Program-made: the position numbers and the translations under genes | Shown here: in pieces, positions 1 through 64,000 of the stretch | Position numbering within the stretch: position 1 is the first letter of the stretch | Layout: each line of letters starts with the position of its first letter | NCBI GenBank assembly: GCA_951406725.2 | Contig: OX597822.1 | Coordinates: forward strand, 24,924,001-24,988,000 | Length of the DNA stretch: 64,000 nucleotides | Direction: 5' to 3' | Source of the DNA: Octopus vulgaris | Lineage: Eukaryota | The notes under the pieces: model-generated | Told to the model about the DNA's origin: nothing | Databases searched by the model: none | The model's input: the letters and a program-made list of their open reading frames with translations, nothing else

Positions 1-107
1 GCTTATCCAGCGGAGTGGCGTCATTGGAAGGCTAAAACAATGCGAAGCGCATTGTGACCCGCGATGTGTAGCAACATCTGATAGCCTGGTCGGTCGCGGT
101 GATCACG

Positions 108-110
<3 letters not shown>
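1..110 (+). mobile_element. 3' end of a SINE-like repeat, cut by the window edge
   Basis: GC-richer segment ending in duplicated CGGTGAT and running into (TA)n; resembles an octopus retroposon tail from memory; no second copy in the window. Confidence 0.4.
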
Positions 111-139
<29 letters not shown>

Positions 140-624
140 CGCACACACATATATATTTATACGTACAAACACGCGTATAACACACACACACATACATGTT
201 TGTGTGTGCATATGAATTTGTGTATATCTCCGCTCTTTCTCTTTTCTGACCAACTTTTGACTTCAGCTGAACTTTAAAGCAATAATATTCCAGCTTTTGT
301 CTATCAAGTACCACTTCGAGCAGCAGACGCTGGTTTTTTTTTTATATATTTATATATATTTTTATTTTCGGTATATATTTTTTTTTCATTTTGTGTGTTT
401 TGTTTTTTTCCTACTCACTTCACTATCCTCAGATGTGTTCCGATAAAACTGTTTAAGTGTATGCGTAAATGTATATTCATGTATATGATGTGTGTGCGCG
501 TATGCATGTAAATATATCTATGTATATATGCTATGTACTTGTGTGTATCTATGTATGTATGTCAGTGTACACACACTCGTTTTGAAAGAGAGCGAGAGAG
601 TGAGTGTATGTATGGAAATATGTG

Positions 625-670
<46 letters not shown>

Positions 671-719
671 GCTACAAACAATGAGGCCAACGTTTTTATG
701 TAGAGGAAACCCCAGGACG

Positions 720-775
<56 letters not shown>

Positions 776-812
776 CTCATCTACCTATCTATATCTCTCT
801 CTATATGTGTAT

Positions 813-875
<63 letters not shown>

Positions 876-928
876 CATACAAACACATACATGTACATAC
901 ATACATACACACACATATACATACATAC

Positions 929-960
<32 letters not shown>

Positions 961-985
961 ATATATATATATATACATATATACG

Positions 986-1150
986 CCGGCCGGGCTTCTT
1001 TCAGTTTCCGTCTACCAAATCCACTCACAAGGCTTTGGTCGGCTCGAGGCTATAGTAGAAGACACTTGCCCAAGGCGCCACGCAGTGGGACTGAACCCGG
1101 AACCATGTGGTTGGTAAGCAAGCTACTTACCACACAGCCACTGCTGCGCC
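986..1150 (-). mobile_element. tRNA-derived SINE family A (CORE-like), 5' half
   Basis: Reverse complement has A box TGGCTGTGTGG, B box GGTTCAGTCC and CCTTGGGCAAGTGTCTT; near-identical to copies at 19697, 36490, 52145 and 58886. Confidence 0.9.
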
Positions 1151-1399
1151 TATATCGTATATCGCAAATACAATAAAATTAACTTTATGTAAAGCTTTTA
1201 GCTAAGAGCCCAGTAAAATTACATAATTTGTAGTTTAGGGCGATAATGTATTAATATATATAATATATAAAGATGTCAAAGGGAAACTGATGTTCGAAAC
1301 TATACTTCTACACTTAAACACTTTCAGAAGTTATAAACATGAGCAGACTGTATATTCCTGTCTCGAGTCCCAGACTCATTAGATTGGTCACACGGTTTC

Positions 1400-1608
1400 C
1401 ATAGTATATAAGAGACCGAGATCACATTTCTCCAGAACGGTCTGTCGGTCCATCGCAGGGTTGCACATTTACAGCTGAGTCGACTGGAATAACGTGAAAT
1501 GGAATGTTTTGCTCGAAAACACAACGCAGTACCCGGTCTGGTGATCGACACCCCGGTATTACGATTGCGAGTGCAACAACCTAACCAATAGGCCAGATTG
1601 CCTCCACA
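1400..1608 (-). mobile_element. Diverged tRNA-derived SINE family C
   Basis: Aligns by eye to the 5768-6020 copy (AACGTGAAATG..GTGTTTTGCTC..AACACAACGC). Confidence 0.7.
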
Positions 1609-2477
1609 TTCGGTATTTGCGTGTAGTATCCGTCTCCTAGACGCTGAGTTTACTCGAAAGCTAGCTATAAGCTCCAATGCATTGCTCGAAGTCGATCGAT
1701 GCAAATAAGAAAACAAAAATTTCACAAGCAAACTATATACATTTACTACGCAATCGACTCGTTTACTTTGCGCTAATTGAGCATACAATGTCAGCAATGT
1801 GCAGAAGAACTGGAAGTTGTAATTCTATTTCTCTACAACTGTGACCGATAAAATAAAGCGAAATCCGCAGAAGCTCATTATTTGCATCCATCAGAGGATA
1901 AAAAACAAAATGAAATATAACAAGCTGTTTACTCAAAAAAATGGCTACTTGTGAACATCCGGTTTCCGCTTAACCATTTTAAGAAGCCAAACTGGTGTAT
2001 GCATGCTGTAGTATTCTCGAATGTCATCTTCGGGCAGTTGAAATTCAGATGCTCGGTCGGAACATGCTTACAGGAAAACATAGTTTCCGCCCCACCGCCT
2101 CTCTCGCTCCTCCCCCTCTCCTCCCCCCTCTCTCTTTCACTCGCTCTCAAAACCAAAAGCAAATAAGTGAATTGTTTGTAATTTTAACCTATTAATAACA
2201 AGTTTCCACTTAGAAATGATTAGCGTTGTTTTGATTGCTGTCATAGGTGTCAGTGACAGGTGGAAACATTGGAATAAAGCTAGAGGCGAAGATAAAATAA
2301 GAGAAATGACCAACACCTTACATACGAGACTATATGTGTGCGTGTGTGCGTGCGTGTGCATGTGTGTGTGTGTGTGCATGCGTGCGTGTGTGTCTGTATT
2401 CATATAATATACATGTATGTGAATATATATGTATATGTATATACATATACACACATGCAAGTATAGATATACACGCG

Positions 2478-2513
<36 letters not shown>

Positions 2514-2649
2514 TATTCATACATACATACATACTTACACACACACACACAAACATACACACATACACACACTCACACTCACACACACATATATATACAT
2601 ACACAGGTGAGCACATAAGTGCAAAACAAGGTGGGAAAATATTTATCAC

Positions 2650-2691
2650 AACTGTCTGACGAACGGGAACGTGAAATTCCGAATAACAGTT
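2650..2691 (+). ncRNA. Degenerate hammerhead-like motif with helix III missing
   Basis: AACTGT/ACAGTT helix I, CTGACGA core, GGAA/TTCC helix II, then GAA-TA. Confidence 0.45.
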
Positions 2692-2836
2692 CTGTAATAA
2701 TTTTGCAGCTTTAATAAAAAGTGTATGTATATATATATCTAGACAGATAGATAAAGTGATCCACCACCACCACTACAATACCTACCATCATCGTCACCAC
2801 CACCGCCCCCCCACCAACAACAACAACGCCACCATG

Positions 2837-2867
<31 letters not shown>

Positions 2868-3467
2868 TCACAATTGTTACTTCCACCGTCATCATTACCA
2901 CAGCTTCCGTTTTCATCAACTAGCACCGTCTCAATTTTCATCGTCACGTCCCAACCACGTTCACTACCTCCCCTATTTCTTTTGAACCTCCTCCTCCTCC
3001 TCATCATCATCATCATCATCTTAGTACCATTAATACATCACTATTTTCATTATTATCAAAAGCAATAGCGTCCCTACCGCATGCACCACCACGATCACCA
3101 CAACCACCACCACCACCACCACTGTCATCTACTTCTATCGAAATAGCTTCTACAGGGTTTCCTGATGTACTAGAAATATAAACCAAATTCCTCCAAAAAT
3201 CACACTTTTACTGTCTTCCTAAAAAGAAAGACACACTGTATATATAAACGGCATGGTCACGACTGGAACACCTTTTAATCAAAAGTTTACTTGATAAAAG
3301 CTGACTTGAAGCAAATTAAGAAAAAAAACCCAACTAGTGTAATCTCCCCCCCCCCATAAATGTTATCGCCTTCATGGCCTCCCATATCATCATCCATCCG
3401 CTCGCTACCGCCGATCTCACCACGACAGTATCTGCAGCATCCCCACCGACGAACATCACGACTGAAA

Positions 3468-3508
<41 letters not shown>

Positions 3509-3646
3509 GCAGTTCCCTTCACCTGTTTAAAGTCTGACTCATAAAGCTAGATAAGGCCTGCAACTTACTCCTTTACACATCTGGAAATTTTACTCACTAC
3601 ATACATACATACAAACATACGAACGTATATATGAAATTGCATATGC

Positions 3647-3722
<76 letters not shown>

Positions 3723-3751
3723 GTGTATGTACGTATGTATATACATGTATT

Positions 3752-3830
<79 letters not shown>

Positions 3831-4046
3831 GTCTGTGTATGTGTGTGTGTGTATGTGTTTGTGTGTGTATAGACGTGTGTGCACTTACTTATGTAGAGGT
3901 CTGTGTGTGTACGTGTATGTATAAATGTATGTGTGCATATATGAGTGTAAATTTGTGTGTGTGAGAGAGCAGGGAGAGAAATAGAAGGAAGTTATGCATA
4001 CTTGTTATTGACTTGTAGGTTACATAAGTGTATCTGTAGGTAATAA

Positions 4047-4263
4047 CCCTTTCTACCATAGGCACACGGCCTGAAATTTTAGGGGAGGTGGGGCTAGCCG
4101 ATTATATCAACCCCAGTATTCAACTGGTACTTATTTTATCGACCACGAGAGTATGAAAAGCGAAGTCAACTTCGACGGAATTTGAACTCAGAACGTTAAG
4201 ACGGCAGAAATGTCGCTAAGATTTTCGCCCAGCCTACTGACGATTCTGTTAGCTCGCCGCCTT
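4047..4263 (-). mobile_element. SINE family B (tRNA-like head plus Meta/MESC-like central domain)
   Basis: Homologous to 17763, 51869 and 62157; 16-bp TSD TATCTGTAGGTAATAA at 4031-4046 and 4264-4279. Confidence 0.9.
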
Positions 4264-4427
4264 TATCTGTAGGTAATAATACAAGATATAGGAGTCGCTG
4301 CTGTTAATAGTTTATGGTGTTGCATTCAACCCTGGTCAGCCCCACATCATGAAGGCCTATTGTCAAAGTTGTTCCAACAATGACCATCTTCTAGTTTTTC
4401 ATGCATTTTGTACTTCAGCCCAAGATT

Positions 4428-4954
4428 CTTTTCTGCTCAAGGCACAAGGTCCGAAAATTTTGGGAGGGAGCCAGTCGATTAGAAAGGCAAAGTCGACCTC
4501 GGCGGAATTTGAACTCAGAACGTAGCGGCAGACGAAATACCTATTTCTTTACTACCCACAAGGGGCTAAACACAGAGGGGACGAACAAGGACAGACAAAC
4601 GGATTAAGTCGATTACATCGACCCCAGTGCGTAACTGGTACTTTATATATCGATCCCGAAAGGATGAAAGGCAAAGTTGACCTCGGTGGAATTTGAACTC
4701 AGAACGTAGCGGCAAACGAAATACCTATTTCTTTACTACCCACAAGGGCTAAACACAGAGGGGACAAACAAGGACAGACAAACGGATTAAGTCGATTATA
4801 TCGACCCCAGTGCATAACTGGTACTTATTTAAGCGGAAACACCTAAAGCTCTTCGAGTCTCCGGCAGGGAGGGGGTGGCGCCCCCTGTTGTACTCTTTCG
4901 CTCCAACTTGCGCATTTTGCCTGGCGTGCTAACGTTTCTGCCAGCTTGCCGCTA
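4428..4954 (-). mobile_element. Composite multimeric SINE B carrying a family F fragment
   Basis: Head at ~4911-4952, family F piece at ~4835-4910, tandem body units; 17-bp TSD TACTTCAGCCCAAGATT at 4411-4427 and 4955-4971. Confidence 0.85.
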
Positions 4955-5406
4955 TACTTCAGCCCAAGATTATCTAACTAATCTTCTTCAGGTGTAGTTT
5001 TGAGGGACATCTGGCTTCTATTTCTTGTAGGTCATCGTTGTTGTTGAACGCCAGGTCAGCTCCGATCGAGCAGACCTATGATGAAACGTATTCTGGTCGT
5101 GATCATTCAGCTTTTGCTTTTAACCTGTGTAGGAAACCTAGGCCTGCGTTGGATCTCCGTCGCTTACGACGACGAGCATTCCAGGTGTTACGATCAACTG
5201 AAAAACTTGCTCGTAAAATTAACGGGCAAGTGGCAAAGCATTCCACAGACATGCATGTCCTAGACGTAGTTCTCAGGGAGATTCGGCGTGACACTGAGCG
5301 TGACAAGTCTGGCACTTTTGAATTATAGGTTCAACTTAAAACTGACAGCAAAGAGAAATGAAGTGGCTTGCTCAAGGACCCATGTCACACACACACACAC
5401 ACACAG

Positions 5407-5442
<36 letters not shown>

Positions 5443-5767
5443 TCACACGATGGACTTCCACTCATTTTCTGTCCATCAAATTCTCTTACAAGGTAATAGA
5501 CGGCTCTGGGTAATAGCAAAAGGTACTTTCCCACGGTACGATGCATTGGAACTGAACCCAAAACCACGGGGTTGTAAAACCAGGTTCTTAACCATGCGGG
5601 TATATGTGAGCGGGAATCTGTGTGAATGTGTGTATATGCATGTCTATGAATGTGTGCATGTGAGTATATGTGTATGAGAATCTTTATGCAATTAGATATG
5701 TTTGTGTGTGCGTGTGTTCGTGCGTATTTGCATGTATGTGTGTGTATATATCTATAATAATAAATAA

Positions 5768-6020
5768 ATGCGCCCTTTTAATGCCTAACCAGGCTCATGG
5801 GCCCGGTTTCCCGGTTTCTATGGCGTATGTGTTCCCCAGCCGGAAGGGACGCCAGTCCATCGCAGCGTTACTCATTTTTGCCAGCTGAGTGGACTGGAGC
5901 AACGTGAAATGAAGTGTTTTGCTCAAGAACACAACGCATGCGTCGCCCGGTCCAGGAATCGAAACCACCATCTTACGATCATGATGCTGACACCCTAATC
6001 ACTAAGCCACGCACCTCCAC
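5768..6020 (-). mobile_element. Full-length tRNA-derived SINE family C
   Basis: A box TGGCTTAGTGA, B box GTTTCGATTCC, CORE-like TTGAGCAAAACACTTCA; tail CGATGGACTGGCGTCCC...GAAACCGGGAAACCGG shared with 17004-17304. Confidence 0.85.
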
Positions 6021-6294
6021 GTATGTATCTATATCTATCAGTAAATTAAAAAAAGTGAAAGAGTTGAGAATGTGTACAAAAATTTGTGTGAAAGTAGGGG
6101 TGTGTGTATGTGTGTTTGTGTGTGTGTGTGAAAATGTTTGCGTGTGAGTCTGTAAGTAAACTTATCTGTATGGTTCAGTGAGTTTCTATATGCCAGTGTG
6201 TGTGAATGAGCGTATGCATGTGTATGCATGTGAGTCTGTATGTAAATTTATCTGCTTGCATATACTTGTGTCTGTGACTACACATATGTATGTT

Positions 6295-6357
<63 letters not shown>

Positions 6358-6702
6358 TTTGTGTGCGTGTTTATCAGTTTAGTTGGGAGTTTCTATATGT
6401 GTGCATGTGTGCGTTAAGATAGATGTACTTGTGCGTGTATATATAAATATATATGCGTGTTTACACACCTTTATACATAATTACGTATGCACACACACAC
6501 ACACACACAATATATATATACATAAGCATATATGTGTGTGTGAGTGTATGTGTATGAAGATGTAAGGTAATGTCTATATAAATGTATGTGTGCGTGTGTA
6601 TAAAGATATTAATGGTGATGGAAACCTAGGCCTGCATATAAGCATGAGTATCTATGTATAAATTCATATGTTTGTGTGTACGTGCAAGTATGTATATATA
6701 TT

Positions 6703-6751
<49 letters not shown>

Positions 6752-7335
6752 ATGTGTGTATGTGTGTGTGTGTGTGTGGATGTGTGTGAGTTGGTAAAGT
6801 GTTTCCTCATATTACTGAGTGTGTAGGTGTGTAATGAAAGTAAAGATAATGCGCATCTGTTTATTTTAGAAGCTTTAGAAGAATCCACCCAGCCGCGCGC
6901 GCACGCATGCACACACACTCACAAACTCACATACATACAGACACATATCCGAACCGACTAGGGAGCCCCTCCATGGTAGCTCAGTCGGCTTAAAATAGCA
7001 GCCAAAATCTCCATCACGTTAGATCCGAACCGCTTACGTTTGCGCTTATTTATCTTAATTTTCATTTTAAATAATTTATTGGATAATGTAATTAAGGAGA
7101 GCCGACGCCGGAGTGTGTGTGTGTGTGTGGGGGGGGGGGTTGTGGGTAGGTATCGTGGGGTCGGGCAAGACAACTCGATGATGATGACTAGACTACCCAT
7201 GGTTGCTACGTAAAAGCCGAGGAAGTATTTACATGATGATGGTGATGATGATGATGATGGTGATGATGTTGATGGTGATGATGATAATGATGATGATGGT
7301 GATGATAATGATGATGATGATGATGATGTGAAGGC

Positions 7336-7445
7336 GATGTTCTTCTTTGAGGTGTAGGAAGAACTCGGAAATCTGATATAAACTGACAAAACATTGACTA
7401 AATATTACTCTATCTTTTACCAACATTTTTCTCTTTTTTCATTTG
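7336..7445. repeat. Inverted repeat, arm 1 (partner 11358-11458)
   Basis: 7373-7422 is the reverse complement of 11376-11425 at 49/50 nt; diverged homology continues on both sides. Confidence 0.9.
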
Positions 7446-7563
7446 CACAAGGTCACTCAAATCGACATTGCTCAACAACATAACTCACTACCCGGTCTAG
7501 GAATTGAAACCACGACCTCGTGATCATGACTGCAATACCCTAACCATTAAGCAATGCGCCTCA

Positions 7564-7594
<31 letters not shown>

Positions 7595-7670
7595 CTAGAC
7601 ATGTATGTATGTATGTATGTATGTATGTATGTATGTATGTATGTATGTATGTATGTATGTATGTATGTAT

Positions 7671-8172
7671 GCCATTGTTCTGTTTTATTTAAAGATTTCT
7701 TGCCAATAGAGAAAAAGCCGGTTTCTAATCTAGATCCAGAGCTCCTTCATTGGAATTTCAACATCAACAACAGGGTATGTTTGTTTGTCTGTCTGTCATT
7801 CTGTCTGTCTGTCTGTCTGTCTGTATGTATGTGCGTATGTATGTACGTATGTATGTATATGTGCAGGTTTGTATGTTTTGCTTTTTGTATGTATTCTCAT
7901 GCATATACTTACATATCTAGACATGCTCATATATATTTAAATGATAAACTTCTGGAAAGTTTTACAAATTTTTACAGTTCCAGTGATGGATAGGATCTGT
8001 AGTCTTCGAATTAGCTTTCTCCTTTCTGGTTTTGAGAAGCCTAATTTCTCAAAATTGGTATTTAGGCAGTGTATTACATATCCCAGAGCCCCAGTAATTA
8101 CCTGAACTTGTAATCTGGATAGAGTAACTGTAGATTTCTCAATAGCTTAGCGTAGGTATTCTCTTTTTCACT
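7671..8172 (-). mobile_element. 5'-truncated RLE-type non-LTR retrotransposon (R4/Dong-like): ORF C-terminus plus 3' UTR, frameshifted
   Basis: Translates as SEKENTYAKLLRNLQLLYPDYKFR / ITGALGYVIHCLNTNFEKLGFSKPERRKLIRRLQILSITGTVKICKTFQKFII* (stop 7937), matching the EK..KY..L...IGALG pattern of R4-clade endonuclease ends; (CATA)n on both sides. Confidence 0.75.
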
Positions 8173-8429
8173 ATGTATGTATGCATGTATGTATGCATGT
8201 ATGCATGTATGTATGTATGTATGTATGTATGTATGTATGTATGTATGTATGTATGTATGTATGTATGTATGTATGCTATATCCTAATATGTCATTAAAAT
8301 GCACCCGATGATAAGGCTCCTGTCCAGGAATTGTGGGTAGCGTGGAGTAACCCCTTACCGTTACTCCCAGGTTCATTCTAATCCGGTACAGTAGTATCTT
8401 ATCAGAGTCCCAACAATGAATTATATAGC

Positions 8430-9060
8430 TTTCCTAGGGTTGGAGGAAGCTCCCTTAATTTTTGAAAAAGCCATGGAGAATGCAGCTCTTGTAGGAGAAA
8501 GCTTCTCTAACATAAAACTTGTAGGGTAGCCGACCGGTCTTAAACCTTCGGCGAGTTAGGCCTTGCCTACCTACGCATACGAAGACTGGAGCCGGCTGAT
8601 CCTACAGAAGAAACCACCAGAACGATTTCAACGGAGAAGCGGGCAGTCACAGCAGGGCATCGGGGAATGCATAGGGCAAGATGAGGTACTATAGGACATC
8701 GTGGTCATTCACTGCATCCGGTTCTGTCCTCAGTCTTCTCGATCTGGTTTTGCCTCTGGTTAAGACGGACTCGGACGAGAGAGTGAGGTCGGCGATGCGC
8801 AACCCTTCCTCACTTTAAACAAAGTTTCCTCACGCAAGTCATCTTTCATCCTTCTTTCCACCCTTTCATCCCAAAGTCATTTGGCGACAGGCACGCGACG
8901 AAGCGACAGGTATGGGTACACTGGAAATCGTAGCCGCAAACCTGCAAACAGGCGGCTCAGGCCACAGGGTCGCTATTCACTGACCTGGAGCAGCAGTAGA
9001 TTTCGGCAGCCGTCTGGGCGACTGAGCAGTTCAATTTAGAACGCACTCCCAAACATTGCC
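8430..9060 (-). mobile_element. Probable RTE-clade LINE 5' UTR / 5' region fragment
   Basis: GC-rich complex sequence; GGTTTAAGACCGGTCGGCTACCCT resembles RTE 5' regions from memory; no intact ORF. Confidence 0.45.
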
Positions 9061-9516
9061 TGCTCCACCTACCCTAGCCAGCCTACCGCGTCTCTAGGGG
9101 ACCCTACACACTGCGGTCGGCGCAGATTGGCCTCACTAGCCATCTGCGGACTTACAAAACAAGCCCACCCCCACCCCAGGATGACTAGATGGTCTTCGTC
9201 GCATCGACGGACAAACTGCAGTAAAAATAATACCAGTCATCTTACAAAGCTTGTCACTGAAGCCTAGTATGGCGACCGAGAGAGTGGCAAACGTATTGTA
9301 CGAGCTTTTGTCACTGAAATCCAATCAAGTACAGATCTTACACTATTATTTCATTTTTAGGAATTTGTTCTGCATTTTATGAAGTCCCATGGCGATGGAT
9401 GCGTGGCGTGAAAAGTCATATCCGTGCACATGCAAGAATGAGAGTAAATCGGATTAATCAGGTTGAACGTGTAACTGCTAATTGCCTGGCAAATTGAGCG
9501 CAATCGTGTGTATGTA

Positions 9517-9882
9517 CGAGGGGCTGCGGAAAAGTGCCTGGCTTTGGCTAAAAGAGAATATTGGAGGATCCGTTATTCTTTTATTCTTTTAGTTGTTTCA
9601 GTCATTTGACTGCGGCCATGTTGGCGCACCGCCTTTAGTCGAAAAAAACTCGACCCCGAGGGTTTATTTTCTTAAGCCTAGTCTTTAATGTTTCGAGTCT
9701 ACGCTCTTCCACAGAAAGGAACACAGAAAGAAACAAGGAGAGAAAATAAAGAATGTGTAGTGGCTAGCGATCTATCATGGCGAGGCTTCTTTCAGTTTCC
9801 TTCTACCACATCCACTCACGAGACTGTAGGACTGAACCTGGAACGATACGTTTAAAGCCAGGAACTTTTCACTACCCCCTCG
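9517..9882. mobile_element. Mariner-like MITE shell with other repeats inside
   Basis: TA-flanked imperfect TIRs CGAGGGGCTGCGGAAAAGTGCCTGGCTTT / AAAGCCAGGAACTTTTCACTACCCCCTCG; left end homologous to 54403-54460. Confidence 0.7.
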
Positions 9883-9906
9883 TATGTACGCACACACACA
9901 CACATA

Positions 9907-9953
<47 letters not shown>

Positions 9954-9984
9954 ACAGACGTATATATGTTATCTTGTATCCTTT

Positions 9985-10452
9985 ATTTGTTTCAGTCATT
10001 GGACTGCAGCCATGTCAGGGCACCGACATGAAGGGTTTCAATCGGAAAAATCCGTCCCATAACTTATTTATTAAGTCTGATACTTATTTCGTCCTCTTTT
10101 GTCGAACTGCTGGGTAACTCCAACAATTCAGTTTGGGTAAGTGTATTATTGTGCCAAATTAAAAAATTTTCGGTAAACTTTAAGTTTTGGGGCCGCTGGC
10201 AACCAAACCGAAAAGATCCTGTAAACAAACTAACACCGGTTATGAAACGACAGTAGGGGTGGGTGACAAACTTAGACACACATACACACACAACACATCG
10301 GAATATGTTTCCATCTTCTAAATTCACTCACAAGGCATGGGTGGGCCCAGTGTTATAGCAAAAGTTACTTGCTCAGTCACAGTACTGCGCAGAGAGACTG
10401 AACCCGAAACCACATGACTGCAAAGCGGGCGTCTTAACCCACGTGGCCATGC
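9985..10452 (-). mobile_element. Diverged SINE A interrupted by a MITE-end fragment (~10112-10220)
   Basis: Tail and head motifs of family A; the insert ends in AAACCGAAAAGATCC, the same terminus as the 22930-23309 MITE. Confidence 0.65.
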
Positions 10453-10476
10453 CTACATAAATGTATGCGTGTACGC

Positions 10477-11063
10477 ATGTATGTATGTATGTATGTATGT
10501 ATGTATGTATGTATGTATGTATGTATGTATGTATGCATGCATGCATGCATGCATGTATGTATGTATGTATGTATGTATGTATGTATGTATGTATGTATGT
10601 ATGTATGTATGTATGTATGTATGTGTGTATGTATGTACGTACGTATGTATGTATGTATGTATGTGTGTATGTATGTATGTATGTATGTATGTATGTATGT
10701 ATGTATGTATGTATGTATGTATGTATGTATGTATGTGTGTATGTATGTATGTATGTATGTATGTATGTATGTGTGTATGTATGTACGTACGTATGTATGT
10801 ATGTATGTATGTGTGTATGTACGTACGTATGTATGTATGTATGTATGTATGTATGTGTGTGTATGTATGTATGTATGTATGTATGTATGTATGTATGTAT
10901 GTATGTATGTATGTATGTATGTATGTGTGTGTATGTATGTATGTATGTATGTATGTATGTATGTATGTATGTACGTACGTATGTATGTATGTATGTATGT
11001 ATGTGTGTGTATGTATGTATGTATGTATGTATGTGTGTATGTATGTATGTGTGTATGTATGTA
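10477..11063. repeat. Long (TATG)n microsatellite with TACG/TG variants
   Basis: Direct inspection; source of the spurious MYVC/HTYI ORFs. Confidence 0.98.
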
Positions 11064-11213
11064 TCAGTCTGTCTGTTTACATACAGACACAGTGCATAAC
11101 GCACACCACATCACCTATCCTATGTTGAAAGCTTATATATACACATGCATCTACATGTGCGCACAGGTAGAGAGCTATGTATATACATGTGCCAACACAT
11201 AAAACTCGTCAAG

Positions 11214-11249
<36 letters not shown>

Positions 11250-11357
11250 TGTATACGGCAGGCTAAACAACTCATCACGTGTTGAAAGTTATGATAAAAA
11301 CAAATAAAAAAAAAAATGAACTAAGAAAGTACTAAAAACCAAAAACAAAAAAATACG

Positions 11358-11458
11358 CGAAATGAAAGAAAAGTGTGGTAAAAGATAGAATAATATTTAG
11401 TCAATGTTTTGTCAGTTTATATCAGCTGAGTTCCTTTTATATCCCAGAGGAAAGCATC
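11358..11458. repeat. Inverted repeat, arm 2 (partner 7336-7445)
   Basis: See arm 1. Confidence 0.9.
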
Positions 11459-11831
11459 ATCATCATAACCCTTCTCCTTCTCCTCCTTCTCTCCTCCTCC
11501 TCCTTTCCCACCCTCCTCCTCCTCATCATTATCATCATCGTCATCATCATCACCATCACCATCACCCTTCTCCTTCTCCTCCTCCTCCTCCTCCTCCTCC
11601 TCACCATTACCATCAGCCTTATCATCGTCATTATCGTCGTTATCGTCATCGCTTCTTTCATCAGTAAGCGGCAATTGAAGAAAGAACAAATAATAATAAT
11701 AATAATAATAATAACTGAGAAGAAAAATGAAAATGATAAAGGAAAAAAAGAGAAGAAGACAGAAGCAGAAGAAAATGGAGACTAAAGACGAAGAGAGGAG
11801 AAAGAAAGAAAGAAAGAAAGAAAGAAAGGAA

Positions 11832-11862
<31 letters not shown>

Positions 11863-12633
11863 TGGAAGAATGGAAGAAAAATAGCGAAAGAGAATCTGAG
11901 ATAAAATATGAAAATGAAGAAAAATGAAGGGAAAAGAAGGCAAAAAAAGAAAAAAAAATTAAAGGAGAAAAACTGCGGAAAAAGAAGGCGAAAAGAAGAA
12001 AAAAACTGGAAAAAGAAAAGAAAATGGGGTGGAAAAAAAGAAGAAAATGGAAGATTCAGAGATGAAGGAGAACGAATATAGAAAAGAGTTGATAAAACTC
12101 AAGAAAATTTCTAGTAGTAGTAGCGGTGGAGGTGGTGGTGGTGGTGGCTGTGGTGGTAGTTAAGTGTATCTGCTAAGTGCCACCCCTCCCCGCCACTTAG
12201 TCCTCACATCCGATCTATATTTATAAACCTGTCTTGTCACACAATCCATCCATCCATCCACCCCGCTCTTTAAAGCGCAACTCAGCTGATTTCTAACGCT
12301 GTAGTTGGTTACCTTAGCTACTGTCTATCTACCTACCTTATCTACTTACCTACCCTGGTACGGGTGCCTTTCTTATTAAGCAACTATTTTTTCTACACTG
12401 TATCTGTCTGCATGGATGCATGTGTGCACGCGCATTCGTGTGTGCGTGTGTGTGTATGTGTGTGAGAGAGAGAGAATGTGTGTGTGTCCCTCTTTCTCTC
12501 TCTGGCCGTCTCTCTCTCTCTTTCACTATCTCTGTTCCCTCTTCATTTTAGTCCAACCCGACTCATTCTCAAAAATACTTCCTCTCGTTCTTACTTCACT
12601 TCACTCTCACTTCACTCCAGTCCATGTATTTTC

Positions 12634-12684
<51 letters not shown>

Positions 12685-12696
12685 ATCTACATATAC

Positions 12697-12785
<89 letters not shown>

Positions 12786-13563
12786 CCTACATATACATAC
12801 TTCTACTTTATTCTGTTTCTCCCTTCCAGTCTCTCTCTCTCTCTCTCTCTGACACACACACATCTCTCCTCTTTCTCTCACTCACTCCCTCTTTCTCTTT
12901 TTCTTTCTCCGACTCCTCTTTTCGTCTCTGCGAGTTCTGGAAGGTTGAGAATTGAATGACGGTGAGATGAAAGGAACAGCTGTTTGTGATAACACACACA
13001 CACGCACACACACACACACACACGCACACACACACACACACACACATGCACACACATATCCACACAGACACATCCACATACACACACATGTATGTATTGC
13101 GTGTGTGTATGTGGATGTGATGTTGGCATCTAGACCTCAATCTTACACCTTTCGAAAAAAAGGGCTGAGGTATAGCTGTTGTTGTTGTAGTTGTTGCTGC
13201 TGCTGCTACTGCCAATGTTATGTTGCACCTATTTAAGTTGCTGTTGCTAATGGGACTGCTGAATATGCTGTCGGTGCTGCTACCGGTGTAGGGTGGCTGG
13301 TGCCACGGGTACTTTCGAGCCAAAGTGTATATTAAAAAGAAAAATGCACCCTCCTTTCTTTTCCTCGAGCCTTATGTCATCTACTATCAACCTTCATTAA
13401 AAAACAGCTGCTGCTGATGATGATGATAATGATAATAATAATAATAATAATTCTTTCTACTGTAGGGACAAGGCCTGGAATTTGAACTCAAAAATATGAA
13501 GACAGACGAAACGTCGCCAAGCATTTCACCCAGCGTGCTAACGATTCTACCTGCGCACCGCCT

Positions 13564-13564
13564 A

Positions 13565-13625
<61 letters not shown>

Positions 13626-13642
13626 TTAATAATAATAATAAT

Positions 13643-13702
<60 letters not shown>

Positions 13703-13744
13703 TATAATGATAATAATAGTAATAATAATAATATTAATACTAAT

Positions 13745-13778
<34 letters not shown>

Positions 13779-13798
13779 GTAATAATAATAATAATAAT

Positions 13799-13844
<46 letters not shown>

Positions 13845-13875
13845 GTAGTAGTAGTAGTAATAATAATAATAATTA
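13564..13875. repeat. (AAT)n microsatellite
   Basis: Direct inspection. Confidence 0.98.
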
Positions 13876-14040
13876 CTTGTTTCTTTATTAAAACTCTTTC
13901 GTCACACATCCTGTGATCTCTTCAATGATTTTTTATCCCGTGTCTCCTCTTTTGTTTAGTTCATTGTGTGTGTATATGTGCGTGCGCGCGCGTTAACGAT
14001 CTGTTAATAAATAAGTGAGCATGACTTTGCTCGCTTATTC

Positions 14041-14178
14041 ATTTGGTGAGCCTGATGAGTTGAGAGTGGCATAACATCTTATGTAATCGTATGGATGCTG
14101 TGCATAATGCTTTCCTGACTCTACTGTGCTAACGTCACAGTGAAGACTCTCAATGAAACAATTGTAGCAACACCAGAT
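14041..14178 (+). ncRNA. Type I minimal hammerhead ribozyme with long branched helix II
   Basis: Helix I ATTTGGTG-A-GC / GC-AA-CACCAGAT; CTGATGA 14052-14058; helix II GTTGAGAGT/ACTCTCAAT; GAAA 14155-14158; C-AATT-G helix III; GUA triplet, predicted cut after 14166. Confidence 0.8.
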
Positions 14179-14263
14179 AACCCATTCGCCTGTTTTTATT
14201 ATAGATAAGTATATATAATATATGTATATAAAATATAAAATATATAGTATATATGTATAGTAT

Positions 14264-14331
<68 letters not shown>

Positions 14332-14334
<3 letters not shown>

Positions 14335-14490
14335 AATCCAAACAAGAATAAGTAAGAATAAGAGAACGTAATATAAGTACTGTGTTATTGGACGCTCAGG
14401 AAAGGAAAGAAAAGAAAGAGGATTTCACGTTTCGAGCGGAGCTCTTCATCAGAAATATAGAAAAAGTCCAAAGAAGGGAAGATGGAGAAA
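14332..14490 (-). mobile_element. Penelope-like terminal fragment with a degenerate HHR (14421-14457)
   Basis: Reverse complement ATTT-CTGATGA-A-GAGC-TCC-GCTC-GAAAC-GTG-AAAT followed by a T-rich tail ending at (TA)n; GUG triplet is not cleavable. Confidence 0.55.
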
Positions 14491-14497
14491 GAAAATC

Positions 14498-14555
<58 letters not shown>

Positions 14556-14829
14556 CGTGTAATATATATGTATATATGTGTGTATGTTTGCCTATGTGTG
14601 TGTGTGTATTCGTACATTGGTTTATGTCGGACGAATGAGATAGGTGAGTTCGACACATGTTGAAACTGAAAGTGAAAATTTATTTCGCGCGTCGTGATCG
14701 TGCCAATGCGATCTTCGGTTGAGAACTGAATATATGCATACAGTATTCTCTCTCTCTTTTTTCTTTATATCACACACACACACACGTATTTATATATAAA
14801 GATTGAATATACAATAATGTTGTACTCAC

Positions 14830-14883
14830 AGAGCCATAGTTCCTGCTGCTGGCAAGACTGCCGTACGATCGGTCATAGGAAGG
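14830..14883 (-). CDS. Internal 54-nt exon of an unidentified gene (phase 0: PSYDRSYGSLASSRNYGS)
   Basis: Strong acceptor TTTCTTCTTTTTTACTTCCAACAG, donor GTGAGT, length a multiple of 3, GC-rich island; one other frame is also open. Confidence 0.75.
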
Positions 14884-15282
14884 CTGTTGGAAGTAAAAAA
14901 GAAGAAACAAAAATATTTATATTTAATATTAAAGATTAATATAGCTTAAAATAATCTTGGCATGTCTTGAGCTAAGTTGTAAGCAAAAGGAAAAGAACAA
15001 AACTGAATTATCAATATTTTATGAACGGTTTTCGAAAACATGACAAAATATTTTTCTTCGATTAATATGATCTTAAGTGATTAATTTTACTTTTTAAGTA
15101 ATTATTTTAGAGCAAGCAATACTAAATTTATTATAGTTCAAAGATTATTCTTTTTCCTATAGACTATTATTAAATTCTATGCAATATACGACATATACGT
15201 AAGTTCAATCTACAATCTATTCCAGGAACCAGCAACAAGTTTTTTTAATACTCTACTTTTTATTTTTATATTTGCTCATGAC

Positions 15283-15533
15283 TACTGGCTAGGGAAGGAA
15301 ATTTGCTTAGGGGGTGCTGACCCAGGTTCAAATATTTTTTACAAAGATCTTATTATCATTATTTAAAAAACAATTTTGCTCTTTGTTCTTTGAGAAGAAA
15401 CCTAACTTGAAGATCAATTTTTAAGCACTGTCTTCTAAACCTGAAAAATATAGGGGTGCAATCATTGATTTTGCACCCCAGAAAAATTTTAGGTGCGCTT
15501 GCACTGCCTGCATCCCCTGTTCGCAGGCCCATG
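15283..15533. mobile_element. hAT-like non-autonomous element
   Basis: 8-bp TSD CTCATGAC (15275-15282, 15534-15541); imperfect ends TACTGGC / GCCCATG; internal GGGGTGC/GCACCCC motifs. Confidence 0.6.
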
Positions 15534-15889
15534 CTCATGACTCGCTTAAATATTATATCGTATGTTAAACACTATTAGCGTAACTTACACATTATATCGT
15601 ATTTTTCATCCTATTATAGCATATTTTACATATGAAAATATTCTCGGGTATTCCCTGATTTCTTATTGCAATTATTGAGTAAATCGTGATGCAAAAGGCT
15701 ATGAATCAAAAGGCCCCGTCTGCTTAGTAATCCAAACGCATTAAATTCCACAGAAATTTTTGTTAAAAGCTAACGGTTTACTGGTAATATATATACATAT
15801 ATATAGTTGGCCCAACTGTTGCTGATCCCTGATAGACACTATCGATGATTAATCATTGACTAGTTCCGAATGCCTACATATCTACACTG

Positions 15890-15948
<59 letters not shown>

Positions 15949-16445
15949 TGCGCATTATTAACAAGATAATGCTTGACAACAATATGGTTGCTTAAATACG
16001 CTTGAGTATCTTCTCTAAAGCTAAAAAGAAAAGAATACCAACAAAGAAATAACAAAGCTTTGAGAAGATACAGAAATGCGTCTAAAAAATGGTACCGTTG
16101 TCAGGCATTACTTTATTAATAGGGGAAATTTTGACTCTACATTAAAAAATGCATTGAGTACTGTTAGCCTGCTCGATATCAAATCGAGATTAATGTTCTA
16201 TATACATATACATATGCATATATAATATATATATATATATGTATATATACACATTCATGAAATAATGAGTGCTTGGTTTATTATTTGAAAGCAAAGACGC
16301 AAACATTTAGAACAGATGAAGAAACATAAGTTTTAGATAAAAGCAGTATTATTTCATTTATGAGTAAAATACTGATCAAAAACAATTGAGTTATATATAG
16401 TATACATACAATATAAAATCTCTGACACAACCACACACAGTGTTA

Positions 16446-16491
<46 letters not shown>

Positions 16492-16514
16492 CGTTTGCAT
16501 ATATATATGTATAC

Positions 16515-16575
<61 letters not shown>

Positions 16576-16576
16576 C

Positions 16577-16634
<58 letters not shown>

Positions 16635-17003
16635 GCATATGTACACATAAATGTACGTTAAAAATATTGAAATAACAAATACATGTAAGAAAAGAATAAC
16701 AATAATAAGAAGAAAAGAAGCTCAATGGAACATAATCGTTAGTAGCAATTCATGCCTGAACCAGTTGTTAATATGTTTACAGTGCGTTGTGAAAACAATT
16801 TTCTTTGTATTTGGTGAAGGATTAAGTTTTCCAGAGGTTATAAATAGTTATTTCAAGTAAAAAATTTGTTAGCTATTATTTTTTAAAGTACGTAAGGAAG
16901 AGCATATGTGAACAGAAACAAAATGAAGGCAAAGTATCGCTGTTTTGGAATATCTCGCATTATTAACGTGTTTCATTTATTCAATGCCTTGTTTCGCGAG
17001 TTG

Positions 17004-17304
17004 TTCGATCCTTCTGGAGCCATGCCTGGCTCATAAGGGCCGGTTTCCCGGTTTCCGTGGCGTATAGGTTCCCCACCTGGACGGGACGCCAGTCCGTCAC
17101 AGGTGAGCTGCAAGATGCAGGAGGAAAGTGTGAGAGAAAGTTGTGGCGAAAGAGTCAGCAGAAGTTGGCCATTGCCTTCTGCCGGAGCCGCGTGGAGCTT
17201 AGGTGTTTCGCTCATAAACACACACATCGCCTGGTCTGAGATTTGAACCCGTGATCCCTCGACCGCGAATCTGGTGCTATAACCACTAGGCCATGTGCTT
17301 CCAC
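17004..17304 (-). mobile_element. tRNA-derived SINE family F, tail type 1
   Basis: A box TGGCCTAGTGG, B box GGTTCAAATCT; 13-bp TSD GTTTC(G/T)CGAGTTG. Confidence 0.9.
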
Positions 17305-17653
17305 GTTTCTCGAGTTGGGAGTGAAGTAAATTTTGATTGGGCTACTTTGGTTGTGGTAGGGTGGAGAGGGCTTACTTCAGAAATGGGAGCTTAAGTACCA
17401 ACTGAATAAAACTTGGTGGGTGTAGAGTTGAGCAGAAAACCAGGAGGAAATGAATGAGCAGTGATTTTACCACATTTGCTGATCCACCAACGGGAAGGTG
17501 TTACGGTTTAGGATCGAATGATCATTAAGTACCGTCTGATGATATCAGACGGCCAAAGTTCCATTCACTTTAGTGTCTTTTCACGTCCACGAAAATTTAA
17601 GCTACATGTGTACATGTTTTGAGTGCTACTTCCATTCATTTCTTCACTCATTC

Positions 17654-17716
<63 letters not shown>

Positions 17717-17762
17717 TGGTTGTGTGTACATATGAATGTGAATATATGCATGTATATATATA

Positions 17763-17992
17763 TTTCTTTATTGCCCACAAGGGGTTAAACATAGAGGGGA
17801 GAAACAAGGACAGACAAAGGGATTAAGTCGATTACATCAACCCCAGTGCGAAACTGGTACTTTATTTATCGACCCCGAAAGGATGAATGCCAAAGTCGAC
17901 CGCGGCGGAATTTGAACTCAGAACGTAACAGCAGACAAAATACGGCTACGCATTTTGCCCGGCGTGCTAACGTTTCTGCCGACTCGCCGCCT
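17763..17992 (-). mobile_element. Full-length SINE family B
   Basis: Homologous to 51869-52101 and 62157-62558. Confidence 0.9.
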
Positions 17993-18007
17993 TTCTCACT
18001 TGTCCAC

Positions 18008-18110
<103 letters not shown>

Positions 18111-18684
18111 GTATGTATGTGCACACATACACACTCCCCCTGCGCTCGCGAACACACACACTCATGCATACAACCTTGGAAGATTTACAATACTTTCATT
18201 CTCAGGCACATTCATCGTCACAACCACTTCGAAAGTCTCCAGCATTTAATAATTTCTTTTTGTCTTTATTTTACAGGAGACGACGCCGTCGGCTTTCTGT
18301 TTCTTTAACCTTATACTTTGTTATGTTTAAGGAACTAGAATTAGTTTTAACGGGATTTTAGGAATCAAATTCTAAAGGGAAATTACATGTTCGTCGCTTA
18401 TTTATTTAAAACTTTTTTTCCCCGTAAATATTTTCCGTCGCGCTCTTTATATATAATAATATATTATATTGTTCTTGGTGAATTTTTTTCACGTTAAAGC
18501 AGAATGAAAAGATATATTTAGAATCAGATCTGTCACGTAATTATCCCCCTTTATTTCTTTCTCTTTTGTTTATGCAAGTTTATTTATATTCATTCTAAAC
18601 AATTTTAGTATCATTTACTCACTCAGACACCTACTATTGTTATTGTTATTATTATTATTACTTCTATTACTAATATTAGTAGTA

Positions 18685-18753
<69 letters not shown>

Positions 18754-18817
18754 TTGCTGTTGTTGTTTCTGTTGTTCTTCTTTGTATTTGTCTTATATTC
18801 GATGCCGTCGTTGTAGT

Positions 18818-18999
18818 CATCATCATCGTCTTCAACATCATCATCATCATGATCATCATCGTCGTCGTCTTCGTCGTCATCATCATGATCATCATCGTCA
18901 TCATTGTCATCATCGTCATCATCGTCATCGTCATCATCGTCATCGTCATCATCGTCATCGTCATCATCGTTATCATCGTCATCATCATCATCATCGTCG

Positions 19000-19031
<32 letters not shown>

Positions 19032-19032
19032 G

Positions 19033-19080
<48 letters not shown>

Positions 19081-19197
19081 CCATCATCATCATCGTCGTC
19101 GTCGTCGTCGTCACCATCACCATCATCATCGTCATCATCATCATCGTCATCATCGTCATCGTCATCATCGTCATCATCATCATCGTCATCGTCATCG

Positions 19198-19245
<48 letters not shown>
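18818..19245. repeat. (CAT/CGT)n trinucleotide microsatellite
   Basis: Direct inspection; source of poly-His/Ser/Ile/Met ORFs. Confidence 0.97.
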
Positions 19246-19246
<1 letters not shown>

Positions 19247-19356
19247 TTGCTATACCTTCACCATTGTGACACCGTTAGAGTCTTTAGCATTGCGATTGCA
19301 GGTCTTGTTCATTTAGAACTTCACATATTCTCATTCTCTCTGCTTTTTTTCTCGCG

Positions 19357-19398
<42 letters not shown>

Positions 19399-19696
19399 TA
19401 CATACATACATACATACATACATACATACATACATACATGCATACATACATACATACATACATACATACATACATACATACATACATACATACATACATA
19501 CATACATACATACATACATACATACATACATACATACATACATACATACGTGTATGTTCACGTGTGTGTATGTACATATGTGTGTGCATGTGTTTGCATG
19601 TGTGTGTGTGTGTACACAATAATGCCTCGATATATTAGTTAACTTGTTCCCGGAGACCGCTCGTAAAAAGAAAAGTAAAGCAGAGCAATAATTTTC

Positions 19697-20088
19697 CAGG
19701 AGTGGCTGTGTGGTAAGTAGCTTGCTTACCAACCACATGGTTCCGGGTTCAGTCCTACTGCGTGGCACTTTGGGCAACTGTCTTCTACTATAGCCTCGGG
19801 CCGACTAAAGCCTTGTGAGTGGATCTGGTAGACGGAAACTGAAAGAAGCCCGCCGTATATATGCATATATATATATATATATGTATGTGTGTGTACGTTT
19901 GTGTGTCGTGTTTGTCCCCCCAACGTCGCTTGACAACCGATGCTAGTGTGTTTACGTCCCCGTAAAAGAGACCGATAGAATAAGTAGTAGGCTTACAAAG
20001 AATAAGTCCTGGGGTCGATTTGCTCGACTAAAGGCGGTGCTCCAGCATGGCCACAGTCAAATGACTGAAATAAGTAAAAGTAAAAAGT
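19697..20088 (+). mobile_element. Full-length SINE A with internal (TA)/(TG) tract
   Basis: tRNA-like head, CORE-like segment, tail GGCGGTGCTCCAGCATGGCCACAGTCAAATGACTGAAA ending in (GTAAAA)n. Confidence 0.92.
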
Positions 20089-20157
20089 ATAGTAGCAATG
20101 AAATTTTCTGCCGTCAATTTATTTCGTCGTTATGCAGACACACACACACACACAAAT

Positions 20158-20191
<34 letters not shown>

Positions 20192-20376
20192 AAATATTTA
20201 TGATATAACATAACATGATATAACATAATGTAATATAATATATATATATACATATATATACATATACATATATATAATACATATATTATATACATATATC
20301 TATATCTATATCTATATCTATATCTGTATATCTATATATCTATATCTGTATCTATATCTATATCTACATCTATATA

Positions 20377-20442
<66 letters not shown>

Positions 20443-21254
20443 CGCTCGCACACACGCATGTATATATATATAATGTACAAAAATGTCTCAATAGTAACAA
20501 TCTGAGAGTAGCATCAACATCAATAGCAGCAAATAGACTGGCCTATTGATCGTAATCTCGCTCGGTGCTCGTTAAAAAGGCCATTGGGAATAAAAACTGA
20601 CGGCGTTTTACTATGATGTAAGAGATATTTATAGCAGTACTACAAGTGAATGTAGACAGAAGCCGTCCTGAAATTTCAAGTCCATCTTCTAAACGTCTTG
20701 ACTTCTGTTCTCTTATCGCAGTGGGTGGCGACGAGAACGGCTTCAGTCATAGATCTTCTGTTCCTTCTTCCTCCCTAAGCTAGATAACTTAATTCAACGT
20801 AACTCATCTGATCTCACGTAGTCTTGATGAAAGAATGTCTTCATGTTAGTTTATTCTGCCAACGTTATGCAGCTTATCTCCTTTTTTTTTCATGGGTCAC
20901 TCGCGTGCATATTGCTTCATGATTTTGTCGCAGGAGTTTCTTCAGTTCAGGTCGTAGATGATTTGAGGGCACCAAAGGTCATCATTATAAAAATGGAAAA
21001 CGAAAGAAGACCCTTAAAAAAAAAAAGAGCTTTCGTTCGAGATAATGTTTATTTATTTCATTAATGGCATGTCGCCGTTGCGGCACGAACAGTCTCTATG
21101 CTTGGTTGCAGAGTTCAAAATTTCGAGGCCCCTGACCTTTCATGATCCTCAAGAGATATACAGGTGGCATTAAAAAAAATCTTGGTTTTGTGTTCCTATG
21201 AACAACCTCTTCTCACTTCTATAACCTCATTTTATTTCATTAGGTTGTTTCTAT

Positions 21255-21621
21255 GTTGCTGTTGCTGATGTTAAGCGCGCGAAGCGGTCTTCGTCCCAGT
21301 AGTGGGAGAAGTCCGAAACGTGGTCCTTTGCTATTCGTAAGACCCGCAGAAGAGAAAGCAGGTCAACTCCCGACACCGAGACCATCGACAGACGGATGAA
21401 TGCGCATCCAGGTTCAGCGGTTGCGTAGGAAGTCGGGGACAAGAAACAGGAAGAAAGAGTGAGAGAAAGTTGGAGCGAAAGAGTACAACAGGGGTCGCCA
21501 CTACCCCCTGCCAGAGACTCGTGGAGCTTTAGTTGTTTTGGCTCAATAAACACACACAACGCCCGGTCTGGAAATCGAAACCGCGATCCTCCGACCGCGA
21601 GTCCGCTGCCCTAACCACTGC
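21255..21621 (-). mobile_element. SINE family F, tail type 2
   Basis: Head and body homologous to ~17115-17290, but a different 3' region ending in (GCAACA)-like repeats. Confidence 0.8.
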
Positions 21622-22131
21622 TGCTGTTGTTGTCGTCGTCCAGTTCTTAGTGTCCCCATAACCAAACACACTTTTAGAGCCACCGCCTTAATTAAAAACC
21701 CTTATTAGCCATACGAAAATTTTCACCCCTCACGTTTTCAACTAAAACCACTGCTTCCTCATGCATTCTTTATTGCTACTCTACTGGTTCCTGAGGAGAC
21801 CTTAAGTGACCGGCAAACTTCCAATCATGACCCTCCAATCTTTTCCTCAGACAAGTTATCTAGAACCAGATTACCCAACATTACATTTTTTAAAGACAGC
21901 AACAAGATAGACAGGGCATCTTTCTCTGGTTAGTTTCAAAATATAGCCTTTCAAATTTGATGCACTGCACTCACATACAAGACACATTGGCTTTTGATGG
22001 GGCGTATATAAAGCTAAGCGCTTCATGGACGCCAAACCCTGGGTAATTCAATGAACCGGCCATAACTATCTTTCTTTGAATACTCTGCTCCTCTCAGAGT
22101 GCGCTTCCGTTTTGTATTTATGATTTACTGA

Positions 22132-22177
<46 letters not shown>

Positions 22178-22181
<4 letters not shown>

Positions 22182-22463
22182 ATAAGATCGTTAATTTAAA
22201 TTAAATATCGATCTTATTAAGTGGCCAGCATGGGAATAAAAACCTTCAAAGGTGATAATTATTATTAAAATTATAATTTAGGGTATCTACGAGATACCAT
22301 GCTGAAAATAGCAGCCAAAATCTGACTCTAAAACCACATTAAATTTTTTTTTTGTCTTCTCTCCTTGTGCTGTATGAACATTTAATGTGGTTTTAGAGTC
22401 AGATTTTGGCTGCTATTTTCAGCATGGCGGTATCTCGTAGATACCCTAAATTATAATTTCAAT
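22178..22463. mobile_element. Fold-back element in (TA)n: ~90-nt unique leader plus 77/80-bp inverted arms
   Basis: Arms 22268-22344 and 22380-22459 match except for a 3-nt indel; 35-nt spacer; (TA)n on both sides. Confidence 0.85.
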
Positions 22464-22929
22464 ATATATATATATATATAATAACGCTTCCATCCATCCA
22501 TCCATCCAGACACACATACATGTCTGTGTGTGCGCGTGCGCGCCTGTGTGTAACATTTTAAAGGAATCTAGTTAAAATTTTGCCTAAAGGGCTTCTAATA
22601 TATGCGTTATCTACCAATTTACAACATATGAGAATCATCATCGGTTCATAGGGAAAAAGTTCGGATTAAGAACTGGGAAAACGGGAGAAAATATGAAGTG
22701 AAAAACGTTAGAAACAAAGTGTTCAAAGCGAAGACCGGAGGTCCGAATGCGTCATATTATCGCAGTATTTGAACAGAGTTATAGTTCGGTTTCCATAAAT
22801 GAAAGACGAAGGAATGTGGTTTGCTTGTTTCACGGAACTTTAGTATGGACAGTCGACAGAAAGCAATCTGAACGGAACCCCTTGAAAGCGTTATTCATGC
22901 CCGGGTTTGTCCAACTTGTTCACTGAGTT

Positions 22930-23309
22930 CGATCTTTTCGGTTTGAACGGCAGTTTTTTTAAAATAATTTCCACGTAACTAAACACTTTGAAACATCGTA
23001 TACTGGTAGAATGATTTTTCTCTTGGCTTTATTGAGAAAATTCTATACTTTGTAAGATATTTGTTGTTTTTTTCTTCAATTTCTGCAATTTCTACCAATC
23101 AATGACGTCTATTGAGGTAAAAAACATTCTGTGCCGTATGAATATGTCTCTCGTTTAAGAAACATATTGGGTTTATTTACATTTGTGAAGAAAAAAAGAT
23201 ACCCTTTCCCCACTCCTAACCCTAAACCTAAAGCAGATTGAAATGCAATAGATCGATACAATTTCATATGACACCGCTAGAAAAACTGCCGTTCAAACCG
23301 AAAAGATCC
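22930..23309. mobile_element. MITE with 28-bp TIRs and 8-9 bp TSD (Merlin- or Mutator-like)
   Basis: GATCTTTTCGGTTTGAACGGCAGTTTTT and its reverse complement; (C)ACTGAGTT on both sides; internal CCTAACCCTAAACCTA. Confidence 0.9.
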
Positions 23310-23818
23310 ACTGAGTTTTCATCGGGGTTCAGATACAAGCTCACAAGGGGTTCAGATACCAAGTTTTGCATCAAGCTTTACTGGCGACCGAAGAAGTCCC
23401 AGCTGATTCAGTTGCGAAGGAGTTGAAGAGAACATACGCACACACACACGTACACACGTACACACGCACACACGCACACACACACGTACACACACATACA
23501 CACACAAATGTATGTGTGTATGTATGTGTTTGTGTGTATGTATGTATGTATGTATGTATGTATGTATGTATGTATGTATGTATGCATGTATGTATATGAC
23601 GAATTCTGCAATTTGCAGTCAGTAAATCGTTGTTTACTCTAAAAGCGATGAGAGGCAAAGAGTGAGGGGCATGGAGGGAGAGCGGGAAAAGTCTGACTGC
23701 GTGAAAGGATCGGAAAAGGAGGAGGAGGTGTTTTGGGGGTAGCTATTTCTCCCCGTTCCCTTGCAGACAGCGCTAATTTCTGTTGTCGGCATTACTTTAG
23801 CTACACACACAAACACAA

Positions 23819-23868
<50 letters not shown>

Positions 23869-23960
23869 ATATATATGTGTATACATACATATATATGTAT
23901 GTGTATATATATTTATATATATGTGTATATATATATATATATATGTATGTATATATACAT

Positions 23961-24032
<72 letters not shown>

Positions 24033-24055
24033 GTATATATACATATACATATATA

Positions 24056-24095
<40 letters not shown>

Positions 24096-24108
24096 TACAT
24101 ACATACAA

Positions 24109-24166
<58 letters not shown>

Positions 24167-26574
24167 GCACGTGGGGGGTCGTAAGCATTAAAATAACATT
24201 GTCAATTATTCCTATGTATAGACCTGTCAGGGTTTCCTCGTCGTAAGAAAGAAAAGAAAAGGAAATACTGGCAGCCAAAGCGTGAATGTAGATGTTTATT
24301 TGTGAGGTAAGAGGTGGGGGTAATTGTTTATTTTAGAAAAAAACAATGGAATGGTAATACGTAAAGAATAAAAAACATTGTCTTCAAGAATGGACTTATT
24401 TATATATCTATTTATCTATTTATTTATTTGAGAAATGAGTCGTAGGTTCAATTTTCCCTATGGTGGTGAATTTTCCTCGGCCAGTTAAAATAGCATTTTA
24501 TTTATTCTTTAAATATTATCAAAAAAATTTCACAATTTAAAATTTTTTAATAAGAAAGAAGAAAATAAAAGGATATATAAAACATTTAAATTATATTTAA
24601 AATGATTTTCAATTAATTATACGGTTTAAAGGGGAATAAAATATGGACCAACGTAGATGATTTTGAAATAATTCATTTTTGGAACGGTGAAACTCGAAGC
24701 TGTTAAAGCTATGAATAACAGTCAGTAAATATTGGATTAGAAAACACTTTGAATAGAAAAAGTTGTAGGCTGAGAGGATACAGACAATAAGTCAGTGGAG
24801 GAGAGGAGAGAAAGAGAGAAAAAGCGTGTGTGTGTGTGTGTGTGTGTGGGGGGTATTTTCATAAGAGTGTGAGGCGAGAAACAAATTTAAAATTTGGACT
24901 GGAAGCGAGTTGGTGGATGGATTACTGTATATGTCGTGGATTTCTATCTTTAAAAAAGACACTCATACTCTCTCGAACTCTCATACTCTCATTCACTTAC
25001 TCTCAAATACAGCCTCGTGTTCCTTTACGTGTAAATTTAGATATGGGAATAAGCTTTCGTATACGATCGAGTCAAATAGGAAACACCTATTTGCAAAGGA
25101 AAATGTATGCAAGACACTACTTATATTAAAAGCCTATGCTTATGAATTTTGTGGGGTTAATGCAAGTGAAATATTGTGTTTTATTCTAGGTAGTGGGGCT
25201 TTTCACTTTCAGAAATATTGGAGAGAATGAAAATGCACTATTAAAAGTAATGTAATGTCAACTAGGATACATGATGAGATTAAGGTTTTCTAATAAGAGT
25301 TTTTTGTTGGGCGAGTGACCTAACTTCCGAGATGATACTGCATTTTATATTATATTGTTCGATGTGATTTTATGCATCCCACCACTCAAATAAATATAGA
25401 GAGCGAAGAAATGGTTTCGTTTCTATTTATTTCTAAACGCGTTCAGATGGTGGTTATAACGTGTTTTAAAATATATGGTTGTGAGCCATTTATATATTTG
25501 TGTGTGTGTGTGTCTTTATATATGCATTTATACATGCATGTGTAGTGTAATGAATAATAATAACAACAATAATAATAATAAAAGTAAAGAGCAAAAACAA
25601 AAGAACAATGAAAGTGTATTAACAATAGCAACAACAAACAATAAAATGTAAGCCAAAATACAAAGCAAGAACACAATTTTTCAAAAAGTGATGCTGTGAA
25701 ATTTTTACTGTTTTTTTTTTTTACAATGGAACTATTTTTTACAATGCCAAACTTATAGAATTAGCTTGAACTATTGTGAACTGAATGGCTATATGTTTAT
25801 ATTCATATAGCTGTTTTCAATAATGCTTAATAATAAAGGCACATTAACAAATCTGCAAACAATCACATGATATAAATAAGACGAACATTTTTTTTTATCT
25901 CGTAAAAAAACAATGCTTAACTCAATTTGTCAAATGGTTTCTTTTTCATTGGGACGGGGTATTTAAAATTGTTACATGCTCTATAGCAAATCATTCAAGC
26001 TTATGATCGATAATTTTTCTCTCTTTACGTTCGTTTCATGAAAGCGAAAGTAAGAATAAGAAATAAAAATGGAAAAAGAGAAAATGTAAAAAATGAAAAA
26101 CAGCAATGAAATGTTATGCATGTTTTAACCAATTGAACGTTGGGCAACTTCTAAAATTTTACATTTTAATTAACCATCAGTGTTCAAGAAATAATCTGAA
26201 GAGATTCTGTTAATTGTTATTATTGTTGTTTTTACTAACAAAAGTGAGAGAACTGGATTTGCAGAGTGTATCGAGCGATAGTTGGATTAAACACCTTGTA
26301 GTTTTTAGTAGTTTCTCCCTAACAAATCAATCATCTATTAAGGTACGAAGGAAGTAAGGCAGTGAGTTTAATCGATTATAACATATACAATTTATGACCG
26401 CTGGTATATATTAATTTCTTGCAGGACTAGAAGTTTATAGGGAGGGACCTGTTTCTTATAGTGATTCTAACACTTGACAGTTACTTATTTTATCGATACC
26501 GGAAGGATGAAAATCAAAGTCACCTAGATGGAATCAGAACCCATAATGTGAACGACCGCAACTTAATACTGCTA

Positions 26575-27030
26575 TACGTTTCTGATAAGAACCCAATAAG
26601 GTTCGAAAATCGATTAAGGTTGCTCATTTTTTTCAGTCTGCGGAGAAATGGCTCGAGTTTGCCCTGTTTATAATTATACTAAATGTTACTTATATATACC
26701 TAATGTTACTTATATGTTACTTATATCATACCTTGATACTGTGTGGATTAAGATCCCCATTGACAGGCCACTGGTATTTATAGAGTGTTAAACACTTTCG
26801 GTATCCAAATTAGGCCCCTTCATAGAGTAACTGCTGCACTTATTGAGTATATAAACAGTTTGGCTCTTTGTTTCTCTGAAGACCGACCAAATGTTGTAGA
26901 TACCTCTGATGAGAACTCAATAAAGTTCGTAAATCGATTAAGGTTGTTCATCATTTTTTCTTTCAGTCTGCGGAGAAATGACTAAAATTTGCCCTGTTTA
27001 TAATTATACCATATGTTACATATATATTAT
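26575..27030 (+). ncRNA. Tandem HHR-containing repeat (retrozyme / Penelope pLTR-like), 324-nt period
   Basis: HHR motifs at 26582-26620 and 26902-26944, each followed by ~100 nt of shared sequence; predicted cut sites 26616 and 26940. Confidence 0.75.
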
Positions 27031-27391
27031 ATCTGTCGCTTCACCAATTCCATCAGTCCACTGCCAAGATCCGAGGAATATATTAGAAATATGTAGGCAT
27101 TATCTGTTGTAGTAGATGTGAGGCTGAATCAGTAAAGGGATGACGGCGTGTTAAAAGCATTATAGTAATTAATTAAGTCTTTTCGAAATGCAGAGTTCAA
27201 ATCCTGCTCCAAAGTCAGCATTTTTTCTGTTTTGTTTTCATCTTTCTGAGTGTCAAGTAATGCGAGCAATTTGGGTGATTGTGCTACTCCGTATTTCTGT
27301 CCCCTTGTACCTATGTTTATAAATCATCATCTATAACATTGCTCAGGCTGTCACGGTATGTGTTTGAATGTTATGCTTTCACGCGATCTTG

Positions 27392-27662
27392 ACTATGGAA
27401 CGAAATTGAGACCATAACGGAAATATCTAGCATAACTGAAACAAGATCCACTGTCGAGCATTCAATTAGCTTCACTGGGAAGGAAATCGAAGACACAATG
27501 GAAATATTTAACACAATTGAAACAAGATCCAGTGTCAGGCTTTCAGTAAGTTTGTCCATGGAAAGAAATCGAAGATATAGCGAAAATGTTTAACCTATTG
27601 AAGCAAGATTTAGTGTAAGGCTTCTTTAAATATATTTAACTACGGAACGAAATCGAAAACAT
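27392..27662. repeat. Degenerate 81-bp minisatellite, ~3.3 copies
   Basis: GAA(A/G)CAAGAT recurs at 27438, 27519 and 27600. Confidence 0.85.
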
Positions 27663-28014
27663 AATCCTAGTCTTTAAACTAATTGTAATCTTATGGAGTA
27701 CCTTAAATTTTATGTGTTAAAATTGAAACAGGAAATATAAGACTATGAATTGTGGAATTTACGCGGGGCCTGCTAGTTATAATCGTTAGGTTAGTAGAGA
27801 TACTAAATAACGATAGTATTTAAATTCTTGCAAAGATTATATTATTTGTTTCTTTTATTTTGTAATGTGGGGCGGCGGTGGCGGTGGTGGTAGTGGTGGT
27901 TGGCGGGGAAAGTATGGTATGTGCCAAACTTGTTGATTTAAGCGTAAACTTCCACCACAAATGTACACTTTGGTGTCAATGTAAGAATTTATTTTTACTG
28001 CTGTTATAGTTGTT

Positions 28015-28225
28015 GTTTAACCGCAGGTCGACCGTTATGGAAGAAACTTATAATCAAAGACATTCCAAGCTATGACCATTCCCCTCTTTAAGGATATCTA
28101 GGACTACATTAACTAATAATATGTCCTTCTAATGTTTTCTTTAAAGACGGTGGGCTCATCGTCCTTAAGAGAGATTTAGCAGTTATTTCTCGCAAGTCAT
28201 CTGACGGTGCAGAGATTCCTTCTTG
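28015..28225 (+). mobile_element. Old dispersed repeat family D (also ~3150-3320, 4325-4410, 5035-5110, 29500-29560, 47800-47980)
   Basis: Shared CAGGTC...ATCAAAG.CATTCCA...TGACCAT motif in several diverged copies on both strands. Confidence 0.6.
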
Positions 28226-29012
28226 ACTCTAAGATACCAATTTTATATGCCGAGCCTGGTGAATCATATATACCCCGGTTCTTTTCCCTCATCCACCATC
28301 TCAAAAAGTTAAAATAAAAGGGATTTTTGATGAGATCTTGTGGAAAACGAAATAATTTTTAGGTGTAACTATAATTGATGTAAATGATTTCAGAAGTCTG
28401 TTAAGCCGCCTAAAGCTATCAATTAGCTTTGATTTAATAGCGTGGGTGGATAAAAATAAAGTCTCCCTGAGGCTAATTGGGGGTAAGTACTTTTTAGATA
28501 GAATGGTAAATGATACTTGACAGGTTGTTGAACTGAGGAGCATTCAATTAAGTTACACTTCCCAAATATACAGAGAAACGGAAAACTTTGAGTTAATGAC
28601 AGGGCTTTTACATGCTCGATCACCACGTTAGAAATATAGAAATAGCAGCCAAGTTCCCTCAATTATAAGCACACCGTTTTAGGTAACCTGATATGTGTGT
28701 GTGTATTTATGTGTGTATGTATGTATGTATGTATGTAAGTATGTATGTATGTTTCTTGGTTTATAGTGGGTTTGCTGCATATATTTTAATATATATTGAT
28801 ATTGCGTGATTGTCTTTAGGATTTCCAATTCTAATATAACTGATGCTTGTTTAAGGCTTTCTAGTTTATGGAGATTGTGTTGCATATGAAAAAGACGAGA
28901 TGGTCGTGACTGGGACGCCTTTCAGCGAAGGTTTGTTCTAAGGCGTAGCTGGCGATAAATAATAAGTACAACGTCGGTGGGGAAACACCGTCAGCATGGA
29001 TTTTAGACTTTT

Positions 29013-29176
29013 TAGTCAAGTGCCGCCACATTGAAAGAATAAGCTAGTTGTAGTCAAGCACCGCCATACTGGAAAGTAAGAGACTCATAGTCAAATACCG
29101 CCACAATGGAGTCATAACGGACTTGTTATCAAATACCGCCATATTGGAAACATACGCGAGCTATAGTAGAGTGCTG
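29013..29176. repeat. 37-38 bp tandem array with a conserved half and a variable half
   Basis: TAGTCAA..CCGCCA.A.TG-like units start at 29013, 29051, 29088, 29126 and a degenerate one at 29164. Confidence 0.8.
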
Positions 29177-29706
29177 AATTTTGTTTAGAAAATTATGCTA
29201 TTAAAGTGTTTATACTTGGTTTAAAAGCATTAGAATACTGAGTTAAAATACCAAAGGTATTTTAAAATCCTAAATTGTAATACACTTTAGGATTTTAAAA
29301 TTTGTGTACTTCACATCAGCTGTCTCCCTTGCCTAGCTTGCAGATAAAGTTCCTATAATTTCTATCACAAGGAACATCTACGTGGACACAAGATCTGCTA
29401 GAAATAAAAGTCAGGTTCGTCCGAAATTAAAGGCCATACATAGCTTCGTCCGTAATTAAAGGCCAATGTTGCCTCTGGTAAAAAAAACAACAAAAAAACG
29501 TTTAGGTCACGGCTGGAACGTCTTTGATCATCAGTCGACTCAATGAGGTTTGGCCTGGGTGAAATAACCATTAGCAGGCTAATTTTGAAACTGGTAGTCG
29601 TCATTCGGCCCTTTAAGAAGATCAGTTAGGGACAGCTGTACTTGATACCCTAAACACACACAGAGCCATCCATACATTAAATGAATATATGAAGATACGT
29701 GTGTGA

Positions 29707-29783
<77 letters not shown>

Positions 29784-30356
29784 TACATATATATATACGT
29801 ATATATGTGTGTGTGTATGTGTGTATATACGTACACATTTACATATGCATACACACGCACGCACACGTACACGAACACATGTACAAACACTCACTTACAC
29901 GCCCAAAATTCCCTCCCCTCATCGCAGACATACAAAAGATCTTTGACATCTACGCTGCTAATAACAACAAACAAGACATTTGTGTGTACGGAAGTCTAAA
30001 CCGGTGCTTTCACTGTTGCGAATCGGTCAAGTTTGTTGAACTTGAAAGTGGTTCATTCCATTTTTTTTTATTTTTCCATTTTATTATTTCAGTGTGGAGC
30101 ATTCAGTTTATCTTTTGTGTGCGTGTGTGGTTTTTTTTTATCTTTTACTTGTTTCAGTCATTAGACTGCGACCATGCTCAGGCATTGCTTTAAAGTATTT
30201 TTAGTTGAACGAATCGACCTTTCTGGGTTTTTTTTTAAAGCTTGGTACTTATTCTATCGGTGCCTTTTGCTGAACCACTAACTTACAAAGAACTAAAGAA
30301 AACAATATCGGTTGTCAAACGGTGATGGAGTCAAAAACGGACACAAAGACACTCGC

Positions 30357-30407
<51 letters not shown>

Positions 30408-30675
30408 GTGTACTGTTCTGTGTTGGTAAGATCAAACTTCCACCTTTTATATCCACTTTTTTCTCGCTTTGTTTTTTCGCTTTTCCCCTGATCCTCTCGT
30501 CCCATTTTTAGTTTGTTATGCCATGTGGGCAGTGCCTGAAGATTGGGCCTAGACATCAAACGTGTGTTAAAAATACTGTCTGGCATGCTGTCATCACATG
30601 AAACTAATAGTAACCCATAAAAACATATACTGTGTCTGTTAAATAATGTATCTATCTATCTATCTATCTATCTAC

Positions 30676-30770
<95 letters not shown>

Positions 30771-30775
30771 TGCAC

Positions 30776-30810
<35 letters not shown>

Positions 30811-31179
30811 TGTATGTATGTATGTATGTATGTATGTATGTATGTATGCATGTATGTATGTGGTTACGCATATAATTGCATTCACCAGTCCTTCTTTGAC
30901 CTATTTTCTTCATATAATGTCTTTTGAATGTTTACGGAACTTCATACATTCGTTAGTGCGATGCGGTCTGTGCAATGTCGTGCACTCTCTGTTATATGAA
31001 TCTGATATGTGCATCACAAATATATTTTCATTTCCTCATGAAAATATGGTTTTCATCTATGTGTATCATCATCATCATCATCATCATTATTATTATTATT
31101 ATTATGATCATCATGATCATTATCACCATCATGATCATGATCATCATCATCACCATAATCATCATCATCGTCATCATCG

Positions 31180-31243
<64 letters not shown>

Positions 31244-31925
31244 GCATGAGTGGCCGACACCAGTACTAATGTTTCTAATCAGCTGATTCTCCTCAGAAAC
31301 ACACCAACTGAAAATGCCGATGGGGCTGTGTGTGTATGTGTATGTGTGTGTGTGTGTATGGATAAACACACTGTATGTATGTATATGAAACGAAATCCCC
31401 ATAATCATTGTTGTCGGTATAATTGCTACGTTTACAAAGAATTTGATTTATCCAAGTAGTTCCAAAAGACTTAACTTACAAGATAAAGCCAGTCGTCTAA
31501 ATAATCTTGGAAATATATGATTATTTATTATTTTATGATATTAGTTTATAAATACACCAGACATAATAAATGTGTGTGTGTGTGTACAAACACAAGATAT
31601 ATATTTATGTATATTTGCAGTTTTTTAACTTCTCTCCTAAGATATCTTTGAAAAGGCACGGTCATTATTCATATATATATATATAAGTAGATGTATAGAG
31701 AGATGACATTGATGAAGGAGTAAGGATTTGCTGAGGGAATTTTATCACCTTCCAGCATGACATGGATGTGTTCTGGTCCAGCGCTATGCTCTTATCTTCG
31801 TTCTAGGAATTTCCCTTTATACATACACACACACATACATACATACATACATACATACATACATACATACATACATACATACATACATACATACATACAT
31901 ACGTACATACGTACATATGTAGACT

Positions 31926-31974
<49 letters not shown>

Positions 31975-32027
31975 ATGTATATAAATATATCTATATATAT
32001 ATACCTATATATATACCTATATATGTG

Positions 32028-32069
<42 letters not shown>

Positions 32070-32488
32070 TACATACATATATATATATAATATTCATATA
32101 TGTATGTACATTTGGATTTGTACGTCCTGTGGTGTGGATTTGATGGGGCGTGTGTGTGTGCGTGTGTGTGTATGTGTGTGTGTGTGTGGGGGGTCTGTGA
32201 ACTTTGCGTGAGTGTGCGAATGTGACTGTGTGAGTGTGCCTGTGCGTGTACCTGTGTGCGTGTGTGCATGTGTGTATAGCTGTGTGCGTGTGTGACTGAC
32301 TGACATTCATACATGTGTGTGCTGGTGTGTGCCCACGAGTATAACTATTAACGTGTGCGTCTGTACGTCTTTGCATTGATTTAAGCGTAAGAATGTGCGT
32401 CTGTTTGTCTGTCCATCTGTCTCACTGTTAAAATCTCTCAATACAGCGAAACTCAGATGTAAATCTTCTAGCTTAAAACCTTATTATC

Positions 32489-32593
32489 CCACCTGATGAG
32501 CCTTCTATGCACTGTGCATTGCATCTGGTGTTATTACATCGCCTCACGCCCACAATGGAGCAGTGCATTTTGAAGTTGAAACAATTGTTGTGG
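32489..32593 (+). ncRNA. Type I minimal HHR with extended helix II
   Basis: CCAC/GTGG helix I; CTGATGA 32493-32499; CTTC/GAAG, ATGCACTG/CAGTGCAT and CATTG/CAATG in helix II; GAAA 32578-32581; C-AATT-G; GUU triplet; base of helix II imperfect. Confidence 0.7.
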
Positions 32594-32932
32594 TAACATA
32601 AATTTTTTTGTTGGTACATTCCGTCTTCTCTTTTGTTTTTATTTAACATATAGCCAACGTTCCTCCTAGAATTCCTGGAATTATTTCAACGTTGTCTGCT
32701 AATGATCGTTGATGATGCCTAGTAGCCATAAGTGATGAACGTGCTCCGCGGATGCACGACCTGGGACTTACCCTGATATAAGGTTTCGATACTGTGTATA
32801 ACACATATTTTCTTAACCTTAATTCTTTATATTTGATTTACATATATATACACCCACCCACACCCATATGTATTATATAGTCTATATATGCCTGTATATG
32901 TGTGTGTGTGTGCGTGCGTGTGTGTGTGTATG

Positions 32933-32973
<41 letters not shown>

Positions 32974-33216
32974 GCTTACATTCTTAAATACATACACACA
33001 CACACGTATTTGATCTGTGTTCGTATTTGACTTTGTATAATCTTGCTAGTCCTGATTTATCACTCACTGAATGTCAAAACTATTGTAGATACGAGGTAGC
33101 TGTGTGTGTGTGTGTGTGTGTGTCTTTGTATGTGTGTATGAGTGTGTTTATATATTCTATAGATGTATACACGCTTAATATATAAATGCATACTATATAT
33201 ATAAATACACACACAC

Positions 33217-33288
<72 letters not shown>

Positions 33289-35534
33289 TTATAAAATGCT
33301 ATATTTCTATATATACGCATATAAAATAAATATATGTATTTATTCATATGCATACATCACTATATCTACATTCGCACGCGTATACCCATACACACACTTA
33401 TAAATGCTCCCTTAGCAGAAGAAATCTAAGACTACTATATTTACTACTATATTAACTCACTAGAATTTCAAACATTATTGAAACCTAATTTATCAACCGT
33501 GTACGAAACACACAATCTATCTTGATTGAAGTAGATGCACTATATTTAGCTTGAGTACCCTGGCCTTCTAACGTCTTAACTATCCGCACTGCGTCTGATT
33601 CAAACATACATAAGGAACTTCTCTATACTTGGCATAAGACCAATATTAACCGGAGAATGAGGTTTGGGAACGGGTATGTTAAATTGAAGATGGAACGTCG
33701 AATGTAGTGTATTTGCCAGAAAATATTTTGCCGACTCCAAAGACGTGGAAAGCTGAGGACGAGATCATTTCATGTCGAATATGAAAGCAATGAAGCACTG
33801 ACCTAAACAATTATATAAATATAAAAGTAAATTGTAGCGTATTTGTAGGTTATCTGTGCAGTAAAATTCCAGTTGTACGGATACCCCAGCATGGTTACAG
33901 CCAATAAGCTTGATTCAGAGATATAATATTAGAATAAGAAATGTTTAATAGATTTTATCAAACTAAAGTAAAACGTTCCGAATCCCAAGGAAACAATGCT
34001 ATTAGTGATATAAAATTTAAAATAGGTTTTTATAGAGTTCAATAAATGCTTGTGTGCAGAGAATGTAGGTTTTGCTACGTAGGGAAAGTCCATCTCAGAA
34101 ACGTACGTGGACAAATCTTATAAATTCTACTGCATTGCAACTGCTGCTCTCAACTGGCACATTGGCTTTCTCTTTCTTTCTTTCTTTCTTTCTTTCTCTC
34201 TCTCTCTCTCACTCTCTGTCTCTCACACATACATACATGCAAATTATTCTTTTCCATGAACGTACTAGTTCTCGTATATGTTCGGTTGTTTATACCTGTT
34301 CGGAGGCGACAGGGACAAGGCTGTGCTTATGAGGCCAAATTATAAAACTGAAACGTGTTCATAGCTGTCTTTTACTCCCAGAACAATGATTAGTTTGTTA
34401 CTTTCTGCTAAGCATGTTAACTGGGCTGTGAATGCGAATTTTTCTCAGTTCCTTGAAATTATCTCCCTTTCCTATTCAGTGTTGTTGGTTACGTTTGCTG
34501 CTAAATTTCCTATACCTTTTCTCCTTGGGAAAGAAATTTTAATAAATAAGAATTTGCTATGTATAGGATTCAATACTTCTCTCCTATGAACTACACACGC
34601 ACACATAAGAGAAAGAGAGGTGGGGGCGGGGGGAAGAAACGCGTTCACTCAGATCAGTGGCTTCCCATGGCCACACATACTATTGTCGCCTGGATACGAA
34701 CACATAGCTGTTTGGTGGTTGTCGAATAACATCGACACCGCCATTTAAGACTCTACTAAATAAAACTAGAGCTTATTGCGTATTTGGGAAGGAAGAAGGT
34801 CGAATTGCTATAAGTCAACTCTAGCCCTTATTTGACATGAACATTATTTGACATGAATATTATTTGACATGAGCATTATCTTAAAGATCATGAGAGGATG
34901 ATAAATGCTAAATGGACATCGGTGCGATTTGAACTCACAAGATAAAAAGATCGTAACTAAACACTACAAGGCGTTTCATCTGTTGCTCTACTGAATCTGC
35001 CAATTCATCACCCTTCTATTTAGTTTAAAACAAATAAATACACTTCTATAAATGAAATTTATTAATTAAGATATGGTATTTTTATTATTTATACGTTTGA
35101 AGACTCATCAATCATTAAATTCCGTCATTTTATTTCTTTTATCGAAATTAGCTTTAAAATACACAAACATTATATAATCGTAGTAGACTATCACAGGAAA
35201 TTATAAACATTTAATTCTATAGGAATTTCATTTGATGGCGTGAACGTTCATTATTGCTGTGGATATAATGTAGGTCGAAGTTGCCCAACGTTCATTTATT
35301 AATGCACGGAAGAAGCCGATATTACAGATGAGAAGTTTACCATTGTTGGTTTAGATTTTTCTATAATTGTTTTGTTGTTTTATTTTGTTTTTGATATACG
35401 CTTGTCGTATGTCTTTATTTATTTATGTTTTTACACTAGTTTTTTGTGTGTGTGTTCAATGTTGCCGCGAAACTTCAATCTGAAAGACAATAAAACAAAA
35501 CAAAAAACATAATATAATTTGGAACAAAAAGAGA

Positions 35535-35576
<42 letters not shown>

Positions 35577-35637
35577 GGTATATATATGCATATATATGTA
35601 TATATATATACATACATATATATATATATATAAATAA

Positions 35638-35685
<48 letters not shown>

Positions 35686-36489
35686 CATATATATATATAT
35701 ATACGAGAAAGGGAGAGAAATCTTGATAAGATATTCAAAGCAATTTGAATATTAAAGTTTTATAAAGCACAAAAGAGAAACAAAAAAGAAAAAAAACCAA
35801 AAAAAACTATTAATATAAATTTACATAATTTTTTTATAGACAACGGACATATTGGAAATTTAACAAAATAACGAAATGGCATTGAAAATTGGACAACGGT
35901 GGAAACAAAATAATGAATGCAATTTTCTGGAAGATAGGTTGTTTTACGTAATTTATAGGTTATTATTAGCTCAGCTGAAATTGGGTTTAGTGATTTTTTA
36001 AAGAAATCTTTTTATCGTCCTTTTTCATTATTTAAAAAAAAAATAGAAACAATAACTTCAGTTTCACGACATTTAAACAAAGAAAACTAACAAATGAATC
36101 ACTACTGTTTTCTTTTCATTGTCCGCCATATTGGTATGTACTTATTGCCAATCATATTTACACTTTGTGAGGTTTCATACGATTTAAATCTCACTTAAAA
36201 ACAACGGAACTCAATCTTTTGTAAGGAAGTAATGATTGTTTTGTTTTTTTGAAAAAAAGAGAAAAAACCCAATTTTCTTCCGTTGATACTGCCTTTTCTA
36301 TTTCTGTTTAGATAGACAAATACAATACTTTATACTTCACAAGCCTGGACAAGTTTGTTACGGAGTAGTTATGGTGAAAGGAGGCGTTTTTCTCGTCCAT
36401 TTCCTTGTCATTTATGAGATAAACAAAGGGGAATAAGAACTGTACACTTTACAAAATTTCACTACAAATATTTAAATTTTCATAAGCAA

Positions 36490-36898
36490 AGGAGTGGTTA
36501 TGTGGTAAGTAGCTTGCTTACCAACCACATGGTTCCGGGTTCAGTCCCACTGCGTGGCACCTCGGGCAAGTGTCTTCTACTATAGCCTCGGGCCGACCAA
36601 AGCCTTGTGAGTGGATTTGGTAGACGGAAACTGAAAGAAGCCCGTCGTATATATGTATATATGTATGTGTGTGTATATGTTTGTGTGTCTGTATTTGTCC
36701 CCCCAACATCGCTTGACAACCGATGGCGGGGTGTTTACATCTCCATCACTTAGCGGTTCGGCAAAAGTGGCCGATAGAATAAGTACTAGGCTTACAAAGA
36801 ATAAGTCCTGGGGTCGATTTGCTCGATCGACTAAAAGCGGTGCTCCAGCATGGCCACAGTCAAATGACTGAAACAAGTAAAAGAGAGTAAAAGAGTAA
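36490..36898 (+). mobile_element. Full-length SINE A
   Basis: Colinear with 19697-20088. Confidence 0.92.
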
Positions 36899-36984
36899 AT
36901 GATCTGACTGTATTTTCAAGCGATTGTGTATCAATCTGTGCATCTATGCAAGTAGTATGTATATATATATATATATATATTCTT

Positions 36985-37293
36985 TTATTCTTTAATTCTT
37001 TCACTTACTTCTGTCATTTGACTGCGGCCATGCTGGGACACCGCCTTTAGTCGAGCGAATCGACCCCAGGACTTATTCTTTGTAGGCGTTGTATTCTATT
37101 CTATCGGTCTCTTTTGCCGAACCGCCATATTACGTGTACGTAAGCACACTAATATCCGTTGTGAAGCGATGGTGGGGAGACCAACACAGACACATAAATA
37201 CTCACATACATATACGACAGGCTTCTTTCAGTTTCCGCCAACCAAATCCACTTATAAGGTTTTGGTCAGCCCGAGGTTATAGTAGAAGACACT
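36985..37293 (-). mobile_element. SINE A lacking its tRNA head, inverted relative to 36490-36898
   Basis: Reverse-complement homology across tail and body. Confidence 0.88.
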
Positions 37294-37294
37294 C

Positions 37295-37773
<479 letters not shown>

Positions 37774-38299
37774 TGTGCGTGTGTGTGTATCTATCAGTAT
37801 ATGCTTTTATGTAATTAGGAACATAGATGGATTAAAGTTCACAACAAATGTTACAGACGTGTTTTTTTTTATTGATGAACAAATCAATTACAGTATGAAA
37901 AAAAAATACTATTTGTTCCGGTGAATAAAAATTTAAATCTAAAATTACGCATTTCAGATTAAGCCCATAAAGAATATATGTTGACTCCCTCCTCTCCATG
38001 AAGATCTAGAAAATATGCACGTATTCGAAACGTGGAGTAGATGAAATAGGGACAACTGAAGAAGGGGAATATTCTTTATGTTGTATGTCTCGTTTCTCTG
38101 TTTCTTTCGTTATTCGAAAAAAGTTCGTTTCTATGTTTTTGTTTTTATGTTTTCGTTTCTCTTTGTGTTCAACGTTTTTTTTTTATGTCCTGTACCCATA
38201 TATGCATGTATATATACATATATATATATAGGTATGTATATATATATATGTGTATGTATATATGCATATATTTATATATCATTTATATTATTATATATA

Positions 38300-38339
<40 letters not shown>

Positions 38340-38759
38340 ATGTGTGTGCGTGCACAGCCACACATATGCAGTGAATAAAGAAGATCCGGTATGATGCAAG
38401 TGCAATATATTATATATACATACATATATAAACATATAAACACACTCTCTCAAGCACACACATACACACACACACTCACACACGTACATGCACACACACA
38501 TGTACAAACACACACACACGTAAGCACACACATACACATTTCCGCTCATCTTCTTCACACCATTCCATCTAACATGAGATGAGCAACCTTACAACTTGCG
38601 GTTTTAGACTTGTTACCCCCAAAATACCAGACAATCGGAAACATGCAGTGAAATTAAATCGCGTTTTTTTTTTTTGCACGTGTGTTTTGTTTGTCCTTGA
38701 GATATGGATGAAGGAAGAAGAGCGCATTAGTTATTCAATGGTCTTTACAATTAGGTCAC

Positions 38760-38912
38760 TCAGAAATTGCGAGGATAATCTGGTGCTTGACTGAAGATAG
38801 AGGGCTTCGAATGCCCCTTCCTTGTTTTCATTGTATCGTCTATCTGGATGTTTTGTTGTCCCATTTGGTATCACTTAGCTGTCCGGATGTTTTGCATTCT
38901 TGTCCCATTTTG

Positions 38913-38913
<1 letters not shown>
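38760..38913 (+). repeat. Dispersed repeat ending at (TA)n, second copy at 41797-41955; Penelope-like tail suspected
   Basis: GAAATTGCGAGGATAATCTGG...CTTGTCCCATTTTGTA shared by both copies. Confidence 0.75.
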
Positions 38914-38947
<34 letters not shown>

Positions 38948-39946
38948 ATTTATATAGGAAGACAAAGATAGACAGTTATATGCGTACACACACACAAATA
39001 CACACATGCACACACACATAATTTATATATGCACTTGTGTGCGTATGTTTATGTGTATGTGAGTGTTTGTGTGTGGGTGTGTTGTGTACATTGAGATAAG
39101 TGTACGTGCAGTCACAATTTGCAGTTTAATAAATACTTTCAAAAATATATAATTTTTAGGCAGGGCTACATTTCTTTGGATATTCGCATCAGAACTTTTT
39201 GAATTAGTGAACTATTAGTTATCGAACCAGCGACTGTGCTCTTGTAAATGGTCCTATTATTCAAAGCAAGCGATGTCAAACAATAAATAAGTACAATCAA
39301 TTTTATCACCTTTGTGAATCTTAACTTATCTGCTCGGTTACAGTATTAAAGAAACTTATTGAGCGTATCTCTTAAAGCAAGCATGTCTCATTTTATATAT
39401 CTTTCAAAGGATATAGTTGTCACGGAAAGAAGCGGGGTTAATCTTCACCTTTGCTCGACAGTGACGAGAGGAATGCATGTCCATGAGCTTTGATTGTTGA
39501 GAAAGATGCAAGGAAATGCTTAGTTTGAATACCAGAAAGAAATGGTTGAGTTATGAAGGCAGATGGGAGAGAAACGTTACGAAGTAGGTAGAACAATGAA
39601 AGCATTTTAAAATGTTATTCCATTCGATAAAACGAATCGATTATCAGTATTGAAAATACATTCAATCGACTAAACCATACTACGCTATAACCAAATATTC
39701 ATATATATATAAAGAGAGATAGATAGATAGATAAACGTAAAAATGAATATATATATATATATATATCTCAGCGTCTGATGATATGGAAGGGTTCTGCGAA
39801 CATGAAAGTTTAAGTAATCTGAAGTATAAGCTCCACATGAATATTTAGCTATCTGGTGTTCTGTCTATCTGCCTGTTTCACACACACACAACCACCCCCA
39901 TATATATATAAAGCTAGATAAATAAATTGATAGACACACACATACA

Positions 39947-40014
<68 letters not shown>

Positions 40015-40042
40015 GATATATATGTATATGTATATATATATG

Positions 40043-40073
<31 letters not shown>

Positions 40074-40074
40074 G

Positions 40075-40166
<92 letters not shown>

Positions 40167-41028
40167 GGAAAACACACACACACATGCTCACGTAATAGGC
40201 CACTCCACGATTTCAACAAAAATTTCACTCCCAATGCATTGCTGAACACGTGTGACTACAGTAGATGACACTTTCCCAATGTGTCACACAGCAGAATCGA
40301 AACAAAATTCAACGTGGTTTCAAAGAGAACTTCGTAACCATGCAGCCATAGATATCTTAATATATGAGAGATGATCATTAATTCTTGAAGAATTTGAGAC
40401 AGAATTTTATCGATTGTCTTTCAAAGTCAGTGATATTATCGGAGGAATAGTTTGAGGTGTTTTATAATATTATATAATTTTTCGTTTCTATGGTAACAGG
40501 AAAATATAGCTATCTGGTATAGATCTTTCCATATTTCTCGAATTCCTGTGTTTATAGACGATTTTTCAGTAGTTTTTGCTTTTTCAATGATTATTGTTCT
40601 TTCCATTGGAAGCAGATAAGTTGTTTTCATAGATTCTTTGTGCGTGCGCATGCGCGAGTGCATATCAGTGTATGCGTGTGTGTATGTTTTTTTATGTGTG
40701 TGTATATGTGTGTGTATAAGTATGTGTGTGACTGTATAAGAGAGAGACTGAGTATGCGCACGCGTGTACGTGTGTGTATGTCACGTCTTACATTTTCTGT
40801 CTACTAATGTTAAATACCTTTTTCCTTCCAAGCAATCTGAAGATTACTAAAGAAAACAGAGCCATATTGCGTGCGCGTGCACACACACACACATAGACAC
40901 ACACATTGACACACACACACACACATGCACACATACATGAATGCATACATATATACATTCATAGTCGCACTAGCAGGAATACATGCAGGCGGTTCTGCAC
41001 AGTCACACAGTCACACACACATACACGG

Positions 41029-41106
<78 letters not shown>

Positions 41107-41220
41107 GTCTGTCTGTCTGTCTGTCTGTTTATCTTTCTAATCTATCCGTATGTATGTATGTATGTATGTATTTATGTATGTATGTATGTATGTATGTATG
41201 TATGTATGTATGTATGTATG

Positions 41221-41287
<67 letters not shown>

Positions 41288-41289
<2 letters not shown>

Positions 41290-41641
41290 CGGAGAAATAC
41301 TCGCATAGCAAGTAATTTGATCTGAGATCGTGTGCTGAAACGAAAACAATTGCAGCGTGGAAGGTGTTTGTAAGCCATTTAAGAAACACACAAAAGCCGT
41401 TCGATTCACTTCAACATTTAAGTTTAATTTGTCAAAATATTTTCGTCGCTAAAATCCGCGACCTATTCACTGACAAAAATCCGTGCTGCATCTCCGAGAT
41501 GTAGCACGGATTTTTGTCAGTGAATAGGTCGCGGATTTTAGCGACGAAAATATTTTGACAAATTAAACTTAAATGTTGAAGTGAATCGAACGGCTTTTTT
41601 GTGTTTCTTAAATGGGTTATAAACACCTTCCACGCTGCAAT

Positions 41642-41644
<3 letters not shown>
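41288..41644. mobile_element. Fold-back element in (TA)n: ~58-nt leader plus 299-bp near-perfect palindrome (41346-41644)
   Basis: 149-bp arms, about 4 mismatches, 1-nt centre at 41495; HHR-like motif at 41513-41562 and its mirror. Confidence 0.92.
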
Positions 41645-41680
<36 letters not shown>

Positions 41681-41698
41681 TGATATATATATTGAGGT

Positions 41699-41781
<83 letters not shown>

Positions 41782-42635
41782 CCTCAAGAATAATCAGCCG
41801 AAATTGCGAGGATAATCTGGTTCTTGACTGATGATAGAAAACTTCGAATGACTCGTCCTTGTTTTCTTTGTATTGTCTTTCTGGATGTTTCGTTGTCCCC
41901 TTTTTGTATCACCTAGTTGTCCGGATGTTTTGCGTTCTTGTCCCATTTTGTATTTTATATATATATGTGTGTGTGTGTGTGTGTATGTTTGTGTGTGTGT
42001 CTTTGTGTGCGTGTGTTGAAAAATACAAGTATATCAAATATCATACAACATTAATTTTCGAGTTATTGAATTATCTCTGCCTTTAGGATGCATTATAAGT
42101 AGCAAATGACAATTAAATTCAGTTCCATATAAGAAAGTGAGATAATTTCAAGAAGAAGGAGGATTCTCCAAAGTTGGCATGCTAGCAGTAATCCAAAGAA
42201 ACTTGTGTGTTTATGTGTGAAATAGAAATTGGAACTAAAGAAGTTAGTTGCAAGTACTTCGTTGGTGGAGTTTTAGAAGAGTGTCATGTTAAATGGCAAA
42301 CGTTTAAGAACATATGCCAAACTAAAGACAAGCTTGCTGCAATTTTTCCGATGTATAATTTTGGTACAAATCCTAAATCATTATCTGATGCTGCAAGGAT
42401 ATGTTTCAGGATAGAAATCTAGAGGACTCAAGGGCATAATAGTTTTTCAATGAAGGATCCCGTGGTAATGATGGATTCAAATTTTGACACAATACCAGAA
42501 ATTTTGGGGTAGGGGTAAGTCGATTACATCGTCCCCAGTGCTCAACTGGATCTTATTTTATCGACTCCAAAAGGATGAATGGCAAAGTCGTCGACCTCGG
42601 CAGAATTTGAACTCAGAACGTAAAGACGGACGAAA

Positions 42636-42699
<64 letters not shown>

Positions 42700-42736
42700 G
42701 TTGTTGTTGTTGTTGTTATTGTTGTTATTGTTATTA

Positions 42737-42828
<92 letters not shown>

Positions 42829-42829
42829 G

Positions 42830-43345
42830 AGTGAGAGAGCAGCGCATGCCAGCAAAGTGACACTGGGGTAAAATATGCGAAGTGCAATATACCCATCATG
42901 ATTACCCGTCTGATTAAGGTGCACCAGGCACATGCATCACAACCATATATGCGCGACATGGTGGTTTCATATCAAGATAAAAAGCGCATGACCTATCAGG
43001 TGGGGCTCAGCTAGAATTTTCTTCAGGTCGACAACCCCATCCCGCTCAAAAGGTCCTTGAATAAGGTTTGTTTAAGGATGATGAGCGAAAGACCCATGTT
43101 TCCAGAGGTGAATTATTCAAACTCCATTGAATTTCTCTAAACACGTGGTTATGATGCTCACCCACTACTTCTGCACATATCATCAGCCAATAAGTGATAT
43201 GCTCAACTGGTTAAGGTCAACCAACTGACAAGCAAATCTGTGGTATTGAGCAGAATATTTGCTGTAGCCCATCTTTTATACTAAAACAAAACATATTGCA
43301 TGCTAGCATTTCCAATCAGTCAAGATCAGAAGCCATGAGAACCAG
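42830..43345 (-). mobile_element. Probable non-LTR retrotransposon 3' fragment inserted in (TAA)n
   Basis: ~510 nt of complex sequence with (TTA)n on both sides; short SWLLILTDW could be an ORF end; family and strand uncertain. Confidence 0.45.
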
Positions 43346-43398
43346 ATTATTATTATTATTATCATTATTATTATTATTATAATTATTACTATTATTAT

Positions 43399-43457
<59 letters not shown>

Positions 43458-43474
43458 ATACTACTACTATTTGC

Positions 43475-43524
<50 letters not shown>

Positions 43525-44321
43525 GTATATCACATTATATCATCCATCTCATTTCGAGAATACTGTGTGCTGAAAGCAAGGAATAATAGTCAAGGTGAAG
43601 TATTGTTTTGATCCAAAATCTAAGACAAAAGGCATTCAGTTCCGGTTTCTGGCAAAGAATCAGGTGTGTCTGTGTCTTTTGTTATTAAAACATCATAAAA
43701 CCATCACGATATCTCGCTGTGTCATATCGAATGTCAAAACCGGGATTCTTTAAGCTTTGTTTAAGAGCGTGGTGTAGTAAGAGCCAGAAAACCCTTTTAA
43801 AACTAATCCTCCTTTTATCTACATATCTACCGTCATCTTCCTTTCTTTCTCTCTTTCATACACTCGCCCTCACACACTCATTTACTCACACACTCTTTTC
43901 CTCTCTCTTTCCCTTTGGATTTCATCCTTATTACTAAACATATCACAGAACATCTGGTTTCCAGACATCATCCACAGATTATGTTTTCTTTCTTTATTTC
44001 TTTCTTTCTTTCTTTCTTTCTTTCTTTTTTTCTTTCTTTCTTACTTTCTTTCTTTCTTTCTTTCTTTCTTTCCTTATTGTTTTGTTTCGAGATGTCCACT
44101 TGAAATCTATCATGATGCCAAGAAGTTTTTTCAAAAGAGTGAATAGATAAACTGATGCCAAACCGAAGAGAAGAGCCCACAGCATCTTCGTACATATGCA
44201 CTTAAACGCTAAGTGTAAGCAGACCCGTGAAGAGCATGAACCTCCACAATATCGACCGATCTTTCAACCCATTTATTATCCGTTATCCATGACAAGTACG
44301 TTCACCAAGCGCTCTAAAAAG

Positions 44322-44774
<453 letters not shown>

Positions 44775-45140
44775 AGAGAGAGAGAAAGGGAGATCAGAAG
44801 TGCAAGAGTGGAGGAGGTGCAAAACCAGCCAATTTTGAGGAACAGATGCCATTATAGTATCGACAGAAAAGGGCAGAGGGAGGGAACAATAAATCTGAGG
44901 GTCAGAGGCTGGAGTGTGTTTGTAATTGACTTGATAATAAACAGTCGGGTTGTCCAGATGTTTGGATGTTTGGAGCAGGGCAGTTCCAGACGCGGGATCA
45001 TACTCCAATCTGGTCCCACTCGAAGTCCTTCTTTAACATAATCCTCGGGCAGACTCACAGAGACACAGTCTGTGTGTGTGTGTGTGTGTGTGTTTGTGTG
45101 CATCCATAAGGGTGTGTGTATGTGTGTAATAATAGCGGAC

Positions 45141-45173
45141 CGTTCTTAAGCGTTCAGCCATATCCACAACCAT
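45141..45173 (-). CDS. Candidate first coding segment MVVDMAERLRT within a putative exon 45141-45256
   Basis: Strong acceptor CCCTTTCTATTTCCAG with upstream CTAAT; phase-0 end compatible with exon 14830-14883; donor ACG|GTCCGC is weak. Confidence 0.35.
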
Positions 45174-45318
45174 TATAAATGACTGTGGTCTTATAGCATA
45201 AATCAAACAAGTGCAACAGATTTGTTATACCGGAATCGCTAGTGCAGTTGTTAGCACTGGAAATAGAAAGGGTGGCTGGCATTAGATAGATTTTTGTTAA
45301 AATACAATGACGATAGCT

Positions 45319-45373
<55 letters not shown>

Positions 45374-46559
45374 CAGCAGCACCAGCAGCAGTAGTAGTAG
45401 TGATGTACATACGATACTAGTTGCCATACCAACATTTACTTCTAGTTAGCAATAAGCAACACTTGCAGTAACCGCTGCAATAATAATTAGCTGCGATAAT
45501 GGCAACAACAACAGCAGCAGCAGTATCAGCATCATCATCAGCAGCAGCAGCAGAAGCAGCAGTAGCAGTTGCGTTAGCCGTCCCGATATTGGTAGCTACG
45601 CTAGCAATAGTGATGATTGTGATGGCTGAGATGGTAGTAGTAGCAGTAGTAGTAGTTGTTGTTGTTGTGGTAATAATAGTAGAAGAAAGAAGACAAGACG
45701 GAGGAGGAGGAGGAGAAGGAAGAGAAGGAGGTGAAGAAAGAAGAAAAACAACAACAAGAACAACAATTAATGTCCTAATGTTGTTGTTGGAAGATAGACA
45801 AACCGCCATTGGTTTTTGATTCAAAGAAATGAGAGAATATTTAACGCATAGTTAATGTTTGTTATTTTCGGTTAAAATATCAAAGCATTGCTGTTTTCTG
45901 TTTGTTAGAGAAGTTGAGACGTTAATGTAGTCTCAACAATAGCCAGGTGCTTGCGTTGCTGCTATTGTTGAGAGAGAGAGGGGGAGGTGACAGAGAAATA
46001 GAGAGACACTCAAAACTCCTAACAGTACATATTTATGAGTGCCAGGGTAGAGTATATCTCTACAAGACAGCACGAAGCAGTCAAATTGGCAGATAGAATG
46101 CTTTGCGGCATTTGTTCCCGTTCTCTGCGTCGTCTGAGTTCAAATCGCACCGAGGCCGATCTTTCTGTTCATCTCTTGGCCCAATAAAGTACCAAACAAA
46201 ACTTAGAGCAGTTCCCTTCATCCCCTCTCTCTCCCTCTCGGCTATACTAAAAGGACCATGAAGGGATCGTTCACATCACGGTTTTTTGGCTGTAGTTGAA
46301 CTGACCCACTCGATACTACACATTTCCTATTCGTCCGAATGATGAGTTCGTAATCTCCTTGATTCGTTTTGGCTTTTCATTTGCGTGTGTGTGTGCCTTC
46401 CGAGGAGCGATAAATTTAATCCTACTAGTGGGATGCTCCAGCGTGGCCTTTCTCAGCTGTGATGTCTGGTTCAAACTAAAGATCTCATATACTGAGATTG
46501 TAAAAGAAAAAAAATTGAAATTCTGTCAAGTAATAGTTCCAGGAAAAACACACGCTTCT

Positions 46560-46990
46560 GAGAGAGGAAGAGAGAGAGAGAGTGAAAGGGGAGGAGAGAG
46601 AAAGAGAGAAAGAGTGAGAAAGAAAGTGAGAGAGAAATAGAGAGGGATAGAGGGAGAATATAGAGAAAAAGAAAGAGAGAGAGAAAGAGAGAAAGAAAGA
46701 GGAAAAGAGAGTGAGAGAGAGAGAGAGAAAGTGAGAAAGAGAAAGGAAGATAGAGAGGGAGAGAAAGTAAGGGAGAGAGAGAAAGAGAGAAAAGGATAGA
46801 GGGAGAAGATAGAGAGAAAGAAAGAAAGAAAGAGAGAGAGAAAGAAAGAGAGAGAGAGAAAGAAAGAGAAAAAGAGAACGAGAAGGAGAGTGAGAGAGAG
46901 AGAGAGAAAGTGAGAAAGAGAAAGCAAGAGAGAGAAGGAGAGAAAGTAAGGGAGAGAGAGAAAGAGAGAGAGAGAGAAGAGAGAAAGTGA
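46560..46990. repeat. ~430-nt GA-rich polypurine tract
   Basis: Direct inspection. Confidence 0.95.
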
Positions 46991-48069
46991 CGAAGTAAAA
47001 GAAGTTACTACGAGTATGTGATGTCGCTTTGGAAAAGAAATATTTCTAAAAGTACCCATAAAACAGCATATTTTCGCCACTTTTAGATTGATGGGAATTT
47101 TGAAAGAATTTCTTTATAAAGATAAGATCTCTGGACTGAATTTCAAATTCGGCGAATCGAATTTCCGGTTTGTTTTTCTCCGTAGACGTTCTTATTGTTA
47201 ACCCCGCCAGAACACAGAAGAGTCTTGATAAACTTGCAAGCATCTGTAATCTGAGTGGAAAAAGATATTTTAGAGACAGGAGTGGCTCTCGCCAATTACT
47301 TAGGGTTGCGTAGTAACGAATGAAAAATAATCTAGGCGACTAATTAGGAGAGTCGTTAAAGCGTCAGAGGGATTGCATTGTGGTGATAATAGTTCCGGTT
47401 TTCTACGCTCTAAATGCAAATCCGGCTGAGGTCAACATTGCTTTTCAGCTTTTGGGGGCAAATAAATAATGTACCAGCTCTGTACTGGAATTGTTTCTTC
47501 TCTTTCTCTCATTCTGACTGTATGTGGTCACATTTGGAGAGGCATGGACCCCTCCAGACCTAAAATTTGTCAAGCCACGCCATATGACACGATGGTGTTC
47601 CTTCTACTCCATCACGGAGCGAAGGAACTAAGGCAAGACAAGGCACGCTTGTAACGGTAACATCTTGTTGATTGCTTTGCTGCTTTATTTGAGATTATTT
47701 ATGTGTGGGTTGGTAACAAATAGTGTCAGATTCAGTTCCTAATTTAAAAAACAGATTGAAACGGACCTTATCTATCAACGTTTCATGCCAACGAGAGAAC
47801 TTATTTCTCCGAGGTCGCACAGCCTACGAGAATTAGTAACCACACCGCCATCCAATTATAGAAAAGTCATGATTTATACATAAAAAGATGGGCTGATCAC
47901 GGCTGGAATGCCCTTTTCTATTTTACTCATAGTTCTGTTTGAGTAGAGTTGGTCCGGGTCTAAACAACAGCAGCAACAAAATTTCTTGGAACTGATAACA
48001 AGAATATTTAATAATATACCAGTATAAAGAGATCATTTGATCTGCTTTCAGAAGAAAAACACGTGTGTG

Positions 48070-48330
48070 AAGGTGGGTGAACTGGCGGAATCGTTAGCAT
48101 ACCAGACAAAATATTTCGTCCGGCTTAACATTCTGGGTTCAAATTCTGCCGAGGTCGACTTCTCCTTTCACTCTTTCTCTTTCGGGGGGGGGGGGGTCGA
48201 TAAAATAAGTACCGGGGGAGGGGCGATAAAATAAGTCGATAAAATAGGTACCACTGGGGTTGATATAATCAAATTGCCCCCACCCCGCCTAAAATTGTTG
48301 GCCTTGAATAAAAAATTGAAATTATTACTC
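48070..48330 (+). mobile_element. Diverged SINE B
   Basis: GGCGGAATCGTTAGCA...GGTTCAAATTCTGCCGAGGTCGAC; GATAAAATAAGT motif locally triplicated. Confidence 0.8.
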
Positions 48331-49143
48331 TTAAATGTGTATTAAAAAAATTACGTTTTGAATCATATTTTTAAAACTCAGCGAGCACCAAGATACCTTG
48401 GTGCAATCAAACCATCGCTCCGCATCGTTTGAGATCCACGGCAAATCAGCCCATCACAAAATCTGTTTTCTTTCAGTCTCATCTCATCTCATCTCTCACT
48501 CTCTCTCCCACTGCCTTGTCAGTCTCTCTCTCTCTCTCATTCATTCCCATACATCTCGTGTCTCTCGCATTCTTCTGTTCATCTCCATAATTCTTTCCTT
48601 ATCATTTCCGTTTCACAAACAACCATTTAAACTTTTCCTTTTTTTCTTTTTCCTTATCAACCCCCCCTCCAAAAAAAACTACTCCTTATTTTATTCCATC
48701 TTTTATTCTGCCTCCCATTTCCACAGAGTTCTGACGGCACGGTTTCTCCTTGTTCATTGCTAATGTCATTGAAAATAAATAAATAAAAATAAAATGAAAC
48801 CCTTATTAATAGTAACAGTTCTGTTCGTGAGTTTTGCCGAAATTGGAAGTACGCCGCCTAACATATCACTTGGCCATAGCGGAACGTACCGATGGCACGT
48901 GCTCATCAGTTTTCCGGGCACAAATAAAGTCTGACACATCATCTAACACTCGTACTATATGCCGTTGGACGGACACACACTCACGCGCAAACGCCCCCAC
49001 CTTTGAAATTTACGGTCCTTTCGGTTTATATTTAATGAACAACTTGGCATACGTGGTCATATACATGCACATACACACGCCCACGCATGTACAAACACAC
49101 ACGCACACACACACACACACACACACGTATATATACTCACAGA

Positions 49144-49204
<61 letters not shown>

Positions 49205-49252
49205 TGTATAGACTCACATGCATATGTATATATATGTGAGTATGTGTGTGTA

Positions 49253-49295
<43 letters not shown>

Positions 49296-49350
49296 TCCTC
49301 CACATATATTTGTATATACATTTATAGACACATGCATATGTATACATATA

Positions 49351-49383
<33 letters not shown>

Positions 49384-49996
49384 TTGTGTGTGTGTATATA
49401 TGTGTGTGTACATACACATACATATATCTGTGTGTGTATGTATATATATATATATGTTTATGGAGGGCGCCTAAAGGTATTCAACAATACAGTAGAGTGA
49501 GCTTAGGTTTAATTAAATCTAAATTATTATCTTGGGATACATTACACTAGAAATGAGCTATGCAACCCAAGTCTTTCCTTTCTGCAGCCTGTCAACTATG
49601 GAAGTTATCCAAGCTATCAAGTCCAATCCCCTCCCCGAACAAAAAAAAAAAAAAAAAAAAAAAAGAGAGAAAAAAAACCCTATTCATAATCATCTGTTTC
49701 CTTTATCTTTCTAGATGGAGACAGCGAGTCCTGATGATGGAGATGCTGGAATCTGGCAAAAGAACATAGTGATTTCCTTAATGTACAAGCTGCGGCCGAA
49801 AACGAACTTCTGGTATTTTACACGGCTATTGTTGTGCCACTTGAGTTAGTAGGCAAAAAGATGATGGTGTCATCGTGTAGCTAATGTTTTATTGCTTTTC
49901 TTGAAAATATTATTACAATTCGGATATGTGCATATCGTGCGTTTGGTGTACAAAGGTTTGTCAACCTGTAAAATAGGGGGGATCGTTTTCACTCCT

Positions 49997-50031
<35 letters not shown>

Positions 50032-50044
50032 CATAAATACACAT

Positions 50045-50461
<417 letters not shown>

Positions 50462-50463
<2 letters not shown>

Positions 50464-50580
50464 AACAGTTTGGCTGTTTGTTTGTCTGGAGACTGTTAGA
50501 ATGCTGTAGACGCCCCTGATGAGAACCTAATAAAATTCGAAAATCGATTAAGGTTGTTCAACGTTTTGTCAGTCTGCGGA
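50462..50580 (+). ncRNA. Third copy of the 26.6-27.0 kb HHR repeat, catalytic core intact
   Basis: Homologous to 26852-26975; CTGATGA 50516-50522, GAA/TTC helix II, GAAA-A-TCGA-T-TA (cut after 50550); C.A mismatch at the base of helix I. Confidence 0.75.
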
Positions 50581-51868
50581 CAGGATACTCTTGTCTATTG
50601 TTTAGTAATTGCTGTTCGTTTTCCATTTGTTTATATAAGAGAATGTGTATATGTATGTATTTGTATGCATGTATGCAATTGTATATATATGTGCATTTGT
50701 GTATTTGTGTATGTATGCATGAGGTTTCTACAAACTGCATTCAAAAACCATATATATTTATTCACTCTCTCACTCTCTCTCTCTCTCTCTCACTCACACA
50801 CACACACACACACACATACACACGTTAGCACATTCACGCATCTATTCAAAAACATACTCAATAACACACACATATATAAATGATAAACACACATTCACAC
50901 ATTCACGCATCTATACTAAAAGCACACATATTAACACACACATACACATACATACGCACACACACATATACACACAAACACACACATAGATGCACTCATA
51001 TATAAAGATACATACATAGACAACACACATGGACAAATATAGCCACATGCACACAAACATAGAGACATAGATACACGAAGAATACCAGCACACACTTCAT
51101 AAACACGTGGCATCACAATATATTTTCTTATGCCTAAAAGTCAAGATGGCGACAGGGTCAGCATAAAAGTAAGATAAAAATGGAATGACGTCTGTTTTGG
51201 AATTATAAAAGAAAAATTATGTAAAGAAAACATTAGCATTCAGAAATGTATCCAAAACATTTCCTTCAAACCCAGATTCATAATATGTATACGTGATTAT
51301 CCTTACTCTACTTTTAGTTTTATACTTATAAATTCTGGTTCCTGTGTCCGTTTGACGTTTCTTTTTCATGTATTTTAATTTCTGAATATTTTTTTAACAT
51401 CCACCGAAAAAAAAACTTGTTAAAACATACGGGAAGAGCCCGGGAAAAAGCTGAAACGTCATATTTTAAAAGTCATACCTCACACGTTCAAACCACTGTT
51501 GTAACATGGTTTTCGGTAATGTAGAGGACGGGGTGGGGTGGAGGGGATACAAGTCAACATTTCTAAACAGAATTAATTTACGTTCTCGAAGTTTCTGAAT
51601 TTTTATGACGTCAGCAACATATATTCCTCGCTGGCAAGAATAAATTCTCTAAAATTTATTGAGAAATTCAAAGGATTGCTTTGCTCCAATGGTAGAACAT
51701 CTATCCTGTTTACGGAAGATGTGATTTAAACTTCCACGAGTAACGTTCGACGACCTCTCCCTAGCCAAACGGAGTTTAATCCAGCGTTCACACGCTATTA
51801 TTCATCGCTTTATTTGCTTGGAAATTCAACGTTCCTAAAAAGAATTATTTCACATTCTCGAAGTTTCT

Positions 51869-52101
51869 TATTTCTTTGCTTGCCCACAAGGGGCTACACA
51901 CACAGGGGACAAACAAGGACACACAAACGGATTAAGTCGACTATATCGACCCCAGTGCGTAACTGGTACTTAATTTATCGACCTCGAAAGGATGAAAGGC
52001 AAAGACGACCTCGGCGAAATTTGAACTCAGAACGTAAAGAGAGACGAAATACCGCTAAGCATTTCGCTCGGCATGCTAAGGTTTCTGCCAGCTTGCCACC
52101 T
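51869..52101 (-). mobile_element. Full-length SINE B
   Basis: Homologous to 17763-17992. Confidence 0.9.
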
Positions 52102-52144
52102 TTCTACATTTTTATGACATCACACACACACGATATATATATTC

Positions 52145-52558
52145 TTTTATTCTTTTACTTGTTTCAGTTACTTGACTGTGGCTATGCTGGAGCACCACCT
52201 TTAGTCGAGCGAACTGACCCCCAGCTAGCCCCTTGTGGGCAATAAAGAAATTGAACTGACCCTCACGACTTATTCTTCATAAGCATAGTACTTATTCTAT
52301 CGGTCTCTTTTGCCGAACCGCTAATTTACACACCAACATCGGTTGTCAAGCGATGGTGGGGGACAAACCTAGACACACAAACACACACGCATATACGACA
52401 GGTTTCTTTCAGTTTCCGTCTACCAAATCCGTTCACAAGGCTTTGGTCGGCCCGAGGCTATAGTAGAAGACACTTGCCCAAGGTGCTACGCCGTGGGACT
52501 GAATCCGGAACCATGTGGTTGGTAAACAAGCCTCTTACCACACAGTAACGCCTGCGGC
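52145..52558 (-). mobile_element. Full-length SINE A with a nested 32-nt SINE B tail (52221-52252)
   Basis: Family A homology; insert flanked by 10-bp TSD GAACTGACCC. Confidence 0.9.
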
Positions 52559-53218
52559 TATATATATATTCTTTAACTTTTATTTTTTCACGTGATTCAG
52601 TCATCCGACTGCGGCCATACTGGAGTACCGCCTCCATATATATATATATATATATATATATACTTTTAGTTCTTAAAAATTCTTAAAATTTACAATTTCC
52701 TTTCTGTAGTTTTGATATTGATCGTAAGGTCTTGGCAACGGCGAGAATAGTGATGACGGTAGTGGTGGTAAGAGGGAAAGATGAGAGGCTGATAGTGGTG
52801 GTAGTGATACGTATTGTGCAGCTGCAAATGGCGATCGGAATAATGATGAAACTGATGCTGACTTTAAATTCTGACCTTTGTTAACTACATACATACATAC
52901 ATACATACATACATACATACATACATACATGCATGCATATGCACATACATACATATGCACATACATACATACATACGTACGTACATACATACATACATAC
53001 ATACATACATACATACATACATACATACATACGTACATACGTACGTACATACATACATACATATGCACATACATACATACGTACATACATACATACACAC
53101 ATATAAACATACATACATACGTGCGTGTGTGTGTTTATATGTGTGCATTTGTAGGTGTGTTTGATGTTTTCGTAGTAGTGAAAGAATTTGTAAAAAACTC
53201 GCTAGTATACATACATGC

Positions 53219-53288
<70 letters not shown>

Positions 53289-53842
53289 TTGTGCGCGCAC
53301 GCGTAGAAACCGGGTAGAGTTTCGCAACTCGAAATATGTATATTCTATGTAAAACCGATATTCTCAGCTTTCTGGTAGTCACTTAATCCGCACATAAAAA
53401 TATACATTCACAGACACCTATCTATGTATACACACTTATGCACGTACAAACACACACACACACACAAACATACATTATATATTTAAGTCTAAACACACAT
53501 ATGCGTATGCTCAAACACGTGTGTATGTTGTGCTTACATTAATATGTGTATCTCTATTCACAGTTGCCAAAAGAAAGTTGGAATCGGAGCTGTTGCTGAT
53601 TCTAAGAATAACTGTGTAAGACATCTCTCATATCTCCAGCTACCTATACATACACACATGCATACATACACACATACATACTTCCATACATACATACATT
53701 CATATATACATACATACACACACACACACACAAAATATATATATAATATATATAATATATATATAATATATAAAATATCTATACATATGCATATATACAT
53801 AGACACACACACAAACACACACACATATATATATATGCATAT

Positions 53843-53908
<66 letters not shown>

Positions 53909-54402
53909 GTATATGTATTTTTATTTATGTATATATATATATATCTATATATATATGCGCAATATAGTGAAAGGGAATGAGGGTGTTTTTAAAAGACAGA
54001 TAGTATTCTTCATATTTATTTTTCTTGCTATTCTACAACATACCACATCCACCTCTGGTTCTGATTCTATCAATATTATTCCATACCATTCCATATTTTT
54101 CATTCCTTTAGCATCTGTATTAGCGAAGAATTTGTAAAAATATCCTAGATAAGAAACTGCGAGCTTATACCAGCGGCTTGTATTATTAGAGAGAAATTTG
54201 TGTGTGTATGTATGTGTGGCTTGTTAGATGAATATATGTGTGCGCTTCTCTGTCTTTAAGTGCATGTCTTATATGCATGTGTGTGCGTATGTATGGAATA
54301 TCTATTACGTAATAGTGTGAATGAACGTGTGTATATGTACATATGTATATAATGTGTGTGTATCTTTGTATCCATATATATATACATATATATACATGTG
54401 TA

Positions 54403-54619
54403 CTAGGGGATGCTGAAAAGTTCCTGGTTCTGGGTAAAAGAAAATACACGAGGATCACTTAATTATGATTTTATTCCGCATGTGCCCCTCTCAGATGCCC
54501 ACACTTATTGCAGCGATCCTTCAGTTTTTCTAAGCCCTGTAAAAGAACTCGGATGGTTGAGCCTCCAACTAGGGATTTCGTGATATCCGAAAAGCCAAGA
54601 ACTTTATAGTACACTCTTG
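54403..54619 (-). mobile_element. Mariner deletion derivative retaining the transposase C-terminus
   Basis: Imperfect TIRs, TA at the left end; minus strand reads LQGLEKLKDRCNKCGHLRGAHAE*, matching the mariner C-terminal GI.KL..RW.KC....G.Y.E pattern. Confidence 0.8.
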
Positions 54620-54969
54620 TGTATATATGTGTATGTGTTTTCTGTGTATGTATGTATATATAAAAATGTGTGTGTCTCTGTGTGTGTGTGTGTGTGTATG
54701 TGTGCATGTATGTGTGTGTGAGTGAGTGCGTGTGTATGAATACAGAAACATTTTGGTAACAAAATTTTGGAATCATTTGATAATCTATTATCGTAAAACA
54801 GTTCCTGTAGAATCATAATCCCAAGACATAGCAATGTATGAAGAACTGTGTATGTATGTCTCTCAGTCTATCTGTATATATGTACATATGTATGCAGGTG
54901 CATGTGTGTATGTGTGCCCTGTAAGTATGACGAGGCTGGACACTTGAATTATAGGTACATTTTGCAAGG

Positions 54970-55004
<35 letters not shown>

Positions 55005-55169
55005 CGAGAGAGATCAACCCCCAGTACTACACTAATACATTATTTATCAATATCGAAGCGATGAAAGGTAGAGTTAATCTCTGCGAGATATGATTTTCGA
55101 GCTTAGAGAGCTGGAACTAATACTGTAAGGCTGCTATCAGTTCTGTAAATTCACCACCTTGCTTTTATT

Positions 55170-55202
<33 letters not shown>

Positions 55203-55334
55203 GATATGTAATATGTGTGTGTGTGTGTGTGCTTGTAAGGTATGTGGGTAATTTTAGATATAGTAATACATGTTTTACTATAGCTGTAAGAAATCCATCC
55301 ATCGAACTATGCCATACTTTTATATATATATATT

Positions 55335-55740
55335 ATTTTATTTTATATTTCATCTAGTTTCAGCTCACGAACTGTGGCCATGCTGGGGCACCTCCCCATT
55401 TGATGTTGCTACATAATTTTACTTCACAAATGCTTTTTAGCTATTGACATTTGGTGCATGAGAGAGTTTGATGCAGCTGCCGTCATCTGTACTTCCTGCG
55501 GCGAAGTTGGTTCATCTGGGATACCTGACAGGAAGAGGTCCAGCTTTATTTTGAAGACATCTACATCCACCCCATGCAGGTCCCTCAGGTCCTTCGGGAG
55601 GATATTGAGGAACTGTGGACCTCTGAAGCCCAGGCTATTACAGTATCTTGCCCTACATCTTGATGGCAAATTTGGAGTCCTTGGCACTATGCAGTGGCGC
55701 CCAATTCTAGTATTTGTGTAACTCTCAATGCCAAAGTTAC

Positions 55741-55744
<4 letters not shown>
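55335..55744 (-). mobile_element. 5'-truncated CR1-group LINE: ORF2 C-terminus and 3' UTR
   Basis: NSLGFRGPQFLNILPKDLRDLHGVDVDVFKIKLDLFLSGIPDEP matches the CR1-type N.LP...FK..LD..L motif; (ATAAA)-like tail. Confidence 0.8.
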
Positions 55745-55811
<67 letters not shown>

Positions 55812-56454
55812 ACGTGTGTATGTACATACACACACACACACACACACATATATTCACACATTCACACAAACGTACACACACACACATATATGCAGCAATG
55901 AGAAGGATACATATGTTTATAAGTGGTTTAATGATCAACTGATCAATAAATAATTGATATAAGAAGATACTTGGTTCCTCTCTGAAGGAAATACAAAGTT
56001 TATATACTGACTGCTTAAATGAATATAAATCTCGCCAATGAAAAGATACATATTACGCTAATAGTAATAGTTACGAAATATGAGTTTTAAGTAGATGAAT
56101 ATAGTCACCAAATACCGAAAGATTGGAATGAAAGAGACAATAATATTTCTAAACCGTCGCCGGTCGCCGGTTATTTTTGAAGGAAGACAAAACATAATCA
56201 GCTGTTTCCTGAAATAATCGAAAAAAGATTACCTTCTTTTTTATGAGGCAAAATTTGTTGAGCTGAAACTATAAATGAGGTTGTTCTGTCTTGTGTGTAT
56301 GGACACTCCTGTCGCAGATGGCAAATGAGGATTCCGCAATTTCTTGCAGAACAAACTGCACAGATGATTTATCTATAGTGATAAAATATATTGTGTTCTA
56401 CATTATCTCGTTTCTTCCTTGAAGTTGACATTGCCTTTACAGATGCACAGTGAG

Positions 56455-56600
56455 CTGCACGTCAGATATCGAAGCGATCGTAGTGAAATGTGAAATGAAG
56501 TGTTTTGCTCAAGAACACAACGTACTGCTCGGTCCGGGAATCGAAACTACGGTCTCGCGATCACGATTGGAACATTCTAACCACTAGGCCACGCGCCCTC
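56455..56600 (-). mobile_element. SINE C/E head fragment
   Basis: TGAAATGAAGTGTTTTGCTCAAGAACACAACG identical to the corresponding part of the 5768-6020 copy. Confidence 0.8.
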
Positions 56601-57486
56601 AGTTTGTTTTGTTATAAAAGTAAAAAAAAGAAAATAGAAACCAAGTCATGGGATGTATATGTACCGGTAAAATAATATTGAATGAACTTTACAATAAAAC
56701 ATACTTAATGGGAGGCACAACCTATATGACATTGGCTGATTGGGGTGGAGTGAAAAATGTTGAGATGTTCTGGAGGTCAGCTGTTAGCGGATGTGTATAA
56801 CTAAATCTAAAATTACCGAAAAGAAAATATCTATGGTCTGGTGATATTTCTGAGAATAGCTCATGATTCTGCCCTTTACGCTTATAGAACCTAGAATGGT
56901 TGAAGGTTATATCCTAATCAACAAATAATTACAAGAGAGCAATATTTTTCGATGCACAATTAATTTGATGTGTAGTGTATTATTTGATTACCATCGCTAA
57001 TTTGTTGTAAAATTATTTTAGCGATTGAGAAATCCTGATCGGTTATATAGTGCGTAAACTGAATACGGAAAAAGAAATTGGGTAAATATTTATTAGATTA
57101 TATGAAACATGATGGGACCCAAACAAAGTACAAGTTACAATTAGGAAGCGAGTAGAATCACTCTTGTTTTGTCCTGGTTTCATAAATTCTTAATAGCATC
57201 GCTAAATATCTTTTCTGATGCGGAATTAACTTGTATAATTATTTTCATTTTTTCGTTCGCACAGATCTATGAACGCCTATCTATTAATATATTATCACTG
57301 TCTATCTACTAATAATATTGATGTATTAACATATACATATTATACCTACATATTTTCATCAGCGTTTTTCTCGACCTACATTCTCCTCTGCCTAACGTCA
57401 GACCTACCAAGTTATGAGCGTGGGTGTATGTATGTATGTATGTATGTATGTATGTATGTATGTATGTATGTATGCATGTATGTATG

Positions 57487-57552
<66 letters not shown>

Positions 57553-57559
<7 letters not shown>

Positions 57560-58663
57560 CATAGGGGAATAGTTGTCTGTCGATCTGTCTGTTACCGTCT
57601 TGCTGCCTACACCAGTGAACCAATCTTGAAGAAACTTTGCATACATGTTAAACTAACATCCAGTTCGATTAAAGGCTAATTGGATATCAATAAAAATATA
57701 TAATGGGCCTCCTATGATAGGCTATTATTTGATAAAATGAGAAGGACGCAAGAGTATTAGTATGAGGGAAATTTTGTAGCTGATATCAGAGAAGGGGAAA
57801 CAGCGTTGTGTAAGCGACAAATATGGAGTGGCAGTGGGATGATAAAGTTAATACAGCTGTCATTCACGGATATACGTGCGACGTTGCATACATACTGTCA
57901 TAAATACATAGATGCATGCACACACATACACACACACACACGCAAACACAAACACATACACACTGCACACACATATACACACACACACTACACATACATA
58001 CACATAACTAACTTTTAAAACGCTGAGGAAGCGAAAGAAAGGTGGGTGTGAGGAATACGTAGCTTCTGCTGTTAATCGCAAAGAAACACTCGCACAAAGA
58101 CACACACACATATATATATACATACATATGTCTACTGTACACCATTTTAAACTCGTGATTACACGTGTGTGAGTGTTTGTAAATGTGCGTGTGTTTCAGT
58201 GTGAGTGTGTGTGTATGTGTGTATATGTGTGTGTATGTGTGTTTGTGTGTGTGGGGGGGGGATGTCACATCCTATAACTGTCTGTTTCTCTACTTCCCTG
58301 TTGCTGTCACATATTCTGAAATTTTAAAATTACGTCAACATTTTCAAATTTGGTATATTGAAATAATTTTCCACGTTAAATCCTATTTTGTTATTGATTC
58401 GTTCCAGAAAATTGCAGAAAAATGTTCCTGAGATTTAAAGTTTAATCAATTTTACCTAATCTGAAAATAGGATTTGGAAGCTGGCATTTTCTGCATGATA
58501 GCTGTCTAACACAAAATGAAAGCAAAATAATTACGAGGAGGAATCCTTATAAAACAAACGAAAGCATTACGAAGTTTTTTTGCGAAGAATTGCCCAAATC
58601 TGTCCTAATCAAAAGGCCTACCTGTCGGGTAAGGCATGGTCTGACATAGAATAAACCAGCTAG
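57553..58663 (+). mobile_element. Possible non-autonomous Helitron-like relic
   Basis: 5' GTCTGT repeats then TGAACCAATCTTGAAGAAACTTTGCA, resembling Helitron subterminal motifs; CCAGCTAG|T at 58656-58664; linkage of the two ends is not shown. Confidence 0.35.
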
Positions 58664-58681
58664 TATATATCTATCTATCTG

Positions 58682-58750
<69 letters not shown>

Positions 58751-58804
58751 ATAAATATATATATATGTTATATGTATTTCATATACAATACATACACGCG
58801 CGCG

Positions 58805-58870
<66 letters not shown>

Positions 58871-58885
58871 CACACACACACATAA

Positions 58886-59046
58886 ACGACGGGCTTCTTT
58901 CAGTTTCCGTCTACCAAATCCGCACATAAGGCTTAGGTCGGGCCGAGGGCATAGTAGAAGATACTTGCCCAAAGTTCGACGCAATGGGACCGAACCCGGA
59001 ACCAAGTAGTTGGGTAGCAAGCTTCTTACCACACAACCACGCCACG

Positions 59047-59048
<2 letters not shown>
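58886..59048 (-). mobile_element. SINE A, 5' half
   Basis: Homologous to 986-1150. Confidence 0.88.
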
Positions 59049-59101
<53 letters not shown>

Positions 59102-59133
59102 GTACACACACACACATATATATAGATCTCTCA

Positions 59134-59192
<59 letters not shown>

Positions 59193-59887
59193 ATATACAT
59201 AAATTTATACACATATGCATGCACAACGCAAATATATGTTTATCTATGTATCTATCTATCTATCTAGCCATATATCCCCTATTTTCAACTACTGTTATAT
59301 ATTTTTACTTGTGCTCGCGTGTGCAGATTACGATTAATAGAATGCTTACATTTATGCTGTACGTTAAAAAGCTGATATGACGCAGCATGACCAAAGCAGG
59401 GTGGAGTGCAAGTGTTACACTCACTTAAGCACTAAAAATGGAAGACCCTAAGTTATTTATAACTACAGCATTTTAAAATTACATTTTATCTTTTATAACA
59501 GTTTCGCTCCATATTTGTCGCCATTTTATCCTTAGATCATCTTTTTTTCACAGGTAAAAGAACCTTATGTTGGGTGGTAGCGCGCCAGATATCTGACAAT
59601 ACCGTCTGTTAATTCTCCTGCAAGTCTTTCTTTAACTATAGTCAGACCTCATGGGGGTAAAAGCAATGATTTGTTTTATTTTATTTTATAATGTTAGTTT
59701 GAGGAATACAGTACAAATATAAAGGTGCCAGCAGTCTTAAATAACACTTGCTCCCTATCCCCTACATTAAGACATGCACACACTCACACACTCACACAAT
59801 TATATTTATGTTAATATATCTATTAATCTATGCCTGTATAGGCAGCGGAAGCAGCTTAATATAATAAAATATATGGTCATCAACTGT

Positions 59888-60085
<198 letters not shown>

Positions 60086-61229
60086 GTGGGTTCAAAGCAC
60101 AATGTTCTCTTAATAATATCAGCCAGTTATTGTTATCAGAGAAGATTTGTGTGTGTGTGTGTGTGTGTGTGCATATGTGTATGTGTGTGCGTGCGTGCGT
60201 ATCTATGAGAGGCACAGTGCGTGCGTGTGTATCTGTGTGTAGGCACAGTGTGGCCAAATGGTTAAGAAGTTTGCTTCGTAACTACGTTGTCCCGGTTCGA
60301 TCCCTTTGCTTTGCGGTACCTGCTCCAACTCCCGTTTGCTTTCTGGTCGAAGGTTGCCTGGTTCAATAAAGAAAAGCACCAATCTAGGGCGGGGAAATGG
60401 CAGCTCTTAAGAAAATTTGTCCGGATGCCTTGTGACAGTCGTTCCAGTACTTTCGTTTTGAGTTCAAATCCTACCATGGATTAGCCTCTAAGTCGTGGCG
60501 AAGCTAATTAACCCAGGCGATAGAGAACTTTAACAAAAAATGTTTGAAGTATATTGTTCATTTAGTTTATAGCAAACATTTGCACCATTTCTGAAAAGTG
60601 TGGCTGGTACTACACAAGCCTTAACCTCCAAAAACAAATCATCCGTGTCGAACGTCTGACAGCCGTAAGGCTGTTGGACACTCGTAAGAACATCCTTGTA
60701 TAAATTAACTACTCATGGATTTCCCTTTCCGAACTTATATAATCTTGGTACTTCTTTATGTTACAGGTCCTTCTGAATATCTTCTCGAAAATTATCCGAC
60801 TGATCAAGCAAAGATTGTAGGGCAATTCCATGCGATTATTGATGCTATTAGACAGCTGGCACAATCTTTAGAGCGTCAAAAAAAAAAAAAAAAATCAAAG
60901 GTTTCTCAAGTTTTTCTTCCGGTGCTTTACATTCTGAGTTCAAATCCGCCGAGGTCAAGATTTTCTTTCATCTTTTCGAGATCGAAGTTGCGAGGATTTA
61001 TCTTTCTCTAATGATATAAACAAGTGTAATTTTGCACTAAGAACCAATATGAAAGTGTCTCTCATAGTATTTACTCTCATGGTATTTAGTTTGTTCTAAC
61101 AGAACCTCTATGTTTAACTAGCATAAATATTAACTCTCGGTTGCTTATATATATTCGATAAAATAAAGTACCAGTAAAATACTGGGATTGATGGTATCAA
61201 CTAATCTCTCAAGTTTTCTAAATTAGAAA

Positions 61230-61430
61230 CCGTTGATGTCATTAGAAAGAGACGCATGAATTTGACAGGATATTGCCAGAGTGGTAAAAGAAAATAACAT
61301 TACCGATGCACACTTATGGACACTTAACACGGATATACACAGGTCGGCTGCCTCTCAAAATGCCTTCTTCAACCAGTTCTGTGTGAACATGAGATGTCCT
61401 ACTGACCTACCGAATGTTATGCAGACGGCT
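61230..61430 (+). mobile_element. Decayed RTE-clade LINE ORF2 C-terminal fragment
   Basis: IRKRRMNLTGYC...LWT resembles the RTE IR.RRLR.AGHC...LLW.P motif; frameshifted. Confidence 0.5.
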
Positions 61431-61473
61431 TGATCAAGTAAGATAAATTCGAGCAAACTCGAATATATATATA

Positions 61474-61542
<69 letters not shown>

Positions 61543-62156
61543 CTGCATGATATCTGTAAAAAAAATCATGATGCTCTCTCACTCATAGAAAGACACAATC
61601 TCAACACTTCACATTCCTCTTCTCCCCATGGCATTATATGAATTGAAAGAAACTCTTAAACTACAATGTACAATTCTTACCGACGCAGCCTACCACCACC
61701 ACCACCACCACCACCACCACCTCAACTACTATTTTCTTCAAAGTCTGCTTTTTCCATTTATTAGCAGTTAGGTGTGTTGTGCCATAGAATCAAAGAGATG
61801 ACAAGATGACAATGTCTGAAGCAAAGGATTATTTAATTACAATGTAACAGTAATGGAATCAGAGACCATTATGGCCAGTAATCTGCCTGTATTAGATTCA
61901 CCCAAAGGCAATTCCATAATTCTTATCGCAAACATTGTCCGGTATTAAAAGTTCGAACATTCTGCTATGCATAATCTATGATGTCTAACAGTTTCTTCAC
62001 TTTCTTCCTGACATAGTTATGTGGAAGACGCTATATTTAGGCGAGAATCTTCTTATCTCCCAACTGCATTACAAGAGATAACATTATACGTACATAAGTA
62101 CGCATGTAAACATGTGTGTGCATGTGTGTGTGTGTATATATATATGTATATATATA

Positions 62157-62558
62157 TGGCAGAATCGTTAGCACGCCGGGCGAAATGCTTAGCGGTATTT
62201 CGGTTGCCGTTAAGTTCTGAGCTCAAATTTCGCCGAGGTCGACTTTGCCTTTCATCCTTTCCGGGTCGATTAAATAAGTACCAGTTGCGCACTGGGGTTG
62301 ATATAATCGACTTAATCCGTTTGTCTGTCCTTGTTTGTCCTCTCTGTGTTTAGCCCCTTGTGGGTAGTAAAGAAATAGTTATTTCGGCTGCCTATAAGTT
62401 CTGAGCTCAAATTTCGCCGAGATCGACTTTGCTTTTCATTCTTTCAGGGTCGACTAAGTAAGTACCAGTTACTCACTGGGGTCGATGTTATCGACTTAAT
62501 CCCTTTGTCCTTGTGTGTCCCCTCTATGTTTAACCCCCTGTGAGCAATTAAGAAATAA
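62157..62558 (+). mobile_element. Tandem dimer of SINE B
   Basis: Two consecutive AAGTTCTGAGCTCAAATTTCGCCGAG...AAGAAATA units sharing the same private GAGCTC variant. Confidence 0.9.
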
Positions 62559-62568
62559 ATATATATAT

Positions 62569-62637
<69 letters not shown>

Positions 62638-62972
62638 TGTATGTGTGTGTATGTATGTATCTATCAACCTATCTAAAAGTATATAGACATGCAACGTTCA
62701 TATCTTCCAATCTTCCAACAGTATTGACATTGTAGCTAACATTAAACATATGCATGCATCATACATATATATGTATCCCTGTATGTGTGTATATATATCT
62801 ATGACCTATATCATGTATGTGTATATCCATATCCATCTTTCTATGTAAATATATATACTTGTGTATATATATATATATATATATACATATATATTATATA
62901 CATGTATACGCACAAACGCGCGCACACAGGCACACGCCACTATTCACACATACATATATATGTATTTGTGCT

Positions 62973-63042
<70 letters not shown>

Positions 63043-63410
63043 CATACCAAAGTTTCAGTTCCACTGAAACTGCAATCTGCATCTTGTTTGCGTTAGAGTA
63101 TATAGGGATATCATGTTCCAGTTTACCTTTAAGGTAGGACTTACGCCACCGTGAAATAACTTCTGAAAACTGTGTCAATGCGAAATTCCATCCCATTTCA
63201 TTACATCAAACAGGTTATTTCTTTCATAGGCAAAATACTTTCTGCCTTTCTTTTTCTGCTATATTTTTTTAACATTTTACTTCTCTTTTTGTCTTTTCTT
63301 TAATAACTAAGTGACACGATTCGCTGTAGTCTCTCAAATTTCAGCTATATCCTTTATAGCCGGATATACATACATACATACGTACATACATACATACACA
63401 CATACATACA

Positions 63411-63505
<95 letters not shown>

Positions 63506-63712
63506 GGTGTGAAAGTATATTTTGATACAGTGTACGTTAAATGATATTCATTTCTCACTGATATAAAACTTTCTTTTCTTGATCCTACCTATAACGGAAC
63601 AGTAAATTACACACACACATACATAACTCATAAATAAGGGTGCAATTGCTAGAAATAAGAACTAAAAAATATAACCCGAATAACACACAAAATCACCAAC
63701 CTCATGAAATGG

Positions 63713-63753
<41 letters not shown>

Positions 63754-64000
63754 TATACACATACATTTATGTGTGTGTGTGTATTAAAGTGACAAGTTTT
63801 GTATGGGAGTGGATGACTTCAATTAACTGATTAAGTCAAACCTCAACATATTACTGATATCTATGAAGGCGCCTATACATTGCCGACCTACTTTCTGGAT
63901 ATGCCCGCTAAACCTCCCTAAGATTAAGCAATAATGATTTAAAGCAGACAACACATTTTTGTTAACACACTATGTTTAAAACTACCAAACGAGATGGTCA

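What the first reader, a model, noticed from the sequence alone, without database searches (positions are those of the whole stretch)
7336..11458. Non-SINE inverted segments 4 kb apart with transition-only divergence: candidate long-range RNA duplex
Seen: a 50-nt core (7373-7422 / 11376-11425) pairs at 49/50. After a 4-nt bulge, a 33-nt extension (7336-7368 / 11426-11458) pairs without gaps, giving 22 Watson-Crick, 8 G.U and 3 A.C on a plus-strand RNA. All 12 substitutions are transitions. Outer flanks are complementary (GAT)n and (CAT)n tracts. The sequence matches no SINE family in the window. Established: coleoids have extensive ADAR editing, and long-range intronic duplexes can direct editing, splicing and back-splicing. 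Inference: pairing is under selection. G.U counts favour a plus-strand RNA while the predicted gene is minus-strand, so the functional strand is unresolved.
Basis: partly seen in the sequence, partly recalled or inferred. Interest (0 to 1): 0.75.

Follow-up and report, generated by a model that had tools for sequence, protein, structure and literature searches.

The report
Mirror duplicate in octopus formin intron
A short stretch found nowhere else in this octopus genome sits twice, in mirror image and 4 kb apart, inside one intron of a formin gene; it is likely an old local duplication whose middle was later re-copied between the two copies, it is predicted to pair in the unspliced RNA and would be edited incidentally, and no function is shown.

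Summary
In detail: core 49/50, extension 22 Watson-Crick + 8 G.U + 3 A.C on the plus strand, all transitions. The arms are unique in the 2.8-Gb genome, so they are no SINE or common TIR. They lie in the 36-kb intron 2 of a minus-strand FHOD3-like formin gene, 3.4 kb past a 54-nt exon. No known exon lies between them, which removes exon loop-out and back-splicing as roles. On the real pre-mRNA the core pairs 50/50, but the extension has 8 A.C and only 3 G.U. Local low-copy inverted pairs are common: 29 in 1.46 Mb. This pair has the strongest transition excess of 65 pairs (P=0.003, about 0.2 after correction) and ranks third for patchiness. Contigs of close relatives did not resolve compensation; one shows two changes in the right-arm core. 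Best reading: old inverted duplication with later homogenisation of the core, giving incidental dsRNA (0.55). A selected, editing-buffered intronic helix is the rival (0.27). The scan noted another intronic duplex in this genome (CaMKII), on other DNA.

The parts
7336..7368 (.). Left arm, outer extension (33 nt; 11 transitions against the right arm). It can also form a local 9-bp hairpin on the plus strand.
7369..7372 (.). 4-nt bulge in the left arm
7373..7422 (.). Left arm core (50 nt); the 3' strand of the duplex on the minus-strand pre-mRNA
7423..7440 (.). Weak inner extension with indels (partner about 11359-11375)
7441..11358 (.). Spacer of 3918 nt: 2279 nt dispersed repeats, 1141 nt tandem repeats, 498 nt with no match found
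11376..11425 (.). Right arm core; the 5' strand on the minus-strand pre-mRNA. It lies 45-95 nt upstream of a cryptic acceptor at 11331.
11426..11458 (.). Right arm, outer extension
7233..7328 (+). (ATG)n tract flanking the left arm
14830..14883 (-). Exon 2 (54 nt, phase 0 at both ends) of the long isoform of an FHOD3-like formin gene; its donor opens the 36-kb intron that holds both arms

Best explanation
The two arms are a genome-unique inverted pair inside intron 2 of a minus-strand FHOD3-like formin gene; they likely arose as one old local inverted duplication, and the 50-nt core was likely re-homogenised later by DNA-level copying between the arms, so the pre-mRNA would form an incidental duplex that ADAR would probably edit without a selected role. 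Shown: uniqueness, position, gene strand, repeat-filled spacer, base rate. Inferred: the duplication (about 85-105 nt, arms perhaps under 0.5 kb apart before repeats filled the spacer), later gene conversion or template switching of the core, folding and editing. The transition excess is read as a tail event among many such pairs, helped by the purine/pyrimidine-tract make-up of the extension.
For: Only the two arms match in the genome: 2 places by blast; 2 by a 23-nt pattern with 2 mismatches; 2 by a degenerate extension pattern; of 13 hits to an 18-mer only the 2 arms extend. Low-copy local pairs are common: 29 inverted and 36 direct within 20 kb in 1,464,000 bases; 7 of 29 inverted pairs are over 1 kb apart with a 50-column window of 48 or more matches. 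A direct pair, which cannot form a duplex, has a run of 13 transitions, and another direct pair is patchier than this one. One neutral event cannot give 1/50 beside 11/33 (Fisher P=1e-4), and spacer repeats are only 73-89% identical to their best copies found, so a second event or a constraint is needed. Homogenisation of inverted arms is a described process (PMC8604942, passages). No known exon lies between the arms. The G.U surplus is on the non-gene strand; the extension gives -17.5 kcal/mol on the sense strand against -32.6 antisense. Organism E carries A>G at 11385 and an extra A after 11379 inside the right core. Twelve further inverted pairs lie within 10 kb of each other in the same intron (13 counted with this one).
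Against: This pair has the strongest transition excess of all 65 pairs (12 of 13, P=0.003 against a 53% background) and is third of 65 for patchiness. Conversion does not itself predict a transition-only extension. On the sense strand the core pairs 50 of 50, its one difference being G.U. The template-switch cases in PMC8604942 have spacers of at most 70 nt; conversion over 4 kb with 50-100 nt of homology is assumed, not shown. The one substitution seen in organism E is again a transition. Whether E's left arm mirrors the changes could not be read (116 rows hidden). No distant species was available.
Confidence: 0.55

Rival explanations
1. A selected long-range helix in the FHOD3 pre-mRNA (minus strand). 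The core is held by purifying selection. The extension drifts only through G.U and A.C, because ADAR turns A.C into I.C and restores pairing. The helix would shorten intron 2 or mask the cryptic acceptor region at 11331 and so tune use of the 54-nt exon 2.
For: Sense core pairs 50/50 at -73.3 kcal/mol. Top transition excess of 65 pairs. Eight A.C on the sense strand; edited adenosines in coleoids are enriched at A-C mismatches (PMC8891338, passages), and A-C to I-C often stabilises Alu duplexes (PMC526178, passages). The arms stayed matched while about 3.4 kb of repeats accumulated between them. Exon 2 is frame-neutral.
Against: No conservation or compensation shown; two changes in the right core of organism E. 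Both available cephalopod proteins with this N-terminus include exon 2 and have no insert after it. The cryptic acceptor ranks only 21 of 1926 AG sites in the intron. Two of the 8 candidate adenosines have a 5' G, which ADAR disfavours (read from the sequence; the preference is recalled). After correction for 65 pairs the transition excess is about P=0.2.
Confidence: 0.27
2. Decayed terminal repeats of an extinct or very rare DNA transposon or MITE, or the inverted end of a Penelope-like insertion, whose interior later filled with other repeats.
For: Several other local inverted pairs here look element-derived (alignments). Earlier scan notes describe Penelope inverted ends in microsatellites in this genome (unchecked).
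Against: No third copy. The outer ends are the most diverged part. I saw no target-site duplication by eye. No Rfam match, at E up to 1, overlaps either arm. No Pfam match at the curated cut-off in the frames scanned from the spacer.
Confidence: 0.08
3. The helix works on a plus-strand (antisense) transcript, where 8 of 12 differences are G.U.
For: The plus-strand duplex is -102.5 against -89.5 kcal/mol. Run X5, guessed to be RNA, covers much of the interval at depth about 6.
Against: 8 against 4 is not significant (P=0.39). No plus-strand gene was found (none of the 150 frames scanned, of 223 candidates, reached a curated cut-off). Contigs give no strand, and X5 may be DNA.
Confidence: 0.06
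4. A genomic fossil of an ADAR-edited plus-strand hairpin RNA copied back into DNA, with A-to-G changes in both arms.
For: 8 of 12 differences can be read as plus-strand A-to-G, clustered in 33 nt. Earlier scan notes report such fossils in this genome (unchecked).
Against: 4 of 12 go the other way; the adenosine-rich core shows none; there is no parent element; the same 8 can be read as C-to-T.
Confidence: 0.04

Closest known systems
Inverted Alu/SINE pairs in introns as incidental ADAR substrates (PMC526178, passages read)
   Same: Intramolecular inverted pair in one intron; predicted long stable duplex; A.C mismatches that editing would turn into I.C.
   Different: These arms are genome-unique, about 85 nt rather than 300, and 4 kb apart; in that paper editing falls with distance. 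Editing is not shown here.
Pairs of conserved complementary regions (PCCRs; PMC8052449, passages read) and the ATE1 R1-R5 elements (PMC7797038, search listing and start of abstract only)
   Same: Non-repeat intronic complementarity, under 10 kb apart, energy far below -30 kcal/mol.
   Different: PCCRs are defined by lying in conserved intronic regions and are supported by compensatory changes; neither is shown here, and no known exon is looped out.
Homogenisation of inverted-repeat arms by template switching (PMC8604942, passages read)
   Same: A near-perfect tract inside a more diverged inverted pair.
   Different: The cases studied there have arms of 7-16 bp and spacers up to 70 nt; here the tract is 50 nt and the spacer 3.9 kb, so ectopic gene conversion (recalled knowledge) fits better.
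Intronic RNA bridge in octopus CaMKII (earlier scan note e1-8666958, unchecked)
   Same: Same genome; long intronic duplex across kilobases.
   Different: That one is reported at both ends of an intron between mutually exclusive exons; this one lies 3.4 kb inside an intron with no such exons.

Membership tests
High-copy repeat (SINE/LINE) inverted pair | Arms belong to a dispersed family | tested here: not met
   Two places only; 2 of 13 18-mer hits extend. Blast searches skip very common words, but the pattern scans agree.
DNA transposon / MITE TIR | Other copies of the same terminal repeat | tested here: not met
DNA transposon / MITE TIR | Target-site duplication and best-kept outer ends | tested here: not met
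   Outer 33 nt are the most diverged; flanks are microsatellites, no duplication seen by eye.
PCCR / functional long-range intronic duplex | Both arms in one pre-mRNA, within 10 kb, at least 10 nt, energy -15 kcal/mol or lower | tested here: met
   Intron 2 of the FHOD3-like gene; -89.5 kcal/mol predicted.
PCCR / functional long-range intronic duplex | Arms conserved above their surroundings across species | tested here: inconclusive
   Only apparently close relatives: D right arm 3 substitutions and 4 gaps over 11258-11454; E two changes in the right core; left arm poorly covered.
PCCR / functional long-range intronic duplex | Compensatory substitutions | tested here: inconclusive
   No left-arm rows among the 40 shown; 116 hidden.
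PCCR / functional long-range intronic duplex | Effect on splicing, reversed by compensatory mutants | not testable with these tools
   Needs a minigene or antisense blocking.
Back-splicing or exon loop-out element | Arms flank an exon | tested here: not met
   Exon 2 (14883-14830) lies outside the loop and exon 3 about 28 kb beyond it; no protein-supported exon between. An unannotated microexon is not excluded.
ADAR substrate | A-to-G in RNA against matched DNA on the transcribed strand | not testable with these tools
   Only contigs were available; the X5 piece over the left arm starts at 7373 and misses the extension.
Known ncRNA family (Rfam) | Match at the gathering score | tested here: not met
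   70 matches at E up to 1 in 6800-12000, all below gathering, none on the arms.

The most novel reading that the evidence does not exclude
An editing-buffered helix: in an animal with very high ADAR activity, a selected long-range intronic duplex in the formin pre-mRNA tolerates genomic A.C mismatches because ADAR converts them to I.C. The genome then shows transition-only drift with an A.C surplus on the sense strand, and helix length, and with it FHOD3 splicing, would depend on ADAR activity (tissue, temperature). Such pairs could be screened genome-wide by this signature alone.
Probability: 0.12. Interest if true: 0.65.

Novelty: new member of a known kind. Interest (0 to 1): 0.28.

Why it matters
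Under the best reading it matters little: it is one of an estimated tens of thousands of local inverted pairs (29 in 1.46 Mb, extrapolated) that can make incidental dsRNA in octopus introns. If the rival holds, it would show RNA editing shaping which mutations a non-coding helix tolerates, with eight named sites that can be checked in existing nuclear RNA-seq, in a gene whose mammalian relatives maintain muscle sarcomeres (search listing).

Tried and rejected
High-copy repeat or TIR: rejected. Known RNA family: only microsatellite-driven matches below gathering. Gene in the window by Pfam: none of 150 frames scanned (of 223 candidates) reached a curated cut-off; the 54-nt exon was found only through homologues. 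The frame at 4978-5325 looked protein-like but had no homologue among longer proteins. A microexon between the arms: a candidate acceptor at 11262 scored -5.9, rank 753 of 1926, and neither cephalopod protein has an insert. Masking of a uniquely strong cryptic acceptor: rank 21 of 1926, so not special. Strand choice from G.U counts: not significant. Read laying (4 of the 24 runs listed): contigs only; the left-arm bin had depth 5.87, 0.93, 0 and 20.4, and a hole proves nothing. An inversion of the spacer was not seen: one contig of organism D joins the inner flank, core and extension of the right arm as in the window. Earlier scan notes near this place or on look-alike stretches: none. Literature searches (listings only) showed no paper on this locus; supplements with editing-site tables were not opened and may bear on editing here.

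Full report
Observation. The pairing is as described. The core matches 49 of 50; the extension matches 22 of 33 without gaps and gives 22 Watson-Crick, 8 G.U and 3 A.C on a plus-strand RNA; all 12 differences are transitions. An optimal aligner moves the bulge and counts 12 transitions and 1 transversion; with 25-nt flanks the count is 15 and 4. A weaker inner extension reaches about 7440 / 11359. The right-hand CAT run is only about four units.

Copy number. The window lies in a 2.8-Gb genome. Blast with either arm finds only the two arms. An 18-mer with one mismatch gives 13 hits against 31 for the control, and only the two arms extend. A 23-nt core pattern with two mismatches and a degenerate extension pattern each find exactly the two arms. 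No Rfam family covers them.

Gene context. Pfam found nothing at its cut-offs in 150 of 223 candidate window frames. In 200 kb on each side lies a minus-strand formin gene with GBD, FH3 and FH2 domains. Homologues name it FH1/FH2 domain-containing protein 3; the O. sinensis protein is 99.8% identical over its largest exon, so the genome is an Octopus very close to O. sinensis. The long isoform starts about 33.6 kb beyond the window's end, has a 54-nt phase-0 exon at 14883-14830, and continues at about -21124. Spliced translation confirmed 25 of 27 junctions tried, including both of these. Both arms therefore lie in intron 2 (about 36 kb), from 3.4 kb past the donor. No protein-supported exon lies between them, so the pair cannot loop out or circularise a known exon.

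Strand. The pre-mRNA is the minus strand. There the core pairs 50 of 50 (49 Watson-Crick, one G.U; -73.3 kcal/mol) and the extension has 22 Watson-Crick, 3 G.U and 8 A.C (-17.5). The whole duplex is -89.5, against -102.5 on the plus strand. The 8:4 split is not significant (P=0.39). These are predicted energies of the isolated arms.

Spacer. Of 3918 nt, 2279 are dispersed repeats, 1141 tandem repeats and 498 unmatched. Best identities of spacer repeats to other copies were 73-88% for six of ten pieces in my 1.46-Mb pool; four had no hit there, and one search gives up to 89% over 540 nt for the nested element. The arms may once have been within a few hundred bases (inference). The 98% core is then younger than, or has outlasted, the spacer's growth. 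Core and extension differ in divergence (1/50 against 11/33, P=1e-4). One neutral duplication cannot give this; later homogenisation or a constraint is needed.

Base rate. In 1,464,000 bases (this neighbourhood plus five 200-kb regions) there are 29 inverted and 36 direct low-copy pairs of at least 45 nt within 20 kb. Some of these may be rare transposon pieces; I did not check their genome-wide copy number. Seven of the 29 inverted pairs are over 1 kb apart with a window of 48/50 or better. Transitions are 258 of 482 substitutions in the other 28 inverted pairs and 405 of 795 in the direct pairs. Against this the focal pair is the top outlier of 65 for transition excess (P=0.003, about 0.2 after correction, and it was picked for this trait) and third for patchiness. 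A direct pair has a run of 13 transitions and another direct pair is patchier, so each trait can arise without RNA pairing; no other pair shows both so strongly. With the higher transition share among differences in laid contigs (59-64%), 12 of 12 has P of about 0.002-0.005. The same intron has 12 more inverted pairs within 10 kb.

Relatives. Four of 24 listed runs were laid, all contigs. Organism D holds the right arm with 3 substitutions and 4 gaps over 11258-11454. Organism E has a contig at a depth like its other isolated contigs here (47) with A>G at 11385 and an extra A after 11379, both inside the core. If unmirrored, 11385 would be one more sense-strand A.C. The contig's end 31 letters from that site and its depth fit an unmirrored change, but this is a weak inference: left-arm rows were not among the 40 of 156 shown. 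X5, guessed to be RNA, covers much of the interval at depth about 6, but may be DNA and shows no strand. Joint conservation and compensation stay open.

Possible target. The right arm lies upstream of a cryptic acceptor at 11331 scoring 8.3, within the range of true acceptors, but it ranks 21 of 1926 AG sites in the intron. Five AATAAA and several good donors lie in the loop, as in any such intron. Neither gives a specific role.

Mechanism. Most likely (0.55): an old local inverted duplication, a spacer enlarged by repeats, and a later conversion tract over the core. The pre-mRNA would fold and be edited like other intronic inverted pairs. In octopus most editing is in introns and 3' UTRs (PMC9699675, passages), and repeats are the main metazoan targets (PMC9989829, passages). 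The main rival (0.27) is a selected sense-strand helix that tolerates A.C because editing gives I.C; coleoid editing sites are enriched at A-C mismatches (PMC8891338, passages), and I.C often stabilises Alu duplexes (PMC526178, passages). Decayed element ends (0.08), an antisense helix (0.06) and an edited-RNA fossil (0.04) fit worse.

Comparison and novelty. It works like an inverted SINE pair, but from unique sequence. It meets the geometric and energy terms of a PCCR (PMC8052449, passages) but conservation, the defining feature, is untested in distant species, so I do not file it there. Five literature searches showed no paper on this locus in their listings. Verdict: real, unique, a new member of a common kind, with one unexplained statistical oddity and a cheap decisive test. 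Interest 0.28.

Noticed in passing
window 14830-14883 (-), with exons at about +97.6 kb and from -21.1 kb to -199 kb in window coordinates: The long FHOD3-like isoform is split in the O. sinensis annotation: its first exons are filed as 'stress protein DDR48' (XP_029641335), while the Argonauta model joins them to the formin. A second start exon with the usual formin N-terminus lies at about -67.3 kb.
   Followed up: partly
L035-L037 area, window coordinates -128371..-126784 and -140359..-139860; also 84542..84962 beyond the window: Three more low-copy inverted pairs lie in introns of the same gene; one has 3-4 transitions against 16 transversions, the opposite bias.
   Followed up: partly
L060-L061 area, window coordinates 196001-196344 / 197206-197567: A young 344-nt inverted duplicate, 862 nt apart, with 3 substitutions, all transversions.
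   Followed up: no
window 8292-9520: A nested insertion: a moderately repeated element at about 8520-9220 splits another element whose halves are adjacent in copies elsewhere.
   Followed up: no
L064-L065, window coordinates about 233000-241200: Two diverged LINE-like reading frames face each other in inverted orientation about 5 kb apart.
   Followed up: no
window 4978-5330: Unique-looking sequence with open frames on both strands and no homologue among longer proteins; nature unknown.
   Followed up: partly
window 7339-7365 and 11431-11452: Each extension can fold into its own short hairpin, in different registers, which would compete with the long-range extension (and by eye).
   Followed up: partly
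L133, G000:C9:60012847-60015715: An 853-nt inverted duplicate about 1.2 kb apart with a single substitution.
   Followed up: no

What the first reader, a model, noticed from the sequence alone, without database searches (positions are those of the whole stretch)
41288..41644. 299-bp almost spacerless palindrome encoding a variant hammerhead on both strands
Seen: 149-bp arms with ~4 mismatches and a 1-nt centre, plus a unique leader, inserted in (TA)n. The right arm reads UUUGUCA-GUGAAUA-G-GUCGC..GCGAC-GAAA-A-UA-U-UU-UGACAAA, which is HHR topology with G3/U8 in place of C3/G8. Established: positions 3 and 8 form a tertiary pair and G3-C8 is a tolerated compensatory variant; Penelope-like elements often insert with an inverted terminal repeat. 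Inference: a Penelope-derived fold-back element with a non-canonical HHR that standard CUGANGA searches would miss. It is also a likely dsRNA or cruciform source.
Basis: partly seen in the sequence, partly recalled or inferred. Interest (0 to 1): 0.75.

Follow-up and report, generated by a model that had tools for sequence, protein, structure and literature searches.

The report
Head-to-head Penelope stub, swapped-core hammerhead
This palindrome is two short end-pieces of an abundant Penelope-type jumping gene joined head to head in a TA repeat, a known kind of insertion; the family's predicted self-cutting RNA motif has two paired core letters swapped (G3-C8), this copy has lost even that pair, and cutting is untested.

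Summary
The palindrome is real: 149-bp arms, 4 mismatches, a 1-nt centre and a 58-nt leader in (TA)n. It is a stub of a GIY-YIG/RT Penelope-like element (PLE) with at least 6,504 motif copies in this genome. The arms are the element's pseudo-LTR and the leader is its 'tail'; leader plus left arm encode the parent ORF's first 30 residues (29 identical). Such inversions are routine: 28 of 54 position-sampled loci, 25 of them with the same long-end/short-end pattern. The family core is G3-C8 (94 of the first 100 motifs listed). U8 occurs in 99 of 6,504 and looks like decay, so this copy is probably a dead variant. A sister PLE family keeps C3-G8 and differs by compensatory changes at 5 of 13 pairs, so the motif is a true hammerhead homologue. 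'Fold-back' is doubtful: 7 of 48 typed inverted pairs have arms from different subfamilies, favouring two RNA templates primed from both target strands. Cleavage, transcription and dsRNA are not shown. The scan has noted such palindromes and a G3-C8 PLE core before on other DNA of this genome.

The parts
41225..41287 (.). (TA)n target microsatellite, left (follows (TATG)n and (TCTA)n)
41288..41345 (-). 58-nt PLE 'tail': the sequence between the family's two fixed 3' ends; codons 12-30 of the parent ORF
   Evidence: outer ends cluster at arm positions 1-9 and 55-64; parent copies run on from here into the ORF
41346..41494 (-). left arm: pseudo-LTR of the PLE, sense on minus strand, long-end product (with the tail)
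41289..41378 (-). stub of the PLE ORF, ATG at 41378-41376, 30 codons, 29 of 30 identical to the parent N-terminus
   Evidence: (L238, L239); parent N-terminus 39% identical to the sister family, E 7e-29
41428..41477 (-). type I minimal hammerhead motif, G3/U8 in this copy (family G3-C8)
41495..41495 (.). junction of the two 5' ends; both arms stop at the family's preferred inner end (arm positions about 198-210)
   Evidence: 44 of 54 loci
41496..41644 (+). right arm: second pseudo-LTR copy, sense on plus strand, short-end product (no tail)
41513..41562 (+). type I minimal hammerhead motif; G3 41520, U8 41525, bulged G 41527, palindromic helix III 41549-41554, predicted cut after U17 41555
41612..41644 (+). 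ORF start (ATG 41612-41614) and first 11 codons, ending at the short fixed end
   Evidence: sequence, mirror of 41378
41645..41778 (.). imperfect (TA)n target microsatellite, right

Best explanation
The element is two 5'-truncated copies of the pseudo-LTR of a GIY-YIG/RT Penelope-like retrotransposon joined head to head in (TA)n, likely made in one insertion when the element's protein cut both target strands and primed cDNA on two RNAs. Shown: parentage, end pattern, hammerhead homology, G3-C8 family core. Inferred from PMC11167929: the two fixed ends, 33 and 91 nt after the ORF's first base, are two internal reverse-transcription start sites and the 58 nt between them is the tail. Inferred: both cDNAs ran about 150-210 nt to a preferred stop, probably the RNA 5' end, and were joined there. 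The hammerhead is a minimal type I motif predicted to work only as a dimer or with protein help. The family has swapped the 3-8 pair to G3-C8; this copy's G3/U8 is likely a decayed, inactive state. No host function is proposed.
For: Parent: of 20 stretches fetched around ORF hits, 18 hold an arm; one has no arm and one no hit. In ORF-linked copies the arm lies in sense about 1.1-1.2 kb behind the stop codon (6 of 6 shown). 21 genomic places read through the long end towards the ORF; L239 shows UTR, then pLTR with G3-C8, then ORF. [quoted passage not shown] 155 homologues were found; the top one is 57% identical and named RT-domain protein of Octopus vulgaris. End rule: 28 of 54 position-sampled loci are inverted pairs, 25 of them long+short. 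Both ends also occur alone (17 long, 7 short), so the short end is a primary end. The sister family has the same two ends about 56 nt apart inside its ORF start. TSD-like repeats of 9 nt or more flank 24 of 51 non-(TA)n loci, palindromes included. Two templates: 7 of 48 typed inverted pairs differ in linked loop-II subfamily letters. Hammerhead: 5 of 13 pairs change on both sides between the families, including 3-8. The bulge before 10.1, G10.1-C11.1 and the palindromic helix III match the PLE min-HHR traits (PMC4209133). Only 1 of 97 aligned pieces ends at the predicted cut site, matching PMC11167929's finding that uncut RNA is the main template.
Against: Arms of one palindrome are more alike than random pairs (1.8% against 3.1% mismatch in young copies, 5.5% against 7.7% in old), 41 of 48 typed pairs are concordant, and 24 rare variants are shared between partner arms. 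Self-priming or later conversion would also give this. The window's own arms share the rare U8. Discordant arms could come from gene conversion with other loci. The pair set mixes query-biased and position-sampled loci (3 of the 7 discordant pairs are from the position-sampled set). Pfam found no family in the 839-aa L096 frame; RVT_1 is below cut-off even in homologues. The covariation rests on two families, so each change is one event. The sister motif has C at the normally invariant A9 (94 of 100) and both have U17, so both cores may be degenerate relics. In the MFE, G3 pairs with U17. The TSD count has no shuffled control in AT-rich flanks.
Confidence: 0.8

Rival explanations
1. Same PLE parent, but the inversion is made by self-priming (fold-back) of one cDNA or antisense template and trimmed by the endonuclease at the short end, as proposed for rotifer Penelope (PMC3846280) and.
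For: Partner arms are more alike than random pairs; 41 of 48 typed pairs are concordant; 9 of 69 pairs have no mismatch; 24 rare variants are shared. Both window arms carry U8, which is 1.5% genome-wide. Centres are tight, often with a few shared letters.
Against: 7 of 48 pairs carry different subfamily haplotypes at linked sites. The short end also begins solo copies and long ORF-bearing copies. A PLE protein cuts and extends both strands from two RNA sites in vitro (PMC11167929).
Confidence: 0.25
2. The insertion is as described, but the G3-C8 motif of the whole family is a non-cleaving structural relic (for example a protein-binding site), not a working ribozyme.
For: The C3G/G8C double mutant only partly restores cleavage (PMC11167929, PMC8495972). 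The triplet is UUU and G3 can pair with U17. The sister family has C9. Cleavage is not needed for insertion in vitro (PMC11167929). 1 of 97 pieces ends at the cut site.
Against: The swap keeps Watson-Crick pairing at 3-8, and four other pairs covary; G12-A15 and U16.1 are kept in both families. A G3-C8 variant is reported as more active when position 17 is not C (PMC3884650, 'data not shown', G17 context).
Confidence: 0.45
3. The palindrome is a fold-back DNA transposon (MITE) or an assembly artefact.
For: Long inverted arms in a TA target. The locus could not be confirmed in reads: only Logan contigs were served and none spans it.
Against: The arms differ at 4 sites and end asymmetrically at family-fixed positions, with unique flanks on each side. 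The arms are the 3' end and ORF start of an RT/GIY-YIG element. TSD-like repeats are long and variable. Copies are 5'-truncated.
Confidence: 0.03

Closest known systems
Inverted 5'-truncated insertions of EN+ Penelope-like elements with pLTR and tail (PMC3846280, passages; PMC8557442 Fig. 2 legend, passages)
   Same: Head-to-head inverted pLTRs; tail on one end only; pLTR holds the first ORF codons (11 here, 30 with tail; 12 and 22 in Adineta Pen2a); TSDs of about 10 nt; (TA)n preference; C-terminal GIY-YIG.
   Different: Tail is 58 nt (30-40 nt described). About half of sampled loci are short inverted stubs. Subfamily-discordant arms argue against the self-priming model offered in PMC3846280.
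Poseidon PAc of Anolis (PMC11167929, parts 1-2 of 4 read)
   Same: Two fixed ends inside the ORF start that bound the tail; AT-rich target; hammerhead in the pLTR; copies do not begin at the hammerhead cut site.
   Different: PAc has C3-G8 and its ORF starts at stem II; here the ATG lies about 50 nt behind the motif. The parent has the CX2-5CxxC linker, which Penelope/Poseidon lack (PMC8557442).
Minimal type I hammerheads of metazoan PLEs (PMC4209133, parts 1-2 of 4 read)
   Same: Extra nucleotide between 9 and 10.1, G10.1-C11.1, palindromic helix III, pairs of motifs on opposite strands 100-700 bp apart, a natural covariation at 3-8.
   Different: The natural covariation described there and in PMC3088659 is U3-A8. 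G3-C8 appeared in my searches only as a laboratory double mutant. Helix I is 7 bp, helix II 5 bp, position 17 is U.
Animal non-LTR retrozymes (bioRxiv 10.64898/2026.07.22.740005, part 1 of 5 read)
   Same: Non-coding type I hammerhead repeat tied to PLE pLTRs.
   Different: Retrozymes are tandem arrays. This element is one inverted pair, co-linear with its autonomous parent's pLTR.

Membership tests
EN+ Penelope-like element (parent family) | Single ORF with RT and C-terminal GIY-YIG endonuclease | tested here: met
   839-aa open frame in L096 with DKSG, MDVVSLY, GGAIG, RYVDD and VYQIKC..YIGET. Pfam GIY-YIG above cut-off on the L052 fragment, but no Pfam family on the whole frame. Homologues named RT-domain proteins.
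EN+ Penelope-like element (parent family) | pLTR at the 3' end that repeats the region before and in the ORF start | tested here: met
   Arm follows the ORF and UTR and precedes the ORF in L239. The window leader plus arm encodes the N-terminus.
EN+ Penelope-like element (parent family) | Optional tail at one end; inverted 5'-truncated copy | tested here: met
   25 of 28 inverted pairs are long+short among 54 position-sampled loci.
EN+ Penelope-like element (parent family) | Variable TSD or microsatellite target | tested here: met
   24 of 51 non-(TA)n loci have a flanking repeat of 9 nt or more, with no shuffled control. The TSD cannot be read at the window copy, which sits in (TA)n.
Neptune clade | CX2-5CxxC linker before GIY-YIG | tested here: met
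   CQSNCAVC at residue 710 of the L096 frame. The motif is shared with Nematis.
Neptune clade | Placement in an RT phylogeny with reference PLEs | not tested
   No named reference PLE proteins were in hand; Neptune versus Nematis is left open.
Type I minimal hammerhead of PLEs | Helices I and II with G10.1-C11.1, bulge before 10.1, GAAA, UH | tested here: met
   95.6% of cells paired over 7 rows, 5 pairs with double changes between two families.
Type I minimal hammerhead of PLEs | Palindromic helix III for dimer formation | tested here: met
   AAUAUU, each column 68-69 of 69 arms. The sister family's AGAACU is not palindromic.
Type I minimal hammerhead of PLEs | Canonical core C3 U4 G5 A6 N7 G8 A9 | tested here: not met
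   Family G3..C8 (94 of 100 listed); window copy G3..U8.
Type I minimal hammerhead of PLEs | Watson-Crick pair between positions 3 and 8 | tested here: inconclusive
   Met for the family (G-C) and the sister family (C-G; 98 of 100 listed). Not met for this copy (G-U).
Type I minimal hammerhead of PLEs | Self-cleavage | not testable with these tools
   Only contigs were served; they cannot show RNA ends.
Non-LTR retrozyme | Tandem head-to-tail units each with a hammerhead | tested here: not met
   One inverted pair in the window. Sampled loci are solo or inverted.
MITE / fold-back DNA transposon | Symmetric fixed termini, fixed short TSD, transposase parent | tested here: not met
   Asymmetric ends, variable centres, RT parent.

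The most novel reading that the evidence does not exclude
A recently active Penelope-like family runs on a natural swapped-core (G3-C8, U17) hammerhead that cleaves as a dimer or with its own protein. Its many short palindromes record a dimeric RT-endonuclease copying two different RNAs at once, one from each of two internal start sites, rather than folding back.
Probability: 0.3. Interest if true: 0.6.

Novelty: new variant of a known kind. Interest (0 to 1): 0.35.

Why it matters
The palindrome itself is ordinary PLE debris. Two family-level points matter to specialists. First, thousands of copies carry a G3-C8 core that CUGANGA descriptors and Rfam miss, with a C3-G8 sister family as a natural control, so hammerhead counts in PLEs may be low and 'hammerhead-less' PLEs deserve a second look. 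Second, the long-end/short-end rule plus arms from different subfamilies gives a genomic test between the published self-priming model and two-strand, two-RNA priming for how PLE inversions form.

Tried and rejected
Rfam scan of 40000-43000: only below-threshold miRNA-type hairpin matches, no hammerhead. L012, where the arm abuts a GIY-YIG ORF, was first taken as a possible parent and rejected: it is a nested insertion in another PLE, in the wrong orientation and with no arm behind that ORF's stop. Solo copies ending in CATCTCCGTG suggested a short TIR or a spliced first exon; rejected as a general feature, because only 15 exact matches exist genome-wide and no matching splice donor lies in 6 parent UTRs. 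The branch-point/pyrimidine/AG-like sequence just 5' of the arm suggested an intron end at the palindrome centre; unresolved, since inner ends scatter on both sides of the AG and share no upstream exon. A cap-derived extra C at the inner end was tested: 8 C, 7 G, 3 other among 18 position-sampled ends, inconclusive. A propagating U8 sub-lineage was not supported: 2 of 28 U8 arms in the pattern-selected set are of the young type, and 1 of 11 partner arms also has U8. Why both window arms have U8 (shared source or conversion) stays open. Public runs: 20 of 24 listed hold the stretch, but all laid runs are contigs of a multi-copy repeat and none spans the element, so locus confirmation, splicing, editing and RNA ends could not be read. 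PDB search: no hit. No ORF of the parent family lies elsewhere in the window; frames of 130 aa or more are microsatellite or repeat frames. Whether the locus lies in an intron was not tested. The helix I probabilities printed are mis-indexed and were not used. Luense et al. (PMC5785218) on PLE hammerhead variants is not held and was not read; it, and the supplementary alignments of PMC4209133 that I did not open, may already contain G3-C8.

Full report
OBSERVATION. The arms are 41346-41494 and 41496-41644, 149 nt, 97% complementary, with one base between. There are four mismatches and the centre is C41495. A 58-nt leader (41288-41345) precedes the left arm, and (TA)n flanks both sides. The 299-mer folds as one hairpin (-251 kcal/mol, z -43.7). 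Rfam gives no hammerhead among 37 matches at E <= 10. Below, 'q' counts from 41288 (q1) towards the centre (q208); the element's sense strand runs from high q to low q.

FAMILY AND PARENT. The own genome (2.8 Gb) gave 414 first-look candidates for q1-208, 40 scored, at 95-98% identity. A 19-nt pattern over the core, with positions 3 and 8 open, matches 6,504 times, control 0. Some copies continue beyond q206 into a microsatellite-rich UTR and an ORF. Of 20 stretches fetched around ORF hits, 18 hold an arm, and in the 6 printed the arm sits in sense about 1.1-1.2 kb behind the stop codon. [quoted passage not shown] Pfam scored GIY-YIG above cut-off on the L052 fragment but found nothing on the whole frame. 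155 homologues were found; the best is 57% identical and named by its source as an Octopus vulgaris RT-domain protein. 21 places read on from q1 towards the ORF, and L239 has UTR, pLTR and ORF in a row. The window's 41378-41289 (minus) translates to 30 residues, 29 identical to that N-terminus. So the arms are the pLTR and the leader is the tail of an endonuclease-bearing PLE. The linker fits Neptune or Nematis, not Penelope/Poseidon (PMC8557442, passages); no tree was built.

HOW COMMON THE PALINDROME IS. I fetched the first 60 loci listed by position and dropped 6 as further copies of one duplicated event. Of the 54 left, 28 are inverted pairs, and 25 of these join a long end (q1-9) to a short end (q55-64). 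26 are solo: 17 long, 7 short, 2 other. In 44 of 54 the farther-reaching arm ends at q198-210, in 6 it runs into the UTR, in 4 it stops earlier. Where the target is not (TA)n, 24 of 51 loci have a flanking repeat of 9 nt or more, around palindromes too (no control). This is the layout described for EN+ PLEs: inverted truncated copy, one-sided tail, pLTR overlapping the ORF start (PMC3846280, passages; PMC8557442, passages). It argues against an assembly artefact. The locus itself could not be confirmed in reads.

THE HAMMERHEAD. Of the first 100 motifs listed, 94 are G3-C8 and 6 have a single other letter at 3 or 8; none is C3-G8. G3/U8 occurs 99 times in 6,504 and mostly in old-type copies (2 of 28 arms young-type), as expected of decay. 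Flanking columns 169-188 were fixed by the pattern and are no evidence. Among the unselected columns, subfamily differences fall in loop II, and the one common helix I change is U-A to U-G (9 of 70). A sister family, found with the top homologue, has intact 1311-1312-aa frames in tandem units and 3,770 motif matches. Its N-terminus is 39% identical to this family's and it has the same two 3' ends about 56 nt apart. Its motif has C3-G8 (98 of 100 listed) but C at position 9 (94 of 100). On a 7-row alignment (5 rows of this family, 2 of the sister) with a structure I named, 5 of 13 pairs change on both sides: 3-8, one pair of helix II, 15.2-16.2 and two of helix I. These are single events between two families, but all keep pairing except one helix I pair. 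The bulge, G10.1-C11.1 and palindromic helix III match PLE min-HHRs, which cleave weakly and as dimers (PMC4209133, parts 1-2 of 4; PMC6765202, passages). Against activity: the UUU triplet, G3 pairing with U17 in the MFE, and only partial rescue by C3G/G8C (PMC11167929; PMC8495972, passages). That a G3-U8 wobble is worse than G3-C8 is my inference.

MECHANISM. In vitro, an Anolis PLE protein cuts and extends both strands of AT-rich DNA and starts cDNA at two internal RNA sites that bound the tail. It is predicted to be a dimer and uses uncut RNA (PMC11167929, parts 1-2 of 4). The ends here fit: 33 and 91 nt into the ORF, both also starting solo copies, and only 1 of 97 aligned pieces stops at the predicted hammerhead cut. 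I infer that each target strand primed one cDNA, one from each site, and that the two met at their 5' limits. Among 69 inverted pairs with 50 nt or more of overlap (all loci fetched to that point, duplicates removed, partly query-biased), 48 could be typed at loop II. 7 carry different subfamily types in the two arms, which one folding-back cDNA cannot give; 41 are concordant. Partner arms are closer than random pairs (1.8% against 3.1% in young copies) and share 24 rare variants, which fits a common source copy, self-priming in part of the cases, or later conversion. The window's arms share U8 yet differ at four sites, so this copy does not decide the matter. What sets the inner end near q205-210 is open. 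A splice-acceptor-like sequence lies there, but ends fall on both sides of its AG with no shared upstream exon, so a start site or RT stop is more likely. D. virilis Penelope has an internal promoter and an intron in its pLTR (PMC2377424, passages).

FUNCTION OF THIS COPY. Because the arms are head to head, any read-through RNA meets the antisense arm first and buries the motif in a 148-bp duplex. Only RNA starting near the centre could fold the hammerhead, and here its 3-8 pair is broken. dsRNA, editing and cruciform formation are plausible for any such palindrome but untested: the RNA-labelled runs are guesses and contigs of a multi-copy repeat.

NOVELTY. The insertion type is known. Natural covariation at 3-8 is in print as U3-A8 (PMC3088659, passages; PMC4209133). 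My searches for G3-C8 found only laboratory variants: 'hammerhead'+'G3-C8', 1 paper (PMC3884650, passages); 'hammerhead'+'C3G'+'G8C', 2 papers, listings only. The most relevant paper on PLE hammerhead variants (PMC5785218) was not held, and figures and supplements of PMC4209133 were not seen, so 'not in print' is weak. My reading was in the notebook before I opened the scan's earlier notes. Those notes record the same palindrome type, the long/short rule and a G3-C8 PLE core on other DNA of this genome; one gave me the lead to PMC3846280. Verdict: a new variant of a known kind, interest 0.35.

Noticed in passing
G000 sister family, e.g. L229, L231, L233 (C19:14369500-14379499, C1:59391500-59401499, C17:6330500-6339499): Very young PLE family with intact 1311-1312-aa frames, tandem units of about 4.6 kb, a long Asn-rich insert in the ORF, and a hammerhead with C3-G8 but C at position 9 (94 of 100 listed) and a non-palindromic helix III; 3,770 motif matches.
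   Followed up: partly
window 50516-50560 (+), related copy 26848-26974: Canonical CUGAUGA..CGAAA hammerhead-like motif with palindromic AAUCGAUU, next to microsatellite; probably another PLE pLTR.
   Followed up: no
window 14452-14420 (-): Minimal hammerhead-like motif CUGAUGA-A-GAGC..GCUC-GAAA-CGU with its element ending in (TA)n.
   Followed up: no
window 41800-41950 and 38763-38912: Two 88%-identical copies of a repeat with a degenerate CUGA(U/A)GA..CGAA motif, ending in (TA)n; one lies 160 bp right of the finding.
   Followed up: no
window 22263-22464: A second, about 200-bp imperfect palindrome with a central spacer, ending at (TA)n on the right.
   Followed up: no
window 36569-37293: Two diverged copies of a common interspersed repeat in inverted orientation around a (TA)n (73% identity).
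   Followed up: no
L160, L162, L193, L194, L196, L197, L200 (C1:4.38-25.5 Mb): One old palindromic insertion (q1-180 plus q62-200) with the same flanks recurs 7 times among 60 loci on C1, so it is carried inside a larger duplicated unit.
   Followed up: no
L012 (C8:20445050-20448256): A copy of the arm is nested in the ORF of a different GIY-YIG PLE, just before its endonuclease domain.
   Followed up: partly
L051, L052, L062: Long insertions in which part of the ORF is inverted against the UTR and flanked by long and short pLTR ends, so the same end rule holds for multi-kilobase inversions.
   Followed up: partly
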